In this document: positions 1-41,445 of the stretch, piece by piece
How the letters are laid out: the number at the start of each line of letters is the position of its first letter
Position numbering within the stretch: the first letter of the stretch is position 1
Source of the DNA: Escherichia coli
GTDB taxonomy: Bacteria > Pseudomonadota > Gammaproteobacteria > Enterobacterales > Enterobacteriaceae
Assembly (NCBI RefSeq): GCF_016903815.1
Contig: NZ_CP069975.1
Direction: 5' to 3' (one strand)
Length of the DNA: 41,445 nt
Program-made: the position numbers and the translations under genes
The notes under the pieces: model-generated
Told to the model about the DNA's origin: nothing
Seen by the model: the letters and a program-made list of their open reading frames with translations, nothing else
The model's database searches: none

Positions 1-127
1 GATCAATCCCGCGCCCATCATCCCAGCCACGGAATAAATTCACCGCGTAAATCAGGTAATTTATTGGTCGGGTAAGCCTTTGCCAGATTTGGGTACATTT
101 CAGAAGAAAATGCTGCACCATTGCATT

Positions 128-2626
128 TCAGCCACCCCGTTGGAGGTGTGGCTGAAGGGCCACGGAACAGGGACACCAACAGGTAAGTGCAGAGCCTTCT
201 CCCAAACCAAGGTAATTAAGAACGCTCTGAATACTGGGCTTACTAAGAATTGCACGTCCAACACTTGTCAGTGCAGTTAACGCGGCACGATCAACCCCTG
301 TGAAATAAGGGAGTTTATCTGCTGCGGTAGCTAGTGCCGCTAGAGCAGTGAGCGTAGCGTCTGCCGCTTGCTTTCCATTAGCCAAATCATATGCAGCCTT
401 GACAGCTTTCGGTGTAGCGGCCAGCACTTCAGACGTGCTGTTAGTGGCACTACTGAGCTGAGTGATGCCTTTCGCTGTCAATGAAGCTGTTGGCACACCA
501 GTGATCTGATTCCAGGGATGTGTATGACTGGATGGTGCCTTTCCGGCTGCTAGATCGTATGCAGCTTTAACTGCTTTTGGCGTTGCAGCTAATGTTTCAG
601 AAGTGCTGTTGGTGTCGCTACTGAGCTGAACTATCCCTTTTTGTGTCGTGGTTGCATCCTGGGCTGTATACTTCCCGTTAGCCAGGTCATATGCAGCCTT
701 GACAGCTTTCGGTGTGGCGGCCAGCACTTCAGACGTGCTGTTAGTGGCACTACTGAGCTGAGTGATGCCTTTCGCTGTCAATGAAGCTGTTGGCACACCA
801 GTGATCTGATTCCAGGGATGTGTATGACTGGATGGTGCCTTTCCGGCTGCTAGATCGTATGCAGCTTTAACCGCTTTTGGCGTTGCAGCTAATGTTTCAG
901 AAGTGCTGTTGGTGTCGCTACTGAGCTGAACTATCCCTTTTTGTGTCGTGGTTGCATCCTGGGCTGTATACTTCCCGTTAGCCAGGTCATATGCAGCCTT
1001 GACAGCTTTCGGTGTGGCGGCCAGCACTTCAGACGTGCTGTTAGTGGCACTACTGAGCTGAGTGATGCCTTTCGCTGTCAATGAAGCTGTTGGCACACCA
1101 GTAATCTGATTCCAGGGATGTGTATGACTGGATGGTGCTTTTTCGGCTGCTAGATCGTATGCAGCTTTAACCGCTTTTGGCGTTGCAGCTAATGTTTCAG
1201 AAGTGCTGTTGGTGTCGCTACTGAGCTGAACTATCCCTTTTTGTGTCGTGGTTGCATCCTGGGCTGTATACTTCCCGTTAGCCAGGTCATATGCAGCCTT
1301 GACAGCTTTCGGTGTGGCGGCCAGCACTTCAGACGTGCTGTTAGTGGCACTACTGAGCTGAGTGATGCCTTTCGCTGTCAATGAAGCTGTTGGCACACCA
1401 GTGATCTGATTCCAGGGATGTGTATGACTGGATGGTGCCTTTCCGGCTGCTAGATCGTATGCAGCTTTAACCGCTTTTGGCGTTGCAGCTAATGTTTCAG
1501 AAGTGCTGTTGGTGTCGCTACTGAGCTGAACTATCCCTTTTTGTGTCGTGGTTGCATCCTGGGCTGTATACTTCCCGTTAGCCAGGTCATATGCAGCCTT
1601 GACAGCTTTCGGTGTGGCGGCCAGCACTTCAGACGTGCTGTTAGTGGCACTACTGAGCTGAGTGATGCCTTTCGCTGTCAATGAAGCTGTTGGCACACCA
1701 GTGATCTGATTCCAGGGATGTGTATGACTGGATGGTGCCTTTCCGGCTGCTAGATCGTATGCAGCTTTAACCGCTTTTGGCGTTGCAGCTAATGTTTCAG
1801 AAGTGCTGTTGGTGTCGCTACTGAGCTGAACTATCCCTTTTTGTGTCGTGGTTGCATCCTGGGCTGTATACTTCCCGTTAGCCAGGTCATATGCAGCCTT
1901 GACAGCTTTCGGTGTGGCGGCCAGCACTTCGGACGTACTGTTAGTGGCACTACTGAGCTGAACTAATCCCTTTTGCGTTGTGCTTGCATCCTGCGCCGTA
2001 TACTTGCTTTTCGCCAGATCGTAGGCTTTTTTAACTGCCAGCGAACTCGCAGCAACATCACTTCTGGTACTGGTTACAGAGTCTGAAATATCAATGCCGA
2101 TCGTGCGGTTGATACGCTCGGATGTATCAATCATCTCTTGAGTAATGGTAGATACGCCAGCAGGGATATTCACCGTACAAACCAGCAGTTCCCCATCACC
2201 TAACTGATATGAATCGGTATAGGTTCTGGCAACAAATTCAGCTGCATGAATATGTGACGCGGTATTCACCTGATAGGTATCTTCTCCAAGAAGGTATCTT
2301 CCCTTCAGCACAATTGCATATTTCTTGCCTGCGTTAAGTGCAAGAGAGATATCCTTACGATGCTGAATAGTTACCTGGTAGAATTCACCAATATCCACTG
2401 ACGCCGCGCCAGCGGTTTTATCTCCATCCACTGAGGTGATTAACAGGTTCATCCCACCGCCAGGCTTAGGCAAGAAACCAGCATAAAATCCCGGGTCAAC
2501 AATTCCCCTGAATTTTCGGTTTAGAGCGGCTGACAGATATGGTTCGTGGTATTGCACATCAGCCACCAGAGCCAACGACTCGGGTGATGGGTAAGTAACC
2601 GATGTAACAACTGTAACGTCATTCAT
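128..2626 (-). CDS. S: Tail fibre protein (P1 S-like) with expanded tandem fibre repeats
   Basis: Long minus-strand ORF (track 128..2713). Start placed at ATG 2626-2624, preceded by AAGGA and 11 nt after the upstream gene stop. Product carries many copies of the tail-fibre repeat motif S-x-T-N-S-T-S-E-x-L-AATPKAVKAAYDLA. Position directly downstream of the baseplate/sit operon. Confidence 0.85.
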   Translation of the reverse strand: MNDVTVVTSVTYPSPESLALVADVQYHEPYLSAALNRKFRGIVDPGFYAGFLPKPGGGMNLLITSVDGDKTAGAASVDIGEFYQVTIQHRKDISLALNAGKKYAIVLKGRYLLGEDTYQVNTASHIHAAEFVARTYTDSYQLGDGELLVCTVNIPAGVSTITQEMIDTSERINRTIGIDISDSVTSTRSDVAASSLAVKKAYDLAKSKYTAQDASTTQKGLVQLSSATNSTSEVLAATPKAVKAAYDLANGKYTAQDATTTQKGIVQLSSDTNSTSETLAATPKAVKAAYDLAAGKAPSSHTHPWNQITGVPTASLTAKGITQLSSATNSTSEVLAATPKAVKAAYDLANGKYTAQDATTTQKGIVQLSSDTNSTSETLAATPKAVKAAYDLAAGKAPSSHTHPWNQITGVPTASLTAKGITQLSSATNSTSEVLAATPKAVKAAYDLANGKYTAQDATTTQKGIVQLSSDTNSTSETLAATPKAVKAAYDLAAEKAPSSHTHPWNQITGVPTASLTAKGITQLSSATNSTSEVLAATPKAVKAAYDLANGKYTAQDATTTQKGIVQLSSDTNSTSETLAATPKAVKAAYDLAAGKAPSSHTHPWNQITGVPTASLTAKGITQLSSATNSTSEVLAATPKAVKAAYDLANGKYTAQDATTTQKGIVQLSSDTNSTSETLAATPKAVKAAYDLAAGKAPSSHTHPWNQITGVPTASLTAKGITQLSSATNSTSEVLAATPKAVKAAYDLANGKQAADATLTALAALATAADKLPYFTGVDRAALTALTSVGRAILSKPSIQSVLNYLGLGEGSALTCWCPCSVALQPHLQRGG
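197..222. other. Candidate site-specific inversion crossover site (Hin/Gin/Cin family-like 26-bp imperfect dyad)
   Basis: TTCTCCCAAACCAAGGTAATTAAGAA has the core AAACCAAGGT and TTCT...AGAA ends resembling hix/gix/cix sites as I recall them (about 19/26 to hixL). It lies in-frame within the S gene (encodes VLNYLGLGEG), 21 codons before the stop. Confidence 0.35.
378..1975. repeat. Tandem array, about 5.3 copies of a 300-bp unit inside the tail-fibre gene
   Basis: ccagcacttcagacgtgctg recurs at 421, 721, 1021, 1321 and 1621 (variant at 1921). Copies differ by only a few SNPs (e.g. t/c at 571 vs 871, g/a near 1103). Each unit encodes 100 aa containing two fibre-repeat motifs. Confidence 0.95.
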
Positions 2627-2637
2627 CAAGCATATCC

Positions 2638-3072
2638 TTATGCTGTAGTCGAGTTTATGGCCATAACTGCGGTATATGTTTTGCCCACATACAGCGAGTC
2701 TTCCTGGACACAAATAATGGCGATTGGCTTATTCTCGTTATCCAGAACAACCAGAGTGTTGAATGGGTAGTTTTTCCCTTCCTGCAACTGACTTTGATCA
2801 AGGTCCATTCGGACAGTAATTATCCCGCCTGAGTAGGTTGGGACGAGGTTGATGGTGCAAAATTGACTGGTCAGTTCTGCCAGATCGAAAGCCTTTGGCA
2901 GTTCTCCAATCTCATAAGTGCCATCTCCTTTCTTAGTAACCAGTGAACTGGTACCGAAAACGGCCTTGCTGATTAAAAATCGAGAGCCTTTGTTAATGGA
3001 CGATTCAGCGCGCCGCTGATAGTAATAGTCCAACAACTGACTCTTATAGAGGTTTGTTGAGACGTCAGACAT
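2638..3072 (-). CDS. Tail fibre-associated protein (P1 R-like by position)
   Basis: 144-aa ORF immediately upstream of S on the same strand; ATG 3072 preceded by AGGGA. Assignment by synteny only. Confidence 0.6.
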   Translation of the reverse strand: MSDVSTNLYKSQLLDYYYQRRAESSINKGSRFLISKAVFGTSSLVTKKGDGTYEIGELPKAFDLAELTSQFCTINLVPTYSGGIITVRMDLDQSQLQEGKNYPFNTLVVLDNENKPIAIICVQEDSLYVGKTYTAVMAINSTTA

Positions 3073-3102
3073 GATTTTCCCTAATCAATGTTGTGAAGCC
3101 TC

Positions 3103-3147
3103 ATTGTAAGATAAGTAACTTGTCACCCCGCCCTGCGGACGGGGTGA
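3103..3147 (-). promoter_or_regulatory. Candidate late promoter (palindromic element + 6 bp + TACAAT) overlapping a GC hairpin, upstream of the R-S genes
   Basis: On the gene strand GTGACAAGTTAC (3126-3115), a 6-bp spacer, then TACAAT (3108-3103). Hairpin caccccg-N9-cggggtg at 3124-3147 immediately after the upstream gene stop. Same architecture recurs at 11666-11689, 23004-23028 and, more weakly, 30030-30054. Confidence 0.45.
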
Positions 3148-3150
3148 TTG

Positions 3151-3990
3151 TCACGCATCGCTATCCAACAGCAAATCATCTGCGCGGGTGCGATCAAACG
3201 TAGGCGTTGCTTTCACAATAGTGCCGCCCGGCGTTGCAGTGATCGGGGCGTTAATCGACGTAACTTCAGTAAGCGAAGTTGTATCCGAAGTTTCAAACCA
3301 GCAGAATGCTTTTTCGGTATCAGAAATCTCATTCAAAGTGATCATGTCGGCCTGTTCATTTACAACAACCGACAAATAGAGCGTAAGCCCATCAAACACT
3401 ATATGCAGTGGCAGTAGAGGCTTTACGAACTGATTAAACTTTCTGAGAATTTCTTCTGTAATTGCGGACTGATCTATCGTTCCAGTAATACCCATTGTCC
3501 GGGCCAGGTCGTTTATGGGAATACTGATCATTCCTCTGGAAGTCAGAAACATCTCGCCGAATGTGCCGCCGGTGGTTTCCAGTGTGCTTTCTGGAATCAG
3601 GACCGTGCCATAGGGATGACGTTCAAAGTCCACCGGAGCATATATTGGATCCCATAAAACCGATATACCGTTAAATTCGCGATAAATTGTCTGGTTTATA
3701 GGGCGTTCAGTACCCTTAAAATGGATCTCATCAAACCGCTGTTGTAACAACATCGGAACGGAAGATGAATTCGACGTTCTGATAGTAAAAAACTGGCCAA
3801 GTTCATTTGTCCTAGTCTCCAGATCCTCCTTGCTCATGGAGAAAATAGACTTCCGGTTGGTAATTCGCTCCAACCATGGGTCAACAAAGGTGTCCATCAT
3901 TGACTGAACCAAATCAGCCAATGATTTATAAAGTAATGACTTTTGCTTAGCTGATGTAAGCCGGTTATTAAACCAGGAACGCTGCATCAC
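3151..3990 (-). CDS. Baseplate/tail structural protein (P1 gene 16-like by position)
   Basis: 279-aa ORF; stop overlaps the downstream hairpin; start overlaps the upstream gene stop (ATGA-type coupling at 3987-3990). Confidence 0.6.
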   Translation of the reverse strand: MMQRSWFNNRLTSAKQKSLLYKSLADLVQSMMDTFVDPWLERITNRKSIFSMSKEDLETRTNELGQFFTIRTSNSSSVPMLLQQRFDEIHFKGTERPINQTIYREFNGISVLWDPIYAPVDFERHPYGTVLIPESTLETTGGTFGEMFLTSRGMISIPINDLARTMGITGTIDQSAITEEILRKFNQFVKPLLPLHIVFDGLTLYLSVVVNEQADMITLNEISDTEKAFCWFETSDTTSLTEVTSINAPITATPGGTIVKATPTFDRTRADDLLLDSDA

Positions 3991-5420
3991 TCCTCCTCAT
4001 ACGAAATATTAAAGGTGGAGTTTTCTGTATCCAGATAAACGAAATCGTAAAAGCCGTTGGACTCATTCCACTCGACAAATTCCAGATAAAAGTCGCGGAA
4101 ATAACCCAGCGTTTCGATAAATGCCCAAACGTCTTTTTTCTTGATTAGGATGTACTTGCCGACACGGTTCGGATCAAAGAAAGTTGAGTCACGCCCAAAT
4201 TTTGTTTCCAGTGCCGACTTCAGCTCATCAGTCACGTTCTCAATGGTCAGGCTTGCCGATATCCGCCCAGTGATAGTGATCTTAAAGGGGAGTTTTCTGA
4301 CCTCTTTATACGAGAATTTCTTGTTCAACTCATTCGGCACCTTCTTAAAGGCAGCCAGGATCACTTCTTCAAGCTCTGACTGGCTTTTGTTTGGATGCCA
4401 TCCTGAAATAAATATCTTATTGATATTCCGAACATTATAAGCACCATCTAATTTCTCTTGCTGGCCTTCGCCCCATGCCTTTACCCAGGACAGTCCCGGG
4501 ATGTTACGCACCAAAAAATACGTATAGTCCCCGCCCCATACGACCTGATCATCATAGGCAAGGTAATATTGTGCACGATTACGTGTGATCTCCGTTGTTT
4601 CGGCATCGGTACCTGCGGTTATGGGTGTCGTTGTCTTAACTGAAATCAAATTAGCTAAATTAGCCGCAGAATCGACAGGCGTCAGGTTTTGGCCAGCAAC
4701 CAGGGTTATATCTCCGTTGGTGCACCATACCTTAAGTGTAATGGTCGAGCCTTCTGGCGGTATTTGCCCAATTAGCCCATCACCGAATCGAACCCCCAAC
4801 TGCTCGGATGGCTTATAAAACTCAACGTAGACCTGGCTTTTACTACCGGCTAACCGGAACATAGTGCTGGAAGACCACTGCGTGGTCTTACCATCGGTCG
4901 TCACGAATACTTCCAGCTTATAGCAGACAGCAGTGAGAGCCTTTGATAACACGACTTCCAGAAATTCTTTGGCTGCCGTAACGGTATATGTCACCTCCTG
5001 GATTTCCAACTGTGCCACTTCTACCGTACCGGTGCCGTCAACCAACCTGCATACATCCATAGTCATGTAAGGGTACTGGTCGTCAGATATTAAAGGCATA
5101 TTTTTGGGGATTACCGCTGGGGCATCTTCACTTGTGGCGGTGATCTCAATCATCCCCGATGACGGTGTTGGCTTGGTACCAACGTAACTATTCGTTTCTG
5201 CCGCTGCCAGGATAGAGGAACGCCGCGTCGCGGTCGATATAAAGCCTTCAGCCAGCGCCGCATCGGCATACTGAAAGCACCTGTAGACAATCTGGGTAAT
5301 AAACAATGTCAGCATCGAGACAAATTGAGAGCCGACAAACTTCGACCAGAATGAATCTTTCTCGACAAGCTCTTCAAACTCTGCACGAATACTGTCTTTA
5401 GTCGGTGTTGTTTTACTCAT
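3987..5420 (-). CDS. Baseplate protein (P1 BplA-like by position)
   Basis: 477-aa ORF in tightly packed structural operon; 4-nt overlaps with both neighbours. Confidence 0.6.
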   Translation of the reverse strand: MSKTTPTKDSIRAEFEELVEKDSFWSKFVGSQFVSMLTLFITQIVYRCFQYADAALAEGFISTATRRSSILAAAETNSYVGTKPTPSSGMIEITATSEDAPAVIPKNMPLISDDQYPYMTMDVCRLVDGTGTVEVAQLEIQEVTYTVTAAKEFLEVVLSKALTAVCYKLEVFVTTDGKTTQWSSSTMFRLAGSKSQVYVEFYKPSEQLGVRFGDGLIGQIPPEGSTITLKVWCTNGDITLVAGQNLTPVDSAANLANLISVKTTTPITAGTDAETTEITRNRAQYYLAYDDQVVWGGDYTYFLVRNIPGLSWVKAWGEGQQEKLDGAYNVRNINKIFISGWHPNKSQSELEEVILAAFKKVPNELNKKFSYKEVRKLPFKITITGRISASLTIENVTDELKSALETKFGRDSTFFDPNRVGKYILIKKKDVWAFIETLGYFRDFYLEFVEWNESNGFYDFVYLDTENSTFNISYEEE

Positions 5421-5776
5421 AGCACCACGTCCTGTGTGATAGTTATATCCCTGATACGAATGGATATTTTCAACTTATCAAAAGCATCTCCCTCGGCTAC
5501 TGACAAGCCAGAAATCGGTATGTCAGGTAAATCTACCGTCAGTTTTTGCAACAGCATTGCCTCAACCGCAATTTGAACATGCGACAAGTTGGTCGGTTCG
5601 TGTTTAAACTGCGGTAAAACATTGCCCCATGACGGATCTCCGTATACCTCACCCTGATAAGTGTTTAGCCACTCATATAAACGAGCGCCCCAGGCCTCCT
5701 CCTGGGACTCATACGTTTTTACGCCGGATAACTCCAGCGTCAGTAAAGGATCAATTTCATTATTGTTGGCCATCAA
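5417..5776 (-). CDS. Small morphogenesis protein (P1 PmgA-like by position)
   Basis: 119-aa ORF, translationally coupled on both sides. Confidence 0.5.
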   Translation of the reverse strand: MMANNNEIDPLLTLELSGVKTYESQEEAWGARLYEWLNTYQGEVYGDPSWGNVLPQFKHEPTNLSHVQIAVEAMLLQKLTVDLPDIPISGLSVAEGDAFDKLKISIRIRDITITQDVVL

Positions 5777-8700
5777 TCAACTCTCGCGTAGTCATTCATC
5801 AACGGATCATCAATTGACAGTGGCACCGTGCGCATAACGCCCGGTTGAGGCGTGCTGACCTTTACGACAGTTCCCTGGCCTTTCGCCGAGTCTTTAGTGT
5901 GCTCTTCAATCCTGGCAAGCAATGAGGTCATCTGCGCAAACAGCCGCTTCGTTTCACCATCAAGTGAAACGGTATTATCAGCCAACTGCATTGTCGGCTT
6001 GGCACCGGAGCCGCCAAGGTCACTAATAACCTGTCCGTCTATCTGCATACGACCGGTTGGTTGCTGCAAATCGTTGGCGGCAGTCGTCACCTGGGACGTG
6101 GAGGCTGGTTCAGGCGCATTATTTTTCCGCATCCCCGGCGAGTTGCGGAGTTTATCAAATAGTCCATCAATCCCCATTTGTGCGCCGAGTTGGTCAAAGT
6201 AACTTGAGTTGCTGGCCACCGGACGCGCCTCTTCAACTGGCATCGGAGTATCAACATACACATTGCCAGCTGCTGTTGCGGTCCCCTTCCCTCGTGCACG
6301 TTCTTCGAGCGTTCCCTGAACGACTTCCCGACGCATACCCCGGCCATTCATGAATTTGTTGACCAGATCGTTAACGCCAACAGCATTGCCAATTTTGTCT
6401 ACCAGACCGCCTTTCTCAAACGGGCTATCACCAGGGGTAAACGCCAGGCCAGTAGACTGATCGATAACAGCGTTATCAGGCAGTGGTCCCCTCACTCCAT
6501 ATTGCGCCCCACCCTGTGCTCCTGCTCCAGGTGTATAGATTTCACCACCTAAATAGCGAGCACGATGAGTATTGACCTTGATCGCGTACTCACGGTTTTC
6601 TTTCGATAAGTCACCTGTGCCTTTTTTCCACTTATTGATAGTGCCAAACCCAGCATTATATGCAGTGATGGCCTCGTTTAAGTCTCCATTGGCTTGCTTC
6701 AGATATTTGCTCATGAGAAGAGCCGCAGCTTCTGCCGATTTCACAGGATCAAACGATTCACCTTCAGCTAAGCCAGTCTCTTCACGAGCAATCCCCGTGA
6801 ACTGAAACATCCCCAGAGCACCGGTTTGGGATTTTGCATACGGATTACCACCAGATTCAGTTGCAGCAATCGCGTAAAGAGTGCCTTCTGGAAGACCGTA
6901 TTTATTCTCTAGTTCGGCAAAATACGGAGCCAACTTATCGAGATTTGCCTTACCTTCAGCGCCAAGACTTCCGACTTTTACATCCAAGTTGCCATTGTTG
7001 TAGGTATCCGCAGCTTTCTGAATGTCATTCCTGGTGCCAGTGGTATTAAGCGACGATGATGACGAGCTATTTTGACCAATAGCTTTATCAATTTTCTGCA
7101 ACGCGCTATTGCCCGTTTCTACGGCATTTGCATTGATAATCTGATTAGCAGTTTCTTTAACTGTTTTATTGCTATCTTTCGCCGTATCTAGGGATGCATT
7201 TACAACACGAGTGACAATATTAGCCTTTTTAGGGGTATATTCAGTCTTAGGAGCATTGTCCTCCTGACTTTCTTTAGCTGGTGTTTTTAATTCAGGTGTA
7301 ACCTCTTTCGCATCCGCTTTGTTGACTAGCTTTGATGCAACCCAGGCCACAGGGGTGCTCTGAACAGCGGCATCTGCAACCTCACCTGAAAGCTCTTTTG
7401 CGGCACTCCATAGATTACTGCCAGCTTCTTTAATGTATTTCCCTGGGTTCTTAATGAAATCAATTGCACTATCAATTGCATCACTGAAAACCTGTTTCAG
7501 GTTATCGACAGTAAAGAAGTTTTTGATGGCGTCTAATTTTTCGTTCAGGTTCTTTGTTGTGTCACTGAACCATGCTGAAATAGCATCACCAATCTTTGCA
7601 GTATAATCACTAAATGTCGTGGATATAGTATCACCAAGGTTAGAAATATATGTTTCTAAATTGGTAATCCCACTATCAATGGCCTGGGCAATACTTTCCG
7701 TCGAAAATGATTGCAACATATTGCCGATATCCTCAAATCCAAGTGATTTGAGAACGCCGCCAATGGCACTGCTAATACCAGATACCAGTCCTCCCATATC
7801 GAGAACGTTAGCCAGTGTATAAGCCGCTTTTTGCTGAAAAGATGGATCTTCCCCATCCTTAAGCCCAAAGGTCCGACGTTGTGCTTCTGTATCATTCCAA
7901 CCGGTTACCGCATCATAGATACCTCCAGCCACCGTGCCGACTAGCGGAATTGCGCGTAAAGCCCCCTTTGCAAGAGCCTTAACACCTAGTTTCCCCAATC
8001 CCTTAGTTGCAAGTTTTCCGGCACCGCGAGTAGCCAATTCGCCAGCTTCTTTGGCAGCAGCTTTTTTCCCACCAAAGCCCAATAAGCTTGCAACTTTTTT
8101 TATACCTAAAGCGCCTAGTGCCATCGAGCCAACTTTCTTTAGTACCCCACGGCCAAAAATAAGGGAAGCAATACCACCGGCCCCCTTCCCTAACAGGCTA
8201 AATAGTTTGGACAGCAAGCCGCCCTTCTTTTTCCCGGTGTTTTTGGCTATCTGATCAAGGGCGCTGAGAATCTTGTCATTGCCCTCTTTAATTTCGCTGG
8301 TCTGCTCCTGAAGTTCCTGAACCGTCCGTTTTTGGGTGTTAACCTGAACGACATCGGCACTATTTTGCGATTTACGCCTAAAAAAACCTTTTCTACGGCT
8401 GTTATCGTCATTGCCACGAATCACATCGGCAATAGACTTTCTGGCACCATTAAGCGATCCACCAACTTCTTTTGATATCCCGCCAAGCTCCTTCCCTGCT
8501 GCCCACAATGGACCAGCAACGGCATAACCTAACGCATCGACGGCACGAGTCTCTGAAGGGTTACCTATGCCTTCAGCTACTTTTGACAGTTTTTTTAATA
8601 AACCTGATTCAGCATTTAGACGCTCATCATCCTCTTTGCGCCTGGCCTTTTCAGCACGTTCAGCACGGACATCTTCCGCTGCGGCCTTACTCCCTGACTT

Positions 8701-9468
8701 TCCAATAAAACGACCACGCGCATCGCGTTGGTTTTGGCTTTTTTGCGCACCGCCTTTTTGATCGAACATTTCGCGAGCGTGTTCGGCTGCTTCGGTCCGT
8801 TGTGCCTTTATATCCTCTGATATAGCCTTCCTGCGTCTTTTTTTACCCTTTGGTGTAGTTGATTTGGCCTGCTGTTCCTCTTGAGCAATGCCCTCCTGAA
8901 CTACACGAGAAACGTCCCCTAAATTAAGCCGTTTCATTGCGTCAACAATAGGGTCTACTGATGGCGCATTGGCCACAAAGTCTGGCCGGGAATTTTCGAT
9001 TGTTCGATTTAATGCCGACACACTGCGAGATACTGGGTCAACCGTTGCAACGCGTCCCCCTCTCAAATCACGAGCGAGTTTGACCGTTTCTAACCGCTGT
9101 GCTTTAACATCCTCTGTTATTGCCTCTCTTCGTCTATTTGGGGGATTGTGCGCTGTTGGTGCAACCTGCTGTTCACGGTTAGTGACTTTGTCCTCCCGTA
9201 TACGAGAAACGTCCCCTAAATTAAGCCGTTTCATTGCGTCAACAATAGGGTCTACTGATGGCGCATTGGCCACAAAGTCTGGCCGGGAATTTTCGATTGT
9301 GCGATTTAATGCCGACACACTGCGAGAGACAGGATCAACAGTTGCAACTCGTTCCCCTTTCAAATCTTCAACAGCTTCCCGAATACCTGCAAGCTCTTCC
9401 AGCTCTTTCGCGCTGGCGGTTTCAACTGTCCTTATAACATCGTCAATATTGGCGTTTTTTCTTTCCAT
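5773..9468 (-). CDS. sit: Sit-like structural injection transglycosylase / tape-measure-like protein with soluble lytic transglycosylase domain
   Basis: 1231-aa ORF. SLT-family motifs visible: AATESGGNPYA, GALGMFQF, AYNAG. Gly/Ala/Lys-rich helical repeats typical of tape-measure-like proteins. N-terminal region contains a ~100-aa internal duplication. Confidence 0.85.
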   Translation of the reverse strand: MERKNANIDDVIRTVETASAKELEELAGIREAVEDLKGERVATVDPVSRSVSALNRTIENSRPDFVANAPSVDPIVDAMKRLNLGDVSRIREDKVTNREQQVAPTAHNPPNRRREAITEDVKAQRLETVKLARDLRGGRVATVDPVSRSVSALNRTIENSRPDFVANAPSVDPIVDAMKRLNLGDVSRVVQEGIAQEEQQAKSTTPKGKKRRRKAISEDIKAQRTEAAEHAREMFDQKGGAQKSQNQRDARGRFIGKSGSKAAAEDVRAERAEKARRKEDDERLNAESGLLKKLSKVAEGIGNPSETRAVDALGYAVAGPLWAAGKELGGISKEVGGSLNGARKSIADVIRGNDDNSRRKGFFRRKSQNSADVVQVNTQKRTVQELQEQTSEIKEGNDKILSALDQIAKNTGKKKGGLLSKLFSLLGKGAGGIASLIFGRGVLKKVGSMALGALGIKKVASLLGFGGKKAAAKEAGELATRGAGKLATKGLGKLGVKALAKGALRAIPLVGTVAGGIYDAVTGWNDTEAQRRTFGLKDGEDPSFQQKAAYTLANVLDMGGLVSGISSAIGGVLKSLGFEDIGNMLQSFSTESIAQAIDSGITNLETYISNLGDTISTTFSDYTAKIGDAISAWFSDTTKNLNEKLDAIKNFFTVDNLKQVFSDAIDSAIDFIKNPGKYIKEAGSNLWSAAKELSGEVADAAVQSTPVAWVASKLVNKADAKEVTPELKTPAKESQEDNAPKTEYTPKKANIVTRVVNASLDTAKDSNKTVKETANQIINANAVETGNSALQKIDKAIGQNSSSSSSLNTTGTRNDIQKAADTYNNGNLDVKVGSLGAEGKANLDKLAPYFAELENKYGLPEGTLYAIAATESGGNPYAKSQTGALGMFQFTGIAREETGLAEGESFDPVKSAEAAALLMSKYLKQANGDLNEAITAYNAGFGTINKWKKGTGDLSKENREYAIKVNTHRARYLGGEIYTPGAGAQGGAQYGVRGPLPDNAVIDQSTGLAFTPGDSPFEKGGLVDKIGNAVGVNDLVNKFMNGRGMRREVVQGTLEERARGKGTATAAGNVYVDTPMPVEEARPVASNSSYFDQLGAQMGIDGLFDKLRNSPGMRKNNAPEPASTSQVTTAANDLQQPTGRMQIDGQVISDLGGSGAKPTMQLADNTVSLDGETKRLFAQMTSLLARIEEHTKDSAKGQGTVVKVSTPQPGVMRTVPLSIDDPLMNDYARVD
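8900..9370. repeat. Direct duplication (300-bp period) within the 5' part of sit
   Basis: About 170 bp at 8900-9070 is near-identical to 9200-9370 (cgtttcattgcgtcaacaatagggtctactgatggcgcattggccacaaagtctggccgggaattttcgattgt present in both). Protein repeat RVATVDPVSRSVSALNRTIENSRPDFVANAPSVDPIVDAMKRLNLGDVSR occurs twice. Confidence 0.9.
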
Positions 9469-9549
9469 GATCTTATCGCCTACCGTTTCGGTTTAAGTTT
9501 TTCTTCCAGTTTCTCCAACAGGAAAAACGCATAGGATTCAGTAAGCCTT

Positions 9550-10431
9550 TCAGCGTCCTGAATCGGTATACCCCCATACAAAACCAGGTTGGACACTAAG
9601 GTCTGATAGCTTTTCAATCCCCACCTGTGGAATGAAGTCGGTAGCCCGAAAGGGCACCCACAGACGGGTATACGCACCCTCTGTGGACTCCTTTGTATCC
9701 TGGTTTGGGCATTTGTGCGGCGGGAGACGAAGACGCATTTCGCCTTTATCGATGTAGCACGGTAAACCATGTTCGAGCTTTTCATGAGCCAGCCGGATGT
9801 GTGCCGCCAGCTTCATAAATTCAGTATCAATGGCCATCCGTTTGATCGTTTCATAACGACGCTCAGCCTGCTCTTCACGAGTACCGCTAACATCGTTATA
9901 AAGTTCACACTGATAAGCGAATTCCCAAAAACGCAAATCAACGATCGCTTCTTTGAATTCCGCGTCGTCTTCAGGTGGCAATGCTGCTCGGCGCATCTCC
10001 AGCATTTCCATTGCCCAACCATCAAGCGGCACGATACGCCATTGATAAGGCACGCCCTCTACAGACACCTCAATATCGTCAATGAACGGTTCCACTTCCA
10101 GGACCTGGATATCTTCAGCCAGAGCATTCATATCGCAATCGTAATAATGCTCTTTACCGCAATGTTTACAGGTGTAGGTAAATGTCTCGATCGGTGTTTC
10201 GCGGGAGCCAGTAAATATCCACCATAACGCGGTAATCCGGTCCTGTGCCGTCCATTTCAGTGGATCATGTTTCGCAGCTTCAGCCAGCAAGGCTTTTAAA
10301 TACGCTGTTGTCTGCTGTTCTTGTTCCTCCGGTGTTATCGAGTTGAAACGCATCGCATCAGCAATATTTGGCTGACGGAACTGGATTAATTCAGTTGGCC
10401 GCGATGGTAGCGGGAAAAGGGGTAAAAGCAT
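9550..10431 (-). CDS. Structural/morphogenesis protein (P1 PmgB-like by position); Cys cluster CKHCGKEHYYDCD
   Basis: 293-aa ORF between sit and the tube-like gene; possible zinc-binding cysteines. Confidence 0.55.
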   Translation of the reverse strand: MLLPLFPLPSRPTELIQFRQPNIADAMRFNSITPEEQEQQTTAYLKALLAEAAKHDPLKWTAQDRITALWWIFTGSRETPIETFTYTCKHCGKEHYYDCDMNALAEDIQVLEVEPFIDDIEVSVEGVPYQWRIVPLDGWAMEMLEMRRAALPPEDDAEFKEAIVDLRFWEFAYQCELYNDVSGTREEQAERRYETIKRMAIDTEFMKLAAHIRLAHEKLEHGLPCYIDKGEMRLRLPPHKCPNQDTKESTEGAYTRLWVPFRATDFIPQVGIEKLSDLSVQPGFVWGYTDSGR

Positions 10432-10445
10432 CCTTGCTCCTTAAT

Positions 10446-11057
10446 TTAAAGCGAAAAACTAAAGCCCAGAAGGGAAGCTAAAGAACTTGAGGATTGGTTA
10501 AACGTGCTGTGCAACGCGAAGGTCATTGGGAATGACTTAAATTCCGTAACCTGATCCCGCGCATAGGTGACATCGCCGGTAGTGACCGGGAATACCGTCA
10601 TCTCATTTTCCAGTTTGGTTAAACCGGAGGACAGCAACCGATAAATACGCACATTGAGCAAATATTTAGACGGTATATTCCCGGTACCGTCCGGATTGAT
10701 CACCCGACTTTTTGCCGTCTTAAACCAGTCCAAAACGAGGCCATCAACGGTATCCCTGACCATCATTGTTATCTGCCCAGGCGAACGCTCCGTTGGCTGA
10801 AGGATATTCCCTCCGCCGATTTTAATCGTTTCATATTCGATGCTGTAATCGTGGTAGGTAATGTCTTTAGCAAAGAAGTCTGCCCCCTCCAGACCATCAA
10901 CTTCGACAGAGAACTGCCATCCTTGCGCGAACAGCATTTTGTTCATGATGATTGACGTCAGCTTACCAACTTCCCGCTCACCAACGCCGGAGCCAAATAA
11001 TGTCGTCGTTAATGCCGAAGATACATAAGACTTTACTGAAGCAACATTAAGCCCCAT
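10446..11057 (-). CDS. Tail tube-region structural protein (P1 Tub-like by position)
   Basis: 203-aa ORF; synteny only. Confidence 0.5.
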   Translation of the reverse strand: MGLNVASVKSYVSSALTTTLFGSGVGEREVGKLTSIIMNKMLFAQGWQFSVEVDGLEGADFFAKDITYHDYSIEYETIKIGGGNILQPTERSPGQITMMVRDTVDGLVLDWFKTAKSRVINPDGTGNIPSKYLLNVRIYRLLSSGLTKLENEMTVFPVTTGDVTYARDQVTEFKSFPMTFALHSTFNQSSSSLASLLGFSFSL

Positions 11058-11067
11058 ATCAGCCCCC

Positions 11068-11689
<622 letters not shown>

Positions 11690-11692
11690 AGG

Positions 11693-12169
11693 TCATTTTG
11701 CGCGCTTCAGGCAGCCATCTTCAGGTGCCGCGTTGAAAAGCTCTGCGGCCTTACGTAGCGTAAATGTTGCGATTTTTTTTCCGTCTACGTATGCATCGAA
11801 TGTTTTAACTTCCATATCAGGGGTATCTGACCAAAAACCATACCAGTAACTATCACCCACAGAGGAACCGATAGAACTGATAGGATATTCATCATCACCA
11901 ACTTTCAGCGTTATTTGTTCTTTTTTAGCATCAAATGACTCACCGCCAGGTTCTGTTTTCATGAGAGTGAGTAGTCGTGTTCCTACTTGATTGGGATCCG
12001 TATTATTAAATCCAACATCGCACTCAAATGTAAGCGTATAATTATCTTTGCTGGAAACAGCATAAGAACGAACACCATGAGTCTCGCCGGTTGACCATTT
12101 GCTTACATTTGCCATTGATGAAAACGGAGTAAGCAAAGCAAGAACTAGTAAAAATCGTTTGATGCGCAT
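11693..12169 (-). CDS. Secreted protein with N-terminal signal peptide (sim-region gene)
   Basis: 158-aa ORF; N-terminus MRIKRFLLVLALLTPFSSMA is a typical Sec signal peptide. Confidence 0.6.
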   Translation of the reverse strand: MRIKRFLLVLALLTPFSSMANVSKWSTGETHGVRSYAVSSKDNYTLTFECDVGFNNTDPNQVGTRLLTLMKTEPGGESFDAKKEQITLKVGDDEYPISSIGSSVGDSYWYGFWSDTPDMEVKTFDAYVDGKKIATFTLRKAAELFNAAPEDGCLKRAK

Positions 12170-12220
12170 TAATTTATCTCCTTTGGATATTAATATTTTA
12201 ATTAGTTAACCACCATATAT

Positions 12221-12868
12221 TCACCATTCATAGGGTAAATTAAGCGCTTTTAAACCTTGCTGGAAAGTATTAAGAGATCCGTTTTTTTGTTGTTCCATTT
12301 TTTCGCGTGCAGCTTTCTCATACTGCTCCATCCGTTGGTTATACTCTTGCAATTCCTCCGGGGAGAGGTTTCCCATTGGGGAGTTTGTACCCGGCCCCCT
12401 GGCTCGTTCTTCAAGCGTACCCTGTACGTTTTGATGGCGCATTCCTGGGGCATTTCTTATTGAGTCAATGCCATTTCTTCCAACATCTTCTTTATTAACG
12501 GCATTGCTCGCCACCAGCACACCCCAGCTAGGGATAGCAAAATCAGGAGCGGTTTCGCATGCCTTTACCATATAATCGAAAGTGCTTCGATTGATCTCGT
12601 TTGCGTCGGGATTTAACAGGCTAGAATATTGATATTTAGCATTTTCGTTGGTTGCGACTTTATACAGTTCTTGCTGCACCATCGCTTCAGAAAGTTTAAG
12701 GCGTTTCATATCTGACAGTAACTTCTTGCGCATGGATTCGTCTTGACTGACAGCAAAGCCGTAAACGTGCCCAAGGTATTTCGTATAATCGGTACAAATC
12801 TCCTTTACGCTTGATGCTGCATTAACAGTCCCAGCCATAAATAATAACGGTAGTAATAGTTTTCTCAT
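12221..12868 (-). CDS. Sim-like superinfection-exclusion periplasmic protein (signal peptide; shares a segment with Sit)
   Basis: ORF track 12221..12895; start placed at ATG 12868 (GGTGAGG RBS) giving signal peptide MRKLLLPLLFMAGTVNAAS. Mature part contains NAPGMRHQNVQGTLEERARGPGT, matching Sit residues GRGMRREVVQGTLEERARGKGT. Location between the tube-region genes and the immI-like region matches P1 sim. Confidence 0.6.
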   Translation of the reverse strand: MRKLLLPLLFMAGTVNAASSVKEICTDYTKYLGHVYGFAVSQDESMRKKLLSDMKRLKLSEAMVQQELYKVATNENAKYQYSSLLNPDANEINRSTFDYMVKACETAPDFAIPSWGVLVASNAVNKEDVGRNGIDSIRNAPGMRHQNVQGTLEERARGPGTNSPMGNLSPEELQEYNQRMEQYEKAAREKMEQQKNGSLNTFQQGLKALNLPYEW

Positions 12869-12964
12869 TATAACCTCACCTGCCTTATAACTCATTTAGG
12901 GTACATATTTTCGCCTTTAAAAAAAAGAGGTTATTAGATCCAATTGTGTATTTATTAAGCATGC

Positions 12965-12981
12965 AATGCTCTAATAAATTT
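12965..12981 (+). promoter_or_regulatory. C1-repressor operator-like 17-mer overlapping the -35 of the immI-like promoter
   Basis: AATGCTCTAATAAATTT is 16/17 to the P1 C1 operator consensus ATTGCTCTAATAAATTT as I recall it. ATGCTC, 17 bp, TAAGTC forms a plausible -35/-10. Confidence 0.6.
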
Positions 12982-13139
12982 GTATTTTTAAGTCGCGAAT
13001 GCTATCTTTTCGCATCATATTGACCTTTTAATCGTTCAGGCTTATAGTTCCGCCGTCGTAGCAAATTCTGCGACCGGGTTTAGCAGCCTGAATACTTACG
13101 CGGACAACCGCAGATTTCCGATATTGCGGTATTTTTGTG

Positions 13140-13240
13140 TCCGTAAACCACGTTACGCCCGAATTATGGTGGGGCGTGATGGGGAGGCTTCGGCCTGCTG
13201 GTTTCGTAAGTGCCAGTCTGCTAACCCCGTCACGTCCTGC
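13140..13240 (+). ncRNA. c4: c4-like antisense RNA region (immunity I), approximate boundaries
   Basis: Non-coding stretch between the operator and icd. Contains CTGCTAACC (13218-13226), complementary to the GTTTAGCAG elements at 13079-13087 and 13246-13254 in the icd leader. Boundaries are not determinable by eye. Confidence 0.4.
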
Positions 13241-13293
13241 CACCTGTTTAGCAGCGGGTCGCAGGTTGTTTATCAACTTACGAGGCCGTAACT

Positions 13294-13515
13294 ATGGTTA
13301 ATGCCAATCCTTGCGCACGCCAAGAATTCATCTGGCGTTTCTATTCCTGTAAAAAACACCACTATCACTTCGTTATCGCAGCAACAGAAGACGAAGCACG
13401 CTCTCAATTGCCTGATGGCCCCTGCATTTTTACTGCCCGTTTTTCAACTAACTCGCGCAATTCACTTAGTTACTGGAGCCTCCCCTTCTCTGCCGACGTT
13501 CAGGGGGGTTTATGA
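13294..13515 (+). CDS. icd: Icd-like small protein (interference with cell division), translationally coupled to ant
   Basis: 73-aa ORF; GAGG RBS 7 nt upstream; stop TGA overlaps the ant ATG (ATGA at 13512-13515). Confidence 0.6.
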   Translation: MVNANPCARQEFIWRFYSCKKHHYHFVIAATEDEARSQLPDGPCIFTARFSTNSRNSLSYWSLPFSADVQGGL

Positions 13516-14546
13516 AAACACCTCTCGTCACCCGTAATGAAATAGCCGAAGCGATCGCCTTGCATACTGCCTGTATGCCGACACGGGAGATCCCCGGCGC
13601 AATTGCTAACTATTTCATGATAACCAGACGTTTTTATACCCGAACAGATAAGGCTGTGATCAACAGGCTACTGATAGCCGAGATCAGGGATTATTTGATT
13701 GAACAAGGACGTCTACGTTACGCAACAGTGGCAGCAGAAATGAGAAAGGAGGCACATAGAATGACCGGTAATAATTTAAATGTTGAAAAACCAGCACCTG
13801 TTGCTTCAGCTACGCCAGCACCAGCCCTGAATGTCATCTCCAACACCGGAGACACAATCGACAGCCAAACATTGTTGAAGATGGTCAATGAGGCACGGAA
13901 ATTATGTAGCGAAAAACCAGTTCGCAACAATGATTTCATTGCCAGAGTTAAGGATGAGCTTGAAGGAGAAACCTACGAAATTTTCGTAGGTCAAAAAAAC
14001 GGCGCAGAAATAGATATTATAACCATGACCTACAAACAAGCCCTGCGAGTTGCCGCGCGCGAGTCAAAAGCGGTCCGCCGTTCGCTGATCGACAAACTGG
14101 AAGAATTACAGCAGGCAAACTCCCCTACCCCATCGATCCCCCAGACATTACCAGAAGCCCTACGCCTGGCTGCCGAGTTAGCAGAACAGAAAATGCAGTT
14201 GGAACAACAGCTGGTGGCCGCAGCCCCTAAAGTCGATTTTGCCGACCGGGTATCAGTGGCCAATGGAATCCTGATCGGGAACTTTGCAAAGGTCGTTGGA
14301 CTTAAGCAAAACGCCCTTTTCTCATGGTTGCGCCAGAATGGCATTCTCATGGCTTTTGGAGCGCGCAAAAACGTACCGCGCCAACAGTACATCAACGCCG
14401 GGTATTTCACGGTGAAAGAAGTGGTGCTGGATGATGAAAATGGCTACCAGATACGGCTGACGCCCCAATTAACGGGTAAAGGCCAGCAGTGGTTAACTCG
14501 CAAGCTACTTGATGCTGGTTTGTTAAAACCAGTAGCAATAGGTTAA
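13512..14546 (+). CDS. ant: Antirepressor Ant with C-terminal KilAC-type domain
   Basis: 344-aa ORF; C-terminal ~130 aa (LPEALRLAAELAEQK...GKGQQWL) is about 65% identical to the C-terminus of the downstream KilA-like protein. Confidence 0.7.
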   Translation: MKTPLVTRNEIAEAIALHTACMPTREIPGAIANYFMITRRFYTRTDKAVINRLLIAEIRDYLIEQGRLRYATVAAEMRKEAHRMTGNNLNVEKPAPVASATPAPALNVISNTGDTIDSQTLLKMVNEARKLCSEKPVRNNDFIARVKDELEGETYEIFVGQKNGAEIDIITMTYKQALRVAARESKAVRRSLIDKLEELQQANSPTPSIPQTLPEALRLAAELAEQKMQLEQQLVAAAPKVDFADRVSVANGILIGNFAKVVGLKQNALFSWLRQNGILMAFGARKNVPRQQYINAGYFTVKEVVLDDENGYQIRLTPQLTGKGQQWLTRKLLDAGLLKPVAIG

Positions 14547-14559
14547 CAAAAGAAAAAAA

Positions 14560-14584
14560 CCTGCCAGCAAACTGGCAGGTTTCT
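14560..14584 (+). terminator. Rho-independent terminator after ant
   Basis: CCTGCCAG-CAAA-CTGGCAGG stem-loop followed by TTTCT. Confidence 0.7.
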
Positions 14585-14624
14585 GAGCAGATCGTCCAAC
14601 CCGATCTGGATCGAGTCAGAAAAA

Positions 14625-14641
14625 TTTGCTCTAATAAATTT
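14625..14641 (+). promoter_or_regulatory. C1 operator-like 17-mer overlapping the -35 of the kilA-repL promoter
   Basis: TTTGCTCTAATAAATTT (16/17 to consensus). TTGCTC, 17 bp, TAAGTG; 70 bp upstream of kilA. Confidence 0.6.
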
Positions 14642-14710
14642 CGTTTTCTAAGTGCAAAGAATCACCATTTCGAGCTGGTGATTGAAGGTTGATGCAAATT
14701 TGGAGAAAAA

Positions 14711-15511
14711 ATGCAACAAACATTCAATGCGGATATGAATATATCAAACCTTCATCAAAATGTCGATCCTTCAACCACTCTGCCCGTTATTTGTGGTGTT
14801 GAAATTACGACCGACCGCGCTGGCCGTTACAACCTTAATGCTCTACACAGAGCGAGCGGACTCGGTGCCCATAAAGCGCCAGCTCAATGGCTAAGAACGC
14901 TGTCAGCAAAACAGCTCATCGAAGAGCTTGAAAAAGAAACTATGCAGAATTGCATAGTTTCGTTCGAAGGCCGTGGCGGCGGCACTTTTGCCCATGAATT
15001 GCTCGCTGTGGAGTACGCAGGCTGGATTTCTCCCGCGTTTCGGCTGAAGGTAAACCAGACATTTATCGACTATCGAGCCGGAAGATTACAACCTGCTATT
15101 CCGCAGAGTCTCCCTGAAGCTCTCCGTTTGGCTGCCGACCTGGCAGAGCAAAAGCAACGGCTGGAGCAAAAAATGCTTATGGATGCACCTAAAGTCGAAT
15201 TCGCCGAACGCGTTGCTACCGCCAGCGGGGTTCTAATCGGCAACTATGCCAAAGTGCTCGGCCTGGGCCAAAACTATCTCTTCACCTGGTTGCGTGATAA
15301 CGGAATTCTGATCGCAACCGGTGAACGCAGGAACGTCCCCAAACAAGAATACATATCCCGTGGGTATTTCACCCTTAAAGAAACCGTGATCGATACAAGC
15401 AATGGAAGCAGGATTTCTTTCACGACTCGTATAACCGGCAAAGGTCAGCAGTGGCTGATGAAGCGATTGCTTGATGCTGGTGTGCTGGTACCTGTCGCGG
15501 CAACGCGCTAA
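14711..15511 (+). CDS. kilA: KilA-like protein (KilA-N domain plus KilAC domain)
   Basis: 266-aa ORF; GGAGA RBS; N-terminal KilA-N-like segment; C-terminal domain paralogous to Ant. Confidence 0.7.
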   Translation: MQQTFNADMNISNLHQNVDPSTTLPVICGVEITTDRAGRYNLNALHRASGLGAHKAPAQWLRTLSAKQLIEELEKETMQNCIVSFEGRGGGTFAHELLAVEYAGWISPAFRLKVNQTFIDYRAGRLQPAIPQSLPEALRLAADLAEQKQRLEQKMLMDAPKVEFAERVATASGVLIGNYAKVLGLGQNYLFTWLRDNGILIATGERRNVPKQEYISRGYFTLKETVIDTSNGSRISFTTRITGKGQQWLMKRLLDAGVLVPVAATR

Positions 15512-15540
15512 CAGACGTAGTAAGAACCACCAGCATTGTA

Positions 15541-16386
15541 ATGCTGGCTAAAGTCACTTTCCTGAGCTGTATAACGATGAGCGATTTTACTTTTTCTGGC
15601 TATGAATTGGCCTGCTTTGTAACACACTCCGGTCTATCCCGTAGCACCTGGCATATCCTGTCGCAATGTGCAAATCTCGCGGCAACAACCAGTGAATACT
15701 TCATTCACAAGCCTCACCGCCTGATCGCGGCAGAAACTGGTTATAGCCAATCAACCGTCGTTCGTGCATTCCGTGAAGCTGTAAACAAAGGAATTCTGTC
15801 TGTAGAGATTGTTATCGGCGATCACCGTGAACGTCGCGCTAACCTGTACCGGTTTACGCCATCCTTTTTGGCCTTCGCACAACAAGCCAAAAATGCGCTG
15901 ATTGAAAGCAAATTAAAGATCTCTTCAGCGGCAACCAAGGTTAAAGCTGTTCTCGCTAAGACATTGGCTTTATTTAATTTTTTATCCACACCCCCATGTC
16001 AAAATGATACCCCCTCCCCCTGTCAGGATGACGTGGCAATAAAGAATAAGAAGTCACAAGTTAAAAAAACAAAAAGATCAGTTTCCGGCGGTGCCGGAAC
16101 GAGCAGACTCAAAAAATTGACTTCATGGATCGCTGAGGCAAAAGCAAAGGCTGACAATCTGCGGTTATCCAAAAAGCGCGCTCAAAAACATGAGTTCAAG
16201 CAGAAAGTAGAGGCGGCAGCGCGGAAATATGCTTACCTGAAGAACAAGCGTTCTCCTGATATTGGCGGGGTATCAAACTTCGATAATTTGCCGCATTGCA
16301 TGACGGTAAACGAAGCTCTTAATGCGGTTTTAGCCAAAAATAAAGATAACGAACAATGGGGTATACCGGCAGGATTCAGAGGGTGA
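15541..16386 (+). CDS. repL: RepL-like lytic replication initiator
   Basis: 281-aa ORF immediately after kilA under the same operator-controlled promoter, as in the P1 lytic replicon; basic C-terminal half. The alternative start at ATG 15577 cannot be excluded. Confidence 0.6.
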   Translation: MLAKVTFLSCITMSDFTFSGYELACFVTHSGLSRSTWHILSQCANLAATTSEYFIHKPHRLIAAETGYSQSTVVRAFREAVNKGILSVEIVIGDHRERRANLYRFTPSFLAFAQQAKNALIESKLKISSAATKVKAVLAKTLALFNFLSTPPCQNDTPSPCQDDVAIKNKKSQVKKTKRSVSGGAGTSRLKKLTSWIAEAKAKADNLRLSKKRAQKHEFKQKVEAAARKYAYLKNKRSPDIGGVSNFDNLPHCMTVNEALNAVLAKNKDNEQWGIPAGFRG

Positions 16387-16436
16387 TAGATTGCTCTAAT
16401 CTGGAGTCACCTGGCGTTTTCAGTTTGAGGTCGGAG

Positions 16437-16682
16437 ATGCAATCTGATTTTTTACAGTTAGCGATCGCTTTTGCAGGATATGTTTGTATTGGCTTCTGTG
16501 TATACATGATCAGCCGAAAAATGCTTGTCGATATCGACCGCAAAGAACAAGCAGAGGAGATCTTAGAATGGATTTTCTTTGGCGCGGTCTGGCCATTAGG
16601 GATCATGTTTGCTGCAACATTTCTTCTGATGTGGATATTCACCCTTCCAGGTGATTTCTATAGAAAAAAAGCCAGACATTGA
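16437..16682 (+). CDS. Small membrane protein (two predicted TM helices)
   Basis: ORF track 16356..16682; start placed at ATG 16437 directly after GGAG. Hydrophobic segments LAIAFAGYVCIGFCVYMI and IFFGAVWPLGIMFAATFLLMWIF. Confidence 0.4.
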   Translation: MQSDFLQLAIAFAGYVCIGFCVYMISRKMLVDIDRKEQAEEILEWIFFGAVWPLGIMFAATFLLMWIFTLPGDFYRKKARH

Positions 16683-16864
16683 TACAATCGTTGCGGGTGC
16701 TTGAGGCTATCTGCTTCAGGCATTACCCGAAAAGCAGATAGAAGAAAGCCCCAGATAACATTACGCGTCCTGCAAGACGCTTAACATTAATCTGAGGCCA
16801 TATCTATGCTTAGCATACGTAGATTAACCCTCTCCCCTTTTAAGGAGCAAGGAATTTTTTACTG

Positions 16865-17461
16865 CTATGCCGCATTTCCAATTATGGATTCAGCGACCAG
16901 AACAACCCCATGCTTACTTCGATCTGGGTGTTCACTCCATATCTCGGATTCAGGAATACTTACCCCGTCATAGCAAACACGTTCGCCGTCAAACGGGTAA
17001 TACTGAGCGGCATCGGTGTCAAGGATAAACACTTTTAGCTCGGAAGAGCGACGGGCGATGTGTTGCCAAAGAGCTTTTCCACCTTCGTATTGCTCATTAT
17101 CACTGAGCAAAACAACACCAGCTTTTGAGGCTACGGTTTCGTAAACAAAAGTAGCTAAACCGACATCCCGGACGGTTCCATCAACCACGATACCTTCAAT
17201 CTGGGCAACATCGCTATCCTCCCAGAACTTCCTTACCAGTACGCCTTCAAGCTGCGGGCGACGTTGAAGTTCAAGAGTAGCGACAACCTTATGGCGCATA
17301 TCACCATCGATAACAGAAGGCGCAGCCTCTATTACAGCTGCAAATGGGGTTTTGGAATCCCATATAACCTGGTAAAGCACACCCTGGATGGTAACTCCGT
17401 CCAGGATCGAAAATCGACGAGCGACAGTACCCGGGGAGTACGACATTGGAATCACAGCCAT
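16865..17461 (-). CDS. Hypothetical protein (P1 PmgF-like by position)
   Basis: ORF track 16865..17497; start placed at ATG 17461 with strong RBS AAGGGGGA. Confidence 0.5.
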   Translation of the reverse strand: MAVIPMSYSPGTVARRFSILDGVTIQGVLYQVIWDSKTPFAAVIEAAPSVIDGDMRHKVVATLELQRRPQLEGVLVRKFWEDSDVAQIEGIVVDGTVRDVGLATFVYETVASKAGVVLLSDNEQYEGGKALWQHIARRSSELKVFILDTDAAQYYPFDGERVCYDGVSIPESEIWSEHPDRSKHGVVLVAESIIGNAA

Positions 17462-17590
17462 TTTAGAGTCCCCCTTTAACAGTACAGGCACAAACATCTA
17501 CCTCAATAATTGTAGTTTATTAGAACATTAATAATCTAACATAAAACTCAAGACAATGTTATCGATGCATTCTTATATAAAATAGTTATA

Positions 17591-17616
17591 AAAAAAGCTC
17601 CCGAAGGAGCTTTAAA
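17591..17616 (-). terminator. Rho-independent terminator ending the head/sheath operon
   Basis: On the minus strand AAGCTCC-TTCG-GGAGCTT followed by TTTTTTT; lies after the stop of the 17633..18142 gene. Confidence 0.7.
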
Positions 17617-17632
17617 ATACAAGGGATGACTC

Positions 17633-18142
17633 TTAATCCCACTCAATCCAGTTGTAGACGATACGAAGTGACGGGCGCACAGCGGCAGTCACATCTTCGG
17701 TACTAAAGTCGATTGCATCACTGTAGATTTTGCAGTCCAACATTTCAATTGTTGTAGCAGCTTTTGTCACAGCGTTAACCCCGGAAGATTTGGATTCAGG
17801 GGTAGCAGCCATCGTGATATCAACATAGTCCTTCGCCGCAATGCGATCCTTGATGAACTGAAGAATATCGCCTTCGATAGTCTCCACGCACTGGACCTGG
17901 ATTTCCCCAGAGTTTCGAATTGGTCCGTGCTGGTTGAACTTCACACCATTCGGACCATAGTCCTCCACATCCTCGCGTGTCATTTCAGGGATTTGCGACG
18001 TGCGAACCAGTACGCTGATATCTTCATGGCCTGCAAAAGTGAGCTGGAATTCAGAAGATACCAGTCGTTCGCCTTTGGCCGCGTTGGCAGTATAGCGGCC
18101 CTTAATAAATTTACGGTTTCCCTTAGTGTTATTGTGCCCCAT
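17633..18142 (-). CDS. Tail/baseplate structural protein (P1 BplB-like by position)
   Basis: 169-aa ORF, last gene of the minus-strand operon starting at the 23004-23028 promoter. Confidence 0.5.
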   Translation of the reverse strand: MGHNNTKGNRKFIKGRYTANAAKGERLVSSEFQLTFAGHEDISVLVRTSQIPEMTREDVEDYGPNGVKFNQHGPIRNSGEIQVQCVETIEGDILQFIKDRIAAKDYVDITMAATPESKSSGVNAVTKAATTIEMLDCKIYSDAIDFSTEDVTAAVRPSLRIVYNWIEWD

Positions 18143-18153
18143 ATAAAATCCTT

Positions 18154-18735
18154 TTACTGGAACGCCCGAACAATATCGGAGCTGTTATATATCGAAGAAC
18201 CGGTCAACTGGAGGTTGACGGTGTTTTTCAGGAAATATCCATTACTGTCCCTTGGCGCATCGAGATCAAAACTTAAGTCCTGGATGGCGACATCGGTGAT
18301 GTTGATCCGGCGACCAATGTTTAGCGTCACGCGCTCCGGGATTCGACCACCAACATTGGCCGCTTTTAGTTCCGGGCTAATCATGGCTGTCAACGCGGCG
18401 ATAGCGCCTGAAACTTCAATGAATGGATTGTTCAAAGCAATGAAAGTTACAGGCAGCGTGAACGTCGGCGGAGTCCCCCCTTCCCAAACCATTAAGCTAT
18501 TCCAACGGGCAACCGACGTTGTTTCAGTACCTACTTGCACAAAACCACCCAGAGCACCAGAAACAGATCCCATGGACATACCGGTAAACGGCGCTTCCCA
18601 ATTCTGGGCCATGTTCATTGCCGCTCCCTGGCTGATATATCCGGTAACCTGGTACTGAGAGTTCGTTAAAGTAACTTTCAGAAATGGCGATACACCGTCA
18701 GCCTGGCTGTAAACCCCATAAGGTATAGGTGCCAT
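18154..18735 (-). CDS. Structural/morphogenesis protein (P1 PmgG-like by position)
   Basis: 193-aa ORF in the structural operon. Confidence 0.5.
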   Translation of the reverse strand: MAPIPYGVYSQADGVSPFLKVTLTNSQYQVTGYISQGAAMNMAQNWEAPFTGMSMGSVSGALGGFVQVGTETTSVARWNSLMVWEGGTPPTFTLPVTFIALNNPFIEVSGAIAALTAMISPELKAANVGGRIPERVTLNIGRRINITDVAIQDLSFDLDAPRDSNGYFLKNTVNLQLTGSSIYNSSDIVRAFQ

Positions 18736-18770
18736 TCAAGTTAAAGGCCGGAGTTCTCCGGCCTCCTCCT

Positions 18771-19586
18771 TTAGCCAAGGCGCTTACGGCGCAGTTTCAT
18801 TGACTTTTTGCGGGCAAGTTTTGCCGCGCCGGTCTGGGCTTTTCGACGCGCTTTTTTCAGCGCCGATTTTTGAGCCGCAGTCAGACGTTTTTTACGCAGG
18901 CGTTTACGGATGAGTTTGATCTCACCGTTACGAACAACCTTCTTAAATGCTTCAGTCAGCATTTCATCAGAAGTGCCAGCAACAACAAACGCCGCTTCCA
19001 GTTCGTCGCGGTCGTCGCTATCTAAACCAGCGATAGAGGCACCAACATCAGCAGCAGCGTCGTCGTCTTCATCGTCAGCCAGTGCTTCGATCAGGTCATC
19101 ATCTACACCGCATGCTGCGAGGAAGTCAGCAACATTTGCCCATGCTTCGTTATAGGCATCGTCCTGTTCTTCTGTAACTTCGGAGTCGTCGTCATCAGAG
19201 ATACCAGCGATAGCCTGAACGAAACCATCAAGGGAGTCGAAAGTCAGATCACCGCTATCAGCCCAGGAGAAAACGGCGTCGGCCGCATCACTCAACGCAT
19301 TCTGCATAGCACTTCGATTTGCAGCTTCCAGAATCATCTGGTGCGCCTGTTCGACGGTCCATTCTTTACCGTCTTTCCCTTCCAGGATTTGCTCTGGAGC
19401 CGGGGCAGATGGAACGTTATCGTTAGTCTGTGCCGCCGGTTCCGGATTATTATTAATAACCGGATCTGTTGGCGGTTCGGCGCTTGCTCGGGCAGACTCC
19501 ATCAGCTGCACAGGATCAGAGTTCAAAGCGAAACGGGACAGTCCATTCCCCAAAAATGCCCCGGATTGAAAAAAGTTTTTGCTCAT
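18771..19586 (-). CDS. Structural protein with acidic core and highly basic C-terminal tail (P1 gene 21-like by position)
   Basis: 271-aa ORF. Central D/E-rich run (DDDDSEVTEEQDD...ALADDEDDDAAAD). C-terminus KLIRKRLRKKRLTAAQKSALKKARRKAQTGAAKLARKKSMKLRRKRLG. Confidence 0.6.
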   Translation of the reverse strand: MSKNFFQSGAFLGNGLSRFALNSDPVQLMESARASAEPPTDPVINNNPEPAAQTNDNVPSAPAPEQILEGKDGKEWTVEQAHQMILEAANRSAMQNALSDAADAVFSWADSGDLTFDSLDGFVQAIAGISDDDDSEVTEEQDDAYNEAWANVADFLAACGVDDDLIEALADDEDDDAAADVGASIAGLDSDDRDELEAAFVVAGTSDEMLTEAFKKVVRNGEIKLIRKRLRKKRLTAAQKSALKKARRKAQTGAAKLARKKSMKLRRKRLG

Positions 19587-19595
19587 TGTATTCCC

Positions 19596-21185
19596 TTACT
19601 TAATAAGCAGCGGTACGCCCTGGATACGACGGGCTACGCCAGTCGGGCAGCAGGCCCAGACTACTTCCCATTTATCGAATTCCGCCTGCGTAACTTTCAG
19701 CACATACGGTTCTGTACCGTCAGCATCGGGATCACGAGGAGCCACCAGAGCGCCGGAGGCGACAAAGCGATCTAAAAGTTTGGTCATCCCTTTAGTCAGG
19801 CCAGCCGCAGTAATACCGTCCGGGCTATGCTTCATCTGTCGGGCTAACTGGACAAAGAAACGACTGATTGCATTCATCAGGGATGGGACGTGCTGGAAGT
19901 GCAGATAGTTATCCTGCGTGCAGCAAGTTAAAGCATCGTCGATGATCATCTGGCCAGAGGTGCCAACAGATACTTTATTGAGACGGCCCTTGACCATTGC
20001 TTCTTCGTCCGGGGTATCTTCCGGATACAGCGGTTGAATTGACGCACGAGCAATGACGGCACGTTCTTCACCAGCCGGTGAGTAATGCCAACCGCCGACA
20101 TCAGAGTTTTTCTTGACGCCACGAGCTTTCGCCGCATACGCCGCGCCAGACAGACCGAAGACCACACGGGATTGGGTCCATTTGTCTTTGCAGGAGAACG
20201 GGTAGTGATAGACAGAACAGCTTACATAATCGGTACCAAGTAAACCGGTACCCTCAACAGCTGTTAGTGCTTCTGCGTACCTTAATGTCGGTTTGACATC
20301 AAAGAAGCCATCAATCAGGCGATCTGCACAGATTTTACCTAATGCGGTGATAGCCGCATTGTCATAGCAGCCCAGGCCAAGAACAGCGGTGTACATGTAC
20401 GGCGCATTATTCAGCACTTTAACCGCACGCAGGTAAGCAGCGGTTGAGATTTTCGACTGATCGCCATTGGTACCGCCAGTGAATGCCACCGATTTTTTAT
20501 TTGTTACTTTCGCTGTAGAAATCAGCTCTTCATTAACAACCGCACGCAGATATTTAGAACGGGCTTCCAGAGCCGTAGGCAGATAACACAAGCGGCCCAT
20601 GTCATCTTTCGCTTCTTCCGCCAAAGACACAGTGTGTGTCTCCAGGGTCGTTACCACACCGAGCGAAGTCGTCTGGGTCAGTTTTAAGAGGAAGCGTTCA
20701 TTACCCGCGCTGTCCGCTGTTGCCGTTTCGATGGTTAACTCACGGGTAGGTGAAATACACGGATCACCATCATCAACGTAGATAGCAAAGGCTTCGCCGC
20801 TATCAAGTTCAATTTCAGAACCGTATGGCAACGCACTGTTAGCCGGTTCGCCTGATTCATCGAACATAATAATCGGGAACTTCGCATCATCCGGAACAGC
20901 ACGGACAACATAACCAGACGTTTGCTGAATAGCTTCGTACACATGGCGAATTGGTTCAAACTGTGAGCCGGAAGACGGCTTCAGCGGTTCGCCAAGAACA
21001 TCTTCGTAATTGGACTCAGTAACCGCAAGAACAGTAAACGGCTTGCCACGCGCAAATACGCCAATACCAGCCCACAAGCTGCTATTTAATGCAACACCGG
21101 TAGATAACGTCGCATCGGCATTGATCGGGCTAACCGCGACGCCGGATGCATTACCTAATGACTGTTGAATTGAATATTGAGACAT
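19596..21185 (-). CDS. Tail sheath-like protein (P1 gene 22-like by size and position)
   Basis: 529-aa ORF directly downstream of the major head gene. Function inferred from size and synteny only. Confidence 0.5.
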   Translation of the reverse strand: MSQYSIQQSLGNASGVAVSPINADATLSTGVALNSSLWAGIGVFARGKPFTVLAVTESNYEDVLGEPLKPSSGSQFEPIRHVYEAIQQTSGYVVRAVPDDAKFPIIMFDESGEPANSALPYGSEIELDSGEAFAIYVDDGDPCISPTRELTIETATADSAGNERFLLKLTQTTSLGVVTTLETHTVSLAEEAKDDMGRLCYLPTALEARSKYLRAVVNEELISTAKVTNKKSVAFTGGTNGDQSKISTAAYLRAVKVLNNAPYMYTAVLGLGCYDNAAITALGKICADRLIDGFFDVKPTLRYAEALTAVEGTGLLGTDYVSCSVYHYPFSCKDKWTQSRVVFGLSGAAYAAKARGVKKNSDVGGWHYSPAGEERAVIARASIQPLYPEDTPDEEAMVKGRLNKVSVGTSGQMIIDDALTCCTQDNYLHFQHVPSLMNAISRFFVQLARQMKHSPDGITAAGLTKGMTKLLDRFVASGALVAPRDPDADGTEPYVLKVTQAEFDKWEVVWACCPTGVARRIQGVPLLIK

Positions 21186-21245
21186 AACTTTCCCTGTTAT
21201 GCGCCCCGCGCGGGGGCGCTATGTTAAACGGAGAGCTTCCCCTGA

Positions 21246-22952
21246 TTACTCAGAGTCACCAGCATCAATCGTGTTACCGGTCAGGAAGTTAATTCCGCCA
21301 TTTTTTGCCATAGTCAGAGTTACACGGGTGAAGTAGTCAGCACCGTTGCGTGGATGCATATCGTTGATAGCCGAACCCCACAGAGTGGTTCGGTTGACTA
21401 GTGCCGGGGTGGTCGGATGCTGGAATGGGACAGCCGGGACTGCATCACCAGTTACGAAGCCCGCTTTGCCCGGATTTTCATCACGGACGTAGCACAGCAC
21501 ATCCATTGGGCTGAACTGGATACCGTCGGCGGTCAGGTTCGTACAAATACCTTCTGGTACTTCGAACACTTTGACGTTGCCGAACAGAGTGCCAATGTAG
21601 TGGACGTATGGGGTCTGGATGTAATCTTCTGCTGGCTGGAAGAAATCCTTCGGCAATTGTTTGAAGAAAGATGCCGCATCAGCACCGGCATACATCCCCA
21701 TCGCACCAGAAGATTTAACACGCTCAATAATACCGCGATATACCGTCTGGAATTTGCCTCGAATGATGGTTGCCCACACATCAAAGGTCTGGTTAGCTGG
21801 TAGTGCAATATCAAAGGAGTCGGTCGCAAGAGTTCGCCAAATCATGATACGAAGACGAAGCATATCTTGCTCATGGGACAGGTATTCCTTCAGGGTGCGG
21901 AACTGTAGGGAGCCAAGATCCAGACCAAATTCACGCTGTGCTTCATACGCCGCCTGTACCGTGTGCTCAGCCGCGATGACGAACTGGTTTGGGAACAGGG
22001 TGTAACTCTTCATTTCGTGGTTGATAAGTGGGATCAGCTCAGGAGCTGCTTCTATATTGATCTCCGCCTCAATGGCGATCTCAGTGCCTTTATCCGGCGC
22101 TTTGGAGAACGACAGGGCAATCTGACCAACGTTGTAATTCAAAGAGCAAGTAACAGTGATTTGTTCGCCTGCTTTGTTATTGAATGTGTGAAGCAGAGTA
22201 CCGGAGCCGTTATCAACAACAGACTTAATACGGTTAACGTAGATGTTTGTGCGACCTTTGCGAATCGGGACATTCTGACCTTCGACATCTTCCATCTTGA
22301 AGGTTGCAGTTTTGCTGGTGCCGTCGGAGCTTGCAACCAGCACATAGCGGCGGCGCAACTGGCTGTACACGCCAACGGATTGCATGTCCAGAACATCACC
22401 AATAGCATAGGAGCCAAAAGAAGAACCCGCTACGTTAAAGATTTCATAGATTTCGGACTTGTCACGCGTAACCGGAATGAATGTACACGCATCAGCGGTA
22501 GCTGCCCCCAACTGAACAGGCAGGATCATCGCCAAGAATAAAGGCAGACGCATAACCCCGTCAGAAACACTCATCATCTCTGCCGCGACTGATTCCAGCA
22601 TCGCTTTATTGGTGGCGTCCATGCTATTGCGGGTGGACTCAATCAGGCAGTTTTCCAGCGTCTGATGGCAGGAGGCCAGAATTTCCGGACGTGGCATAGA
22701 TTTATGTGTTGCGGCGTAGTCAGCCAGTGCACTTGCCCACGCTGTAGCGATTTGAGCGGTGGCATTATCAGAGATACCCGCAAAAATTGGGTCTTTACGT
22801 GCAGCTTCAAGGATAGATGCGGCACGCGCGGCATCATCTTTAATGAATTGGTTATCAGTACCGAACTGCGCAGTGCTTGCCCAGCCAAGCACAGCTTTAG
22901 AGCGTTTTGCGATATCTGCAATACGATTCTGGTATTCGCGTAAGTTACTCAA
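21246..22952 (-). CDS. Major head (capsid) protein (P1 gene 23-like by size and position)
   Basis: ORF track 21246..22973 starts at TTG; I place the start at in-frame TTG 22952 preceded by AAGGAAGAG (no in-frame ATG nearby). First gene after the candidate late promoter 23004-23028. Confidence 0.55.
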   Translation of the reverse strand: MSNLREYQNRIADIAKRSKAVLGWASTAQFGTDNQFIKDDAARAASILEAARKDPIFAGISDNATAQIATAWASALADYAATHKSMPRPEILASCHQTLENCLIESTRNSMDATNKAMLESVAAEMMSVSDGVMRLPLFLAMILPVQLGAATADACTFIPVTRDKSEIYEIFNVAGSSFGSYAIGDVLDMQSVGVYSQLRRRYVLVASSDGTSKTATFKMEDVEGQNVPIRKGRTNIYVNRIKSVVDNGSGTLLHTFNNKAGEQITVTCSLNYNVGQIALSFSKAPDKGTEIAIEAEINIEAAPELIPLINHEMKSYTLFPNQFVIAAEHTVQAAYEAQREFGLDLGSLQFRTLKEYLSHEQDMLRLRIMIWRTLATDSFDIALPANQTFDVWATIIRGKFQTVYRGIIERVKSSGAMGMYAGADAASFFKQLPKDFFQPAEDYIQTPYVHYIGTLFGNVKVFEVPEGICTNLTADGIQFSPMDVLCYVRDENPGKAGFVTGDAVPAVPFQHPTTPALVNRTTLWGSAINDMHPRNGADYFTRVTLTMAKNGGINFLTGNTIDAGDSE

Positions 22953-23003
22953 TTTACTCTTCCTTAAACACAAGGCACTTGTGTGAATCCCTTTTCGGAA
23001 GAG

Positions 23004-23028
23004 ATTTTATTGAAAGTCACTTGTTGAC
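23004..23028 (-). promoter_or_regulatory. Candidate late promoter of the head/sheath operon
   Basis: Gene strand: GTCAACAAGTGAC (23028-23016), 6 bp, TAAAAT (23009-23004); about 50 nt upstream of the gene 23 start. Confidence 0.45.
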
Positions 23029-23084
23029 TTTCTCGTGACAAGCAATTTTTTTATTTTTTTTCGGGAGTAGGGGAGGAAGGTAAA

Positions 23085-23178
23085 ATCCAAGGTGAAATCG
23101 TGGCGATTTCACCTTGAAATTTTAGAGTGATTTACTTTAAAAACAGTAGTTTAATAGTGAAATTTGAATGGCGAAAGT
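23085..23178. promoter_or_regulatory. parS: parS-like partition site (ParB heptamer/hexamer boxes flanking an AT-rich, IHF-like core)
   Basis: GTGAAATCGTGGCGATTTCAC (23091-23111) and TAGTGAAATTTGAATGGCGAAAG (23155-23177) carry ATTTCAC-type heptamers and TCGCCA hexamers (as TGGCGA), separated by AT-rich DNA; immediately downstream of the parB stop. Confidence 0.65.
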
Positions 23179-24180
23179 TTAAGGCTTCGGCTTTTTATCG
23201 AGGCTCTTTCTAAGGATATGCCCAATCATCCTGTCGAGTTCTTCCTGTAGCTCTTTTGAAAGTCGATTAAACTCATAAGAAAATGCACGGCCTTTCACGC
23301 GCTTCCTTGCAAAGCGATCCTTGTCCTCAAATTTCCATAATTCAGTAACTACGGACTTATCTTTAGAACCTTTATCCGTGAGTAGTGAGGCTTCCTTTGT
23401 TATCAAGCGCAGGATTTTATTTTTAACTTCATCTTCGGCCATTTCTTCAATGGATAAGATGTCGTTTATTTCCGGGGATATGTTTTGAATAAGCTGATCA
23501 AACTCTAAATTCTTGTTCCCCATTTCGTCGCCAACAGCACAAAGCGTTTTGTAGTCCGAAAAGGTTAATTCCGACTGCACAGGGAAAAGGGCGACTAATT
23601 CTTCCGGAGCACTCGCTGCCTGGAGAGCACGCGTGACCTTCGCCTGAGACAGCCCTTCTTTGGCTGCAATATCCTTCTGACTCATCCCATCATTTTTCAT
23701 TCGCATCAAACGCAGACCTATTTCTCGAATGCTGTGCTGCAATGCTGTCTGAACGTCTTTCGCTAAATTTTGCGCTTCCTGAACGCTGATCTCCTGGTCC
23801 GTGACTAAAACCCGCAACCCTACGTTCTCTAAGATGGCAGAAGCTCGACGCCGGGAACCATCCAAAATTTCAATTTTCCCTGTAGCCCGTCTAACACCTA
23901 TTGCAGGGTAAAATTGCTGATGCTTAATAGTGCTTCGGATACTTTTTAATGATTTTGGCGTAAGAGATGCCTGGTCACGCCCGTTGTTATGCTGATCAAC
24001 AAAGGTATCGCTTTCTACCTGGTTCGGAGGTATTACCTCTTCAATAAATGTGGCCTGGCGACCAGTTGATAACTTGAATACCTGCTCGACTCGATCGCCA
24101 GAGGCTGAAGAACTATCAAATCCGCTTAATATTGAAGGATTAAGGGTTCGCCCAATTGTTGGTCTGTTTTTCTTTGACAT
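23179..24180 (-). CDS. parB: Partition protein ParB (centromere-binding)
   Basis: 333-aa ORF downstream of parA with a 16-nt gap; followed by the parS-like site. Confidence 0.85.
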   Translation of the reverse strand: MSKKNRPTIGRTLNPSILSGFDSSSASGDRVEQVFKLSTGRQATFIEEVIPPNQVESDTFVDQHNNGRDQASLTPKSLKSIRSTIKHQQFYPAIGVRRATGKIEILDGSRRRASAILENVGLRVLVTDQEISVQEAQNLAKDVQTALQHSIREIGLRLMRMKNDGMSQKDIAAKEGLSQAKVTRALQAASAPEELVALFPVQSELTFSDYKTLCAVGDEMGNKNLEFDQLIQNISPEINDILSIEEMAEDEVKNKILRLITKEASLLTDKGSKDKSVVTELWKFEDKDRFARKRVKGRAFSYEFNRLSKELQEELDRMIGHILRKSLDKKPKP

Positions 24181-24196
24181 GGGGGTTTCTTACTCC

Positions 24197-25393
24197 TCAG
24201 TTAGATCTGATAAATTCAATACGGTCAAAAACTGCTTTAGCAAAATCTTCCGCAGCAATTCGCGCGTTCTTCAATGCATCAGCACTACCAACATACGTTG
24301 CCGGGTTAGCTGAAATAACAGTGTCAAAAGACTCGCCGCAGCGTTCAAAACCGTCAAGGCGAGGGAGGACAACATCAAGCATATCCCCACCGAACACTTC
24401 TTTAGCCAGGCTATGGCAATACTTATGGTCTGCCTTGTTACTCAACTTGGACATAAAACCAATGTTAGTTGCAAGCTGACACTCGCAGCCTTCATCCGAA
24501 ATGAGTTTCACCAACTCAGGAAGGCGGGCAACGTATTTAAGCGATGAGTGGAAATCAACCGTTGCAGGCGGCAGAGGTGTAAACAGTATATTGGCCGAGG
24601 CCAAAGCATTTTTCAGGAAGGCGTCAAGGTGAGGACCACTATCAACGAGGATAAAGTCATAATCGCTCTTCAGCTTATCAATCACATTTTCTTTCAGGAC
24701 TGCATGGATGTTCTGACCCGGTAGATGCTCATTGCACAGCTCTCTCCAATCGGATGCAATAAAGGCATCGTCAATCGACGCAGGCATAACGTCAACCCCA
24801 GGTACAACAGAAGGAACAATAAACTCCTCTAACAGCTCTTCACGGCTTACATTCTGCAACATAGCCTGTGCAGATGTTGCGTTTACGATACCAATAGAGT
24901 GTTTATGGCTTAAAAACATCGTTGCTGAAGATTGCGGATCAAGGTCAATAACCAGAATCCTTAAATCTTCCATCAGAAGATGAGGATGAGCACGCATTGC
25001 ATGCGCCAGAGAAACCGTCGATACAGTTTTTGACACACCGCCTTTAAGATTGGAGATGAAAATCACATACGCTTCGCTGTAGCGATCCCGGTATTTTGGC
25101 ACTCCGCGATGTTCATATATGTCAATGATGTTCTGAATTGACATCGCATATTTCATTGAAGAGCCAGCAGGGCGTTTATCGAAAACATAACCCTTTTCTT
25201 CCATTTCACTTACGGCATAGTCAACGTTCGCACGAGTCAGTAGAGGCAATTTTGCCAGTGCCGCTTTCGCATAGACCTGGTAAAACTCGTTCGCGTGTAG
25301 CTCATCCTTTTGCAACTGTACTTGTTCAGTCAGAACATTGAGCATTCTATTTGCTCTTTGAGCAACCTTGTGAAGCTGGCTGGAATCACTCAT
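24197..25393 (-). CDS. parA: Partition ATPase ParA (type Ia, with N-terminal DNA-binding extension)
   Basis: 398-aa ORF with deviant Walker A KGGVSKT and ParA-type motifs. Confidence 0.9.
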   Translation of the reverse strand: MSDSSQLHKVAQRANRMLNVLTEQVQLQKDELHANEFYQVYAKAALAKLPLLTRANVDYAVSEMEEKGYVFDKRPAGSSMKYAMSIQNIIDIYEHRGVPKYRDRYSEAYVIFISNLKGGVSKTVSTVSLAHAMRAHPHLLMEDLRILVIDLDPQSSATMFLSHKHSIGIVNATSAQAMLQNVSREELLEEFIVPSVVPGVDVMPASIDDAFIASDWRELCNEHLPGQNIHAVLKENVIDKLKSDYDFILVDSGPHLDAFLKNALASANILFTPLPPATVDFHSSLKYVARLPELVKLISDEGCECQLATNIGFMSKLSNKADHKYCHSLAKEVFGGDMLDVVLPRLDGFERCGESFDTVISANPATYVGSADALKNARIAAEDFAKAVFDRIEFIRSN

Positions 25394-25408
25394 CGAAAGT
25401 CATCCTTT

Positions 25409-25444
25409 ATGCTGTATTTTTGAATTTAATTAAAAATGCTGCAT
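25409..25444. promoter_or_regulatory. par promoter/operator region (imperfect inverted repeat)
   Basis: ATGCTGTATTTTT...AAAAATGCTGCAT imperfect dyad 16-50 bp upstream of the parA ATG, in AT-rich DNA. Confidence 0.5.
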
Positions 25445-25532
25445 AAAATAATAATGTATGCGTAGATGCTTGTACATAGCATTTTCTGCATGTTTGGTTC
25501 ATTTTGCACGATTGAGAGTTACAAGGAGGGCA

Positions 25533-25555
25533 CAAAAAAGCCCCGTTCAGGGGCA
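25533..25555 (-). terminator. Rho-independent terminator after the two-gene insertion cassette
   Basis: On the minus strand GCCCC-TGAAC-GGGGC followed by TTTTTT; starts 7 nt after the stop of the 25562..25810 ORF. Confidence 0.7.
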
Positions 25556-25561
25556 TCAGTG

Positions 25562-25810
25562 TTATTTGCTAAGAGCAGCGAATAATCGTTCGAAATCGAT
25601 AGTATCTATAGCACGCGTAAGCGCCGGAAGTTCAGCCTCAAAGTACCCGTGTCGATCGTAAAAGAAGGGACCGAAGAGCGAGGCATGTTGGATTCTACTT
25701 CGCCCCAGCCCGGACACACAGTTAAGCCCATTACCGGCTAAAAGGCTAAAAAACTTCTCTGGATTATCGTGGTAAAGCTGGGAATCAATGGTGGCGGTTA
25801 ACTCTTCCAT
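25562..25810 (-). CDS. Small hypothetical protein, translationally coupled to the upstream T5orf172-like gene
   Basis: ORF track 25562..25822; likely start ATG 25810, lying 13 nt inside the end of the upstream gene (ATGGAAGAGTTAA overlap); followed by a terminator. Confidence 0.5.
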   Translation of the reverse strand: MEELTATIDSQLYHDNPEKFFSLLAGNGLNCVSGLGRSRIQHASLFGPFFYDRHGYFEAELPALTRAIDTIDFERLFAALSK

Positions 25811-26373
25811 AGGGAAGCACACCCGCCCTGTATATCCCAGGGATATTTAGTCCGAAGCATAAACATTGCTTTCAGCAATTCACATTGAGCGCGGATCGCG
25901 TCCGGTTCATAGCCAGATATGGAGACATAAGCCACGTCCCTCATTCCTGCGTCATCTTTGAAAGTCACGATAGAAGTAACATCCAGCTCTTTTTCGAAAG
26001 AGCAAGCAGCATCTACTGGACGCTGAAGTAAATCATTCGACTTAATGCGCTCGAGAATCCCTCCCCACATATCATTTAGATATTCGATATGAGCCAAAAC
26101 CTTATCAAGACACTCTCGTGTAAACCATTCAGTATGCCCGCCACCGACGCTTTTCTCCCACGGCGCATTCCAGGGGAAAAAGGTTGCGTGTAAAGCCCGC
26201 TCAAGATTAACCATTGCCAAACGCGTACCACGATAGACCCGTGAAAGCGCAAAATCGGGACTCACTTGTAGCCCTTTAAACCGTGCCAATGGACCACATG
26301 AAATGCCGATTTTAAAAGTATCTCCGTTCTCTGGCACCAGAACGTAGAGGTAGTGTTGTTTCTCTTCTTGCAT
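25798..26373 (-). CDS. T5orf172 / GIY-YIG-like domain protein (cargo gene between incA and the par promoter)
   Basis: 191-aa ORF; N-terminal YLYVLVPENGDTFKIGIS...RFKGLQ...LERALHATF...GGGHTEWF matches the T5orf172 domain pattern as I recall it (hydrophobic strand, KIG, conserved LH, terminal EWF). Confidence 0.6.
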   Translation of the reverse strand: MQEEKQHYLYVLVPENGDTFKIGISCGPLARFKGLQVSPDFALSRVYRGTRLAMVNLERALHATFFPWNAPWEKSVGGGHTEWFTRECLDKVLAHIEYLNDMWGGILERIKSNDLLQRPVDAACSFEKELDVTSIVTFKDDAGMRDVAYVSISGYEPDAIRAQCELLKAMFMLRTKYPWDIQGGCASLWKS

Positions 26374-26399
26374 ATCAATACCACTGCTTGATGAGAACC

Positions 26400-26665
26400 G
26401 CGCAAATGTTGACTATGCGCGAAGGTTAATGTGAATAGTTGACTATGCGCGATGTGACTACAGTCAAAAGTTGACTGTAGTCGATTTAACTCCACCAAAG
26501 ATCGACTATGTAAGATATTGTCGGGAGAAACGTTGACTATACGCGATGAAATGCCCCTAAAAGCCATCTCAATAGCGACTTGCAGAATATTGACGCCAGC
26601 AAAAATCCACCAGCGTCAACGAATGTCGCCTATAGTCAACTTCTCGCTATCGCATATAGTCAATA
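26400..26665. repeat. incA-like iteron array (RepA-binding control locus)
   Basis: At least 7 copies of a ~15-bp iteron TTGACTAT(G/A)CGCGA and variants, in both orientations: 26408, 26437, 26470, 26503, 26533; inverted copies at 26624 and 26650. Confidence 0.8.
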
Positions 26666-27550
26666 TTATGGATTGCGCTTATGGATCTGGAAGCCGATTT
26701 TCCTGCCGTTTTTTATCTCTGAAAATTTAAGATATTCAATAGCTTCCAAATCTTTCATGGCTTTTCTGATAACGCTATTTTGCACGCTAACGGATGATTT
26801 GAGATTAAGCCTCGCTCTAAGGCGCTCAATGCTGACAGGTGCCGGGTTGGCGGGTAGAGCCTCAAAGAATGTATACAGTACCTTGGCCGTCTCTTTGCGC
26901 CCTAGTTTATCCAGCATCTTCAGCTTCAGGATTCGCTTATAGTCAACATAGTAAAGTTCAGATAGCTGTTTCTGCGGCTGGATCTCGATAACATCAAGCT
27001 CGGTATTCAGGCTGCTATATGCCAACAAGTTGACGTTAATGTTATTGAGATGACCTTTTGCCGCCGGGAAGCGGAATTTGACAACTGTCTGCTGAATGCG
27101 TGTCAGAGAGTCATCAATACTTTTACGGAACGCCTTTGAAAGGCGCTTACGTGGATAGCCGCATCGATCGGCAAACTCGGAGAATGGCAGGGTGATTATG
27201 CCGTCATCATCAGGTGCGTAGTCAAACAACGCGGAGGTTATGCCCACCCACACCTTAAAATCAGTATCCATATCCAGGCGTGGACCATGAATTTCAATTC
27301 CCTCATAGCCTTCCTGCTCAACAATTTTGAGGCTTGATAGTTCTTCAGTTGCGTTCGTTGTGTTTGTTGTAACTGACGATCCGCGACGTAGCGCCACATT
27401 GGTAGATTTTAAGGTTGGCACAAACACACCTAAGCGCAACAAAGCGATGGGTTGTATAGTGCTGTTGTTATTGGGCTTCAGGCTGTGGATTTCTCCTGTA
27501 TTTCCTGCAACTTCTTCAACGCTAAGGAAGCCTTTACTTTCTTCCGGCAT
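26666..27550 (-). CDS. repA: Iteron-binding plasmid replication initiator RepA
   Basis: ORF track 26666..27586 starts at TTG; start placed at ATG 27550 with GGAGAAA RBS. Flanked by iteron arrays on both sides. Confidence 0.8.
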   Translation of the reverse strand: MPEESKGFLSVEEVAGNTGEIHSLKPNNNSTIQPIALLRLGVFVPTLKSTNVALRRGSSVTTNTTNATEELSSLKIVEQEGYEGIEIHGPRLDMDTDFKVWVGITSALFDYAPDDDGIITLPFSEFADRCGYPRKRLSKAFRKSIDDSLTRIQQTVVKFRFPAAKGHLNNINVNLLAYSSLNTELDVIEIQPQKQLSELYYVDYKRILKLKMLDKLGRKETAKVLYTFFEALPANPAPVSIERLRARLNLKSSVSVQNSVIRKAMKDLEAIEYLKFSEIKNGRKIGFQIHKRNP

Positions 27551-27589
27551 CACGGTTTCTCCATGTGTGGCGCGGCCTGACGTCAATTT

Positions 27590-27850
27590 GGATGGCTGTT
27601 ATCAACAGCTGTGAATATTCAGACTCTAAAATCGCTTACAGTCAATGTTTCTGTCGCGTATAGTCAACAATAAATCGCGTGCAGTCAACAATAAATCGTG
27701 CACAGTCAACATAAAATCGCGTATAGTCAATGTTGATCCCATTTCAGGCCAGTAATGACGCGGCTTACAGCGATCCGGGATCTTCTTTGGATCTTCCTAG
27801 GTTCTCTTTAGGATCTGTTTATTGGATCTATGCTGTGGATAAGTTGAATA
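27590..27850. promoter_or_regulatory. Plasmid origin oriR / incC: five iterons, GATC cluster, DnaA boxes
   Basis: Five direct iterons TCGCGTATAGTCAA-type at 27625-27735. Six GATC sites within 95 bp (27735, 27772, 27779, 27790, 27812, 27825). DnaA box TGTGGATAA at 27834-27842 and TTATCAACA-like box near 27612. Confidence 0.8.
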
Positions 27851-27885
27851 AACCGGCCAACAAAGCCGGTTGGAAGGAAGTCATA

Positions 27886-36301: not shown

Positions 36302-36586
36302 TATTTGGTTGTAACACGGCGTCTGGCACATGCGTCGTTAGCGGTCTGGTGACGTTAAAGGGGTTACCTTTTCCCCTAGCTCAGGCAACAAACCAGGTAG
36401 CCGGAATGTGCAAGTCACCGTTGGAGGGATAGCGGATACAGGGACTCACCATCCTGGCGATTCGGTGTGACAGCCGGGAAGAGTCCGGCGCATTAATCCT
36501 GATTTTCTGGTGATGACTCATATCGTTAGGAGTGATTTGAGTATGCCGATTATATCTGACATTCAGCACGCCCGGGTGGAGTGCTA

Positions 36587-37951
36587 ATGTCTGCATCCCC
36601 TCTTGAATCCATGCCAAATTCCCTTAGTGCAGAACAAGCTGTACTTGGTGGCTTAATGCTTGATAACTGCCGCTGGGATGAAGTTGCAGATCGTATAGTT
36701 GCTGATGATTTTTATACCAGTGCTCATCGTGAAATTTTCAGTGAGATGGAGAGGTTATTAAGTCATGGCAAACCGATTGATTTGATAACACTTGCTGAAG
36801 CACTTGAACAGAACGGTAAATTAGAACGCGCCGGTGGTTTTGCGTACCTTGCGGAGATGTCAAAGAACACGCCCAGCGCGGCAAATATTTGTGCTTATGC
36901 GGATATCGTTCGTGAACGCGCGGTTGTTCGTGAAATGATTTCCGTCGCAAATGAAATAGCCGAAGCTGGATATGCGCAGGATGGCAGGGGCAGCAATGAA
37001 TTGCTGGATATGGCCGAGCGCCGCGTTTTTGAAATAGCTGAAAAACGACAAAAGAGCGGTAGTGGTCCAAAAGATATCGCCAGCATTCTCGATGCAACGG
37101 TATCTCGCATAGAAGAGTTGTTTCAGCGACCGCATGATGGTGTAACGGGGCTTGATACCGGATTTACCGACCTCAATAAGAAGACGGCAGGACTTCAGCC
37201 GTCCGATCTCATTATTGTCGCCGCCCGCCCATCGATGGGGAAGACCACGTTTGCGATGAATCTCGTCGAAAATGCCGCAGTCCGTAACGATAAGCCCGTA
37301 TTGGTTTTTAGCCTTGAGATGCCGAGCCACCAGCTGATGATGCGCTCACTGGCTTCTCTTGCACGCGTTGATCAGACTCGTATTAGAACGGGGCAACTTA
37401 ACGACGATGATTGGGCGCGGGTTTCTGGCGCAATGGGTATTCTGTTGGACAAGCAGAATATTTTTATTGATGACTCAAGCGCCCTGACGCCGACAGAGCT
37501 ACGTTCCCGCGCTCGTCGTGTTTATAAAGAAAATGGTGGTTTGAGCATGATTATGATCGACTACCTGCAACTTATGCGCGTCCCCGAGCTGCAAGATAAC
37601 CGAACGCTGGAAATTGCCGAGATTTCTCGATCACTTAAAGCGTTGGCGAAGGAATTACAAGTACCGGTGGTGGCATTGTCACAACTTAATCGCTCGCTTG
37701 AACAGCGCGCGGACAAACGACCGGTAAATTCAGATTTACGTGAATCAGGAGCAATTGAGCAGGACGCAGACCTGATCATGTTTCTGTATCGCGACGAAGT
37801 TTATCACCCGGATAGCGAAATGAAGGGCATTGCCGAGGTAATTATCGGAAAGCAACGAAATGGCCCAATTGGCACGGTGAGATTGGCTTTTAACGGCCAA
37901 TACTCACGGTTTGATAACTATGCCGGTGCTGACTGGCAAGAGGATTATTAA
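36587..37951 (+). CDS. ban: Replicative DNA helicase, DnaB analogue (Ban)
   Basis: ORF track 36581..37951; ATG 36587 with GGTGGAG RBS. Walker A ARPSMGKTTFAMN and DnaB-family motifs throughout. Confidence 0.9.
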   Translation: MSASPLESMPNSLSAEQAVLGGLMLDNCRWDEVADRIVADDFYTSAHREIFSEMERLLSHGKPIDLITLAEALEQNGKLERAGGFAYLAEMSKNTPSAANICAYADIVRERAVVREMISVANEIAEAGYAQDGRGSNELLDMAERRVFEIAEKRQKSGSGPKDIASILDATVSRIEELFQRPHDGVTGLDTGFTDLNKKTAGLQPSDLIIVAARPSMGKTTFAMNLVENAAVRNDKPVLVFSLEMPSHQLMMRSLASLARVDQTRIRTGQLNDDDWARVSGAMGILLDKQNIFIDDSSALTPTELRSRARRVYKENGGLSMIMIDYLQLMRVPELQDNRTLEIAEISRSLKALAKELQVPVVALSQLNRSLEQRADKRPVNSDLRESGAIEQDADLIMFLYRDEVYHPDSEMKGIAEVIIGKQRNGPIGTVRLAFNGQYSRFDNYAGADWQEDY

Positions 37952-38949
37952 TGCAATGGAATGAGGAAAAGCCGATGAACATCCTGATCATTGGGCGAAA
38001 ATTTGAAGCCATCAGTGATGTGAAAACATATACGGAAATGTGGGCTTATAACCTGGCATGCGCCTTTAGTGAGGCAGGGGTAACATTGCAATACCATCGT
38101 CCATATTCCCCTGGCGTCGAAAGCCCCGAGGATTATGTTGAAGCTGTGTTGACTGCTGCGACCGCATGTTCTGCGAAGGCCATTTTGGCACCAGGATTGA
38201 GGTATTTTACTACGGTACCCAGGGAAATAGGCATGCAACTGTGTCGCCGATTCTCTGGATGGGTAGCCCAGGTATATGACGGTTCTATGCTGGATTCGGC
38301 ACCAGTCGATATTACTTTTACTGTCCGCGATGATACCTGGCGGTACCTGGATAATCCCGGTCGGTTAGAGCGTCATAATCGCTTTAACAAACATGTTGGA
38401 TGGGCAGCGAATCAGGAACTGTTCCATCTGGAAACCAAAACAGACGATGTTCTGCGTATTTTTGTAGACCACGCTGCATTTGATGTTAGTGGGTTTGATC
38501 ACTCCTTAAGTATCCTTATGAACCTTCAGCGCCTGGCCGTTCCGTATGAGGCCAGAACGTTGACCGATGACGGATTGATTACCATTGATCCGGGGAATAT
38601 ATCGGTAACCCCATACAGACGGACTCCGGTACCAGCAACCGAATTTGCAGCTGAATTGCGTAAGAGTGACGTTTTTATTGTTACGCATCCCGAAAGCCTT
38701 GGATTAACTGTTCTTGAGGCGGCAATGTGTGGGGCGTTGATATTAACGCCGCCCGATTGTCTTCCGCCGGATCGCCTGGCTTTGGTGAACCATATGGTTA
38801 TCAAGTCGCGGATTGATTGGGATGAGGTTATTGCTCGCGTTGATCGCGTGAAAAATGCTGAAAAGGTCCAGTGTCACACCTGGTCGGCAATCGCGGAAAA
38901 GATGCTTGATACGTTTATCACCCAGAAACCGTCGCGAGGTAACGGATAA
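37951..38949 (+). CDS. GT-B glycosyltransferase-like protein (P1 Dbn position), translationally coupled to ban
   Basis: ATG overlaps the ban stop (TAATG); alternative start ATG 37975. C-terminal SDVFIVTHPESLGLTVLEAAMCGALILTP resembles the GT1/GT4 E-x7-E/EAMA motif. Confidence 0.55.
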   Translation: MQWNEEKPMNILIIGRKFEAISDVKTYTEMWAYNLACAFSEAGVTLQYHRPYSPGVESPEDYVEAVLTAATACSAKAILAPGLRYFTTVPREIGMQLCRRFSGWVAQVYDGSMLDSAPVDITFTVRDDTWRYLDNPGRLERHNRFNKHVGWAANQELFHLETKTDDVLRIFVDHAAFDVSGFDHSLSILMNLQRLAVPYEARTLTDDGLITIDPGNISVTPYRRTPVPATEFAAELRKSDVFIVTHPESLGLTVLEAAMCGALILTPPDCLPPDRLALVNHMVIKSRIDWDEVIARVDRVKNAEKVQCHTWSAIAEKMLDTFITQKPSRGNG

Positions 38950-38970
38950 AAACATTGTACCCGTGGTAAC

Positions 38971-38996
38971 AGAAAAGCCCGATCGCCGGGCTTTTC

Positions 38997-38998
<2 letters not shown>
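38971..38998. terminator. Bidirectional rho-independent terminator between convergent dbn and baseplate operons
   Basis: AAAAGCCCG-ATCGC-CGGGCTTTTCTT; A-run on one side and T-run on the other. Confidence 0.7.

Positions 38999-41445
<2,447 letters not shown>

Follow-up and report, generated by a model that had tools for sequence, protein, structure and literature searches.

A tandem array of PF03406 modules in a predicted P1-like tail-fibre gene S, with a unit number that differs between near-identical elements

The repeat array and its place in the tail-fibre gene

The features at the start of the window, by which we denote the whole analysed stretch of 41,445 nucleotides, are listed in Table 1. 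Tandem Repeats Finder called a single array on the window, with a period of 300 bp, 5.3 copies, 98% matches, 0% indels and a score of 3105. This agrees with the sequence-only reading, which had placed about 5.3 copies of a 300-bp repeat at 378-1975. Judged by homology, the array sits in the constant part (Sc) of the tail-fibre gene S of a P1/p15B-type phage-plasmid. Positions 1938-3100 are 96.9-97.3% identical to P1, P7 and SJ46 (P1 Sc and R), and the gene order R-S-crossover site-variable cassettes is retained as in the P1 record. The earlier placement of the repeat inside a tail-fibre gene therefore holds, and the gene can be named as a homologue of P1 S. The S ORF was listed as 128..2713 on the minus strand, with the true ATG at 2626. 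A coding role of the opposite strand was ruled out, as 0 plus-strand ORFs of at least 60 aa overlap the array.

Unit boundaries were set in register with the minus-strand reading frame, which gives five full units arranged head-to-tail. Each is 300 bp long (132 + 168), a multiple of three, and the units are 99-100% identical. Units 1, 2 and 4 match one another at 300/300 positions, which rules out a chance origin of the array. Unit 3 carries three SNPs, one of which is non-synonymous (G to E), and 8 of the 9 SNPs between units are synonymous. The extra 0.3 copy comes from A1, a more diverged A-type module ahead of unit 1.

Table 1 Features at the tail-fibre locus. Column Position denotes coordinates in the window. 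Column Strand denotes the strand of the feature. Column Remarks denotes the basis of the call or further detail.
Feature	Position	Strand	Remarks
Variable (Sv) cassette head, cut by window start	1..209	-	Three-frame translation; homology to HK97 and other side-tail-fibre proteins
cix/mix-type crossover site for serine invertase, TTCTCCCAAACCAAGGTAATTAAGAAC	197..223	.	Compared with P1 cixR TTCTCTTAAACCAAGGTATTGGATAAC
Unique distal Sc end (KQAADATLTAL...NYLGLGEG)	210..373	-	Joins array to crossover site
Predicted Sc of tail-fibre gene S	210..2626	-	From ATG at 2626 to expected crossover point
Tandem array	371..1961	-	Tandem Repeats Finder call, 5.3 x 300 bp
Unit 5, array-edge unit	374..673	-	6 synonymous SNPs, most adjoining unique flank
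Unit 4, same sequence as unit 1	674..973	-	
Unit 3, SNP-marked unit	974..1273	-	SNPs at 1143 (Gly to Glu), 1139 and 1103
Unit 2, same sequence as unit 1	1274..1573	-	
Unit 1 (A 1742-1873 + B 1574-1741)	1574..1873	-	
Module A1, 44 aa, a-type head + beta-type core	1874..2005	-	Homologue of P1 'repeated element a1'
Degenerate PF03406 repeat, aa 174-211	1994..2107	-	Pfam E 1.7e-10; coordinates counted from ATG at 2626
Gene R, tail-fibre structure or assembly	2638..3072	-	Directly upstream of S

One unit encodes 100 aa, which make up two modules of the Pfam family PF03406 ('phage tail fibre repeat'). Module A (44 aa) consists of a KYTAQD head and an alpha core, and module B (56 aa) of a KAPSSHTHPWNQITGVP head and a beta core, with an SHTHP linker. 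The Pfam profile HMM found 12 matches in the S ORF, 11 of them within or overlapping the array with E-values of 7e-20 to 2e-18, and one upstream at 1.7e-10. The ten motif copies, two per unit, counted in the sequence-only reading are correct for the five full units (A + B each). Once A1 is included, the motif count in the array rises to 11, and one more degenerate copy lies upstream. The A and B cores are identical at 72 of 99 nucleotides, the longest common word being 12 nt, and are old paralogues. As the cores are only this similar and whole A+B units are 99-100% identical, the composite A+B unit must have been amplified recently.

When solved structures were searched by sequence, the only match was a single homologous motif in the Mu fibre protein S (5yvq, 9ki1, 8ju3). 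The Mu cryo-EM study models the fibre at its N-terminus only and so gives no rise per module (PMC11915804). A1 followed by two units, modelled as a monomer with AlphaFold2, gave a prediction of low confidence (mean pLDDT 35, pTM 0.20), and the only pattern visible in it is a repeating short-strand/11-residue-helix.

Downstream of the array, the crossover site shares 21 of its 27 positions with the annotated P1 cixR, the CCAAGG centre among them, and crossover would be expected at 209/210. Positions 201-3100 are 100% identical to the P1-like plasmid CP033882, the two sequences are collinear across 41 kb, and around the crossover all differences between them fall at or below position 200. S of CP033882 is intact with 949 aa, and relatives with an identical constant part have intact S proteins of 649-1060 aa. 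In the window a complete S ORF with a receptor-binding C-terminal domain is absent, because the frame breaks just past the crossover site. The cassette head shows at least 3 gaps against each cassette head in the relatives, and these indels in the joined variable cassette shift the frame, so that the ORF stops at 128. The window copy may therefore not give a working fibre in its present arrangement.

Relation to known fibre repeats

The repeated elements of P1 Sc were reportedly first described by Guidolin et al. in 1989, and are said to have been carried into the P1 genome annotation by Lobocka et al. in 2004. The P1 record annotates elements a0, a1, b1 and b2 (NC_005856). The window resembles P1 in that the elements occur in the same gene, at the same place past the N-terminal domain and as in-frame shaft modules. 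A 132-bp a element is found in both, and A1 of the window falls in the part that is homologous to P1 a1. However, where the window has five near-identical A+B units, P1 contains a single a1 and two b elements of 222 bp. The P1 b elements (74 aa, KAPxxSPxLTGxPTAPTAAQGTN...) are unrelated to the 168-bp B modules of the window (KAPSSHTHPWNQITGVP...), and no 222-bp P1-type b elements were found in the window S on comparison with the P1 S translation. Homology to P1 stops inside A1, at window position 1938. In P1 coordinates it ends at 37153, and according to a note in the P1 record the homology between P1 and p15B ends at nt 37152.

The relatives of the window carry a recombinase (serine invertase) gene and 4-6 alternative cassette heads in both orientations, which is similar to the multiple-inversion region of p15B. 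The p15B tail-fibre gene adjoins this region, Min, as treated by Sandmeier, Iida and Arber in 1992. The abstract of that paper is said to describe sequence amplifications that produced mosaics, in which the repeated elements are partially related to each other.

The same PF03406 (Phage_fiber_2) family is represented in lambda Stf, in Mu S and in collagen-like fibre proteins of prophages. These proteins hold one or a few diverged copies, whereas S proteins of the window type hold up to 15 nearly identical ones. In EHEC prophage fibre proteins, collagen and coiled-coil segments vary in length by whole repeat periods (PMC3368898). The long tail-fibre gene of Enterococcus phage EfV12-phi1 similarly has in-frame tandem copies in variable number (PMC6365445). 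However, its unit is 1.8 kb long without a recognised domain, and the copies arose within days in the laboratory and are heterogeneous within populations (PMC6365445); the 300-bp unit of the window consists of known modules, and its copy number was seen to vary only from lineage to lineage. Our full-text literature searches found no account of copy-number polymorphism across natural P1-like plasmids.

Unit number differs between near-identical elements

In order to compare unit number among relatives, we used a flank-only DNA query with the array left out and examined the 60 closest complete E. coli records. The right flank was 3.4 kb long and ended before sit, since a 6.4-kb flank was confounded by length differences of the sit gene. 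The inserts were 391, 691, 991, 1291, 1591 and 1891 bp, corresponding to 1-6 units, together with classes offset by one 132-bp module. They ranged from 223 to 1891 bp in the survey and reached 2257 bp in the related locus L009. Barring a few 1-nt or aberrant records, insert sizes differ in steps that are multiples of 132, 168 or 300 bp. In an evenly spaced sample of the flank-query matches, about one quarter of the P1-like matches in complete E. coli have this S type.

In the 29 records with 3.6-kb flanks of 100.0% identity, 2, 4, 5 and 6 units are all present, which bears out the earlier suggestion of a recent expansion and of a locus prone to changes in copy number. The intact annotated S proteins of the relatives are 503-1173 aa long and all in frame, so that the proposal of a tail fibre of variable length stands as a difference between lineages. 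The sequence-only reading had also considered the opposite case, an equal copy number in all relatives, and this is not what the comparison gives, as unit number ranges from 0 to 7 or more.

The allele map of the window is A1/A2B1/A2B1/A3B2/A2B1/A4B3, as in the plasmid record L003. L005 reads A1/A2B1/A4B3: three internal units were lost cleanly, between 6.6-kb flanks that are 100% identical. L013 has six units, of which five are identical, and L016 has two units with alleles unlike the two of L005, so that the events were independent. L007, L008 and L009 differ from each other by nested indels of whole modules; these three loci and L002 contain chimeric modules with a b head and an alpha core. 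Arrays were mapped at 16 related loci, and 8 of these have the last B allele of the window (B3).

A copy number set by the assembly and not by the source DNA, with the repeat collapsed or expanded, has to be considered, because short reads cannot resolve 1.6 kb of 99-100% identical 300-bp units. Public records with errors do exist (1-nt deletions or an 80-bp anomaly in L001, L002 and L006), and many proteins in the database are partial. The sequence-only reading had raised this option, and we regard it as very improbable for the window, which is base-for-base equal to CP033882 over 201-3100 and free of gaps against it over 201-11686. An insert of exactly 1591 bp, the commonest size, occurs in 30 of the 60 closest records. 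Furthermore, the window, L003 and the phage-genome record L001 all carry the SNP-marked unit in third place, and duplicate assemblies of the same strains concur. Some of the short versions in public records could be collapsed assemblies. A protein search of a 5.8-billion-sequence collection, with the N-terminus and one unit as query, returned none of the 949-1173-aa forms of complete plasmids. Its matches were mainly partial or of about 600 aa and could not be used for a copy-number distribution; such database proteins may be collapsed assemblies.

Interpretation of the variation

The array and its modules were mapped, independent records carry it in identical form, and its copy number is polymorphic between near-identical elements. 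With a probability of roughly 85%, we read it as genuine, with shaft modules that are arrayed in frame in Sc of the S gene of a P1-like (p15B-type) phage-plasmid and with units that are kept near-identical. Whole units would be gained or lost by homologous exchange between misaligned units or by replication slippage, and rarer exchange within the short words common to the A and B cores could produce the chimeric modules. Each product of such an exchange would remain in frame. The resulting S proteins would have the same baseplate-binding N-terminus and a differing number of shaft modules, and a separate mechanism, the invertase system directly downstream, would select the receptor-binding tip. 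From general knowledge of trimeric fibre shafts, more modules would be expected to give a longer trimeric shaft, and the length of the shaft may matter for adsorption.

The variation may nevertheless be neutral, with recombination resizing the array and fibre function indifferent to module number within wide limits. This reading, which has no adaptive role for the array, is a serious contender to which we give slightly less than even odds. Intact S ORFs tolerate 2 to 15 modules, and five units are just the commonest state of one clone-like group. In addition, the unit number stayed constant in four strains or strain series that were sequenced repeatedly or have sequenced derivatives, which suggests that the locus does not change at an unusually high rate over the time spans of laboratory culture. 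However, no variant breaks the frame and almost all SNPs are synonymous, indicating that the protein is constrained, though this is not proof of selection on length. Tandem duplications in the tail fibre were selected during coevolution in EfV12-phi1 (PMC6365445), and fibre-length haplotypes track killing range in Pseudomonas tailocins (bioRxiv 10.1101/2023.04.17.536465), both of which argue against neutrality.

The main role of the repeats might instead be to supply tracts of homology through which co-resident phages and prophages exchange distal parts of the fibre, with the change in copy number as a by-product. Conserved motifs in T-even fibre genes are said to mediate distal swaps in this way (Tetart 1998, cited in PMC10879196). 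Alleles A2 and B3 are common to the window lineage and an IncY-typed lineage (L007, L009) with flanks that are 1-2% diverged, and other phages have related module DNA (79-83% identity) in their tail-fibre genes. Although these observations fit such a role, we consider it rather unlikely, as a dedicated invertase system 160 bp downstream already swaps the distal partner and the mapping of the array showed no junction at which different phage types had recombined.

Returning to the in-frame shaft-module array, a fibre shaft that differs in length between lineages is real but fairly ordinary plasticity of phage tail fibres. Its interest is modest, because the P1 Sc repeats are already annotated and tandem duplication in tail fibres has precedent. 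P1-like elements of this type are also known to move resistance genes, e.g. mcr-1 and CTX-M. The locus is a pitfall for genome annotation and for typing, as short-read assemblies will collapse it, and the length of the S protein alone spans the full range given above in otherwise near-identical elements. Should adsorption change with module number, this number would help to determine which hosts the phage-plasmids reach, would be simple and easy to type, and would offer an engineering handle for P1-based delivery vectors. We only tentatively suggest, and hold it to be doubtful, that P1-like phage-plasmids programme the variation of their tail fibres along two independent axes, of which the array is the second: the invertase would pick the tip, and A+B recombination would set the distance between tip and baseplate. 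If so, lineages or subpopulations of a lysate would be tuned to O-antigen or capsule layers of differing thickness.

The tail-fibre gene and its repeat array

In the whole 41-kb window a single strong array was detected by Tandem Repeats Finder, at 371-1961 with a period of 300 bp, 5.3 copies, 98% matches and no indels. The sequence-only reading had placed a 300-bp repeat of about 5.3 copies at 378-1975, which is right to within a few bases. In frame, the array consists of two alternating modules, A and B, and five A+B units are preceded by a more diverged A-type module, A1 (see the table). Twelve Pfam matches to PF03406 ('phage tail fibre repeat') were obtained, eleven of them within or overlapping the array and the twelfth in a degenerate upstream copy; the earlier count of ten motifs was therefore off by one, while its handful of SNPs between units agrees with the table, the three identical units matching at 300/300 bases.

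Repeat modules, units and other features of the window
Feature	Position	Strand	Length	Sequence or remark
Module A			132 nt / 44 aa	KYTAQDATTTQKGIVQLSSDTNSTSETLAATPKAVKAAYDLAAG
Module B			168 nt / 56 aa	KAPSSHTHPWNQITGVPTASLTAKGITQLSSATNSTSEVLAATPKAVKAAYDLANG
A1	1874-2005	minus		more diverged A-type module, precedes the five A+B units
Unit 1	1574-1873	minus		identical to units 2 and 4
Unit 2	1274-1573	minus		identical to units 1 and 4
Unit 3	974-1273	minus		three SNPs, one Gly to Glu
Unit 4	674-973	minus		identical to units 1 and 2
Unit 5	374-673	minus		adjoins unique flank; six SNPs, all synonymous
sit / putative tail ruler	5773-9468	minus	1231 aa	transglycosylase domain
RepB-family initiator ORF	26666-27586	minus
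21-bp repeats	27654-27730		3.7 copies	just upstream of the initiator ORF; probably replicon iterons
Three tRNA genes	34445-34598, 36226-36301	plus		Asn-GTT, Thr-TGT, CAT anticodon called Met

The array lies within a minus-strand ORF (128..2713) whose true start is the ATG at 2626, eleven bases beyond the stop of the gene that precedes it. At about 97% identity, window 1938-3100 matches gene R and the constant part of tail-fibre gene S from phages P1, P7 and SJ46, with R immediately upstream of S. The next genes (tail tube, baseplate, pmgA, sit) follow in the order of P1, and the 97-kb P1-like plasmid CP033882 is collinear with the whole window. The sequence TTCTCCCAAACCAAGGTAATTAAGAAC at 197-223 matches the annotated P1 cixR crossover site TTCTCTTAAACCAAGGTATTGGATAAC. 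In the relatives, the stretch just beyond this site holds a serine recombinase gene together with four to six alternative tail-fibre cassettes, which occur in both orientations. Location inside the tail-fibre gene, as proposed from the sequence, is thus upheld, and the array belongs to Sc, the constant, shaft-forming part of S, with its end 160 bp upstream of the junction at which the invertase system adds one of several receptor-binding ends. P1-type genomes also carry tRNA genes such as those in the table.

Compared with CP033882, the first 3.1 kb of the window contain 21 differences, five of them indels, and all are at or below position 200, beyond the crossover point; window 201-11686 aligns with zero gaps. 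The cassette head (1-209) has at least three gaps relative to every cassette head of the relatives. A frameshift directly follows LGLGEGSAL and the ORF ends at 128, with HK97-Stf-like coding sequence carrying on in other frames past the stop. As a result of the indels in the joined cassette head, S in the window ends without a receptor-binding domain. These indels may reflect a genuinely decayed cassette or a consensus from mixed inversion isomers.

Copy number among related plasmids and phages

Array length in relatives was measured as the distance between the two unique flanks, used as a query without the array. A first flank-distance survey was confounded by length differences in sit, which has 1340 aa in CP041960, 1137 aa in CP122494 and 1140 aa in P1; Tandem Repeats Finder, run on the whole window, reported no tandem repeat within sit.

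The copy number is probably not an assembly artefact, which the sequence-only reading had offered as an option. Of the 60 complete E. coli records closest to the window, 30 have an insert of exactly 1591 bp, and CP033882 is identical to window 201-3100, all array SNPs included, with an intact S of 949 aa. The unit marked by SNPs occupies the third place in the window, in CP033882 and in the phage genome ON470615 alike, and strains present twice in the collection, or as a derivative series, had the same copy number every time.

Comparison with S of the relatives, which had been suggested as a check, revealed that copy number differs: 29 records match the window at 100.0% identity across their 3.6-kb flanks, and two, four, five and six units all occur within this set. 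Inserts in the 60 closest records measured 391, 691, 991, 1291, 1591 and 1891 bp, with a second series shifted by one 132-bp module (223, 523, 823, 1123, 1459 and 1723). The largest insert overall, of 2257 bp, is at locus L009. CP103764, with 6.6-kb flanks 100% identical to the window, has the modules A1, A2B1, A4B3 (numbers denote alleles), that is, the window array after clean removal of three internal units. The two-unit array of p1303_95 arose independently of that in CP103764, since its alleles are different from those of CP103764, CP048611 has six units, five of them identical, and pD72-mcr1 has zero A+B units. All versions are in frame apart from a few records that show evident one-base errors or, in one case, an 80-bp anomaly (ON470615, ON470617 and related locus L006), and the intact annotated S proteins range from 503 to 1173 aa, in line with the variable fibre length that had been anticipated.

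Three plasmids typed IncY (L007, L008 and L009) differ from one another by nested insertions and deletions of whole modules. In these and in the related phage genome ON470617, some modules are chimeric and join a B head to an A core. Both the window and the IncY-typed lineages have alleles A2 and B3 despite 1-2% flank divergence, which suggests that array segments are exchanged between P1-like lineages. In plasmid p1002-1 (CP021203), a 183-kb multiresistance cointegrate with CTX-M-15 and aac(3)-IIe, an IS26 copy interrupts S inside the last B module (about window 405), and the array left beside it is 100% identical to the window.

Origin of the units

Although their proteins differ at four positions, the A and B cores are identical at only 72/99 nt, and the longest exact word common to both is 12 nt, so the A/B duplication is old. 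Whole A+B units, by contrast, are 99-100% identical. Read from these identities, the contrast suggests that the 300-bp unit was amplified recently, as had been proposed, with continued homogenisation. Modules at the edge are distinct from those inside the array (B3, the last B allele, occurs in 8 of the 16 related loci mapped), internal units are mutually identical and units have been lost cleanly. All three features would be explained by unequal homologous exchange between misaligned units or by replication slippage, and rare exchange in short words common to A and B could have produced the chimeras.

Shaft length and relation to known fibre genes

In trimeric fibres, PF03406 modules belong to the shaft. 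A sequence search of solved structures found one homologous module copy in the Mu fibre protein S, and a published model shows the proximal rod of lambda Stf as an elongated trimer (PMC12617516). On these grounds, extra modules should lengthen the shaft that separates the baseplate-binding N-terminus from the inversion-selected tip. The AF2 monomer of the modules has a mean pLDDT of 35. Each B module (window 374-1741; for example aa 296-312 of S) begins with SSHTHPWNQITGVP. In some trimeric fibres, T4 gp37 among them, His-x-His motifs along the axis bind metal ions; if this applies here, one putative site would be added per unit. Fibre length may matter functionally, and other systems offer precedents: in an Enterococcus phage, coevolution selected for in-frame tandem duplications in a tail-fibre gene (PMC6365445), and killing range tracks tail-fibre length haplotypes in Pseudomonas tailocins (bioRxiv 10.1101/2023.04.17.536465). 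Neutral polymorphism is an equally live reading of the variation.

Homology to P1 stops at window 1938 (P1 37153), the same point at which P1/p15B homology ends according to a note in the P1 record (P1 37152), and, judged by this shared boundary, the window most likely carries a p15B-type S gene. Repeated elements in Sc are already annotated in the P1 reference record, under the names a0, a1, b1 and b2. The a element is common to both, whereas P1 has two 222-bp b elements in place of the 168-bp B modules and far fewer copies. Sandmeier, Iida and Arber (1992) reportedly found amplified sequences and mosaics made of repeated elements in the fibre genes of P1 and p15B. A full-text literature search found no account of copy-number polymorphism of the array in naturally occurring P1-like plasmids, nor is it mentioned in a survey of P1-like elements (PMC6906374). 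The array is a new, well-documented case of known tail-fibre plasticity rather than a new mechanism.

What the first reader, a model, noticed from the sequence alone, without database searches (positions are those of the whole stretch)
197..222. Invertase crossover-like site inside the 3' end of the tail-fibre gene; very short C-terminal segment beyond it
A 26-bp imperfect dyad resembling Hin/Gin/Cin crossover sites lies in-frame only 21 codons before the S stop. If real, the window begins inside an invertible (possibly multi-segment, Min/shufflon-like) region and the current orientation attaches an unusually short variable C-terminus; the alternative orientation would fuse a different receptor-binding end. 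A short ORF continuing to the window edge on the minus strand (about 118 to 1) may be the next gene.
Basis: partly seen in the sequence, partly recalled or inferred. Interest (0 to 1): 0.5.

Follow-up and report, generated by a model that had tools for sequence, protein, structure and literature searches.

The report
Known Min-type tail-fibre inversion site
The 26-bp sequence is a genuine but already well-known DNA-invertase crossover site, where a P1-like plasmid-phage swaps the receptor-binding tip of its tail fibre; the "very short tip" after it is almost certainly a sequence-assembly artefact.

Summary
The site at 197-222 (TTCTCCCAAACC-AA-GGTAATTAAGAA) is real. It sits in frame at the constant/variable junction of tail-fibre gene S of a P1-like plasmid-prophage. 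It is 20/26 identical to P1 cixR at the same position.

The window ends 196 bp past the site, so it holds no partner site and no invertase. A sister plasmid identical to window 188-11277 has five partner sites and a serine invertase (74% identical to Cin) within 3.5 kb. This is the p15B "Min" layout: six sites, 240 isomers, six alternative fibre tips. Two isolates of one E. coli strain carry this region permuted, with breakpoints exactly at the site centres.

The "short C-terminus" is not biological. Window 1-196 is a base-by-base blend of two known cassettes. Three extra bases (31/32, 157-159, 187) each place both alleles of a cassette polymorphism side by side. Removing them reopens the frame into a normal tail-collar domain. 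The best reading is a consensus built from mixed isomers at a contig end. The "next gene" ORF is the same cassette read out of frame.

Verdict: already known; low interest.

The parts
197..222 (-). 26-bp crossover site of the Min/Cin type at the Sc/Sv junction. The Sv-side half-site is TTCTCCCAAACC (197-208), the central dinucleotide is AA (209-210) and the Sc-side half-site is GGTAATTAAGAA (211-222). It is read in frame as LNYLGLGE on the minus strand.
   Evidence: It is 20/26 identical to P1 cixR. The identical site is in sister plasmids, and rearrangement breakpoints fall at its centre. It fits the published 26-bp consensus and resembles EC958 Phi2_5prime (PMC4134206 Table 3).
223..2626 (-). 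Constant part (Sc) of tail-fibre gene S. The start codon ATG is at 2626-2624 (MNDVTVV...).
   Evidence: ORF. It is identical to NZ_CP173465.1 S. Window 1938-3100 is 97% identical to P1/P7 Sc and R. Pfam finds Phage_fiber_2 repeats in the sister protein.
371..1961 (-). 300-bp tandem repeat, 5.3 copies, inside Sc. It encodes the 100-aa units of Phage_fiber_2 repeats.
1..196 (-). First 196 bases of a variable (Sv) cassette: the tail-collar domain start, ...GSALPVGVPVPWPSATPPTGWLKCNGAAFSSEMYPNLAKAYPTNKLPDLRGEFIRGWDDGRGID after correction. As written, it is a blend of cassette A and cassette B of sister plasmids, with three extra bases.
   Evidence: The Collar domain PF07484 lies at the equivalent place in the sister protein.
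187..187 (.). Extra base 1 (coding strand GCA[C]TTACC). Both alleles of an A/B polymorphism sit side by side. This base throws S out of frame.
157..159 (.). Extra base 2: one G of the GGG run (coding strand GTGGCC[C]TTCAG), at an A/B polymorphism.
31..32 (.). Extra base 3: one G of the GG pair (coding strand ATT[C]CGTGG), at an A/B polymorphism.
128..130 (-). Apparent stop codon of S. It is reached only because of the frame shifts, so it is not the biological end of the protein.
2638..3072 (-). Gene R, the tail-fibre gene upstream of S in the same late operon.
   Evidence: P1 annotation.
3103..3121 (-). Late promoter LPs of the R-S operon, assigned by identity to the annotated P1 promoter.
   Evidence: 80 of 81 bases identical across the region.

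Best explanation
Window 197-222 is the expressed-position crossover site of a p15B/Min-type multiple DNA-inversion system in a P1-like (Punavirus) plasmid-prophage.

Mechanism. Steps marked 'family knowledge' are established for Hin/Gin/Cin and are not shown here.
- A serine DNA invertase is encoded a few kb beyond the window edge.
- It pairs this site with any partner site lying in inverted orientation.
- It cuts both at the central AA/TT dinucleotide and exchanges the half-sites (family knowledge).
- This inverts the DNA in between.
- The Sc-side half-site GGTAATTAAGAA stays with the constant 5' part of S. The Sv-side half-site travels with a short cassette of about 147-172 codons encoding a tail-collar receptor-binding tip.
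- Six sites allow 240 arrangements and six alternative tips. A lysogen population therefore yields phage with different host ranges.

The 22-codon tail seen in the window is not a product of this system. The terminal 196 bases are a consensus of at least two isomers (Sc joined to cassette A and Sc joined to cassette B) present in the sequenced DNA. They were written at a contig end that stops where the cassettes cease to be alike. Three doubled polymorphic bases break the frame.
For: Shown in the window:
- The site exists and is unique.
- It lies in frame at the junction of S.
- It is 20/26 identical to P1 cixR at the orthologous position.

Shown in relatives:
- NZ_CP173465.1 has no difference from window 188 to 11277.
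- It carries five more sites, TTCCCC(C/T)AAACC AA CGTTTT..., all inverted relative to the Sc site.
- A 190-aa recombinase lies next to them. It is 74% identical to Cin.
- The region also holds one tail-fibre assembly gene and head-to-tail cassettes.
- Two isolates of E. coli strain 405 carry 96,237-bp plasmids in which all seven pieces of this region match exactly. Their order and orientation differ, with breakpoints at site centres and the polymorphic TTCT/TTCC half-site swapped.
- A model of the layout gives 240 isomers. The two isolates are at least four inversions apart.
- Four different cassettes are joined to the same Sc half-site in different records.

Artefact part:
- All 10 differences from the sister plasmid in the first 11.3 kb fall in window 1-187.
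- All 7 substitutions carry the cassette-B allele and are interleaved with A alleles.
- Each of the 3 insertions places the A and B alleles of a polymorphism side by side.
- Removing them restores the frame.
- No E. coli genome or plasmid record exceeds 95% identity over window 1-200.
- The exact 30-mer over the insertion at 187 is absent from the viral, genome and metagenome contig collections.
- Window base 1 falls where the cassettes diverge.
- Other public assemblies show indels, duplications or orphan contigs in this same region. Forde et al. report the same for invertible tail-fibre regions (PMC4134206).
Against: - The window's own invertase and partner sites are not visible. tblastn for the invertase finds nothing in the window, and there is no second site. 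Activity in this particular element is therefore inferred, not shown.
- No reads are available, so the mixed-isomer origin of the blend is an inference from its pattern.
- Natural mosaic cassettes do exist in relatives. The substitutions alone could therefore be real.
- p15B's own sequence (X62121) is not in the searchable collections and was not compared directly.
- It is not proven that window base 1 is a contig end.
Confidence: 0.88

Rival explanations
1. The three extra bases are real. The cassette now joined to Sc would be a decayed pseudo-cassette, so this isomer makes a truncated S protein without a receptor-binding tip: an 'off' state of the fibre.
For: - The sequence as given does encode a stop 22 codons after the site.
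- The rest of the window is clean, with no difference from the sister plasmid over 11 kb. General sequencing noise is therefore low.
- The three insertions sum to +3.
Against: - Each insertion duplicates a T/C polymorphism between two known cassettes, with both alleles adjacent. Mutation does not predict this.
- None of about 1,165 homologous places in 555 E. coli records has them.
- The 30-mer over the insertion at 187 is found in no public collection.
- The differences sit in the last 187 bases before the window edge.
- A sum of +3 is expected in about 1 of 4 cases for three random one-base indels.
Confidence: 0.06
2. The site is genuine, but in this particular element it is a fossil. The invertase would be lost or inactive and the orientation frozen. 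The A/B blend would be a real hybrid cassette made by homologous recombination between cassettes, plus a few sequencing indels.
For: - Natural hybrid cassettes occur in relatives.
- P1-like plasmids with truncated or rearranged invertase genes are described (PMC6906374).
- The window itself shows no invertase.
Against: - A and B alleles alternate every few bases (window 69 A, 66 B, 57 B, 54 A, 45 B, 39 B, 36 B, 33 A, 17 B, 1 A). This fits a vote between two templates better than one or two recombination events.
- The indels are allele doublings.
- The nearest sister plasmids have an intact recombinase gene and do rearrange.
Confidence: 0.08
3. The 26-mer is a chance resemblance to invertase sites and has no recombination function.
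For: - The dyad symmetry is only 7/12, which is common (644 such 26-mers in the window).
- One of 200 shuffles also reached 20/26 identity to cixR.
Against: - It lies at the orthologous position to cixR.
- The same site is found in hundreds of plasmids.
- Rearrangement breakpoints and half-site exchange fall exactly at it.
Confidence: 0.01

Closest known systems
Min multiple DNA-inversion system of plasmid p15B of E. coli 15T- (Sandmeier, Iida, Arber et al. 1990-1992; Iida et al. 1990)
   Same: - It is in a P1-related plasmid-prophage.
- A constant 5' part of the tail-fibre gene, containing repeats, joins to one of several short 3' cassettes at 26-bp sites.
- There are six sites, one tail-fibre assembly gene, and a serine invertase beside the region with the lyd genes beyond it.
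- There are 240 isomers: for the model, my recollection for p15B.
- P1/P7-like plasmids with a region 99% identical to p15B min, and with an invertase 98.5% identical to Min, are published (PMC5786510; PMC6906374).
   Different: Nothing of substance was found. The p15B sequence itself could not be aligned here. The number of 300-bp repeats in Sc varies among relatives. The window contains only the Sc-side site.
Cin / C-segment of phage P1 (cixL, cixR)
   Same: - The genome backbone and the R-S late operon are the same.
- The site is at the same Sc/Sv junction and is 20/26 identical to cixR.
- The sister invertase is 74% identical to Cin.
- The central dinucleotide is the same, AA.
   Different: - P1 has two sites and one 4.2-kb segment with two long Sv parts and two U genes.
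- Here there are six sites and short cassettes.
- The invertase gene is transcribed away from the region instead of ending at cixL.
- Sc downstream of window 1938 is unrelated to P1.
Gin/G-segment of Mu, Hin/hix of Salmonella, Pin/e14 and invertible tail-fibre regions of E. coli prophages (e.g. EC958 Phi2)
   Same: - The site architecture is the same 26 bp. EC958 Phi2_5prime, TCCTCAATTACCTT GGTTTAGGAGAA, closely resembles the coding strand here, TTCTTAATTACCTT GGTTTGGGAGAA (PMC4134206 Table 3).
- The variable part starts with a tail-collar domain in both.
- An extended inverted repeat of about 200 bp follows the site.
   Different: Those are two-site, single-segment switches.
R64 shufflon (Rci)
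   Same: It is also a multi-segment inversion cluster that swaps C-terminal ends of one protein.
   Different: The shufflon uses a tyrosine recombinase and different sites (my knowledge). The recombinase here is a serine recombinase of the Cin family.

Membership tests
Din-family (Hin/Gin/Cin/Pin/Min) invertase crossover site | A 26-bp site made of two imperfectly symmetric 12-bp half-sites around a 2-bp core, fitting the family consensus | tested here: met
   The site reads TTCTCCCAAACC AA GGTAATTAAGAA, with 7/12 symmetry. It is 20/26 identical to cixR. It compares well with the consensus and sites in PMC4134206 Table 3.
Din-family (Hin/Gin/Cin/Pin/Min) invertase crossover site | The site lies in frame at the junction of the constant and variable parts of a tail-fibre gene | tested here: met
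   The Collar domain begins about 12 codons after the site in the sister protein.
Din-family (Hin/Gin/Cin/Pin/Min) invertase crossover site | Partner site(s) in inverted orientation with the same central dinucleotide | not testable with these tools
   No partner is present in the 41,445-base window, but the window ends 196 bp into the invertible region. The feature is met in sister plasmids: five inverted partners, all with an AA core.
Din-family (Hin/Gin/Cin/Pin/Min) invertase crossover site | A serine invertase gene adjacent to the invertible region | not testable with these tools
   It is absent from the window (tblastn), and the expected place lies beyond the window edge. It is present in sister plasmids: 190 aa, 74% identical to P1 Cin, with serine-recombinase family hits.
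Din-family (Hin/Gin/Cin/Pin/Min) invertase crossover site | A recombinational enhancer (Fis-bound) inside the 5' part of the invertase gene | tested here: inconclusive
   The 5' end of the sister invertase gene aligns with the annotated P1 cin enhancer region. This is coding homology and does not show enhancer function.
Din-family (Hin/Gin/Cin/Pin/Min) invertase crossover site | Inversion actually occurs at the site | tested here: met
   This is met for sister plasmids. Two isolates of strain 405 differ only by permuted and inverted segments, with breakpoints at site centres and exchanged half-sites. For the window's own source the evidence is only indirect, namely the blend of two cassettes.
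Min multiple-inversion system (p15B type) | Six crossover sites bounding overlapping invertible segments, several short 3' cassettes and one assembly gene | tested here: met
   This is met in the sister plasmid that is identical to window 188-11277. In the window itself only the first site and 196 bases of one cassette are visible.
Min multiple-inversion system (p15B type) | Sequence identity to the p15B min region (X62121) | not tested
   The record is not in the searchable collections. There is indirect support: the P1 record annotates p15B homology for R/S and lyd on both sides of the region, and the literature reports 99% identity for similar plasmids.
R64-type shufflon | Tyrosine recombinase Rci acting on sfx sites | tested here: not met
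   The recombinase in sister plasmids is a serine recombinase of the Cin family. The system works like a shufflon but is not one.

The most novel reading that the evidence does not exclude
The three extra bases are real, and the multi-inversion system includes a frameshifted cassette. Attaching it to Sc would give a tip-less tail fibre, a programmed or tolerated 'off' state among the isomers.
Probability: 0.05. Interest if true: 0.3.

Novelty: already known. Interest (0 to 1): 0.12.

Why it matters
Biologically this adds nothing new. Min-type tail-fibre switching in p15B and P1-like plasmids has been known since 1990. The same region is present in hundreds of sequenced E. coli, Klebsiella and Salmonella plasmids.

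The practical value is for annotation:
- The truncated S gene and the small ORF at the window edge should not be taken as a variant fibre or a new gene.
- The doubled-allele pattern is a usable fingerprint of a consensus built across a population of inversion isomers.
- The same cause explains frameshifted "tail protein" fragments and the 2-5 kb orphan "plasmids" made only of cassettes that sit in public databases.

Tried and rejected
- Partner sites in the window. Searching the full 26-mer with 3 mismatches, and the AAACCAAGGT core with 1 mismatch, found only chance-level core matches.
- An invertase in the window. tblastn found none; the best hit had E = 4.7.
- The window's source record. 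No phage, plasmid or complete E. coli record exceeds 95% identity over window 1-200. The exact 30-mer over the insertion at 187 is absent from the viral, genome and metagenome contig collections. A control pattern with the uninserted cassette A joined to Sc also found nothing in the viral contigs. A cassette-independent Sc-side pattern found three viral contigs.
- A cloned Sau3AI insert, considered because the window starts with GATC and is 41 kb long. Rejected: the other end is not GATC.
- Dyad symmetry as evidence. Rejected as uninformative.
- The primary p15B papers (PMC53420, PMC206102, PMC329034) and Johnson 2015. None is held, so details about p15B rest on secondary citations and on my memory.
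- NCBIfam gave no named family for the cassette, the assembly protein or R.
Full report
**What the window is.**
- The first 3.1 kb match P1-like phages and plasmids.
- On the minus strand lie the P1 late promoter LPs (3103-3121; 80 of 81 bases across the region identical to P1), gene R (2638-3072) and tail-fibre gene S.
- S starts at 2626 and has an apparent stop at 128-130.
- Downstream in the window are typical P1 genes: gene 16, bplA, pmgA, sit and others.
- From window 1938 rightwards S is 97% identical to P1/P7 Sc. To the left it is not P1-like, but it matches hundreds of roughly 96-kb E. coli, Klebsiella and Salmonella plasmids.
- The constant part contains a 300-bp tandem repeat, 5.3 copies at 371-1961. 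It encodes Phage_fiber_2 repeats.

**The observation.**
- TTCTCCCAAACCAAGGTAATTAAGAA is at 197-222 and occurs once in the window.
- On the coding strand it is read as LNYLGLGE.
- Its internal symmetry is only 7/12, which 1.6% of all 26-mers in the window reach. Symmetry is therefore no argument.
- The argument is homology. P1 cixR, annotated at the Sc/Sv junction, reads TTCTCTTAAACCAAGGTATTGGATAA. That is 20/26 identical, with the same AAACC-AA-GGT core. It is the best match to cixR in the window, where shuffles reach a mean maximum of 17.1.
- The site also fits the published family consensus. It closely resembles a crossover site of an E. coli EC958 prophage (PMC4134206 Table 3).

**What lies beyond the window edge, seen in relatives.**
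- Plasmid NZ_CP173465.1 aligns with window 1-11686 at 99.9% identity. It has no difference at all between window 188 and 11277.
- In it the site is followed by a 170-codon variable part, then a tail-fibre assembly gene on the other strand, and then five further short cassettes.
- Each of those cassettes is preceded by TTCCCC(C/T)AAACC AA CGTTTT... in the orientation opposite to the Sc site.
- Next comes a 190-codon recombinase gene, then the lyd genes.
- The recombinase is 74% identical to P1 Cin and hits serine-recombinase families.
- Each cassette runs 147-172 codons. It begins with a Phage Tail Collar domain and ends ...RPRNIAFNYIVRAA. Its TAA stop lies inside the outer half-site of the next crossover site.
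- This is the organisation reported for the Min region of p15B, as cited in PMC6109161, PMC5786510 and PMC6906374. The figures of six sites and 240 isomers for p15B are from my memory.

**Evidence that the site works.**
- Two isolates of E. coli strain 405, from body fluid and from a wound, carry 96,237-bp plasmids.
- I cut the 8-kb locus of one isolate at the centres of its six sites. All seven pieces were found exactly in the other isolate, but in the order Sc, -2, -3, -4, +1, 5 instead of Sc, 1, 2, 3, 4, 5.
- The polymorphic Sv-side half-site (TTCT... versus TTCC...) has changed partners, while the Sc-side half GGTAATTAAGAA stayed with Sc. Exchange therefore occurred within CCCAAACCAA, consistent with the central dinucleotide.
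- A simple model of the end types of the segments gives 240 reachable isomers and six alternative C-termini. It puts the two isolates four inversions apart.
- Across eight clean records, four different cassettes are found fused to the same Sc half-site.

**The 'very short C-terminus'.**
- Against the sister plasmid, every difference in the first 11.3 kb falls in window 1-187: seven substitutions and three single-base insertions.
- Aligning the window with all cassettes shows the insertions are unique to the window.
- I compared the window with cassette A (fused to Sc in NZ_CP173465.1 and in one strain-405 isolate) and cassette B (fused to Sc in the other isolate).
- All seven substitutions carry the B allele and are interleaved with A alleles every few bases.
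- Each insertion sits at a T/C difference between A and B and writes both alleles one after the other: GCA[C]TTACC, GTGGCC[C]TTCAG and ATT[C]CGTGG on the coding strand.
- Deleting the three bases reopens the S frame to the window edge. The product is 71/72 identical to the sister protein.
- No record among the complete E. coli genomes or the plasmids exceeds 95% identity over window 1-200.
- The 30-mer across the insertion at 187 occurs in no viral, genome or metagenome contig collection.
- Window base 1 is one base past the point where cassettes A and B stop being alike.

**Inference from the pattern.**
- I infer that the window starts at a contig end. Its last 196 bases would be a consensus of reads from at least two inversion isomers.
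- This inference is not proven, because no reads are available.
- The same region is visibly mis-assembled in other public records. There are frameshifts and internal duplications in ON470615.2 and NZ_CP195222.1. There is an orphan 2,021-bp 'plasmid' made only of cassettes.
- Forde et al. describe the same behaviour for invertible tail-fibre regions.

**Mechanism.**
- Shown: the site, its position and reading frame in the window.
- Shown in near-identical plasmids: the partner sites, the invertase gene, the cassettes, and rearrangement at the sites.
- From established knowledge of Hin/Gin/Cin: the serine recombinase binds the 12-bp half-sites as a dimer, synapses two inverted sites with the help of Fis and an enhancer in the invertase gene, cuts with a 2-bp stagger at the core, and rotates and religates. 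None of this was tested here. The enhancer comparison is uninformative.
- Inferred: the window's own element has the same complete system and was switching in the sequenced culture.

**Comparison and novelty.**
- This is the Min/p15B type of the Cin family, not a new variant.
- It differs from P1 Cin by six sites instead of two, by short cassettes, and by the orientation of the invertase gene.
- It works like a shufflon but is not one, because the recombinase is a serine enzyme.
- Nothing seen departs from what is published. Interest is low.
- The only unexcluded unusual reading is a real frameshifted 'off' cassette. I rate it at about 5%.

Noticed in passing
window 371-1961: There is a 300-bp tandem repeat (5.3 copies, 98% matches) inside the constant part of S, encoding pairs of Phage_fiber_2 repeats. 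Related plasmids match the same 2-kb query over shorter stretches, for example about 1.4 kb in NZ_CP058881.1. The copy number, and presumably the fibre length, therefore varies between relatives.
   Followed up: partly
L012 (NZ_CP142924.1, whole 2,021-bp record); also NZ_JBQJRM010000005.1, NZ_JBQJRT010000008.1, NZ_CP027129.1 listed: RefSeq holds tiny 'plasmids' of 2-5 kb that consist only of Min cassettes and the tail-fibre assembly gene. They look like leftover contigs of alternative inversion isomers deposited as replicons.
   Followed up: partly
L003 2734-4640; L006 4807-6711: The TAA stop codon of each silent cassette (...IVRAA*) lies inside the outer half-site (GCATAAAAACG) of the next crossover site. 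Cassette ends and recombination sites are therefore fused.
   Followed up: yes
L001 10185-10649 (ON470615.2) and L004 2924-6220 (NZ_CP195222.1): Other public assemblies carry indels, an internal duplication (PVPWPSATPP twice) and chimeric cassettes in this same region. The invertase of ON470615.2 is annotated as two fragments, 'Hin1' and 'Hin2'. These are probably assembly or consensus errors in a heterogeneous region.
   Followed up: partly
window 34445-34598 and 36226-36301: There are three tRNA genes. ARAGORN calls them Asn(GTT), Thr(TGT) and Met(CAT). The RefSeq annotation of the sister plasmid calls the CAT one tRNA-Ile.
   Followed up: no
window 27654-27730: A 21-bp repeat (3.7 copies) lies next to an ORF at 26666-27586. 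That ORF corresponds to the RepB-family replication initiator of the sister plasmid. The repeats are probably the iterons of the P1-type plasmid replicon.
   Followed up: no
window 11687-14135: This is the only stretch in the first 32 kb that did not align by megablast with NZ_CP173465.1. That plasmid carries IS200C copies, a DUF4760 gene and antirepressor genes there. The region appears to be the variable sim/immunity region of P1-like elements.
   Followed up: no

Follow-up and report, generated by a model that had tools for sequence, protein, structure and literature searches.

Does the in-frame repeat at the start of the sit gene of a P1-like element record a recent accident in a single genome, or is it an older module whose copy number varies among relatives and could change the phage tail? 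We addressed this question in a 41,445-nt stretch of Escherichia coli DNA (contig NZ_CP069975.1; hereafter the window), for which a preliminary description had reported a ~100-aa tandem duplication near the 5' end of sit. The comparisons presented here make it rather probable that the repeat unit is a copy-variable, in-frame 297-bp module that goes back to a single old duplication and was later reshaped by recombination, each added unit being expected to lengthen the ruler.

The sit gene and its repeat units

The region around sit is 95–99.7% identical at the DNA level to P1-like phages (genus Punavirus) and phage-plasmids, with sit itself in the same range (95–99.7%) against the sit genes of P1-like phages. 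Both the gene order (pmgC-tub-pmgB-sit-pmgA-bplA) and the ORF lengths are those of the P1 annotation, the window ORFs lying, in P1 order, at 11068–11634, 10446–11057, 9550–10431, 5773–9468, 5417–5776, and 3987–5420. The predicted Sit protein covers positions 34–1130 of the 1130-position profile phrog_2533 (PHROGs profile search). By homology, the ORF at 5773–9468 is the orthologue of P1 Sit, which has been taken as the P1 tape measure in two structural studies (PMC9024508; PMC12810830) and which the P1 cryo-EM maps did not resolve (PMC9024508; PMC12810830). The features on which the analysis rests are as follows.

5773–9468, minus strand: sit, tape measure / structural injection transglycosylase, a 1231-aa ORF (from the ORF listing and translation)
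9550–10431, minus strand: pmgB homologue, a proposed tape-measure chaperone; a 293-aa ORF upstream of sit with the position and length of P1 pmgB
9367–9468, minus strand: unique N-terminal segment, Sit aa 1–34 (MERKNANIDDVIRTVETASAKELEELAGIREAVE), a predicted helix
9070–9366, minus strand: repeat unit 1, aa 35–133, made up of a core (9199–9366) and tailA (9070–9198); a unit absent from P1
8773–9069, minus strand: repeat unit 2, aa 134–232, made up of a core (8902–9069) and tailB (8773–8901)
9202–9300, minus strand: 99-nt tract of unit 1 identical to 8905–9003 of unit 2, interpreted as the product of gene conversion
8905–9003, minus strand: the unit-2 partner of that tract, encoding TIENSRPDFVANAPSVDPIVDAMKRLNLGDVSR, which includes the AMKxLNLG motif
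6595–6924, minus strand: SLT lytic transglycosylase domain, Sit aa 849–958 (Pfam PF01464, E=2.8e-27)

The SLT domain sits in the C-terminal third of the protein, and the translation contains a Gly-rich hydrophobic stretch at ~aa 415–520. The position of sit among its neighbours suits a tape-measure gene, such genes being encoded between those for a chaperone and for the baseplate. The unique N-terminal segment (aa 1–34) is strongly conserved in homologues with only 45% overall identity; AlphaFold2 places a helix, with low confidence, at residues 6–43, and P1 Sit was reported to be helical over its N-terminal two-thirds (PMC9024508). P1 Sit (YP_006507.1, 1140 aa) and window Sit have in common the N-terminal helix, the SLT domain, a Gly-rich hydrophobic region, the neighbouring genes, and ~95% DNA identity outside the insertion. 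They differ in the variant of the Gly-rich region and in the repeat, as P1 has a single core followed by tailB, whereas the window carries an extra 99-aa core-tailA unit after aa 34. The duplication therefore does lengthen the protein, as had been stated: Sit has 1231 aa with the extra unit and would have 1132 aa without it, compared to 1140 aa in P1.

The duplication is real, and a repeat search, BLAST, and a sliding comparison all recovered two in-frame units. The repeat search returned a pair of 168-nt direct repeats (8902–9069 and 9199–9366) that are 95% identical and spaced 297 bp apart, a match that cannot be due to chance given its BLAST E value (5e-73). Beyond these cores, 60–75% identity extends to ~8760/9057 in the sliding comparison at an offset of 297. 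The two units stand in tandem, and each measures exactly 99 codons (297 bp), i.e., D35–R133 (9366 to 9070) and D134–R232 (9069 to 8773), with a 168-nt core followed by a 129-nt diverged tail (tailA in unit 1, tailB in unit 2). The period is thus 297 bp rather than the 300 bp first given, and the originally assigned span of 8900–9370 took in both cores and the tail of unit 1 but left out the diverged tailB of unit 2 (8773–8901). The units had also been described as nearly identical over their first ~170 bp and diverged thereafter. This agrees with the 95% identity of the 168-nt core, but within the core identity is uneven: codons 23–55 of the two units are the same at all 99 nucleotides, while the flank of ~66 nt on the gene-5' side of this tract has six synonymous and two non-synonymous differences. 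The unit junctions read VE/DLKG..., AR/DLRG..., and AR/EMFDQ (slash, boundary), and therefore carry the signature of a clean tandem duplication.

A role for the repeat at the DNA level (promoter, terminator, or structured RNA) was considered and rejected, as no promoter-like sites were found, terminator-like sequences occurred at chance level, and no Rfam match was obtained at E≤0.1. Profile searches of Pfam, PHROGs, NCBIfam, and PDB yielded no annotation of the repeat region beyond the Sit family.

Copy number among P1-like elements

The 69 sit loci in which repeat architecture was called by BLAST came from phage records, plasmids in PLSDB, and 59 contigs of IMG/VR. Every P1-like locus examined had the arrangement Nterm-(core-tailA)n-core-tailB-downstream, with n = 0, 1, or 2. 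Among the 69 loci, n was 0 in 45, 1 in 18, and 2 in 3, the three-unit counts being lower bounds since the middle unit, which has nothing unique in its sequence, can be lost by collapse when reads are assembled; in none of the 69 did tailA lack a core after it. The single unit (n = 0) is the state of P1, P7, RCS47, SJ46, and most other P1-like elements; in P1 (L001), one core is followed by tailB, and a BLAST search with tailA returned no full-length match there, only a ~75% partial match at tailB. The arrangement core-tailA-core-tailB (n = 1) is found in the window, 673R5, and phi456, and core-tailA-core-tailA-core-tailB (n = 2) in 813R1 and a few plasmids. A two-copy state fixed in all homologues, named in the preliminary description as what would make the duplication an old, invariant feature, is at odds with the single unit of P1, P7, RCS47, SJ46, and the two distant homologues described below.

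Larger collections gave a similar mixture. In PLSDB, 453 plasmid records contained tailB and 136 contained tailA, the latter at 144 places, which is consistent with the 483 records and 632 places returned by tblastn; among complete E. coli genomes, tailB was detected in 446 and tailA in 197 (206 places, at most two per genome). Depending on the collection, tailA, and with it two or more units, occurs in about 26–44% of P1-like elements. The ORF is intact in the two-unit window and phi456 sequences (1231 aa each) and in the three-unit CP130449 (1340 aa). Since the two-unit phage phi456 yields plaques and myovirus particles (PMC10967188), the two-unit Sit protein works. Our literature searches returned no prior description of copy-number variation in P1 sit, though the alleles are in public databases.

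These counts also bear on whether the segment was falsely duplicated in one assembly, a reading whose probability we regard as close to nil. Short-read assemblies do break or collapse at repeats of such length, many Sit entries in the databases are labelled partial and cover about half of the N-terminal query (287 aa; protein search), and sit is frameshifted in two GenBank phage records with the repeat. However, an artefact of one assembly would hardly recur as the same tailA two-unit structure in 197 complete E. coli genomes, 136 PLSDB plasmids, 15 IMG/VR contigs, and phi456 (PMC10967188), and the units of the window differ from each other at many positions within an intact ORF.

Age of the duplication and exchange between units

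A comparison with homologues had been proposed as the way to decide whether one or two copies are ancestral, and its outcome favors one. An exhaustive HMMER search of 1.84 billion cluster representatives gave 15 matches, including two informative distant homologues with one unit each. The outgroups Cronobacter phage JK004 and P0023 (a 1081-aa protein from this search) share ~45% identity with window Sit and possess one unit that aligns with unit 2. Because both distant homologues are single-unit, the sequences place one unit as the ancestral state at the depth of the ~45%-identity homologues, and by alignment unit 2 is the orthologue of the single unit in P1 and the outgroups. Closer to P1, the n = 0 alleles inside the clade may be secondary losses rather than ancestral, and tailA may have been introgressed from an unsampled lineage rather than having arisen in place; the HMMER search of representatives, in which clustering at 50% could hide such an allele, contained no tailA in a single-unit context.

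Synonymous and non-synonymous divergences (Nei-Gojobori estimates, custom script) give the two parts of the unit very different apparent ages. Between the units of one allele, the cores differ by dS 0.15–0.35 and dN 0.017–0.034, and the tails by dS of about 0.9–1.1 (0.87–1.1) and dN of 0.41–0.48. Between orthologous copies from all sampled P1-like alleles, core dS has a median of 0.155 and reaches 0.38, and tailB dS has a median of 0.14 and is at most 0.30; the synonymous divergence of tailA from tailB is 3–7 times any orthologous divergence among P1-like alleles. Judged from the tails, the units would be several times older than the sampled radiation, whereas the cores look no older than ordinary alleles. 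Since the diverged tailA is common to all two-unit alleles and tail dS is about 0.9–1.1, the duplication is not recent in the window genome. A recent duplication followed by fast, selected divergence of the tail was likewise rejected, as the synonymous divergence of the tail is itself about 0.9–1.1.

The discordance between core and tail ages follows from patches of SNPs that have been converted between units. In typical two-unit alleles, unit 1 carries the signature TTCC at positions 33/36/39/66 and ATTA at 81–97, and unit 2 carries CAAA and CGAG at the corresponding sites. In the window and 673R5 only, the middle of unit 1 bears the unit-2 signature instead of ATTA, and in L019, L024, L069, and L009/pEC12-3 conversion has affected the 5' portion of unit 1. 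The unit-1 core of most two-unit alleles is ~91% identical to the unit-2 core of the window. From these patterns, the near-identity of the window cores is best described as largely the result of gene conversion, partly specific to the window/673R5 lineage. A clean split of unit-1 and unit-2 cores into two clades is contradicted by SNP patches common to both units.

Changes in copy number left marks of the same kind, and the SNP patterns directly document expansion as well as contraction. Three-unit alleles have the composition A5'-tailA, B5'-tailA, B5'-tailB, as expected if two two-unit alleles had crossed over unequally within their cores (2 to 3 units). In pCombat11I9-3, whose allele has a single unit, the unit-1-specific ATTA signature is combined with tailB, and by this pattern the allele is the reciprocal contraction (2 to 1). 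Taken as a whole, the sequences point to an old duplication that gene conversion and unequal crossover have reshaped. In the scenario that we propose, a clean tandem duplication of aa D35–R133 would have occurred once, well before the sampled P1-like elements diverged; the cores would then have been kept alike by purifying selection on the peptide together with patchy gene conversion, while the internal copy diverged in its charged, proline-rich tail, and the ~170-bp cores would serve as substrates for unequal homologous recombination, by which whole units are gained or lost.

That tandem segments evolve in concert is textbook knowledge, and sit resembles such cases in its patchy SNP sharing, perfect tract, three-unit expansion, and one-unit contraction. 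Compared with concerted evolution in general, nothing about sit is unusual, and we consider it an ordinary instance in a phage structural gene.

Tail length and other possible consequences of copy number

The preliminary description had suggested that copy number could alter tail properties if Sit acts as a length ruler or channel component, and with Sit regarded as the tape measure it is reasonable to predict that tail length is affected. The C-terminal part of Sit would be anchored at the baseplate, and polymerisation of the tube is thought to end at the N-terminal end of Sit, just 34 residues from which the module starts. The P1 tail is 2450 Å long and has 53 tube and sheath rings with a rise of 40 Å each (PMC10304247). 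The tape measures of TP901-1 and lambda determine the length of the tail, each residue accounting for about 0.145–0.15 nm (PMC5099701), so that 99 residues would correspond to ~15 nm; the P1 ratio of about 2100 Å per 1140 aa would instead give ~18 nm. On these figures, we infer that each extra unit would lengthen the ruler by ~15–18 nm, equal to 4–5 of the 40-Å rings on the 53-ring tail of P1. As a pure alpha-helix, P1 Sit (1140 aa) would reach ~171 nm, less than the ~210-nm trunk, and the rule of 1.5 Å per residue is therefore inexact for P1.

A natural tail-length polymorphism in P1-like phage-plasmids, with ~53, 57–58, and 61–62 rings for n = 0, 1, and 2, respectively, is a tentative prediction, and one to which we give somewhat less than even chances; the literature searched contained no tail lengths of two- or three-unit phages. 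In TP901-1, a duplication in the N-terminal region of the tape measure gave a longer tail with unimpaired titre (PMC5099701). In the same phage, ~127 terminal residues made no contribution to tail length, and in other phages the neck may enclose the first ~130 residues of the tape measure (PMC5099701).

These last observations lead to a second reading, in which the module is a flexible, largely disordered linker outside the measuring stretch, which may be accommodated in, e.g., the lumen of the neck or terminator, or may be compressible, so that its copy number drifts neutrally and leaves tail length and infectivity unchanged. We consider this unlikely, yet several observations agree with it. 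An AlphaFold2 model of Sit aa 1–417 (6-sequence alignment; pLDDT 46.5) is partly helical and shows each unit, with low confidence, as three short helices in mostly coil, with no continuous ruler helix and pLDDT below 50 over both units. The inserted unit lies within the first ~130 residues, comparable to the ~127 that go uncounted in TP901-1 (PMC5099701), and one-, two-, and three-unit forms all persist in nature with intact ORFs. The dN/dS ratio is near 1 in the first half of the unit's tail, and several alleles have a methionine-to-isoleucine change in the AMKxLNLG copy of unit 1, which suggests redundancy. What speaks against a neutral linker is the strong purifying selection on both cores, as seen in their low dN relative to dS (0.017–0.034 vs. 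0.15–0.35). In the classical ruler model, moreover, every residue from the C-terminal anchor to the N-terminal end counts, and P1 needs more than 1.5 Å per residue (PMC10304247), so extended or coiled segments probably contribute.

Because the cores are under purifying selection and AMKxLNLG is invariant in the distant homologues, conservation indicates that the module is not junk, and it could be maintained for a purpose other than measuring. The core might dock a partner, in which case extra copies would affect not tail length but assembly efficiency, ejection, or how sensitive the phage is to host defences; the partner may be PmgB (the putative chaperone), gp24 (the terminator), BplB (the tube protein), or a component of the host envelope that is encountered on ejection. 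This would suit the invariance of AMKxLNLG and neighbouring residues in homologues that are only 45% identical overall, the far stronger conservation of the core than of the tail, and the position directly upstream of sit of pmgB, whose product was proposed to be a tape-measure chaperone (PMC9024508). We nevertheless judge it improbable, as the partner is still only putative (the chaperone role of PmgB itself being a proposal in PMC9024508), the repeat region has no Pfam, PDB, or NCBIfam match, the AlphaFold2 model is too poor for judging binding, and the methionine-to-isoleucine change is tolerated in the motif copy of unit 1 in some alleles.

The length-ruler reading of the module has precedents, and internal duplications and losses in tape measures, as natural or engineered rulers, are already well established (PMC3271669, PMC5099701). 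Like sit, the genes for lambda gpH and for the tape measures of TP901-1 and mycobacteriophages have undergone in-frame duplication or loss of segments in a ruler gene. Tape-measure repeats have been proposed to ease duplication and deletion, and tail length scales with tape-measure length (PMC5099701, PMC3271669). The repeats of those phages are short (11 or 18 aa; 11 aa in mycobacteriophages), numerous, and helical, whereas the sit module is one large 99-aa unit, predicted to be mostly coil, present in one to three copies by the N-terminus, and carried by a contractile-tailed phage-plasmid. In positions 5000–10500, Tandem Repeats Finder reported only a 9-nt repeat in two copies and no many-copy 11- or 18-aa unit of the kind described by Belcaid et al. 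or found in TP901-1; homopolymer and short-unit tracts were also absent from this interval. Nor does sit behave as a contingency or phase-variable locus, since 297 nt is a multiple of three and the reading frame is kept at all copy numbers. The sit module is thus a genuine length variant, driven by recombination and with a possible role in setting tail length, but not a new kind of feature.

If the module counts in the ruler, P1-like phage-plasmids would fall into two or three discrete classes of tail length. These elements are widespread, also clinically, and are important as vehicles of resistance genes and as generalized transducers. A tail-length polymorphism, if true, would be the first natural tape-measure allelic series in a contractile-tailed phage, with two units in roughly a quarter to almost half of the elements, depending on the collection. 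It would also make the ruler model readily testable in an "ultra-long" myophage tail, which a fully helical Sit would be too short to span. Tail length could then also be under diversifying selection, e.g., for penetration of capsule or O-antigen layers that differ in thickness. If the module has no effect on tail length, it would represent an ordinary neutral length polymorphism.

The window contains a second set of in-frame tandem repeats in a tail gene. Its S gene has five 300-nt repeats at 371–1870 that are 97–98% identical to one another and are phage tail-fibre repeats; the constant part of P1 S likewise has annotated repeats (a0/a1/b1/b2). The preliminary description had pointed to a period shared between the S and sit repeats. 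The periods differ (300 vs. 297 nt) and the sequences are unrelated, so the link is spurious and has no biological meaning. A common origin was rejected, as only 9–10-nt chance matches and no significant protein similarity were found between the two, and we saw no evidence for a shared repeat mechanism beyond homologous recombination.

The repeat has practical aspects as well. It is a likely cause of the broken or collapsed sit genes seen in short-read assemblies, and it provides a clean, small case of concerted evolution within a phage structural gene. The presence or absence of tailA could also serve as a simple typing marker for P1-like lineages.

Sequence variation along Sit

In several alleles of the tape-measure gene sit that carry two copies of the 297-bp repeat, including those on the IMG/VR contigs L011 and L017, the otherwise invariant motif AMKRLNLG is replaced by AIKRLNLG. 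As this replacement is confined to unit 1, the sequences suggest that constraint has been relaxed on the extra copy of the repeat unit. Two further features of the window lie in or over the same gene:

8650-8667, minus strand: 9-nt tandem repeat (TTCAGCACG, two copies) at Sit residues ~268-273, encoding RAERAE
8969-9496, plus strand: 175-aa open reading frame with a TTG start, antisense to sit and spanning the 297-bp repeat

The 9-nt repeat is present in three copies in the pAPEC201602 allele, which thus encodes RAERAERAE, and the helix around RAERAE (AAAEDVRAERAEKARR) loosely resembles the ends of the diverged repeat tails (A-x-x-ED-V/I-K/R-A-Q/E-R). It may represent both a small second length polymorphism of sit and a relic of an older duplication. 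The antisense open reading frame is unsupported and most likely arises as a side effect of the coding sequence on the sit strand.

Downstream, the Gly-rich hydrophobic region of Sit (window ~7909-8160, minus strand; residues ~437-520) occurs as two clearly different variants, one common to the window and phi456 and the other to P1, pSA20030575.2, and pCombat11I9-3, with a net length gap of ~8 aa between them. The existence of these two variants indicates that sit is mosaic outside the 297-bp repeat as well.

Database records and the integrity of sit

Most of the database proteins matching the Sit N-terminus (P0001-P0016) are annotated as "partial" and span about half of the query. This pattern fits the 297-bp repeat causing breaks or collapses in short-read assemblies, so that copy-number counts for this repeat from draft genomes would be unreliable. 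In two GenBank phage records, 813R1 (L002, ON470617.2) and 673R5 (L003, ON470615.2), sit is split into several annotated CDS. Its frame is broken in both by 1-nt indels, some of them within the repeat, and these breaks probably reflect errors in sequencing, not pseudogenization.

The repeat array of tail-fibre gene S

The gene S reading frame houses a 300-nt repeat array:

128-2713, minus strand: gene S (tail fibre)
371-1870: five tandem 300-nt units; the array, including a partial sixth unit, extends to ~2026

The units are 97-98% identical to one another, and each encodes a 100-aa tail-fibre repeat (..TQKGIVQLSSATNSTSE..LAATPKAVKAAYDLA..). Copy number probably varies in this array too, which would make it a second such repeat in a tail gene. 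P1 S matches the unit of the window only partially (~75% identity), and the repeated elements annotated in P1 S are a0/a1/b1/b2, in place of the 300-nt array.

Follow-up and report, generated by a model that had tools for sequence, protein, structure and literature searches.

The sim locus of a P1-like phage-plasmid (Punavirus) encodes a protein, here called ORF224, in which an earlier note had read a peptide shared with Sit, the tape measure protein (TMP) of the same element. Two questions follow from this reading: whether the resemblance is real and, if so, what a secreted protein might do with a piece of the phage's own injected protein. The analysis covered a window of 41,445 nt of E. coli DNA (NZ_CP069975.1), and all positions refer to that whole stretch. 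The segments compared were the following.

12221..12895, minus strand: simA-family gene ORF224, assigned by PHROG phrog_3933, the N terminus of P1 SimA and synteny
12365..12505, minus strand: Sit-like segment of ORF224, residues 131–177, NAVNKEDVGRNGIDSIRNAPGMRHQNVQGTLEERARGPGTNSPMGNL, from BLASTP, PHROG, codon alignment and profile-profile comparison
12437–12445, minus strand: GMR core of ORF224
5773..9468, minus strand: sit, TMP with SLT domain, 1231 aa, assigned by synteny with P1 sit
6595–6900, minus strand: SLT domain (PF01464) of Sit, residues 857–958, E 2e-25
6259..6387, minus strand: Sit motif copy 1, residues 1028–1070, NAVGVNDLVNKFMNGRGMRREVVQGTLEERARGKGTATAAGNV, inside a conserved island (~1002–1070, or ~911–979 in P1 numbering)
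6076..6180, minus strand: Sit motif copy 2, residues 1097–1131, QMGIDGLFDKLRNSPGMRKNNAPEP..., in E. coli-type Sit only, within a lineage-specific insertion

Residues 131–177 of ORF224 were aligned by BLASTP with residues 1028–1070 of Sit, giving 23 identities in 47 positions with one 4-residue gap (43.1 bits; E 7e-9 as a pair comparison with compositional adjustment). When all 91 window ORFs of at least 80 aa were compared with one another, the ORF224–Sit pair was recovered at E 5e-7 and was one of only two paralogous matches, the other being Ant/KilA. The Smith-Waterman score was 101, compared with 41 ± 5.6 and a maximum of 72 over 500 shuffles (z ~10.7), and the shared segment is not of low complexity. 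The Sit-family model phrog_2533 matched residues 137–180 of ORF224 (E 7.6e-8), with the match restricted to profile positions 928–972 of 1130, and in a profile-profile comparison of the family alignments (hhalign) the motif alone was aligned (24 columns, E 6.4e-6). No SLT match was found in ORF224 by profile search. With a partial phrog_2533 match, 24 hhalign columns and no SLT domain, ORF224 was rejected as a member of the Sit/tape measure family itself. Cognate pairs of ORF224-type protein and Sit in the genomes of other, divergent P1-like elements gave matches of 8e-8 (L003, Salmonella), 5e-9 (L067), 3e-4 (L005) and 2e-3 (L008); members of the Klebsiella and Cronobacter type have an 8–10-residue core alone in common with Sit, and BLAST finds no match for them. 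Chance or compositional similarity might be suspected for a segment as short as 47 aa, but the compositionally adjusted E value of 7e-9, the z score of ~10.7 and the recurrence in other genome pairs leave that explanation a negligible probability. Judged by these alignments, the shared peptide is true homology.

The DNA tells less. Both peptides and both 20-nt DNA strings of the earlier note were located where it had placed them, and the pairwise alignment of protein and DNA that it had proposed as a check gave a protein match far above chance in sequence that is not of low complexity. Its claim of a shared peptide is thereby borne out by the E value, the shuffled scores and the recurrence in other genomes. 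Its further claim of DNA similarity held insofar as the strings exist, but codon-aligned DNA of the two segments is identical at 75 of 129 nt (58%) and the same codon is used at 10 of the 23 identical residues, which is not evidence of a recent copy; the 18/20-nt DNA string reflects conserved QGTLEERA codons. A recent DNA copy or gene conversion was ruled out by the 58% nucleotide identity and the divergent codons. Given this identity and the diverged synonymous sites, the ORF224–Sit similarity reads as old and is maintained at the protein level.

For the identity of the carrier, three further features were needed.

12818..12868, minus strand: Sec-type signal peptide of ORF224, MRKLLLPLLFMAGTVNA, read from the sequence and conserved across the family
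12729..13093, no strand assigned: stretch ~95% identical to P1, comprising the simA 5' end and the upstream region to the c4 side
~12933–12959, within the ~95% P1-identical stretch: predicted promoter PsimA, as annotated in the P1 record

Translation of ORF224 is likely to start at the ATG at 12868 (M10), with GGTGAGG as RBS ahead of it; this would give a 215-aa precursor, the form annotated in the Ro157 record. The family model phrog_3933 matched residues 10–224 across its entire length (profile positions 1–213 of 213, E 1.9e-136), and several of the 22 homologous clusters carry the name 'simA domain protein'. P1 SimA (YP_006513, 'putative superimmunity accessory function') is a protein of 52 aa; its first 45 residues are identical to those of ORF224, as are 47 of the first 50. 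The two genes have locus, upstream sequence and signal peptide in common, and they differ in that P1 simA stops at codon 53 whereas the ORF224 frame runs on to 224 aa. At the DNA level, identity is ~95% over the first ~46 codons and over the upstream region as far as the c4 side; homology breaks near codon 46–57, where P1 has a stop codon, and the P1 simB start falls inside the simA remnant. In the alignment, the simB start codon of P1 (L001 8980–9170) stands opposite Met55 of the window protein (window 12700–12760). P1 simA looks like a truncated remnant of a full-length gene, and the break suggests that a simB/simC cassette replaced the rest of simA and the yfjT-family gene in P1. Taking together the N-terminal identity with P1 SimA, the decay of DNA homology at the P1 stop and the PHROG 3933 assignment, ORF224 is a full-length SimA-family member of which P1 keeps only a stump.

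P1 Sim (SimC) is a periplasmic protein credited with P1 superimmunity and exclusion. Its exclusion phenotype was reportedly described by Kliem and Dreiseikelmann in 1989 and by Maillou and Dreiseikelmann in 1990. SimC occupies the same position as ORF224, likewise has a signal peptide and is presumed to act at the envelope once the phage has adsorbed, but it has no sequence similarity to ORF224: no BLASTP match of ORF224 to SimC or SimB was found at E ≤ 10, and the PHROG families differ (14355 for SimC, 3933 for ORF224). In the P1 GenBank annotation, superimmunity is assigned to simC, with simB and simA as putative accessory genes. An identity of ORF224 as Sim (SimC) was therefore excluded by the absence of similarity, and the label 'Sim-like exclusion protein' given by the earlier note had to be replaced by SimA family; its description of a secreted carrier in the sim locus agrees with the typical Sec signal peptide predicted at the N terminus (MRKLLLPLLFMAGTVNA followed by ASS). 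Searches of ORF224 by sequence or profile found nothing in Pfam, NCBIfam, PADLOC or PDB, with 0 PADLOC families for ORF224 and ORF158 (the adjacent gene, described below) at E ≤ 0.1; a weak match to PTPlike_phytase (E 0.0034) was set aside as noise. The literature searched reports no exclusion activity for the SimA family, nor any SimA function.

Cleavage of the ORF224 signal peptide would be expected before ASS. The signal peptide is without a lipobox, and the N-domain contains two cysteines, C34 and C113, that are conserved across the SimA family, a pair that fits a periplasmic protein. On these grounds ORF224 would be periplasmic. Its expression in the lysogen is presumed. In the protein, an N-domain leads into the Sit-like motif, and a helical tail comes last; as the profile-profile alignment is confined to the motif, the N-domain, by this comparison, is not derived from Sit.

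The surroundings of the gene also correspond to those of the P1 sim operon. Positions 11600–13100 of the window are 98.6% identical to phage vB_EcoM-Ro157c2YLVW, and a two-gene cassette (11693–12895) is 100% identical to E. coli plasmid NZ_CP103764.1. The second gene of the cassette is

11693..12169, minus strand: secreted YfjT/YkfB-family gene ORF158 (PHROG phrog_3429), always present downstream of the simA-family gene.

Genes on the minus strand are in the order sit, pmgB, tub, pmgC, ORF158, ORF224, after which comes the c4/icd/ant immunity region on the plus strand. The location between immI (c4/icd/ant) and pmgC is the position of the sim operon in P1, which likewise codes for signal-peptide proteins, and every context found for a simA-family gene was a P1-like element with the gene between the immI region and pmgC. 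The simA-family and yfjT-family pair was found at the sim locus in P1-like elements of Salmonella, Klebsiella, Cronobacter and E. coli; among 5,426 complete E. coli genomes, 254 had a partial match to the cassette and 78 had most of its length. At the sim locus, a recombination hot spot, several mosaic joints are present, and the sim region is described in the literature as a variable hot spot of P1-like elements.

Two further observations were made along these gene orders. On a metagenome contig from a distant P1-like phage (L069), bplB is followed directly by pmgC-tub-pmgB-sit with no immI or sim region beside bplB, and the Sit of this phage retains the GMR motif as the variant NAPGMRHQVATGSMADRAYG. 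In the window, the Ant1-like and KilA-like ORFs (13512–14546 and 14711–15511) are paralogous (52% identity over 200 aa, E 1e-64), and both genes are labelled anti-repressor family in the P1 record.

In Sit, the motif lies ~70 residues past the SLT domain and has the consensus G-G-L-V-D-K-I-G-x3-G-V-x-D-L-V-x-K-F-M-N-x-R-G-M-R-x-x-V-V-Q-G-T-L-x-x-R-A-x-G. Conservation of the island is 0.73–0.85 per 10-residue block, compared with 0.25–0.46 in the flanking linkers, and Sit proteins with an SLT module of another type still keep the island. No match was found in a Pfam search of the motif region. The second motif copy (GIDGLFDKLRNSPGMRKNN) is shorter and resembles GIDSIRNAPGMRHQN of ORF224. Sit has been treated as the TMP in previous work (PMC9024508, PMC12810830) and was unresolved in the P1 cryo-EM work (PMC12810830). 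From these reports and the TMP topology of other phages, the SLT domain and the island, near the C-terminal end, would be expected to be the first part out of the tail tip and into the periplasm.

Sit also varies internally. A direct repeat inside sit (window 8902–9069 and 9199–9366; 168 nt, 95% identical, start-to-start spacing 297 nt) lies in the part encoding the N-terminal region and makes the window protein 1231 aa long, compared with 1140 aa in P1; related loci encode Sit proteins of 1118 to 1271 aa. As Sit is the tape measure protein and its length varies, the phages may have tails of different length. Each P1-like Sit protein has one of two clearly different SLT modules (residues ~822–1000), for instance of the window/P1 type or of the P0024/L003/L010 type, and either module is continued by the same conserved downstream module, which starts near TGLAFTPGDSPF; this amounts to mosaicism inside the tape measure gene.

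The ORF224 motif reads G-x-V-x-K-E-D-x-G ... N-[AS]-[PR]-G-M-R-x-Q, extended by x-V-Q-G-T-L-E-E-R-A-R-G. All SimA-family members have V-L-V-A-x-x-x-V/I-x-K-E/D-D-x-G ... N-[AS]-[PR]-G-M/V-R-x-Q after the N-domain, and their tails differ completely beyond this core. The continuation x-V-Q/E-G-T-L-E-x-R-A-R-G is present in the window type, the Salmonella type L003 and L067; L041 has a degenerate version with a Cys-containing tail; and in Klebsiella, Cronobacter and Salmonella types the core is followed by P-S-x-x-S and then one or two Cys-containing modules. The conserved peptide is 25–45 residues long. A 172-aa allele, found in ten IMG/VR loci, ends ...ERARGPGVAP, four residues past the motif, and DNA alignment placed its recombination joint exactly after ERARGPG. 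This end and this joint indicate that, at the sequence level, N-domain and motif behave as a conserved unit. Downstream of the same allele (loci L027–L038; L029 8455–9300 against window 11600–12440) stands a very different yfjT-family allele. Proteins P0002–P0008 from Logan assemblies (205 aa) look like versions of the window tail that are frameshifted, which may be due to assembly errors or to real variation near GGGGG and CCCC runs.

Across the SimA lineages, pN/pS was 0.31 in the motif and 0.21 in the N-domain, with synonymous sites near saturation (pS ~0.8), so that both parts are, by these ratios, under purifying selection. These values bear on the possibility that the motif is a functionless relic, a piece of sit or simA captured by illegitimate recombination. 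A hot spot with several mosaic joints is a place where such a capture could occur, and the second, lineage-specific motif copy in the insertion of E. coli-type Sit would suit it as well. The core, however, is invariant in family members whose synonymous sites are nearly saturated, it is kept in tail-swapped alleles with the joint directly after the motif, and codon usage differs between the paralogous copies; a relic is accordingly considered very improbable, and relic and chance remain a slim prospect even when taken together.

A 50-residue motif profile searched against 1.84 billion cluster representatives retrieved 9 proteins at E ≤ 1e-3, each of which was a Sit-like or SimA-like protein or a fragment of one; no host protein and no other phage family was found in this search. 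With nine clusters confined to these classes, the motif is, as far as the profile reaches, exclusive to the Sit and SimA families and not a generic domain.

These observations can be brought together in a model in which ORF224 acts as a periplasmic decoy that interferes with incoming Sit and thereby has a role in exclusion, a reading to which we assign a probability of about 0.4. The SimA-family protein would be a product of the variable sim locus, made along with a secreted YfjT-family protein, and Sec export would bring it in soluble form to the periplasm. Following its helical N-domain, it would display a short linear motif homologous to the post-SLT island of Sit, the part of Sit that would enter the periplasm on tail contraction. 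Resident ORF224 would then present the same epitope as the incoming Sit and would either occupy a periplasmic or inner-membrane partner that Sit needs or pair with a matching surface of Sit. Cell-wall passage or channel formation would be blocked in either case, and DNA entry of superinfecting P1-like phages would stop. The more general proposition, that SimA-family proteins are TMP mimics blocking P1-like phage DNA entry via the Sit 'GMR' epitope, is put forward with more doubt.

Homology, family assignment, export signal, conservation and motif exclusivity are the established points of the decoy model; an exclusion phenotype for ORF224 and the identity of its partner are conjectural parts of it, and mimicry or competition is compatible with all of the findings. 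In favor of the decoy would be the motif match, significant in this genome and independently in others, the exclusivity of the motif, the core kept throughout the SimA family, purifying selection, the conserved island of Sit, the 172-aa allele, the position of the sim operon with its signal-peptide proteins and the ~95% P1-identical upstream region, and, by analogy, the precedent of exclusion proteins that act on the tape measure. Against it, the annotated Sim activity of P1 belongs to the unrelated SimC and P1 simA is truncated, PADLOC, Pfam, NCBIfam and PDB gave no match, the AlphaFold2 models are of low confidence, covariation is not significant, and the core in the Klebsiella and Cronobacter types is limited to 8–10 residues.

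Structure prediction of the shared segment, another check proposed at the outset, yielded low-confidence models and, in these monomer jobs, no interface. The AlphaFold2 model of the SimA-family protein (11-sequence alignment) was helical and unreliable (mean pLDDT 43, pTM 0.28). For the C-terminal 410 residues of Sit, the SLT domain alone was modeled confidently; the motif region (pLDDT ~35–57) came out as a flexible stretch with two or three short helices, and the monomer models showed no confident packing of the motif on the SLT domain. Covariation between the ORF224-type motif and that of its own Sit was examined in 8 lineages and gave permutation p values of 0.26–0.79. By eye a correspondence is suggestive, with APGMRHQ present in both proteins of L005, L044 and L067, but the permutation result gave co-evolution of the two motifs no significant support. 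Window-type SimA was found with the 'NSPGMRK' allele of Sit copy 2 in a ratio of 16:3, compared with 6:6 (Fisher p 0.056, uncorrected for linkage), an association that is borderline and confounded by linkage. A G-S-M-A variant is common to a divergent SimA-like protein (P0030, ...GMRHQAVKGSMAERARG) and a divergent Sit (P0029, ...GMRHQVATGSMADRAYG). P0030 occurs only on contigs of 1.0–1.2 kb and the P0029 contig is without a sim locus, so the two cannot be placed in one genome, and the shared variant, which would look like a compensatory change, was set aside.

The same data bear on a different mode of antagonism, in which the motif is a self-association element of the TMP oligomer or a pseudo-ligand for the SimA N-domain. 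ORF224 would then co-assemble with, or capture, ejected Sit and act as a dominant-negative subunit instead of competing for a third partner. Tape measure proteins form oligomers and, once ejected, refold into a channel, the short helices predicted for the motif in its flexible region would suit such a role, and the motif is exclusive to the Sit and SimA families; neither the monomer structure models nor the covariation analysis lends support, and direct poisoning of Sit is judged rather improbable.

The partner gene raises another alternative. ORF158 is 33–58% identical to genes of related loci marked as PF27224 YfjT and 24% identical to K-12 YfjT (E 6e-12), and PGAP gives the YfjT-family name to its counterpart in the identical plasmid NZ_CP103764.1; a Pfam profile search of ORF158 itself gave no match. 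No pieces of virion proteins were found in ORF158, P1 SimB or P1 SimC, and SimB and SimC are without a Sit-like segment. The YfjT family also occurs in non-P1 prophages: in CP4-57 of K-12 (L070 8682–9616), yfjT is preceded by yfjS, which encodes an inner-membrane lipoprotein unrelated to SimA, so that an unrelated prophage shows the same layout of an envelope protein followed by a YfjT-family protein. The searchable literature gave no function for YfjT.

A secreted YfjT-family partner that is always present, and a family that also stands beside an unrelated lipoprotein in CP4-57, would suit a role for ORF224 as a lysogenic-conversion or envelope-modifying factor with an incidental effect on superinfection. 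The motif would then be a common address tag without antagonism, binding a periplasmic component (peptidoglycan, a chaperone or an envelope protein) that Sit and the SimA-family protein need for separate, unrelated jobs. That the motif adjoins the peptidoglycan-cleaving domain of Sit and that no covariation between the two motifs was detected also speak for this explanation. A general envelope partner, however, predicts the motif elsewhere, yet it is confined to two families of one phage group, and the locus position and upstream sequence correspond to the sim operon of P1. On balance a shared address tag is regarded as unlikely.

The decoy model has relatives among known exclusion systems. 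TP-J34 Ltp and HK97 gp15 are exclusion proteins acting on the TMP, and T4 Sp inhibits the gp5 tail lysozyme. With Sp, the proposed role of ORF224 would have in common the cell-wall-penetration step, in that the motif adjoins the Sit SLT domain; there is no homology. To our knowledge, TMP mimicry has not been described for exclusion, and no mention of the SimA–Sit similarity was found in the searchable literature. T4 Imm is an exclusion protein that binds the T4 TMP (bioRxiv 10.64898/2026.03.06.709160). Imm, Ltp and gp15 resemble the role proposed for ORF224 as phage- or prophage-encoded envelope proteins that stop DNA entry via the incoming TMP, but these membrane proteins or lipoproteins bind a TMP to which they have no sequence resemblance, whereas the ORF224 candidate, as its sequence predicts, would be soluble and periplasmic and carries a copy of the TMP peptide.

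A peptide common to an injected TMP and a secreted protein of the sim locus provides a handle of ~40 residues in each protein. If mimicry is true, it would be a new principle among TMP-targeting exclusion systems, and it would pinpoint residues ~1002–1070 of Sit as engaging an essential partner during passage through the periplasm. It would also help to account for the variability of the sim locus, which is among the highest of any region in P1-like phage-plasmids; across Enterobacteriaceae these elements are widespread vehicles of resistance genes.

Follow-up and report, generated by a model that had tools for sequence, protein, structure and literature searches.

The lysogeny repressor C1 of bacteriophage P1 binds asymmetric 17-mers and blocks adjacent promoters, and its binding is strengthened by Lxc through a ternary complex; 22 C1 operators are known in P1, with the asymmetric 17-bp consensus ATTGCTCTAATAAATTT (PMC8546580). 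Coi and Ant1/Ant2 relieve repression by inactivating C1, and Ant is itself restrained by the c4 RNA (PMC8546580). The genes dmt, kilA, ssb, and ban belong to the C1-controlled set, their induction having been measured by RT-qPCR after heat inactivation of C1.100 (PMC4713147), and C1 occupying Op53 overlaps P53 and prevents expression of kilA and repL (PMC9948254, citing Eliason & Sternberg 1987 and Velleman et al. 1987).

The DNA analyzed here (the window, a stretch of 41,445 nucleotides from Escherichia coli) is collinear with phage P1 (AF234172) from ~37.1 to 76.2 kb, with a megablast identity of 96 to 97% and some cassettes replaced. By its sequence it is part of a P1-like (Punavirus) plasmid-prophage of E. 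coli. Its closest relative is E. coli plasmid pMB9880_2 (NZ_CP103764.1), with 99.2% identity over window positions 1271 to 41445, and the central 10 kb of the window matches 865 plasmid records. ARAGORN predicted tRNA-Asn, tRNA-Thr, and a tRNA with a CAU anticodon, with P1 tRNA genes located at the same places, and the Rfam search of the window returned three tRNAs and a sok-like RNA in addition to the C4 RNA and its targets described below. Two repeats were also found. At 371 to 1961, within a tail fiber (S-like) gene on the minus strand, lie 5.3 copies of a 300-bp tandem repeat (98% identical); pMB9880_2 has fewer copies, and the S gene of P1 is annotated with different repeated elements (a0, a1, b1, and b2). 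Positions 27654 to 27730 contain 3.7 copies of the 21-bp tandem repeat TCGCGTACAGTCAACAATAAA; the corresponding part of the P1 genome contains RepA iterons.

A first-pass annotation, made from the letters of the window, had listed four plus-strand 17-mers with 0 or 1 mismatch to a word that is exactly the published C1 consensus (PMC8546580). All four are present, and comparison with P1 gives each an identity: AATGCTCTAATAAATTT at 12965 to 12981 is P1 Oc4 (former Op51; P1 48140 to 48156), TTTGCTCTAATAAATTT at 14625 to 14641 is OrepL (former Op53; P1 49810 to 49826), ATTGCTCTAATAAATAT at 30079 to 30095 is Odmt (former Op68; P1 65145 to 65161), and the perfect consensus ATTGCTCTAATAAATTT at 33760 to 33776 is Obana (former Op72a; P1 68667 to 68683), which is also found in P7 at 70972 to 70988. 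To these is added a minus-strand copy with two mismatches, ATTACACTAATAAATTT at 33771 to 33787, which is P1 Obanb (former Op72b; P1 68678 to 68694, minus strand). The five 17-mers are base-for-base identical to binding sites annotated for "phage repressor C1" in AF234172, their flanks are near-identical over ~115 bp, and they occupy positions that are orthologous and syntenic to experimentally defined P1 operators. The P1 annotation from 35.0 to 76.2 kb, which covers the whole syntenic span, contains only one further C1 operator, Orlf (Op55).

The recurrence of the word is far above expectation. With up to three mismatches to ATTGCTCTAATAAATTT allowed, the window contains five matches compared with 0.20 expected, and none of 100 dinucleotide-preserving shuffles reached five. 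The window was also scanned with two position weight matrices. The first was built from 13 annotated P1 operators and contains the same sequences as the window sites; it scored the five sites at 24.5 to 28.2 bits and the next window match at 11.3 bits, while the maxima of 60 simulated windows averaged 12.7 bits and did not exceed 18.7 bits. Leave-one-out scores of the identical P1 sites were 21.4 to 27.7 bits. The second matrix was built solely from sites of the diverged Cronobacter phage JK004 and is thus independent of the window sequence; it scored the five sites at 19.8 to 28.9 bits, compared with simulated maxima that averaged 12.2 bits and reached 18.3 bits at the highest. The two scans agree on the five sites. 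A minus-strand match at 37941 to 37957 was rejected as an operator, since it scores at chance level (9.5 to 10.3 bits), falls within coding sequence where ban and dbn meet, and is unannotated in P1. In a scan of IMG/VR with the 14-mer TTGCTCTAATAAAT, the matches listed were mostly single and presumably due to chance, and four or five per contig occurred in only two of the contigs listed.

We conclude with high confidence that the 17-mers represent asymmetric operators of a P1-type lysogeny repressor C1, namely, Op51, Op53, Op68, and the bivalent Op72a/b. Because their sequences are identical to P1 operators, C1 would be expected to act at the window sites, and the earlier proposal that a single C1-type repressor serves four operons is supported by the identity of all five sites with annotated P1 C1 operators. 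Neither the sites nor their control by one repressor is new: these are textbook P1 C1 operators, carried without change by one P1-like plasmid among hundreds.

The four plus-strand sites lie upstream of the c4-icd-ant (immI) operon, kilA-repL, uhr-hrdC-dmt, and the tRNA/tci/ban block, as had been claimed and as annotated in P1 and P7. Each operator shares the orientation of the early or lytic operon downstream of it, and the same rule holds at the sites of pMB9880_2. For the promoters, positions were transferred from those promoters of the P1 record that are not flagged as predicted. Oc4 would control P2c4 (P51a) of the immI operon, which comprises the c4 RNA, icd, and ant1/ant2. This promoter is placed at 12979 to 13008 (plus strand; P1 48154 to 48183 shifted by −35175, with identical flanks), with a −35 at 12979 to 12985 that overlaps the last 3 bp of Oc4 and a −10 hexamer, TATCTT, at 13003 to 13008. 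A second promoter, P1c4 (P51b; TTGACC and TATAGT separated by 17 bp, 13020 to 13048, plus strand), was called by the promoter scan, is annotated in P1 at 48195 to 48223, and has no operator over it. The immI context is confirmed by Rfam, which places the C4 antisense RNA (13162 to 13247) and the a1b1 targets of C4 RNA (13042 to 13094) downstream of Oc4. Upstream of Op51, the sim (superimmunity) genes of P1 are replaced at 11693 to 12895 (minus strand) by open reading frames of 224 and 158 amino acids (phrog_3933 and phrog_3429, no function assigned); the JK004 homologue of the 224-amino-acid gene adjoins bplB and has an operator-like site beside it (JK004 13242 to 13258).

The other promoters are related to their operators in different ways. 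OrepL covers the −10 of PkilA (P53) and would control kilA and repL, the lytic replicon. PkilA lies at 14607 to 14635 (plus strand; P1 49792 to 49820 shifted by −35185), with a −35 hexamer, TGGATC (14607 to 14612), that contains a GATC Dam site and a −10 hexamer, TCTAAT (14630 to 14635), that corresponds to operator positions 6 to 11. Odmt abuts the −35 of Pdmt (30095 to 30124, plus strand; P1 65161 to 65190 shifted by −35066), whose −35 is TTGTTT (30095 to 30100) and −10 is TACCAT (30119 to 30124). Obana overlaps the dmt stop codon, and its TTGCTC is the −35 of P1ban (33761 to 33766). The P1ban −10, TAATAT, lies at 33784 to 33789, so that the −35 lies within Op72a and Op72b extends into the −10. 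The two 17-mers form an inverted pair with a 6-bp overlap and a total length of 28 bp, identical to P1 Obanab (68667 to 68694). By its sequence, the ban operator is bivalent, of the Op72ab/Op99ab type, and its partner Op72b was absent from the first-pass annotation. Directly downstream of this operator, positions 33832 to 33929 are 75 to 82% identical to lambdoid and Stx phages and correspond to the "dicF-like region" annotated in P1.

Alternatively, the sites could be copies of a common promoter module and not repressor sites, with a TTGCTC −35, a −10 placed 17 bp downstream, and a likeness between copies that stems from promoter duplication. Indeed, it had been claimed that each of the four sites overlaps a −35 (TTGCTC or ATGCTC) of a promoter with this spacing. 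The claim is correct at ban, where the P1 annotation uses TTGCTC and TAATAT, but not at Op51, Op53, or Op68: in the P1 geometry, Op53 lies over a −10, and Op51 and Op68 adjoin a −35 at their own 3′ ends. Several lines of evidence argue against the module. First, the −10 hexamers it requires at these three sites (TAAGTC, TAAGTG, and TATGTC) match TATAAT at only two or three of six positions and lack the final T, and a consensus promoter scan that called P1c4 (P51b) called none of the four proposed promoters. Second, operator positions 26 to 30 have low information content in pMB9880_2 (0.03 to 0.3 bits) and JK004 (≤0.4 bits). Third, in the alignment of Op68 with JK004 it is the annotated Pdmt −10 further downstream that is conserved (TACCAT/TAACAT), rather than TATGTC. 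Fourth, the word covers the −10 of P53 and falls within the spacer of P2ref, as would fit a variably placed protein-binding site rather than a promoter element of fixed position. The promoter positions at Op51 and Op68 follow the transferred P1 annotation, with the Pdmt −10 as the one element corroborated by conservation.

The likeness on which the promoter module draws is nevertheless real. The 3′ flanks of Op51, Op53, and Op68 resemble each other (gtatttttaagtcg, cgttttctaagtgc, and tgttttttatgtcg), each consisting of a T-tract followed by TAAGTC, TAAGTG, or TATGTC, and this resemblance is probably what had been seen as promoters. The T-rich extension occupies positions 20 to 25 from the operator start (12984 to 12989, 14644 to 14649, and 30098 to 30103, plus strand) and is conserved family-wide, which could also be expected of a promoter module. 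Among the 16 monovalent pMB9880_2 sites, positions 20 to 25 read (A/T)TTTTT with ~1 bit each at positions 21 to 23 and 25, and positions 19 to 25 of the pMB9880_2 sites contain a mean of 4.6 T residues compared with 1.8 in random plasmid 7-mers. The 18 JK004 sites contain 4.1 T residues, compared with 1.6 genome-wide and 2.6 in the 5′ flank. A T5-7 tract located 3 to 9 bp past the 3′ end of the 17-mer is thus conserved at most monovalent sites of two diverged lineages, and the Op68 footprint alignment shows it conserved as well; it is not part of the usual 17-bp consensus. The tract may in part be the abutting −35 (TTGTTT, TTGATT, or TTGTAT), yet it is more general than the sites with G at position 19. 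The tract could contribute to recognition or bending by C1 or C1-Lxc and not just be a promoter element. Taken as a whole, a duplicated promoter module is very improbable as the source of the repeated word.

Operator identity is further illuminated by relatives of the element. Phage JK004 has a C1 that is 77% identical, and its DNA is 67 to 75% identical to the window in coding regions. Its genome contains 18 sites with up to three mismatches, compared with ~0.3 by chance, including an orthologue of Op68 upstream of uhr-hrdC-dmt (24822 to 24838), two sites before ban (29881 and 29909), and a cluster around c1/coi. The Op68 orthologue retains 15 of 17 bases amid poorly conserved intergenic DNA, and the conserved blocks in a three-way alignment of this intergenic region are the operator (15/17), the adjoining TGTTTTTT, and TA(C/A)CAT ~23 bp further on. 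The region upstream of kilA did not permit footprinting among plasmid relatives, as full-length matches were ≥97% identical and the rest covered ~57 bp, and phage D6 was of no help for the ban operator, as it is not syntenic downstream of dmt, where glnS follows.

A tblastn search with P1 C1 and Coi found no match within the 41-kb window, and c1 of P1 lies at 93.2 to 94.1 kb, outside the syntenic span. The C1 of pMB9880_2 is identical to P1 C1 (C1.100) at 281 of 283 residues, and this closest relative provides a strong indication that the window element carries a cognate C1. The plasmid has 22 matches of ≥12 bits, of which the strong ones comprise the five window sites and sites upstream of c1/coi, ref, mat, ssb, lpa, and a second icd-ant copy. 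This second copy (pMB9880_2 5165 to 6837) adjoins c1 and has its own operator, TTTGCTCTAATAAATTG, at 5165 to 5181, an arrangement that would place two antirepressor operons under C1 control. That the window sites are instead bound by a heteroimmune repressor of another specificity, or are relics without a cognate repressor, is barely credible: although c1 is outside the window and P1-like plasmids are mosaic, with the sim and rlf regions replaced here, the C1 of the closest full-length relative is 99% identical to that of P1, 18 of 21 phage records with a C1 (P1, P7, RCS47, and SJ46 among them) encode one that is ≥98.6% identical, and all five sites are perfectly preserved, in contrast to Op55, whose decay illustrates the appearance of a relic.

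Op55 (Orlf), ATTGCTCTAATTATAAC in P1, is located directly after repL, and the window departs from P1 after operator base 11. The left 11 bp, ATTGCTCTAAT, remain at 16390 to 16400 (plus strand), and the corresponding 17 bp of the window (16390 to 16406) read ATTGCTCTAATCTGGAG. The operator is truncated because the rlfA/rlfB module has been replaced, by a cassette that extends up to ~17590 and is common to phages 673R5, RCS47, and SJ46. The remnant scores from −1.5 to 5 bits, depending on the pseudocount, and is probably nonfunctional; like Op72b, it was absent from the first-pass annotation. P1, the window element, and SJ46 all diverge within or beside Op55, which suggests that a variable cargo module has its junction here, downstream of repL. 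In place of rlfA/rlfB are open reading frames of 210 amino acids (16865 to 17497, minus strand) and 108 amino acids (16356 to 16682, plus strand), which match only phrog_7522 and phrog_3772, respectively, with no function assigned, and returned no PADLOC or confident NCBIfam match. The same non-P1 cassette contains an Rfam match to the sok antitoxin RNA at 16695 to 16869 (plus strand; 94.7 bits, E = 3e−20). On this evidence, a toxin-antitoxin module of the hok/sok type may lie between repL and bplB, where a related record annotates MokW.

Three weaker matches had been proposed to tune repression, and two of them find no support. Positions 12929 to 12945 have 10 to 12 mismatches whichever strand is read, score below zero, rise no higher than zero when shifted, and resemble an operator only with one base inserted (ATTGGATCTAATAAC). 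Positions 30010 to 30026 have 11 mismatches and, when shifted by 2, correspond to the left half TTTGCTCT only, at ~0 bits. The third, AATGTTCTAATAAACTA at 17513 to 17529 (minus strand), is borderline. It has four mismatches and only a chance-level score with the P1 matrix (11.3 bits), but it reaches 16.7 bits with the JK004 matrix, a score exceeded in 3% of simulations. The JK004 matrix tolerates its T at position 5, which is present in 4 of the 18 JK004 sites. The site lies 16 bp upstream of the ATG of the 210-amino-acid gene in the replacement cassette and in the same orientation, and it carries a T-rich 3′ flank; in addition, three annotated P1 operators (Op55, Oc1c, and Oc1b) score below it in leave-one-out analysis. 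The consensus promoter scan called no promoter at this position, and conservation is uninformative because the region is 99% identical in SJ46. The sequence may conceivably be a weak C1 operator within a non-P1 cassette, an assignment that we hold tentatively and regard as rather doubtful. If it is a true operator, then a non-P1 cargo gene (phrog_7522) would be under lysogenic repression. It is unlikely that the element departs from textbook P1 in all three respects considered here, i.e., that the C1 site is longer than the 17-mer, that 17513 to 17529 is a real weak operator, and that the half-operator at 16390 to 16400 marks a module junction.

C1 binding, promoter occlusion, and modulation by Lxc are proposed for this element by analogy with published work on P1. 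C1, encoded elsewhere on the element, would bind each site in the lysogen and block RNA polymerase at the adjacent σ70 promoter. The placement of the operator would vary, from a position over the −10 (P53), through one over the −35 and into the −10 (P1ban), to one abutting the −35 (P2c4 and Pdmt). The antirepressor operon would thereby stay silent, as would the lytic replicon, the dmt methylase operon, and the tRNA/ban helicase block, and inactivation of C1 by Coi or Ant1/Ant2 would derepress all four sets together. For annotation, the five sites and the P1-corrected promoter geometry mark the early lytic regulon of the element, and scattered copies of ATTGCTCTAATAAATTT allow P1-type immunity to be recognized quickly. 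Research on P1 regulation may find small leads in the T-tract extension and in the possible cargo gene operator.

In comparison with known systems, the window shares with P1 (AF234172/NC_005856) the same 17-mers, flanks, and downstream operons in the same order. The window belongs to a P1-like plasmid and not to P1 itself, and it differs from P1 in that Op55 (Orlf) is reduced to its left 11 bp, with the rlfA/rlfB module replaced, and in the possible extra weak site at 17513 to 17529 in a non-P1 cassette. The ban operator region is closest to that of P7 (AF503408; Op(ban[a])/Op(ban[b])), with 97.8% identity over 501 bp, and P7 has the same bivalent inverted pair, with no difference at the operator itself. 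JK004, in whose record the sites are unannotated and were found here, has the same 17-bp consensus, orientation rule, and T-rich 3′ extension. In contrast to the overlapping inverted pair of P1 and P7, however, JK004 has two direct-repeat sites 28 bp apart at ban (29881 to 29925), so that the same gene has a bivalent arrangement of another kind; it also tolerates T at position 5 and lacks the immI/kilA-repL module at the syntenic position. A more distant parallel is phage lambda, in which cI acting at OL and OR is likewise a single lysogeny repressor that occludes early lytic promoters. Lxc, which tunes C1 in P1, has no lambda homologue (PMC8546580), and while the operators of lambda are palindromic and clustered at one control region, those of P1 are asymmetric and scattered singly around the genome (22 sites; PMC8546580).

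Follow-up and report, generated by a model that had tools for sequence, protein, structure and literature searches.

By its sequence, the window (the whole stretch of Escherichia coli DNA analyzed here, 41,445 nucleotides of contig NZ_CP069975.1) is a P1-like punavirus, and its positions 12965-13296 are an immI leader with a c4 antisense-RNA switch. In P1, the plasmid prophage remains lysogenic because c4 prevents expression of the Ant antirepressor, and exclusion or tolerance of a related phage depends on the short recognition sequences of c4. An earlier note, made from the letters alone, had proposed a c4-type antisense RNA in the icd-ant leader of this DNA. That proposal is borne out by two Rfam matches above cut-off, by the mapping of the P1 features onto the window, by the Icd-like and Ant ORFs downstream and by compensatory changes among homologues. 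The sequence elements, the structure, the compensatory conservation and the family memberships described below were observed directly. It is highly probable that the full P1/P7-type c4/icd-ant control model applies to this leader, the processing, repression, Rho polarity and immunity phenotype being carried over from P1/P7; no feature of the sequence speaks against it. The module is already known, and its mechanism is neither categorically new nor altered; only the pair of a and b alleles differs from P1 and P7.

The c4 module in the immI leader

The Rfam model for C4 antisense RNA (RF01695) was matched over its full length (model positions 1-87) at 13162-13247, with a score of 70.8 bits against a cut-off of 45 and E = 3e-13. 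The c4-a1b1 target motif (RF03163) was found at 13042-13094 with 56.2 bits, above its cut-off of 46.7, which places the sequence in that family. An Rfam scan of the whole window confirmed the C4 match, and no second c4 copy was found in the 41-kb window at the Rfam gathering level. For the 700 bases round the leader, identity to the immI regions of P1, P7, SJ46, RCS47 and other punaviruses is 94-99%, and the first 25 kb of the window show 96-97% identity to P1-like phages. Features were transferred by alignment to the annotated P1 sequence NC_005856 (operator, two promoters, a1, b1, c4, a2, b2, icd and ant1/2), and all those annotated in P1 immI could be placed on the window. The resulting layout is that of the P1-type immI operon, with the C1 operator and promoters upstream and icd, then ant1/ant2, downstream. 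The elements are as follows.

12965-12981, plus strand: C1 repressor operator (Op51 / Oc4), AATGCTCTAATAAATTT, identical by alignment to the protein_bind feature of P1 NC_005856
12980-13008, plus strand: promoter P2c4 (former P51a), overlapping the operator; transferred from P1, where the sequence is identical
13020-13048, plus strand: promoter P1c4 (former P51b), TTGACC-17 nt-TATAGT; 10 of 12 consensus matches, same position in P1
13055-13074, plus strand: hairpin 1 of the a1b1 motif, GUCGUAG / CUGCGAC, from the Rfam c4-a1b1 structure
13075-13090, plus strand: hairpin 2, CGGG / CCUG, with a1 in its loop, from Rfam c4-a1b1
13080-13086, plus strand: target site a1, UUAGCAG, from the P1 annotation by alignment
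13094-13100, plus strand: target site b1, ACUUACG, from the P1 annotation by alignment
13101-13143, plus strand: nested terminator-like hairpin, from covariation and the isrK alignment
13168-13244, plus strand: c4 antisense RNA, 77 nt, with ends taken from P1; no indels relative to the annotated P1 c4 misc_RNA
13205-13211, plus strand: b' recognition element, CGUAAGU, exposed by the second c4 hairpin in a loop of 9 nt; from the fold and exact complementarity to b1/b2
13218-13224, plus strand: a' recognition element, CUGCUAA, in a 7-nt unpaired c4 junction; from the fold and complementarity to a1/a2
13248-13254, plus strand: target site a2, UUAGCAG, 4 nt past the c4 3' end, from the P1 annotation by alignment
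13255-13288, plus strand: predicted local stem-loop that takes in b2 and some of the Shine-Dalgarno sequence, from minimum-free-energy folds
about 13276-13283, plus strand: target site b2, ACUUACG, with pairing extendable to 13287, from the P1 annotation by alignment
13294-13515, plus strand: icd, 73 aa, cell-division inhibitor and predicted direct c4 target; NCBIfam phage_ICD_like, 52.3 bits, cut-off 25
13512-14546, plus strand: ant1 antirepressor, 344 aa; Pfam ANT/KilAC, 106.4 bits
13761, plus strand: in-frame start of ant2, transferred from the P1 annotation

A consensus promoter scan did not pick up P51a. From P51b, transcription is predicted to start at about 13055, which is the first base of hairpin 1. 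The a1b1 motif has the expected two-hairpin architecture: the second hairpin carries a1 in its loop, and b1 lies directly 3' to that hairpin and is single-stranded in the predicted fold, in agreement with the supplement of PMC2864571.

The earlier note had suggested structure and duplex prediction as a check on its proposal, and the predicted structure has the shape to be expected of a c4 RNA. Folding of the 77-nt c4 sequence yields the C4 architecture at -45.7 kcal/mol (z = -5.2): a closing stem of 17 bp encloses one hairpin with a UUCG cap and another whose loop has 9 nt. The stem leaves a free 3' ACC tail resembling a tRNA acceptor end, and the position and length of the element match those of the annotated P1 c4 exactly. 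When the full 257-nt leader is folded, cis pairing is predicted for a1:a' and b1:b', which fits the idea of an inactive unprocessed precursor.

Both copies of GTTTAGCAG described in the earlier note are present on the plus strand, at 13078-13086 and 13246-13254, and correspond to sites a1 and a2; the motif has 3 matches in the 41 kb of the window where 0.32 are expected, and none of 100 shuffled sequences reached 3. The CTGCTAACC element (13218-13226) had been described as complementary to both copies. This holds for 7 contiguous base pairs (CUGCUAA/UUAGCAG), but not for the full 9-mer, since the 7 pairs are followed by one C.U mismatch and then one G-C pair. The motifs of the earlier note thus make up the a set only (a1, a' and a2), CTGCTAA being a'. 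A second triplet, absent from it, consists of ACTTACG at 13094-13100 and 13276-13282 with the complement CGTAAGT at 13205-13211; by the P1 alignment, these are b1, b2 and b', respectively.

The second triplet bears on the statement that the target sites overlap the icd ribosome-binding region. The b2 site does reach it, but neither copy of GTTTAGCAG does: a2 ends at 13254, 28 nt upstream of the icd Shine-Dalgarno sequence GAGG (13282-13285), and for that reason cannot occlude it. Only b2 runs into this sequence, which lies 8 nt before the icd AUG. As in other C4 RNAs, the complements of a' and b' follow downstream on the strand of c4 itself, a2 coming first and b2 falling on the ribosome-binding site of the ORF that comes next. 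The cognate b':b2 duplex is predicted to extend to as many as 12 bp (ACUUACGAGGCC, 13276-13287), with an energy of -18.6 kcal/mol, and to cover the GAGG. By contrast with a':a1 (-14.6 kcal/mol), a':a2 alone is predicted to be weak (7 bp, -9.0 kcal/mol). There is an extra pair on the a1 side, 13076:13228, which is G-C, A-U or G-U in all 49 distinct homologous leaders collected as described below and never A.C. The icd stop and the ant1 start overlap in ATGA at 13512-13515.

Studies by Citron and Schuster of 1990/1992, Biere et al. of 1992 and Hartmann et al. of 1995 are said to have established that RNase P cuts the 5' end of P1 c4, and reportedly also that ant depends on icd translation, with Rho-dependent polarity. 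On the P1/P7 model, transcripts of the window operon would start at P51a, which the C1 operator overlaps, and at P51b, and would carry, in order, a1/b1, the c4 element, a2/b2, icd and ant1/ant2. The 77-nt c4 (13168-13244) would be cut from the same transcript as its target. The mature RNA, with its long stem and two hairpins, would expose b' in a hairpin loop and a' in an unpaired junction, and these would pair in trans with a2 (13248-13254) and b2 (13276-13287) on the icd-ant mRNA. The b':b2 duplex would cover the icd Shine-Dalgarno sequence and leave icd untranslated. No antirepressor would then be made, because ant1 would be translationally coupled to icd through the ATGA overlap and because untranslated mRNA undergoes Rho-dependent termination in P1; C1-dependent lysogeny would be kept. 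Sites a1 and b1 would compete for a' and b', either holding c4 inactive in cis in the precursor or titrating it in trans. The scheme of a'/b', a1/b1 and a2/b2, together with a proposal of competition, is summarized in the PMC2864571 supplement, and c4 is described as a repressor of Ant synthesis in PMC12197685 and PMC8198154.

Compensatory change in homologous leaders

Homologues were collected with a 25-nt invariant core of c4, which found 118 IMG/VR stretches; six phage records and the window were added. The set comprises 125 c4 modules with 49 distinct 270-nt leaders, and 119 of the modules have complete flanks. Conservation of complementarity in homologues had been set beforehand as one point on which the c4 reading could be refuted, and across the 49 leaders complementarity is kept through compensation. 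Taken together, a':a2 and b':b2 are paired in 98.3% of cells, and 8 of their 14 pairs show double changes that compensate; for b':b2, compensatory changes are seen at 6 of the 7. An alignment shift in one divergent sequence accounts for the few cells without a pair. On the upstream side, pairing reaches 99.9% for a1:a' and b1:b' together, and 10 of the 14 pairs show compensatory changes: a1:a' is maintained without exception (100%; 4 of 7 pairs compensatory), and b1:b' is 99.7% paired (6 of 7). In control comparisons, shuffles always fell short of the values observed, and pairing dropped to 23-38% when the partner was shifted by 1-3 columns. A search independent of the alignment found exact complements of a module's own a' and b' both upstream and downstream in 118 of the 119 modules with complete flanks.

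The structures that carry these elements are conserved as well. In all 49 leaders the c4 stems stay fully paired (100%), and 3 of their pairs are compensatory. The first hairpin of the a1b1 motif is paired in 99.4% of cells and shows compensatory changes at 5 of 7 pairs, and hairpin 2 is 99.5% paired. The survey of alleles identified at least 3 a alleles, 8 b alleles and 13 combinations, and the preservation of exact complements despite such varied alleles is strong compensatory evidence.

The same pattern of variation bears on the historical view of c4 as a protein. ORFs of 55 aa (13124-13291) and 54 aa (13137-13301) span c4, the record X15639 labels c4 as a CDS, and the JL22 record has a hypothetical protein annotated over it, all of which would favor a region encoding a small protein instead of an RNA regulator. 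However, the 49 leaders vary only in blocks that are complementary to one another and at stem positions that compensate, and not at codon third positions, the matches to RNA families are strong, and c4 has been identified as an RNA in the literature (PMC12197685, PMC2864571). The RNA-type pattern of variation rules out a protein-coding reading of the ORFs over c4, and the chance that the region acts through a small protein is negligible.

The earlier note had also pointed to two octamers flanking the GTTTAGCAG copies, CTGCGACC (13068-13075) and GGTCGCAG (13257-13264), as mutually complementary. In the window their complementarity is indeed perfect, and 87.8% of cells are pairable across homologues; a helix between them, spanning about 190 nt, would close a domain running from a1 through c4 to a2 and bring together both copies of GTTTAGCAG. 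There is, however, no conserved helix. CTGCGACC is nearly invariant but its partner varies, being GGTAGCAG in P1 and P7 and GGGCGCAG in 813R1, and the central pair is standard in only 16 of the 49 leaders and broken in the other 33. The pairing shows no covariation, its observed scores were reached by 31 to 483 of 500 shuffles, and in two divergent homologues (L014 and L017) the complementarity is lost while every other element is kept. Nor is the number of CTGCGACC-type octamers in the window above chance (0.86 would be expected and 3 were found, a number that 3 of 100 shuffles attain). Each octamer has a local setting instead. CTGCGAC, within CTGCGACC, is the 3' arm of hairpin 1, whose local partner GUCGUAG shows 5 compensatory pairs, and GGTCGCAG sits in the 5' arm of the predicted local hairpin round b2. 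The long-range pairing was rejected as a candidate on these grounds, and we regard the closing helix as very improbable. The local stem-loop at 13255-13288 is predicted in the window and in 14 distinct homologous leaders, and in the window the UCG of GGTCGCAG pairs with the CGA of b2. Its energy in the window is no better than that of shuffled sequence (z = -0.27), and the fold is a weak candidate explanation of GGTCGCAG.

A terminator-like hairpin downstream of the a1 and b1 sites

A nested hairpin lies between b1 and c4. Its outer stem, CGGACA / UGUCCG, joins 13101-13106 with 13138-13143, and its inner stem, ACCGCAG / UUGCGGU, joins 13107-13113 with 13124-13130, with a run of five U residues at 13132-13136. 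A consensus terminator scan of 12850-13650 called nothing; the hairpin loop of 10 nt exceeds the 8-nt limit of the scan, and the hairpin at 13107-13130 was for this reason assessed by covariation. Among homologues, 98% of cells in the nested hairpin are paired, with 5 compensatory pairs. The Rfam model of the Hfq-binding sRNA IsrK (isrK, RF01394) aligns end to end with 13055-13136, but its score of 47.9 bits is below the cut-off of 50. Scores for P1, P7 and D6 are 35.1, 43.7 and 46.5, respectively, and only the divergent homologue L017 passes, with 51.3. Since the score falls below the cut-off, we use the term IsrK-like and leave the element outside the family.

There is a likeness to the IsrK/STnc1160/orf45-anrP locus of the Salmonella Gifsy-1 prophage (RF01394; PMC4825925). 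There, as predicted for the window, two 5' hairpins, a single-stranded stretch and a terminator hairpin are found upstream of a processed RNA and of an antirepressor gene expressed by translational coupling, and a short RNA is complementary to a downstream RNA. The Gifsy-1 model differs in that it is framed in terms of alternative mRNA structures and not of c4-type a'/b' pairing. As compared by description, the CI RNA of satellite phage P4, with seqA/seqC, is also processed from the leader of its own operon and has complementary sites on both sides (PMC4825925), but the outcome there is premature transcription termination of replication genes and not a block of a ribosome-binding site. In P22, the small RNA sar likewise blocks translation of the antirepressor (ant) mRNA (PMC12197685). 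However, sar is made from the strand opposite its target and is a true cis-antisense RNA, whereas c4 comes from the same strand and transcript as its target and pairs through two short dispersed elements.

Two further roles are conceivable for a1/b1 and the adjacent hairpin. One is that a1/b1 and the terminator are released as an IsrK-like RNA of about 82 nt (13055 to about 13136), which would titrate c4 in trans as a decoy and so switch icd-ant translation on. This would complement the main model and compete only with a purely cis role of a1/b1. The isrK model fits from end to end, position 1 of that model coincides with the predicted P51b start, and the stem and U-run are conserved with compensatory pairs. 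In Gifsy-1, the equivalent terminator marks the end of the short IsrK, which acts in trans to promote translation of the read-through antirepressor mRNA, and the processed downstream RNA STnc1160 is complementary in part to IsrK (PMC4825925). This trans activation matches the competition role proposed for a1/b1; the competition of a1/b1 with a2/b2 is a proposal of Citron and Schuster, as relayed in the PMC2864571 supplement. The predicted preference of a' for a1 over a2, with the extra covarying pair, points the same way. On the other side are the scores below cut-off in the window, P1, P7 and D6 (35 to 47 bits), a U-run of only 5 and a loop of 10 nt, with no call from a simple terminator scan. 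Moreover, transcription has to pass this point to reach c4, icd and ant, which leaves room for no more than partial termination. The papers searched contained no report of a short a1b1 RNA in P1-like phages. A released decoy RNA is a plausible product of this leader, but one that we put forward only tentatively.

The other, P4-like role is that c4, by binding a1/b1 on the leader as it is transcribed, controls whether transcription terminates at the neighboring hairpin; a1/b1 would then autoregulate transcription of c4, icd and ant and not serve as a decoy. The last base of b1, 13100, is immediately followed by the outer stem of this hairpin, from 13101 on. P4 SeqA has been named a structural homologue of IsrK, and termination has been raised as a possibility for STnc1160 (PMC4825925). 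However, no alternative anti-terminator pairing was identified in the leader, and the behavior of STnc1160 upon co-expression in Gifsy-1 is unlike that of a termination factor (PMC4825925). Such control of termination is unlikely.

Alleles and predicted immunity specificity

The earlier note had further suggested a comparison with the P1/P7 c4 sequences as a guide to immunity specificity. In the window, the a allele is P7-type (UUAGCAG / CUGCUAA) and the b allele is SJ46/D6-type, a pair unlike those of P1 and P7. Relative to P1, the immI region has the same order of parts, with identical operator, promoters and c4 scaffold and 94% identity overall, and a c4 of 77 nt without indels. Between the two c4 sequences there are 8 differences (five in b', two in a' and one at stem position 61), with matching changes in a1, a2, b1 and b2. 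The P7 c4 (AF503408) has the same architecture and the same a allele, and its 4 differences all lie in the b' loop (CGUAAGU in the window versus CACAAUC in P7); the P7 b1 and b2 sites carry changes that match. Compared with D6, b' is identical and there are 3 differences (2 in a' and stem position 61). The 270-nt leader at 13051-13320 is base-for-base identical in Salmonella phage SJ46 (KU760857) and in 15 IMG/VR contigs; in the SJ46 record, c4, the target sites and icd are unannotated. Homology to SJ46 starts at position 12967 of the window, and upstream of this point the window resembles P1.

Duplex predictions follow these differences. The window b' is predicted to pair at -18.6 kcal/mol with its own b2, at -8.4 kcal/mol with the b2 of P1 and at -9.2 kcal/mol with that of P7. 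From its differences from the c4 of P1 and of P7, we therefore predict that the window c4 should act as a repressor on the operon it belongs to and on that of SJ46-type phages, but not on that of P1 and probably not on that of P7. Its immI is predicted to be heteroimmune to P1, and probably also to P7.

In the allele survey, each allele changes in step at three places, the upstream site, c4 and the downstream site. The a/b type of the window was found in 20 of the 125 modules. Anecdotally, where two c4 modules reside on the same contig or in the same genome, the pair differs in the b allele (7 of 7 pairs), as also happens in about 20% of random draws. A two-part combinatorial immI code, taken jointly with a1/b1 and the terminator acting as an IsrK-like c4-titrating RNA, has in our estimate somewhat less than an even chance of being correct. 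No paper on a combinatorial code or an a1b1 decoy in P1-like phages was found in the literature searched. If the code is real, the window would represent a common immunity type (20 of 125) orthogonal to P1 and P7. If the decoy is real, the switch would be a three-RNA circuit of decoy, antisense RNA and mRNA.

The analysis provides a testable call of specificity; only the allele survey and the IsrK-like terminator go beyond routine annotation, slightly, and both are modest additions. There is value for annotation as well, in that the same sequence stands unannotated in SJ46 and some phage records give c4, or ORFs across it, as coding. Resistance genes are spread among Enterobacteriaceae by P1-like phage-plasmids, and for this reason an immunity barcode made up of the a and b alleles would be useful: it could help to predict which P1-like phage-plasmids coexist or superinfect.

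Mosaic structure and genes flanking the immI promoter

The extents of homology to related phages place a mosaic joint at the promoter flank of the immI leader, beside two divergent ORFs that adjoin the promoter:

12900-12967, mosaic joint
12221-12895, (-) strand, ORF of 224 aa
11693-12169, (-) strand, ORF of 158 aa

Homology to phages SJ46, P7 and RCS47 starts at 12967, within the C1 operator, whereas homology to P1, 813R1 and Ro157c2YLVW extends farther upstream, to 12900. The window therefore joins an SJ46-type leader to a P1-like upstream flank. In P1, the position of the two ORFs is held by the sim genes. Both predicted proteins have signal-peptide-like N-termini; neither gave a match in a Pfam scan, and an NCBIfam scan, which covered just the 224-aa protein, was likewise negative.

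Genes and RNA features downstream of ant1

The following features were identified 3' to the antirepressor gene ant1:

14711-15511, (+) strand, KilA-like protein bearing a KilA-N and an ANT/KilAC domain, immediately 3' of ant1
15541-16386, repL-like ORF, after the KilA-like gene
16695-16869, (+) strand, sok antitoxin (CssrC), Rfam match of 94.7 bits (cut-off 59)
34445-34598 and 36226-36301, (+) strand, three tRNA genes, namely Asn(GTT), Thr(TGT) and one with the anticodon CAT, assigned to Met

The order of ant1, the KilA-like gene and the repL-like ORF, the last of which had no family match, is the same in P1, where kilA and repL belong to one operon (PMC8201110). The sok match sits shortly 3' of the repL-like ORF, and among the ORFs listed around it there was no obvious candidate for a Hok-like small hydrophobic ORF. 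The three tRNA genes presumably match the tRNA cluster of P1-like phages.

An IsrK-like hairpin and the c4 modules

Between b1 and c4 in the immI leader lies a further, conserved element:

13101-13143, nested hairpin followed by U5

When the a1b1 hairpins together with this nested hairpin were compared with the Rfam isrK model, the score was 47.9 bits, under the cut-off of 50. This resemblance suggests that the leader gives rise to a short transcript of the IsrK type or includes a site of attenuation.

The c4 region is treated inconsistently in public records. Neither c4 nor icd is annotated for SJ46 (L003 in our survey of c4 modules); an 'Icd' ORF of 417 nt spans c4 in 813R1 (L005); an annotated hypothetical protein covers it in JL22 (L006); and in X15639 c4 is entered as a CDS.

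Some surveyed modules occur in pairs, either on one contig (L070/L071, L075/L076) or in one IMG genome (L045/L046, L049/L050, L054/L055, L065/L066, L026/L027). The b alleles differ in 7/7 pairs. Such a difference would be expected if co-resident c4 modules need orthogonality, but ~20% of random draws would also yield 7/7.

Follow-up and report, generated by a model that had tools for sequence, protein, structure and literature searches.

Closest described systems and identity of the locus

The C-terminal domain shared by the antirepressor Ant and the KilA protein of phage P1 is already known: the Pfam family PF03374 (ANT, here called KilAC) was defined on and named after these two proteins, which as founding members do not differ from it. 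According to later papers that cite Iyer, Koonin & Aravind (Iyer et al. 2002), KilAC was defined on the C terminus of P1 KilA and is highly mobile. Phages join this mobile C-terminal module to interchangeable N-terminal domains, among them KilA-N, Bro-N, Rha, and AntA/B, and the literature connects it in different phages with SOS inhibition, with a block of cell division, and with antirepression.

The only cases in which KilAC was assayed alone are AriS of Listeria, Gp07 of the Staphylococcus phage Phi11, and CreP of Acinetobacter, which contain the same Pfam domain as Ant and KilA at about 30 to 43% identity to that of P1 KilA, belong to other hosts, and have AntA/B, Bro-N, and no N-terminal domain. 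The KilAC of AriS inhibits the SOS response, that of Gp07 leads to filamentation in E. coli, and that of CreP leads to filamentation in both Acinetobacter and E. coli, with weak coimmunoprecipitation of FtsZ. Expression of P1 KilA kills the host; ant1, ant2, and kilA all came out as non-essential in a P1 CRISPRi screen, so their phenotypes are subtle. Much closer in sequence are the Roi-type proteins of Stx and other lambdoid phages and other Rha+KilAC proteins of about 235 to 245 amino acids, the same size class as the proteins described here. Their KilAC domains are 63 to 73% identical to that of P1 KilA, as near as that of P1 Ant or nearer, but they carry a canonical Rha N-terminal domain (PF09669), not KilA-N, and their genes lie in the lambdoid early region, not beside a replication initiator.

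The window analyzed here, a stretch of 41,445 nucleotides from Escherichia coli (NZ_CP069975.1), belongs to a P1-like phage-plasmid with 96 to 98.5% DNA identity to P1, P7, and phi456. The gene order is Op51-c4-icd-ant1/ant2 followed by Op53-kilA-repL, and by sequence comparison this region is the immI and lytic-replicon region of a P1-type phage-plasmid. Two tests were set for this identification, intact P1 synteny and a PF03374 match in both proteins; both agreed with it, and nothing contrary to it was found. Our reading of the locus, to which we assign a probability of about 0.9 as a whole, is this identification, with Ant and KilA carrying old KilAC paralogues and KilA having arisen by a past domain swap; its mechanistic part, with KilAC as a common effector or assembly module of both proteins, is graded separately, and lower, below.

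Genes and regulatory elements

The open reading frames on the plus strand include icd (13294..13515, 73 amino acids), which maps to P1 icd and whose stop codon overlaps the start of ant1 (ATGA); ant1 (13512..14546, 344 amino acids), which matches phrog_63, "anti-repressor Ant", with an E value of 3e-103; kilA (14711..15511, 266 amino acids), with Pfam domains KilA-N and ANT; and repL (15541..16386, 281 amino acids), annotated as RepL in P1, P7, and phi456 and 98 to 100% identical in nucleotides to those copies. The internal, in-frame start of ant2 (261 amino acids) was mapped from the P1 annotation to plus-strand position 13761, an invariant Met codon. The names Ant and KilA, which an earlier note had given from the letters alone, thus agree with the annotation of P1, P7, and phi456 and with the phrog_63 and Pfam matches.

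The c4-icd-ant operon is controlled by Op51 (Oc4), a C1 operator at 12965..12981 on the plus strand (AATGCTCTAATAAATTT) that has one mismatch to the C1 consensus and is identical, base for base, to the annotated P1 operator. On the same strand are the immI promoters P51a (12980-13008) and P51b (13020-13048), which are identical to P2c4 and P1c4 of the P1 annotation; P51b was also found in a consensus scan. The gene for the c4 antisense RNA, aligned onto the P1 annotation at 13168..13244 (plus strand), is identical to P1 at 69 of 77 positions and to P7 at 73 of 77; according to the P1 annotation, this RNA represses translation of icd and ant. As in immI of P1 and P7, ant stands in the same position, after c4 and icd and under Op51 and P51a/b, with the icd overlap and the in-frame Ant2 start. 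Both the c4 b' loop and its target carry a third specificity variant, unlike those of P1 and P7. Ant1 is 91% identical to P1 Ant1 (315/347) and 93% identical to P7 Ant1 (325/348), with 344 amino acids against 347 and 348, and a variable patch in its middle domain (nucleotides 13800-14100) falls to 60% nucleotide identity with P1.

A GC-rich hairpin with a 13-bp stem (14555..14584), the same in sequence in P1 and P7, lies between ant and kilA. A scan scored it as terminator-like on the minus strand, and it probably ends both the ant operon on the plus strand and the antisense RNA from P53as on the minus strand. Downstream, the promoter P53 (PkilA; 14607-14635, plus strand) differs by one base from that of P1 and is overlapped by the C1 operator Op53 (OrepL; 14625-14641, plus strand; TTTGCTCTAATAAATTT), which has one mismatch to the consensus and is identical to the P1 operator. 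GATC (Dam) sites lie directly upstream of this P53/Op53 element (14607..14641). The arrangement is that of the P1 kilA operon: kilA is first under P53/Op53, the lytic replication initiator gene repL follows directly and shares the P53 transcript, and the antisense promoter P53as (PaskilA; 14738..14766, minus strand), identical to the P1 annotation and picked up in the consensus scan with 10 of 12 matches, lies in the 5' end of kilA. KilA is identical to P1 KilA at 265 of 266 residues and to P7 KilA at all 266, and repL is likewise identical to that of P1; downstream of repL, the window lacks the rlfA/rlfB and Op55 of P1. The separate operator-controlled promoters that had been proposed for the two genes are therefore those of P1, with Op51 and Op53 as C1 operators.

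The shared KilAC domain

Both C termini belong to PF03374. The domain occupies amino acids 213 to 344 of Ant (14148..14543, plus strand; E value, 1.2e-30) and 134 to 266 of KilA (15110..15508, plus strand; E value, 2e-32). The matches cover positions 1 to 106 of the 108 in the profile, with 106.4 bits for Ant (amino acids 231 to 333) and 112.2 bits for KilA (amino acids 152 to 254), about four times the gathering score of 25.3 bits, and both proteins fall in phrog_63. BLASTP aligned Ant with KilA at an E value of 3e-66 (104/200 identical over an extended local alignment), and a chance or low-complexity likeness of the two C termini was ruled out by this E value together with the genuine Pfam domain.

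The earlier note had estimated by eye a C-terminal domain of about 130 residues, about 65% identical between the proteins and encoded twice within 1 kb. These figures hold: the domains have 132 (Ant) and 133 (KilA) residues, a global alignment begun at LPEALRLAA and carried through to the C terminus has 85/133 identities (64%) and one gap, of one residue, identity by tblastn is 65.4% over 130 amino acids (E value, 1e-58), and the two domains, encoded on one strand, start at a distance of 962 nt. The motifs LPEALRLAA(E/D)LAEQK and GKGQQWL occur in both proteins, and the suggested search with a KilAC/ANT profile returned the domain in each. A third copy was not found by tblastn in the 41-kb window. 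Both KilAC domains are 100% identical in amino acids to those of P1. The observation of a shared domain, as such, matters little.

The N-terminal domains

Ant2 (261 amino acids) and KilA (266 amino acids) have a common two-domain plan, KilA-N plus KilAC in KilA and a remotely Rha-like domain plus KilAC in Ant2; Ant1 is Ant2 with an extension of 83 N-terminal residues that only Ant1 has. Such pairing of KilAC with KilA-N, Rha, and other N-terminal domains is as the literature describes for the family. The KilA-N domain of KilA (14789..15079, plus strand; amino acids 27 to 123) matches PF04383 with an E value of 3.7e-21 and 75.4 bits against a gathering score of 23.8, whereas the N-terminal 212 amino acids of Ant have no PF04383 match even at an E value of ≤10. 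A homologue search with these 212 residues gave only near-identical Ants of P1-like elements.

The middle domain of Ant1 and the N-terminal domain of Ant2 are one and the same (13830..14126, plus strand; amino acids ~107 to 205). This domain has no Pfam match, PF09669 (Phage_pRha) included, and is thus not a member of Rha; only one of 64 relatives matched PF09669, at an E value of 0.0076. Profile comparison by hhalign nevertheless aligned it over 94 columns with the Rha domains found in Rha+KilAC proteins (E value, 1.7e-6; probability, 89.9%), and we therefore call it remotely Rha-like; with the KilA-N profile the probability was 0.3%. In a representative search it occurred as the N-terminal ~100 amino acids of hundreds of proteins of 220 to 260 amino acids, and KilAC was present in about half of the relatives (31/64). 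On this sequence evidence the middle domain moves between proteins as a module of its own. Its model has a pLDDT of >90 and a beta-alpha-alpha-beta-beta-alpha layout.

The BLASTP alignment of Ant with KilA reaches back about 60 residues beyond LPEALRLAA; scored alone, this added stretch is worth only 32 raw BLOSUM62 units. Given this score and the 0.3% hhalign probability, homology of the N-terminal parts was treated as absent at the sequence level. That the shared domain is fused to different N-terminal domains, as had been noticed, is accordingly borne out, with KilA-N in KilA alone and an extension plus the Rha-like domain in Ant.

Predicted fold and function of KilAC

AlphaFold models of Ant2 (pLDDT, 87.9) and KilA (pLDDT, 75.6) both show KilAC as a helix of ~37 residues, a putative winged helix like those of MerR and excisionase, a beta-hairpin, and a final helix, which suggests a fold of a long helix plus a MerR-like winged helix and gives a testable handle on the domain. 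The top structural matches of both models are winged-helix DNA-binding domains of the MerR type, Par, RacA, and excisionase. Among solved structures searched by sequence, KilA had no match and Ant only chance matches to angiotensinogen.

As the likeliest mechanism, at somewhat less than even odds, we take KilAC to be the common effector or assembly module of Ant and KilA. KilAC would bind a protein partner, drive oligomerization through its long helix, or both, and the N-terminal domains would determine the location and the target of each protein's action. The outcome for Ant would be inactivation of the repressor C1 in an Ant1/Ant2/C1 complex and that for KilA host killing or a block of cell division. 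In the prophage, C1 would silence ant and kilA through their separate operators, with additional silencing of ant by c4 RNA. The one documented partner of P1 Ant, according to the annotation of the P1 and P7 records, is C1, a phage repressor and not a host factor; from the 91 to 93% identity to P1 and P7, the Ant1/Ant2 complex of the window presumably binds and inactivates C1 as well. By analogy with P1 annotation and literature, its KilA, identical to the P1 protein at all but one residue, should kill or arrest the host.

That the matched folds are those of DNA-binding domains counts against a protein-partner mechanism, as does the non-essential score of ant1, ant2, and kilA; given these folds, KilAC might just as well bind DNA. 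If that were its main role, Ant and KilA would share it because each has to bind DNA, each would have two nucleic-acid-binding modules, and a DNA target, not a protein partner, would be what they have in common. This alternative draws on the fold matches, on close relatives from Stx and Vibrio phages that are annotated as "DNA-binding protein Roi" (those of Stx phages being 64 to 68% identical), and on a helix-turn-helix-like stretch, IGNFAKVVGLKQNALFSWLRQNG, with 67% conservation from one copy to the other; we hold it to be less likely than not, and it ranks next after the effector or assembly module.

Still less probable is that both domains bind one host factor, such as RecA or FtsZ, in a host-directed activity under C1 control. 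A common host factor, which the earlier note had already suggested, is reasonable by analogy with AriS, Gp07, and CreP, in which KilAC alone suffices for SOS inhibition or filamentation, with weak coimmunoprecipitation of FtsZ, and with the killing of the host by expressed P1 KilA. However, the domains so assayed are only 30 to 43% identical to those of P1, the known target of Ant is C1, and a dedicated division inhibitor, Icd, is already encoded in the P1 immI operon. Equally doubtful is that KilA is a second, C1-repressed antirepressor that binds C1 or joins the Ant1/Ant2 complex through KilAC, possibly by the long helix. Leakage at Op53 would then weaken C1 further and make a positive-feedback commitment switch tied to lytic replication by repL, and the shared domain would be a shared C1- or Ant-binding surface, not a shared host target. 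In P1, two KilAC proteins with different N-terminal domains occur together in one well-studied genome, a natural pair that suits domain-swap work.

Age of the two copies and a past domain swap in KilA

At the DNA level the two KilAC copies are 62% identical, with 69, 80, and 39% identity at the first, second, and third codon positions, and their longest common exact run is 12 nt. Since identity at third positions is so low and the longest run so short, the copies now offer homologous recombination little to work on; in E. coli, exchange that depends on RecA generally needs roughly 20 to 30 bp of identity. P1, P7, and the window all have the same 85/133 identities between the C termini of Ant and KilA, and gene conversion between them has left no sign in the sequences. 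We infer that the copies are old paralogues that do not exchange sequence now. That they are instead a recent local duplication, kept alike by gene conversion as an active recombination substrate, is very improbable and largely refuted already: the copies are near each other on one strand and among each other's closer relatives (64 to 65%), but third codon positions are near saturation, the longest run is below what RecA needs, the identity count is the same in all three elements, and the C terminus of KilA is nearer (68 to 73%) to Rha+KilAC proteins and the Ant of Salmonella P1-like plasmids than to that of its neighbor Ant. In those Salmonella plasmids, toxin-antitoxin genes follow ant in place of kilA-repL, so they provide no independent lineage in which coevolution of the two KilAC copies could be followed. 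Of the earlier proposal that paralogous domains this close are substrates for domain shuffling, past shuffling is thus clear, but the DNA identity, the 12-nt run, and the constant 85/133 leave no realistic homologous exchange between the two copies now.

Within the group of Ant-, Rha-, Roi-, and KilA-linked KilAC domains, the tree gives the exact clade a bootstrap value of only 0.24, and for that reason we make no claim that the C terminus of kilA was copied from the neighboring ant rather than from another phage. The past shuffling appears in KilA itself. Homologues whose KilA-N domains are 58 to 83% identical to that of P1 KilA have KilAC domains only 31 to 44% identical to its C terminus, which is 63 to 73% identical to the KilAC of Ant, Rha, and Roi proteins; this ordering was kept in 1,000 of 1,000 column resamplings. 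We infer that the C terminus of P1 KilA belongs to the enterobacterial Ant/Rha/Roi subgroup and not to the KilAC subgroup usual for its KilA-N, and that P1 KilA itself arose when domains were swapped in the past. As a chimera of KilA-N with an Ant/Rha/Roi-type KilAC, it is a concrete, datable case of KilAC module exchange.

Organization of the ant-kilA locus

By megablast, the segment from 13000 to 16500 matched 26 phage records, all P1-like (Punavirus), with phi456 (98.5%), RCS47, P7 (97%), and P1 (96%) as the top matches; its three genes are labelled Ant1, KilA, and RepL in the matched records. The remainder of the window is also P1-like in character, and positions 1 to 1937 (the first ~1.9 kb) lie outside the best P1-like phage matches. 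ORFs for ant1 (344 aa) and kilA (266 aa) occupy the + strand at exactly the positions assigned to them in the earlier note (13512 to 14546 and 14711 to 15511), with repL (281 aa, 15541 to 16386) 3' of kilA.

Regulatory elements were placed by alignment to the annotated P1 reference record and the P7 record. The region before ant1 contains the operator of the phage repressor C1, Op51/Oc4 (12965 to 12981), promoters P51a and P51b (12980 to 13048), the c4 antisense RNA (13168 to 13244), and icd (13294 to 13515), and an in-frame ant2 start for the shorter product, Ant2 (261 aa), maps to 13761. Promoter P53 (14607 to 14635) is overlapped by a second C1 operator, Op53/OrepL (14625 to 14641), and the antisense promoter P53as lies on the - strand (14766 to 14738). 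Both operators are base-for-base identical to those of P1 and were recovered independently by a consensus scan, each with one mismatch, among five C1-consensus matches in the window (0.2 expected). As had been proposed, ant (Op51 with P51a/P51b) and kilA (Op53 with P53) have separate operator-controlled promoters.

The shared KilAC domain

Ant and KilA matched each other by BLASTP with an E value of 3e-66. Global alignment of Ant residues 213 to 344 with KilA residues 134 to 266 (LPEALRLAA to the end) gave 85/133 identities (64%) with one single-residue gap, and tblastn gave 65.4% over 130 aa and no third KilAC copy in the window. The two domains begin 962 nt from each other, so the by-eye estimate of ~130 aa at ~65% identity, 1 kb apart, was correct. 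An HMM search identified PF03374 (ANT: phage antirepressor protein KilAC domain) at both C termini, with 106 bits for Ant and 112 bits for KilA (gathering score, 25 bits; profile positions 1 to 106 of 108 in both), and both proteins are assigned to phrog_63 (anti-repressor Ant). The observation is confirmed and its interpretation in the earlier note partly supported; the feature itself is already known, Ant and KilA being the founding pair of the KilAC family.

Different N-terminal domains

KilA-N (PF04383) is present in KilA (75 bits) and was not found in Ant by Pfam search. A search of Ant residues 1 to 212 against 1.8 billion representative proteins resolved two modules, an Ant1-specific extension (approximately residues 1 to 95) that is also found on its own and a middle domain of ~100 aa (approximately residues 107 to 205), which has no Pfam model and forms the N terminus of hundreds of proteins of 220 to 260 aa. 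KilAC is attached in 31 of 64 proteins with this middle domain, the rest having different C termini. In profile-profile comparison the middle domain matched the Rha domain (PF09669) of Rha+KilAC proteins with 89.9% probability (E value, 1.7e-6; 94 columns) and KilA-N with 0.3%, which bears out the claim of different N-terminal domains. The Ant2 N-terminal domain thus appears remotely Rha-like, a useful addition, and from these comparisons Ant2 and KilA share a two-domain plan with differing N-terminal modules.

A variable patch inside ant (13800 to 14100) coincides with the Rha-like middle domain: nucleotide identity there is 60 to 94% to P1 and 82 to 90% to P7, phi456 is identical, and the flanks are at least 96% identical. 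The adjoining KilAC part is 100% identical to P1 in amino acid sequence.

Origin and age of the pair

Among 40 homologues whose KilA-N is 58 to 83% identical to that of P1 KilA, the attached KilAC is only 31 to 44% identical, whereas P1 KilA-C (the KilAC domain of KilA) shares 63 to 73% identity with the KilAC domains of Ant proteins of the P1 and Salmonella types, Rha+KilAC proteins, and Stx-phage Roi proteins. In 1000 of 1000 column resamplings, all Ant/Rha/Roi-type domains were nearer to P1 KilA-C than was any other KilA-N-linked KilAC. On these sequence comparisons, a past domain swap is evident and P1 KilA appears chimeric in origin, which also extends what was known. The tree does not fix the branching order inside the close KilAC group and so points to no particular donor. 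The P1-like plasmids of Salmonella carry toxin-antitoxin genes, not kilA-repL, after ant, and the Ant+KilA pairing is therefore specific to the P1/P7 subgroup. The Salmonella ant genes (contigs L003 to L006, 4300 to 7200) encode 333 to 337 aa with an N-terminal part 53 to 56% identical, the 3' toxin-antitoxin pairs are of the Gp49/HI1420 type or PrlF/YhaV, and one lineage has a 232-aa Rha-domain gene before ant in place of icd.

The suggestion that the two domains are substrates for shuffling holds for the past, but present-day exchange is unlikely. Codon-aligned DNA of Ant-C (the KilAC domain of Ant) and KilA-C is 62% identical (69/80/39% at codon positions 1/2/3), and no identical run exceeds 12 nt; RecA-dependent exchange needs a minimum of ~20 to 30 bp. 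The copies thus appear too diverged for homologous recombination with each other. Comparison of P1, P7, and the window gave no sign of gene conversion between them: the 85/133 identity recurs in all three, and neither Ant-C nor KilA-C of the window differs from its P1 counterpart at any residue (100% identity). Codon-position divergence, the short run, and this constancy indicate that the copies are old and stable, and their quantified antiquity is a further useful result.

Predicted structure and possible function of KilAC

No solved relatives of Ant or KilA were found by sequence search of structures. AlphaFold2 models had a mean pLDDT of 87.9 for Ant2 (64-sequence alignment) and 75.6 for KilA (46 sequences; 82 to 94 over most of the KilAC core). 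In both, KilAC consists of a ~37-residue helix, a strand-helix-turn-helix, short strands, a long β-hairpin, and a final helix; Ant-C and KilA-C are most alike in the last helix (76% identity), followed by the long helix (68%) and the winged-helix core (67%), and least alike in the hairpin (48%). Foldseek returned no match below an E value of 0.2, and structural-match scores for KilAC were modest. We tentatively assign a MerR-like winged-helix fold, new to the description of this pair.

KilAC might be a common effector/assembly module, with specificity conferred by the N-terminal domains, a reading we put at about 35 to 40%. Ant antagonises C1 via an Ant1/Ant2/C1 complex (P1/P7 record annotation). 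According to annotation and the literature, KilA is able to kill the host and is dispensable for replication, and both proteins were nonessential in a CRISPRi screen. KilAC alone inhibits SOS in Listeria AriS-like proteins and causes filamentation in Phi11 Gp07 and CreP, with weak coimmunoprecipitation of FtsZ. A DNA-binding role, for which the tentative winged-helix assignment could be cited, would be a somewhat less likely alternative. That both domains target the same host factor, as the earlier note envisaged, is less probable still.

Neighboring sequence features

Further C1-operator matches, a single site and an overlapping inverted pair (perfect consensus on the + strand, two mismatches on the - strand), at 30079 to 30095 and 33760 to 33787, are presumably other known P1 operators. 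The hairpin between ant and kilA (14555 to 14584) has a terminator-like score on the - strand, ~150 to 180 nt downstream of P53as, and both the antisense RNA and the ant transcript may end there.

The a' loop of the c4 RNA (13168 to 13283 region) is P7-type (CTGCTAA; target a2, TTAGCAG). The b' loop, CGTAAGT, is unlike those of P1 (CACTAAC) and P7 (CACAATC), and target b2 has a matching compensatory change (ACTTACGA versus GTTAGTGA in P1 and GATTGTGA in P7). The c4/ant region thus looks like a third specificity type of immI, the c4-icd-ant operon.

Directly after repL (~16390 to 17000), the window diverges from P1 and P7 and lacks Op55 and rlfA/rlfB (rapA); their place is taken, as in phi456, by an ORF of 108 aa (16356 to 16682) for which hydrophobic stretches are predicted. 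Where P1 has simB and simC, two - strand ORFs (11693 to 12895; 224 and 158 aa) with signal-peptide-like N termini lie within a low-GC kilobase (39.6%). The phi456 names for their counterparts, minor tail protein and tail tip protein, look doubtful. Similarity to the P1 locus is confined to 57 aa of the 224-aa ORF, which match the simA region at 88%.

Follow-up and report, generated by a model that had tools for sequence, protein, structure and literature searches.

The DNA analysed here, called the window throughout, is a stretch of 41,445 nucleotides from Escherichia coli, and the part of its late operon considered in this work contains the following genes:

[quoted passage not shown]
19596..21185: gene 22, encoding the sheath, located between genes 23 and 21
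18771..19586, minus strand: ortholog of P1 gene 21, a complete open reading frame of 271 amino acids plus stop, with an ATG start
18154..18735: pmgG, located after gene 21
17633..18142: bplB, located after pmgG

A terminator-like hairpin is found 3' of bplB. The open reading frame located after the sheath gene had been taken for P1 gene 21, placed by synteny as a tail gene, in the initial annotation, and its orthology is confirmed by a nucleotide identity of 97.9% to gene 21 of P1 (NC_005856, 54592-55407) and by its assignment to PHROG 1053 (phrog_1053, E=1.7e-99), a family with no assigned function; the nucleotide identity to phage vB_EcoM-813R1 is 100%. Taking into account the identity of gene 21 to both sequences, the window corresponds to a P1-like phage-plasmid. 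The order capsid gene, (small gene), sheath, gene 21, pmgG, bplB observed in the window is the same in every diverged P1-like locus with flanks on the fetched DNA (at least 30 loci). In the records, gene 21 is labelled as 'baseplate or tail tube', 'tail tube protein' ('tail tube protein Gp21') or 'hypothetical'.

An acidic D/E-rich core followed by a basic tail of 45 residues had been described in this protein, and both the residue counts and a shuffle test bear this description out. Residues 101-215 contain 31% D/E (36 acidic and 2 basic residues, net charge -34), and the C-terminal 45 residues contain 49% K/R (22 basic and 0 acidic residues, net charge +22). The most positive and the most negative segments of 45 residues are 42 charge units apart, and since this gap exceeds that of all 20,000 composition-preserving shuffles used as a control, whose maximum was 28, the charge segregation is far beyond chance. 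The protein can be divided into the following features, an arrow marking each predicted cut:

19497..19586, minus strand: N-terminal peptide, residues 1-30, MSKNFFQSGAFLGNGLSRFALNSDPVQLME, a predicted propeptide ending at conserved site 1
19488..19508, minus strand: predicted protease site 1, QLME↓SAR, residues 27-33, cut after E30
19359..19496, minus strand: Pro/Ala/Asn-rich linker, residues 31-76, with pLDDT <50 and alignment gaps
18951..19358, minus strand: acidic helical core, residues 77-212, with six predicted helices
19320..19337, minus strand: predicted protease site 2, MILE↓AA, residues 84-89, cut after E87, opening the helical core
18942..18962, minus strand: predicted protease site 3, MLTE↓AFK, residues 209-215, cut after E212
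18774..18950, minus strand: basic module, residues 213-271, AFKKVVRNGEIKLIRKRLRKKRLTAAQKSALKKARRKAQTGAAKLARKKSMKLRRKRLG, a predicted excised peptide

The motif of site 1 is kept within an otherwise variable N-terminus of the family, and it recurs in the N-terminal extensions of distant homologs; by analogy with the propeptides of T4 (PMC9026906), the N-terminal peptide is possibly a capsid-targeting sequence. The linker varies in length across the family and carries an extra candidate site, QILE↓G, after E69. Site 3 (MLTE↓AFKKVVRNG) falls exactly on the junction between the acidic core, whose residues 88-212 have a net charge of -35 and a pI of about 4, and the basic module, a stretch of 59 amino acids with a mass of 6.8 kDa, a pI of 12 and a net charge of +25.

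The AlphaFold (AF2) model of the protein, based on an alignment of 33 sequences, has a mean pLDDT of 67, which means moderate overall confidence. In this model, residues 1-60 are disordered, the acidic domain (77-205) is folded into six helices with pLDDT values of 80-90, and a low-confidence linker leads from it to two basic helices (236-268). The initial annotation had likened the protein to scaffold or internal DNA-binding head proteins and had found it unusual for a tail gene, suggesting structure and disorder prediction as a check. The core of the model is all-helical, without a tube or baseplate fold, and is predicted as a compact helical bundle and not as an elongated coiled coil.

Homologs of gene 21 amounted to 86 in one search and to 317 representative clusters (E<=1e-3) in an exhaustive one, and they also occur in elements from Vibrio, Mailhella, Xenorhabdus and other sources. 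Conservation in the family is highest in the basic tail, whose consensus is KVVRxGxVK...AAQKxALKKARRKAxTxxAKxxRxKSMKxRxKRG, and composition is kept more than sequence across the acidic region. The mean charge of about 117 homologs is -30 before the module, about +20 in the module and -9 +/- 4 in the whole protein, and a site-like motif is located at most 14 residues upstream of the basic module in 86 of 117. Regarding similarity to other proteins, gp21 gave only sub-threshold noise in Pfam, no match in PDB sequence and profile searches, and no Foldseek match at E<=0.001 between its model and BFVD, with no PDB fold match either. Among the PHROGs it matches only its own family, and family or structure searches revealed no match to known scaffold families or to known DNA mimics. 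Pfam scans of the longer homologs detected neither a fused protease nor any other informative domain.

The predicted sites are defined by comparison with the maturation cut of the P1 major capsid protein gp23, which has been located by Edman sequencing at E120↓S121, in KAMLE↓SVAAE (PMC9024508). In the window, this reference corresponds to the following feature:

22581..22604, minus strand: gp23 reference site KAMLE↓SVA in gene 23, aligned across 30 loci

The motif found in gp21, hydrophobic-hydrophobic-Glu↓Ser/Ala, resembles the AMLE↓S of gp23, and three copies of it are conserved family-wide. The P1 protease Pro has been reported as a homolog of T4 gp21 (HHpred, 99.4% to 5JBL; supplement of PMC9024508), a relation to the S77 proteases that Pfam alone did not detect directly; the pro gene is located outside the window. 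T4 gp21 cuts after L/I-x-E, and its reviewed substrates are all prohead core, internal or shell proteins, the core proteins being cut into several fragments and the internal proteins losing N-terminal targeting propeptides (PMC9026906). An S77-type protease is present in P1 in the form of Pro, and the conserved sites of gp21 match that phage's own known cut. The P1 protein DarA (639 aa), reported as processed and with residues 1-69 not visible in cryo-EM, contains only two matches, at residues 40-43 and 66-69, and the second of them, DLLE↓A, with a cut after E68, fits the invisibility of this region. Hdf, reported as unprocessed, has 0 matches, and Pro itself carries 5 copies, whose positions range from conserved to invariant in its homologs. 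Single chance copies are found in PmgC, RepL and RepA.

The relationship between both sets of sites was followed in 30 diverged loci, collected in a search started from a distant sequence and all showing the capsid-to-bplB order. Immediately before the capsid maturation cut, 19 loci have E, 9 have D and 2 have A, and the pre-cut residue at the gene-21 junction site is the same in 28 of the 30, an agreement reached in 0 of 100,000 label permutations that ignore relatedness between loci; the discordant loci are L106 (D versus E) and L004 (A versus S). Thus, for instance, LMLA↓SA in the capsid protein of L108 is accompanied by LMLA↓SA and LMLA↓AV in its gene-21 homolog, and MLD↓SV in the capsid protein of L120 by MLD↓AV and MMD↓AV. 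Site 2 is also a conserved column of the 30-locus alignment in which the acid follows the lineage (ILD↓DA and MLD↓AV in D-type loci). The non-E lineages are far apart, with capsid protein identities of 28-50%, and the fact that D-type L120 and L121 share the mature N-arm motif EGVEIRAKQAALILP with E-type L115 suggests more than one switch. The sample being phylogenetically structured, the independent E/D/A switches are perhaps 2-8.

When motifs were scored with each lineage's own acid, their density per 100 amino acids was 1.82 in the N-terminal propeptide (delta domain) of the capsid protein and 1.09 in the gene-21 homologs, and it was 0.07-0.17 in the mature capsid protein, the sheath, PmgG and BplB. 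The gene-21 homologs contain 72 motifs versus 11.9 +/- 3.5 in composition-preserving shuffles (roughly 6-fold); scoring with D and E interchanged gives only 16. A screen of 14 conserved neighbour protein groups revealed clear enrichment only in the capsid protein (73 versus 13) and the gene-21 homologs (72 versus 16), Tub being a minor exception (11 versus 2) of near-background density. The fetched locus flanks did not contain the protease genes of D-type and A-type lineages, and a scan with a Pro profile for these proteases retrieved close Pro relatives only; the Pro of Vibrio fluvialis (P0345) is E-type and belongs to another element than L004. Covariation of the capsid maturation site with candidate sites may serve, beyond this family, as a general finder of prohead protease substrates from sequence.

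Longer homologs of gene 21 are found in phages with T4-like heads, including Bacillus phage SP-15 (SP15_037) and Listeria phage LIS04. In SP-15-like phages, the genes are ordered as S77 protease, gp23-like capsid protein, small gene, gp13-like neck protein, gene-21 homolog, 5-6 small genes, sheath and tube; an S77 protease gene (PF03420) adjoins the homologs in L166 and L167, and the protease of these phages is fused to a region of roughly 400 amino acids that, on visual inspection, resembles a coiled-coil scaffold. In their homologs the basic module is internal or duplicated, with [LI]xE sites on both flanks. These flanks are DLTE↓NSKVVVRNG and RKRRIGE↓SLD in P0217, MILE↓SG and AGLIGE↓GV around the first module of P0213, and TRIE↓KVVRGG and RKIGE↓SV around the second one; P0221 has RMGLDE↓SV. 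Such bracketing of the module by sites is the pattern expected if it is excised as a free peptide. Other homologs carry the motif repeated 3-7 times in their N-terminal extensions. Since gene 21 lies at the head/tail boundary in both phage groups, synteny cannot separate a head role from a tail role.

Regarding the virion, the published P1 proteome lists 23 proteins, including the products of ORFs 54, 55, 57 and 58, and the product of ORF 56 (gp21) is not among them. Absence from particles had been named, together with a lack of nucleic-acid binding, as what would refute the likeness to head proteins; nominally gp21 is absent from these 23 proteins, but as a refutation this absence carries no information, because almost no fully tryptic peptides of 7 or more residues are left after the predicted processing. 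Thus, the predicted basic peptide would yield only LTAAQK and AQTGAAK, and the predicted acidic core a single peptide of 102 residues plus semi-tryptic ends. In two cryo-EM studies of P1, BplB has been identified as the tube, Tub as the tube initiator and PmgG as a tube-linking ring, and gp21 does not appear in either inventory of head, neck, tail and baseplate, where all the resolved densities belong to other proteins. The annotation of gp21 as a tail tube or baseplate protein is without structural support: the model is all-helical, there is no match in Pfam, PDB or BFVD, and the protein is not in the virion inventories.

The origin of this annotation is genetic. Walker & Walker reportedly described in 1983 'gene 21' amber mutants with a baseplate or tail-tube phenotype, which were mapped genetically, and the tail assignment therefore goes back only to these mutants. 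In a published CRISPRi study, gene 21 was scored as 'essential', with a warning about polarity by its authors; a roadblock placed there has polar effects on pmgG and bplB, so the score is uninformative and was rejected as evidence on gene 21. [quoted passage not shown]

The sites described above are present and conserved in the family, they co-vary with that of the capsid protein, and they enclose the basic module. Conserved sites of the capsid type, together with this covariation, point to a substrate of the prohead protease, and hence to a protein located inside the prohead. We consider it probable that gp21 is a precursor located inside the prohead, where the T4-type protease Pro cuts it after E30, E87 and E212, and that it is not a tail or baseplate protein. 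The view that the protein is of a head type and not of a tail type is thereby favoured by the capsid-type sites and their covariation, a support that stops short of separating a scaffold, a DNA-binding precursor and an injected effector. All the evidence gathered on gp21 is computational.

Cleavage by Pro would release a 30-aa propeptide (3.3 kDa), an acidic helical domain and a basic peptide of 59 residues. The predicted middle product, residues 31-212, would have a mass of 19 kDa and a net charge of -42, with candidate sites after E69, E87 and E167. It may be supposed that the acidic domain gives the precursor its net negative charge and its solubility, and masks the basic module until it is inside the prohead; that the acidic fragments would leave, or be displaced, during DNA entry; and that the basic peptide would stay with the packaged DNA or on the inner capsid surface. 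The feature that suggests DNA binding by this peptide, which may be an internal head peptide, is its composition (+25 over 59 residues). As a tentative extension, which we regard as possible but doubtful, P1-like and SP-15-like myophages might share a charge-masked, protamine-like peptide of about 55-60 residues (+20 to +25), excised by the S77 protease and kept on the packaged DNA. Such a peptide would neutralise DNA charge and could influence packaging density, ejection and early post-injection events; since trypsin would shred it and cryo-EM would not resolve a disordered chain, all published P1 analyses would have missed it. If this were so, the classical 'gene 21' tail mutants would be pmgG or bplB mutants, or would reflect polarity.

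The tail phenotype of 1983 and the location of the gene, flanked in every locus by the sheath gene on one side and pmgG/bplB on the other, speak against a precursor processed inside the head. Both could be accommodated by a tail or baseplate assembly factor, that is, a non-structural chaperone for the tube, sheath or baseplate that is then discarded, and in one variant charge complementarity could serve to hold tube or sheath subunits. The order sheath, 21, pmgG, bplB is constant in at least 30 P1-like loci, the classical gene-21 ambers were reportedly scored as baseplate/tube defects, and absence from the virion would suit a chaperone as well. However, an assembly factor of this kind is held to be quite unlikely: it leaves unexplained the three capsid-type motifs, the covariation and the sites around internal modules; the SP-15-like homolog adjoins protease, capsid and gp13-like neck genes, 5-6 genes before the sheath; and the predicted all-helical fold is unlike tube, baseplate or chaperone proteins. 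Moreover, a tail phenotype is equally expected from mutations in bplB (the true tube) or pmgG, or from a polar amber in ORF 21, and the 'essential' call by CRISPRi is confounded by the same polarity. A further possibility is that the motif is not a cleavage site at all and matches the capsid protein by coincidence; it could then be a helix-capping or protein-binding motif, in a protein whose function is unrelated to the head. This view takes some force from the shortness of the motif and from its single chance copies in PmgC, RepL and RepA; yet it is hardly credible in view of motif counts roughly 6 times those of shuffles, the dependence on acid type and the lineage-matched E/D/A switches at several sites in two proteins.

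Within a head-internal reading, the main alternative is a true scaffold or core protein, whose acidic domain would shape the prohead and whose basic C-terminal helix pair would be the anchor that binds the capsid protein, the cut at the junction releasing the scaffold and leaving a basic peptide without a later role. All the evidence for a protease substrate applies to it equally, conservation is strongest in the basic C-terminus, for which two helices are predicted, and P1 is not known to encode a separate scaffold protein. Nevertheless, a true scaffold is considered unlikely, given that the AF2 body is predicted as a compact bundle and not as an elongated coiled coil, that no scaffold family is matched, and that P1 already has a 120-aa capsid propeptide and a coiled-coil-like, site-bearing C-terminal half of Pro. 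In addition, SP-15-like phages keep the homolog despite the scaffold-like region (by eye) on their S77 protease, and duplicated, singly excisable modules, as in P0213, suggest a payload and not an anchor. A compact domain with a net charge of -35 recalls DNA-mimic proteins, and gp21 could also be a packaged anti-defence effector, with a DNA-mimic-like acidic domain injected with the DNA and a basic module that only targets or tethers it. P1 packages several Pro-processed anti-restriction proteins (the Dar system), and absence from the proteome proves little for a processed acidic core without fully tryptic peptides. Even so, an effector appears very improbable: the acidic region is conserved in composition and not in sequence, the basic module being the most conserved part; no known DNA mimic is matched in structure; and the core contains candidate sites (after E69, E87 and E167), which suggest degradation.

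Reading gp21 as a Pro-cleaved precursor inside the prohead is of interest, as it conflicts with an annotation of a model phage that has stood for a long time, and it can be put to a direct test. The virion of P1, a reference phage, has recently been described as almost completely assigned, and gene 21 is among the few conserved late genes of this phage without a physical location, for which databases propagate 'tail tube' or 'baseplate'. If the reading is true, the annotation would be corrected over more than 300 protein clusters, and a packaged, highly basic peptide, invisible to standard proteomics and cryo-EM, would be predicted. On the current view, a propeptide of 120 aa at the N-terminus of the capsid protein scaffolds the P1 head, which would make a separate core protein unnecessary; P1 head assembly, a pathway currently believed to work without such a protein, would gain a component if the reading is true.

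Several known systems can be compared with this proposal. The closest is that of T4, whose core and internal proteins (gp22, gp67, gp68, IPI-III and Alt) are cut by the gp21 (S77) protease, to which P1 Pro is homologous, at sites that end in Glu in both phages (L/I-x-E in T4, hydrophobic-hydrophobic-E↓S/A in P1). T4 core proteins are acidic and helical like P1 gp21, and gp22 resembles it in size as well. However, no sequence or fold homology between them and P1 gp21 was detected, an acidic domain joined to an excised basic peptide is not described in T4, and P1 gene 21 is located among tail genes and not beside the protease.

Basic DNA-associated peptides released from precursors by a viral protease inside the particle are found in adenovirus (pVII and pX, or pre-mu), although lineage and protease are unrelated and P1 adds a large acidic domain before the predicted basic peptide. 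P22 gp8 has a basic C-terminal capsid-binding domain, and the herpesvirus assembly protein a C-terminal tail released by a protease. Like them, P1 gp21 has a conserved and basic C-terminus, predicted as a helix pair with a cut predicted at the junction, which could free the remaining protein from the shell as in herpesviruses; unlike these scaffolds, to which it shows no homology, its body is predicted to be compact, and scaffold-like elements are found elsewhere in P1.

In the giant phages phiKZ and SPN3US, inner-body and ejection proteins are located inside the head and are cut after Glu at short motifs by a diverged T4-like protease, some of them being DNA-associated. They differ from P1 gp21 in their motif, S/A-x-E, and in belonging to other families, and no two-part acidic/basic design has been reported for them. 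Set beside all these systems, P1 gp21 is likely to belong to the substrates of T4-type prohead proteases and to have a layout not described before, in which an acidic pro-domain is followed by an excised basic peptide.

An RNA hairpin of very high stability (-23.8 kcal/mol, with a z-score of -5.0 relative to shuffled sequences) lies between the stop codon of gene 21 and the start codon of pmgG:

18731-18775, minus strand, RNA hairpin of the gene 21/pmgG intergenic region

The only Shine-Dalgarno-like sequence, GGAGG, falls inside its stem, and no ribosome-binding site stands at the usual distance from the pmgG ATG. This hairpin may act in RNA stabilisation or processing or, alternatively, as a structure setting the translation of pmgG and bplB relative to that of genes 23 (major capsid protein), 22 (sheath) and 21.

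Three segments of the window gave no alignment to the P1 reference with blastn, the sequence between them being 96-98% identical to it. In the second, pmgF is replaced by an ORF with a weak, sub-threshold GNAT match:

25493-27755, counterpart of the P1 replication origin/repA/incA region
16401-17590, counterpart of P1 pmgF-rlfB-rlfA
11687-12728, counterpart of the P1 simB/simC region
16865..17497, minus strand, 210-aa ORF, PHROG 7522

In distant relatives, an extra small gene (103-182 aa), absent from P1 and from the window, separates the capsid and sheath genes; its copy in the Vibrio fluvialis element (L004) has no family match in PHROGs. In distant relatives, as seen in this element, both P1 tail operons, which in P1 are split by immunity and replication genes, form one contiguous run, in the order capsid gene, small gene, sheath, gene-21 homolog, PmgG, BplB, PmgC, Tub, PmgB and tape measure. 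Taking into account this contiguity, the interrupted arrangement of P1 may be derived.

L002 7924-8235, L004 7952-8377 and L006 7823-8371, extra small gene
L004 6233-16838, contiguous tail gene block

Motifs of the type cut by the prohead protease Pro (hydrophobic-hydrophobic-Glu|Ser/Ala, where | marks the cut) occur in other phage proteins:

L170 3405-5324, P1 darA, outside the window
L008 1813-3522, P1 portal gene prt, outside the window
L010 18706-19323, fragment of the tape-measure gene sit of vB_EcoM-813R1

DarA (639 aa) contains only two, LMTE|S (residues 40-43) and DLLE|A (residues 66-69), the latter predicting a mature N-terminus at A69, in agreement with a cryo-EM report in which residues 1-69 are invisible. 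The portal carries one copy, QILE|SVFKEGNDND, about 10 residues before its C-terminus, either a possible trimming site or a coincidental match. The tape-measure fragment also has one, VVLLE|SQG; the screen of conserved protein groups did not include the tape-measure proteins, which fell short of its coverage filter.

Pro itself is labelled 'tail fiber protein' in RefSeq and PHROG 1801, which is an annotation error.

L009 15-1034, P1 pro, outside the window
L166 1185-2954 and L167 3353-5077, S77 protease fusions of SP-15-like phages

The P1 enzyme contains its own cleavage motif five times, and its C-terminal half gives weak matches, all sub-threshold, to coiled-coil families. Together, these features suggest that Pro would be a small, self-degrading protease-scaffold fusion. 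In the SP-15-like relatives, which have T4-like heads, the S77 protease is fused to a long C-terminal extension (about 400 aa) resembling a coiled coil by eye.

Follow-up and report, generated by a model that had tools for sequence, protein, structure and literature searches.

The window, a stretch of 41,445 nt from Escherichia coli contig NZ_CP069975.1, is a P1-like phage-plasmid whose structural genes lie on the minus strand. Over positions 19500-23200 the window shares 99.8% identity with Escherichia phage vB_EcoM-673R5 and 94.8% with phage P1. The P1 record names its matching genes 23 (major capsid protein), 22 (sheath), 21, pmgG and bplB, and all of them are on what corresponds to the window's minus strand (Table 1). 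The first-pass annotation, made from the sequence of the window, had named a major head gene and a sheath-like gene on either side of the hairpin described here, and both identities proved right on the P1 and PHROGs matches. A Pfam search with all operon proteins gave no match.

The operon starts at the late promoter LP23, which is predicted in the P1 record upstream of gene 23 and just downstream of parS, and it ends at a canonical intrinsic terminator. Between LP23 and this terminator (17613-17594) the late-promoter motif AAGTGACTT-N4-TANNNT has no match on the minus strand, and the P1 annotation, though it predicts many promoters, has none in the stretch from gene 23 to the 3' part of bplB. 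An internal late promoter ahead of gene 22 would turn the hairpin into the end of a separate operon; a search for one by its motif found no match. Co-transcription of 23-22-21-pmgG-bplB from LP23 can be soundly inferred from this arrangement, in agreement with the first-pass annotation, which had treated the two genes beside the hairpin as co-transcribed. Since four genes lie downstream of the hairpin without a promoter, read-through at this position must dominate.

Table 1. Features of the P1-type structural operon, in coordinates of the window.
Feature	Position	Strand	Remarks
Late promoter LP23	23004..23022	-	AAGTGACTT-N4-TAAAAT, exact motif match; operon start; annotated LP23 in P1
Gene 23, major capsid protein	21246..22952	-	P1 match and PHROGs phrog_1014; annotated start is TTG at 22952
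Intercistronic spacer, gene 23/gene 22	21186..21245	-	exactly 60 nt
Hairpin	21201..21219	-	mRNA: GCGCCCC (21219-21213), loop CGCGC (21212-21208), GGGGCGC (21207-21201)
Shine-Dalgarno-like AGGGA of gene 22	21191..21195	-	5 nt 3' of hairpin, 5 nt 5' of ATG
Gene 22, tail sheath	19596..21185	-	P1 match and PHROGs phrog_1036, tail sheath, 1.8e-229
Gene 21	18771..19586	-	9 nt downstream of gene 22; no hairpin in between
Second (sister) hairpin, 35-nt gene 21/pmgG gap	18745..18764	-	AGGCCGGA-GAAC-UCCGGCCU, -17.4 kcal/mol
pmgG	18154..18735	-	P1 match
bplB	17633..18142	-	11 nt downstream of pmgG; final gene of transcription unit
Canonical intrinsic terminator, operon end	17594..17613	-	AAAGCUCC-UUCG-GGAGCUUU then UUUUAUAA; just after bplB; flagged by terminator scan

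The hairpin in the capsid-sheath spacer

The spacer is bounded by the gene 23 stop codon (21246-21248) and the gene 22 ATG (21185-21183). The plus strand at 21201-21219 reads GCGCCCCGCGCGGGGGCGC, and the mRNA across the junction is laid out as UAA-N26-GCGCCCC-CGCGC-GGGGCGC-AUAACAGGGAAAGUU-AUG, with 26 nt between the gene 23 stop and the hairpin and 15 nt between the hairpin and the AUG of gene 22. In the ViennaRNA fold (-16.0 kcal/mol) seven G-C pairs close a loop of 5 nt, a structure that accounts for 85% of the ensemble and has a z-score of -2.77 against dinucleotide shuffles, the z-score of the 85-nt context being only -1.57. The GC-rich hairpin without a U-tract that the first-pass annotation had placed at 21201-21219 in a 60-bp gap was thus confirmed in its sequence, its coordinates and its fold. 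Both strands of the window's own sequence fold about equally (sense -14.5 kcal/mol, antisense -15.8 kcal/mol), the sense fold not being the more stable, and for this reason the strand of the hairpin is assigned by homology to its relatives.

A U-tract was taken to be about four or more U within the 8 nt directly 3' of the stem. While the hairpin has the kind of stem seen in intrinsic terminators (G/C-rich, about 5-14 bp, short loop), its 3' flank on the mRNA strand, AUAACAGG, contains 1 U in 8 nt, against 4 in 8 for the corresponding flank on the plus strand, UAUGUUAA. Neither strand has a U-tract after the stem, and a consensus terminator scan did not flag the hairpin. The operon-end terminator has a U-tract, and the internal hairpins of the window are without one. 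E. coli RNA polymerase terminates poorly without a proximal U-tract, and as the U-tract is missing, very inefficient intrinsic termination would be expected at the P1-type hairpin.

Apart from the hairpin, the 41 kb window contains no perfect all-G/C stem of 7 bp or more; from shuffles 0.04 would be expected, and any such stem arose in 3 of 100 shuffles. The pattern GCGCCCCN5GGGGCGC, with up to two mismatches allowed, likewise occurs once against 0.05 expected. The hairpin ranks 11th among the local 30-nt folds of the minus strand, and a fold as good as that of the gap is reached by only 2.5% of 60-nt windows. When the G/C-rich gap itself was shuffled, 118 of 1000 shuffles reached a comparable folding energy, which is not significant. 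The single-sequence statistics for the hairpin are moderate, and it is the comparative data that carry, decisively, the case for a selected hairpin.

An Rfam scan of 17000-24000 at E<=1 gave no match at 21186-21245, and in the P1 GenBank record (NC_005856) the corresponding 60 nt, at 57,007-57,066, are free of annotated features. Terminators are missing from that record elsewhere too, since an obvious one after ant goes unannotated and so does any after bplB; the missing annotation of the gap is therefore uninformative.

Conservation in close and distant relatives

Close relatives comprised 84 P1-type loci with a 60-nt spacer, falling into nine haplotypes. Not one of the 14 stem positions varied among them, as against three of the five loop positions, together with a 1-nt loop deletion, and five of the 41 positions in the rest of the gap (Fisher's test for stem versus loop, p=0.010). 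The loop was found as CGCGC, CGUGC, UGCUC or UGCGC, with one haplotype carrying the 4-nt loop GUGC. This distribution of variants shows purifying selection on the stem. The tail AUAACAGG is common to the window and all 84 loci.

Distant relatives were collected from sheath-gene neighbourhoods in phage, plasmid, IMG/VR and GTDB collections and represent about 20 diverged P1/D6-type lineages. Sheath homologues were found by tblastn in 902 plasmid records, the Vibrio and Aeromonas plasmid relatives (sheath matches) being left out of the comparison, and a scan of genome contigs gave nine loci, none of them outside Enterobacterales (one contig is labelled as an uncultured Roseburia MAG). A strong hairpin stands before the sheath gene in every lineage compared, at sheath identities down to about 37%. 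In JK004 the stem is the same and the loop is UUCG (GCGCCCC-UUCG-GGGGCGC), and GCGCCC-type stems are present in two Pantoea lineages, Enterobacteriaceae bacterium B14, Serratia, Rosenbergiella and the metagenomic lineages L101, L102 and L152, the GCGCCC core persisting even in lineages with flanks that cannot be aligned. Leclercia and L101 have GGCGUCC/GGACGCC, a compensatory change from C-G to U-A. Stems that are unrelated in sequence occupy the same junction, at -14 to -22 kcal/mol, in Citrobacter (GCGGCAUCU/AGGUGCCGC), in the L095/L104 type (CCCCCUUAACG/CGUUAAGGGGG), in E. kobei (CCCCGGC/GCCGGGG) and in D6-type phages.

Two paths of change pass through a wobble pair, one in the D6 clade with G·U (L119), G-C (L122) and A-U (L137), and the other with C-G (L129), U·G (L132) and U-A (L130). 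When 32 distinct variants of the hairpin were folded on either strand, 21 G·U pairs appeared in sense and none in antisense, and the C(UNCG)G tetraloops of five lineages are found in the sense strand only. A 15-sequence alignment of GCGCCC-type hairpins gave a covariation score of 0.187 against a shuffled mean of 0.099, with none of 500 shuffles reaching the score, though this support is modest; few of the core pairs vary, and the D6 sequence is shifted by one column in the alignment. Taken together, the comparison of lineages shows that the selected object is an RNA hairpin on the mRNA strand, of which the structure rather than the sequence is conserved. Since the hairpin is kept in all distant relatives, it can be regarded as functional.

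The position of the hairpin relative to the sheath gene was also compared. A purine-rich Shine-Dalgarno sequence lies 3' of the hairpin in all lineages, within a few nucleotides (2-8 nt in most of them), and the distance between the hairpin's 3' edge and the sheath AUG is 13-20 nt for most lineages and 32-36 nt for the D6 type. The distance from the preceding stop codon to the hairpin ranges from 1 to 26 nt, the D6-type hairpin lying only about 6 nt past that stop.

The tails of these hairpins differ from lineage to lineage. P1, JK004, Citrobacter, Leclercia, E. kobei, L152 and B14 have 0-1 U in 8 nt. A U-tract as defined above is absent from the hairpin of the window and occurs only in some relatives (L102, L120, L142, L096 and L084), and tails with 4-5 U follow the hairpins of L102/L103 (GGGGCGC-UUUUUAAGG, with UUUUU in L102), L120 (UUUUCUGA), L142, Rosenbergiella (GUUUUAGG) and Pantoea L084 (UUUAUUAA). 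Judged by these tails, the hairpin family ranges from clearly non-terminating members to predicted canonical terminators, and the P1 type stands at the non-terminating end.

Operon-wide spacers and RNA levels

Comparison of the operon's gaps across 13 lineages gave an alternating picture. The capsid-to-sheath gap (40-60 nt, and longer in D6 and Rosenbergiella through the insertion of extra coding sequence) always contains a hairpin, and so does the gene 21-to-pmgG gap (35-70 nt) where it could be sampled (11 of 11 lineages), with folds of -16 to -31 kcal/mol for the whole spacer. A hairpin is absent from the sheath-to-gene 21 gap (3-12 nt), with D6 and B14 as exceptions, and from the pmgG-to-bplB gap (7-15 nt), with the Citrobacter/Leclercia clade as the exception.

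The sister hairpin before pmgG takes the form of a canonical terminator, with U6, in the Citrobacter plasmid. In the P1/JK004 clade it sits between the sole Shine-Dalgarno-like sequence and the pmgG AUG: the AGGAGG lies 5' of the hairpin and the AUG 9 nt 3' of it, giving a linear spacing of 29 nt, and the Shine-Dalgarno sequence is partly paired in the minimum-energy fold. On this layout the two hairpins are putative punctuation elements that split the operon into three blocks, namely 23, 22+21 and pmgG+bplB, and the genes inside each block, 3-15 nt apart, are probably translationally coupled.

Published gene-level RNA-seq of P1vir at 30 min (PMC8201110, Table S1) was used to assess RNA levels on the two sides of the hairpin, its values being log2 fold-changes against a phage-free control and not per-base or absolute coverage, so that they cannot show 3' ends. 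In wild type and dksA hosts, respectively, the log2 fold-changes were 12.07 and 11.75 for gene 23, 11.45 and 11.69 for gene 22, 11.12 and 11.89 for gene 21, 10.62 and 11.36 for pmgG, and 10.86 and 11.33 for bplB (PMC8201110). The values for genes 23 and 22 are comparable because the two genes are nearly equal in length, and they differ by 0.62 log2 (about 1.5-fold) in the wild type and by 0.06 (about 1.04-fold) in the dksA host. Gene 23 has the highest log fold-change of the virion structural (head and tail) genes in the wild type at 30 min, and the distal genes of the operon display no monotonic fall once gene length is considered. A 20-min delta-hfq data set (bioRxiv 10.64898/2025.12.28.696737) has near-zero signal for these genes and is too sparse. 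A literature search for transcript mapping of the P1 late operon returned gene-level RNA-seq only, and the ONT-cappable-seq literature, searched for terminators after capsid genes, gave nothing useful.

A large RNA step at the hairpin is thus unlikely in P1 and a modest one possible, and the effect of the hairpin on RNA levels looks small. The first-pass annotation had suggested that the hairpin sets the head-to-sheath expression ratio, to which a step of about 1.5-fold in the wild type and 1.04-fold in the dksA host lends at best weak support; as the values are fold-changes against a phage-free control, they do not refute the suggestion either.

Candidate roles of the hairpin

Our preferred reading, which we hold tentatively and at a probability of about 0.4, is that the hairpin acts as an mRNA-decay barrier of the malE-malF, puf or menBCE kind, with little or no true termination or at most very leaky attenuation, and favours the capsid segment. 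RNA polymerase would read through the hairpin, the U-tract being absent, and an endonuclease would cut the polycistronic RNA 3' of the stem, where it is single-stranded and rich in A and U. PNPase and RNase II, exonucleases that degrade RNA from 3' to 5', would then stall at the G/C stem, and the mRNA carrying gene 23 only would outlive the distal part of the transcript. Of the features of such a barrier, the locus has a stable stem-loop, conserved in structure on the mRNA strand, in the spacer 3' of a gene needed in excess, within one transcription unit. We infer both the decay mechanism and an effect on the 23:22 ratio, the latter being modest, at most about 1.5-fold by RNA-seq. The first-pass annotation had offered a partial terminator or an RNA-stability element as alternatives. 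The conserved sense-strand structure directly after the capsid gene bears out the general idea, whereas the P1 type does not have the U-tract, and a translational role is equally compatible with the data.

Several observations speak against the decay barrier, namely the small RNA-seq step with no monotonic fall in the distal genes, the antisense fold of the window's own sequence, which is no less stable than the sense fold, the U-tracts of some lineages (L102, L120), where the ancestral role could have been termination, and the 13-20 nt between hairpin and AUG, which fit a role linked to the ribosome-binding site equally well. In the latter case, the main rival reading and a serious one, though we hold it less likely than the barrier, the hairpin would be a translational insulator that presents the ribosome-binding site of gene 22, blocking scanning or re-initiation by ribosomes leaving the capsid gene as well as upstream pairing with the Shine-Dalgarno sequence, so that sheath translation would be set by its own ribosome-binding site alone and RNA would be uniform across the junction. 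This would account for the tight spacing of the hairpin to the Shine-Dalgarno sequence and AUG in most lineages while its distance from the stop codon varies, for the fact that the hairpin-free gaps are the very short ones typical of coupled pairs, and for the nearly equal RNA-seq levels of genes 23 and 22; the sister hairpin of the P1/JK004 clade, lying between a Shine-Dalgarno-like sequence and the pmgG AUG, also resembles that of T4 genes 25 and 38 (PMC3014915). It accords poorly with the D6-type hairpin, which is far from the sheath AUG and close to the preceding stop, and with the U-tract lineages, which point to a transcriptional or 3'-end role; moreover, a 60-nt spacer alone would already weaken re-initiation. 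Those lineages, with 4-5 U after the homologous hairpin, would suit a leaky intrinsic terminator at which some RNA polymerases stop after the capsid gene, lowering tail-gene transcription directly. The G/C-rich stems of 7-8 bp with tetraloops are terminator-like, the Citrobacter hairpin before pmgG is a canonical terminator, and phages classically place a terminator behind the gene for the major capsid protein, as T7 does with Tphi. For P1 itself such a terminator is unlikely, given a tail with 1 U in 8 nt in the window and its 84 relatives, rejection by the terminator scan, an RNA-seq step of at most 1.5-fold and the poor termination of E. coli RNA polymerase without a proximal U-tract. The decay barrier, the insulator and the leaky terminator are not mutually exclusive.

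A function in the plus strand or in the DNA itself, be it an antisense or bidirectional terminator against plus-strand read-through from the convergent kilA-repL operon or a palindromic site for protein binding or recombination, is very improbable. The balance of G·U pairs and the UNCG loops, which read correctly in the sense strand only, oppose it, as do the unrelated stems at the same position, which argue against a sequence-specific protein site, the occurrence of just one copy in the window and the absence of plus-strand genes or promoters nearby. These outweigh the richer U content of the plus-strand tail UAUGUUAA, the A-rich upstream flanks of several lineages (AAAA in B14, AAAAA in D6, and L101), the slightly more stable antisense fold of the P1 type and the persistence of the GCGCCC core where flanks cannot be aligned. 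A chance palindrome with no function might be argued from the shuffles of the gap and the z-score of the 85-nt context given above, but with 0.04 such stems expected per window and a hairpin at this junction in about 20 lineages, accompanied by compensatory changes, the comparative data can be said to have effectively refuted this reading.

A broader proposal, and a rather doubtful one, is that the two hairpins form a deeply conserved punctuation of the P1/D6 structural operon in which each serves two purposes, as a 3' exonuclease stop for the preceding block and as a 5' cap, ribosome-binding-site organiser or block to ribosome scanning for the next, the second hairpin of the P1 clade even being needed to bring a distal Shine-Dalgarno sequence to the pmgG start. 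If this dual-insulator reading were true, protein stoichiometry would be set mainly post-transcriptionally, and RNA coverage would change little. P1, a workhorse among phages, is the founding member of a very large phage-plasmid group, and its capsid, sheath and minor tail or baseplate proteins are made in very different amounts from single promoters, of which the P1 annotation gives no account. A concrete, mutable 19-nt element and its sister, with a structure maintained across the P1/D6 group, would offer a genetic handle on post-transcriptional control of virion stoichiometry, and the hairpin could help to tune expression in P1-based vectors.

Relation to known elements

No new mechanism is revealed here, as protective or attenuating intercistronic hairpins are well known. 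While this kind of element is familiar, the P1 hairpin, its sister and their conservation across P1/D6 phage-plasmids appear to be undescribed in the accessible literature, the map of the P1 genome paper lying outside the comparison. In T7 the terminator Tphi follows gene 10, the major capsid gene. The P1 arrangement is alike in that a G/C-rich hairpin comes directly after the major capsid gene and is followed by tail genes, some of the relatives' hairpins having U-tracts; in contrast to Tphi, the P1-type hairpin lacks a U-tract on both strands and was not picked up by the consensus scan, and read-through must be the rule.

In E. coli, 3' protective intercistronic structures, such as those of malEFG and the consecutive hairpins of menBCE, reshape operon stoichiometry (PMC5927463). 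With malE-malF, Rhodobacter puf and menBCE (PMC5927463) the P1 element shares a conserved, stable stem-loop in the spacer after the most-needed gene and no requirement for a U-tract, and the menBCE-type decay terminators (PMC5927463) are alike also in that several consecutive hairpins can grade one operon. The malE-malF element, however, is a multi-copy REP, whereas that of P1 is a single-copy 19-nt hairpin with a small RNA step. The cip-cel operon of Clostridium cellulolyticum (PMC4423207) is similar in having intergenic stem-loops in an operon for one large assembly whose subunits are required in unequal amounts; its organism and nucleases differ, and it exemplifies selective RNA processing and stabilisation that sets the stoichiometry of a complex. 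As in the RNase E-generated 5' protective structures of papBA (PMC5927463), the P1 hairpin, with 15 nt between it and the AUG of gene 22, could cap and protect the 22-21 segment after a cut in A/U-rich sequence 5' of it; there, by contrast, the structure lies inside the upstream coding region and the downstream gene is stabilised, while in P1 the upstream capsid gene is expected in excess. The split ribosome-binding sites of T4 genes 38 and 25, in which a hairpin is needed for initiation (PMC3014915), would be a likeness for the sister hairpin at 18745-18764 only.

A split ribosome-binding site was rejected for the capsid-sheath hairpin, as the AGGGA (21195-21191) is 3' of the stem. A REP element was rejected on the one copy found in the window with two mismatches allowed and on the unrelated stems of relatives, and an RNase III processing site of the T7 type, with about 20 bp or more of double-stranded RNA, was rejected as the stem is 7 bp and the 85-nt fold contains no longer helix. 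The hairpin is also no stimulator of programmed -1 frameshifting, for which a slippery heptamer 4-9 nt upstream and an extended -1 reading frame would be expected, since it lies 26 nt past the stop codon and the coding sequence ends in ...GAC TCT GAG TAA without a slippery site. Cassettes for -1 frameshifting are present at the end of the capsid gene in the D6 and Rosenbergiella relatives.

Shine-Dalgarno sequence and hairpin ahead of pmgG

The pmgG start codon, which was checked via N-terminal conservation, lies 9 nt from the 8-bp hairpin that occupies the intercistronic gap after gene 21, and no Shine-Dalgarno (SD) sequence was present within these 9 nt (UUAACUUGA). The sole SD-like sequence of the gap, AGGAGG, is instead located 5' of the hairpin, 29 nt from the AUG. 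An identical arrangement was found in JK004, with the SD-like sequence again 5' of the hairpin, while other lineages carry an ordinary SD located 3' of the hairpin. This order of SD and hairpin is reminiscent of the split ribosome-binding sites of T4 genes 25 and 38 (PMC3014915). However, AGGAGG is partly paired in the minimum-energy fold.

Coordinates of features in the window and at loci of compared relatives
Feature	Location	Strand	Position or detail
Gene 21-pmgG gap	18736-18770	minus	equivalent layout at L082 (relative's locus) 6414-6448
Hairpin UCACCCCGUCC-GCA-GGGCGGGGUGA	3122-3151	minus	gene 16/R gap, 78 nt long
Late-promoter-like motif AAGTTACTTATCTTACAAT	3103-3121		adjoins 3122-3151 hairpin
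35-nt hairpin CUCGUAGAAUC...GAUUCUACGAG	within 11635-11692	minus	gap upstream of pmgC; -18 kcal/mol
Weak late-promoter-like match AAATGACTACTCGTAGAAT	11684-11666		overlapped by hairpin upstream of pmgC
Region downstream of bplB	16865-17632		unlike P1
Capsid gene start (TTG)	22950-22952	minus	preceded by AAGGAAGAG
Palindrome, 13-15 bp	23086-23118		upstream of LP23
Major capsid gene 3' end, phage D6	L083 3501-3614
Capsid gene 3' end, Rosenbergiella metrosideri contig	L096 3219-3440
Sheath-gene 21 gap, Enterobacteriaceae bacterium B14	L088 5133-5403

Other junctions of the late region

The gene 16/R gap is a further late-gene junction with a hairpin devoid of a U-tract, and at about -20 to -21 kcal/mol this is the strongest local hairpin of the window. 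The palindrome upstream of the late promoter LP23 was flagged as terminator-like. At this place the P1 record carries the centromere parS, with binding sites for ParB and IHF, and the palindrome is probably not primarily a terminator. At the start that matches the P1 annotation, the major capsid gene begins with TTG, an unusual choice for a gene which should rank among the most highly expressed late genes. Downstream of bplB, a canonical terminator is followed by a 210-aa ORF (phrog_7522, unknown function) at the place where P1 has pmgF.

Capsid and sheath gene ends in relatives

The major capsid gene of phage D6 ends in ...GAA AAA AAG TGA, placing the slippery heptamer A_AAA_AAG in frame immediately before the stop. 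The annotated orf50 of D6 (product VSVSPTSLDVDEGETI...) overlaps this stop in the -1 frame, and the capsid end is a candidate for a -1 programmed frameshift that would add ~35 aa to the capsid protein; orf49, the next ORF, looks like a putative Ig-like domain. In the Rosenbergiella metrosideri contig the capsid gene ends in G_GGA_AAG TGA, an 11-bp hairpin (GUCGGUAGACG-CGCAAU-CGUCUACCGAU) begins 4 nt past the gene end, and an ORF of ~70 aa, rich in Ala, Lys, Gln and Asp, occupies the -1 frame. Together, heptamer, hairpin and ORF form a textbook-looking, predicted -1 frameshift cassette. GGGAAAG is the heptamer that lambda G-T uses.

In Enterobacteriaceae bacterium B14, the sheath-gene 21 gap measures 271 nt as against the usual ~10 nt, and within it the unit GGAAAA is repeated in tandem (AAGGAAAAGGAAAAGG...).
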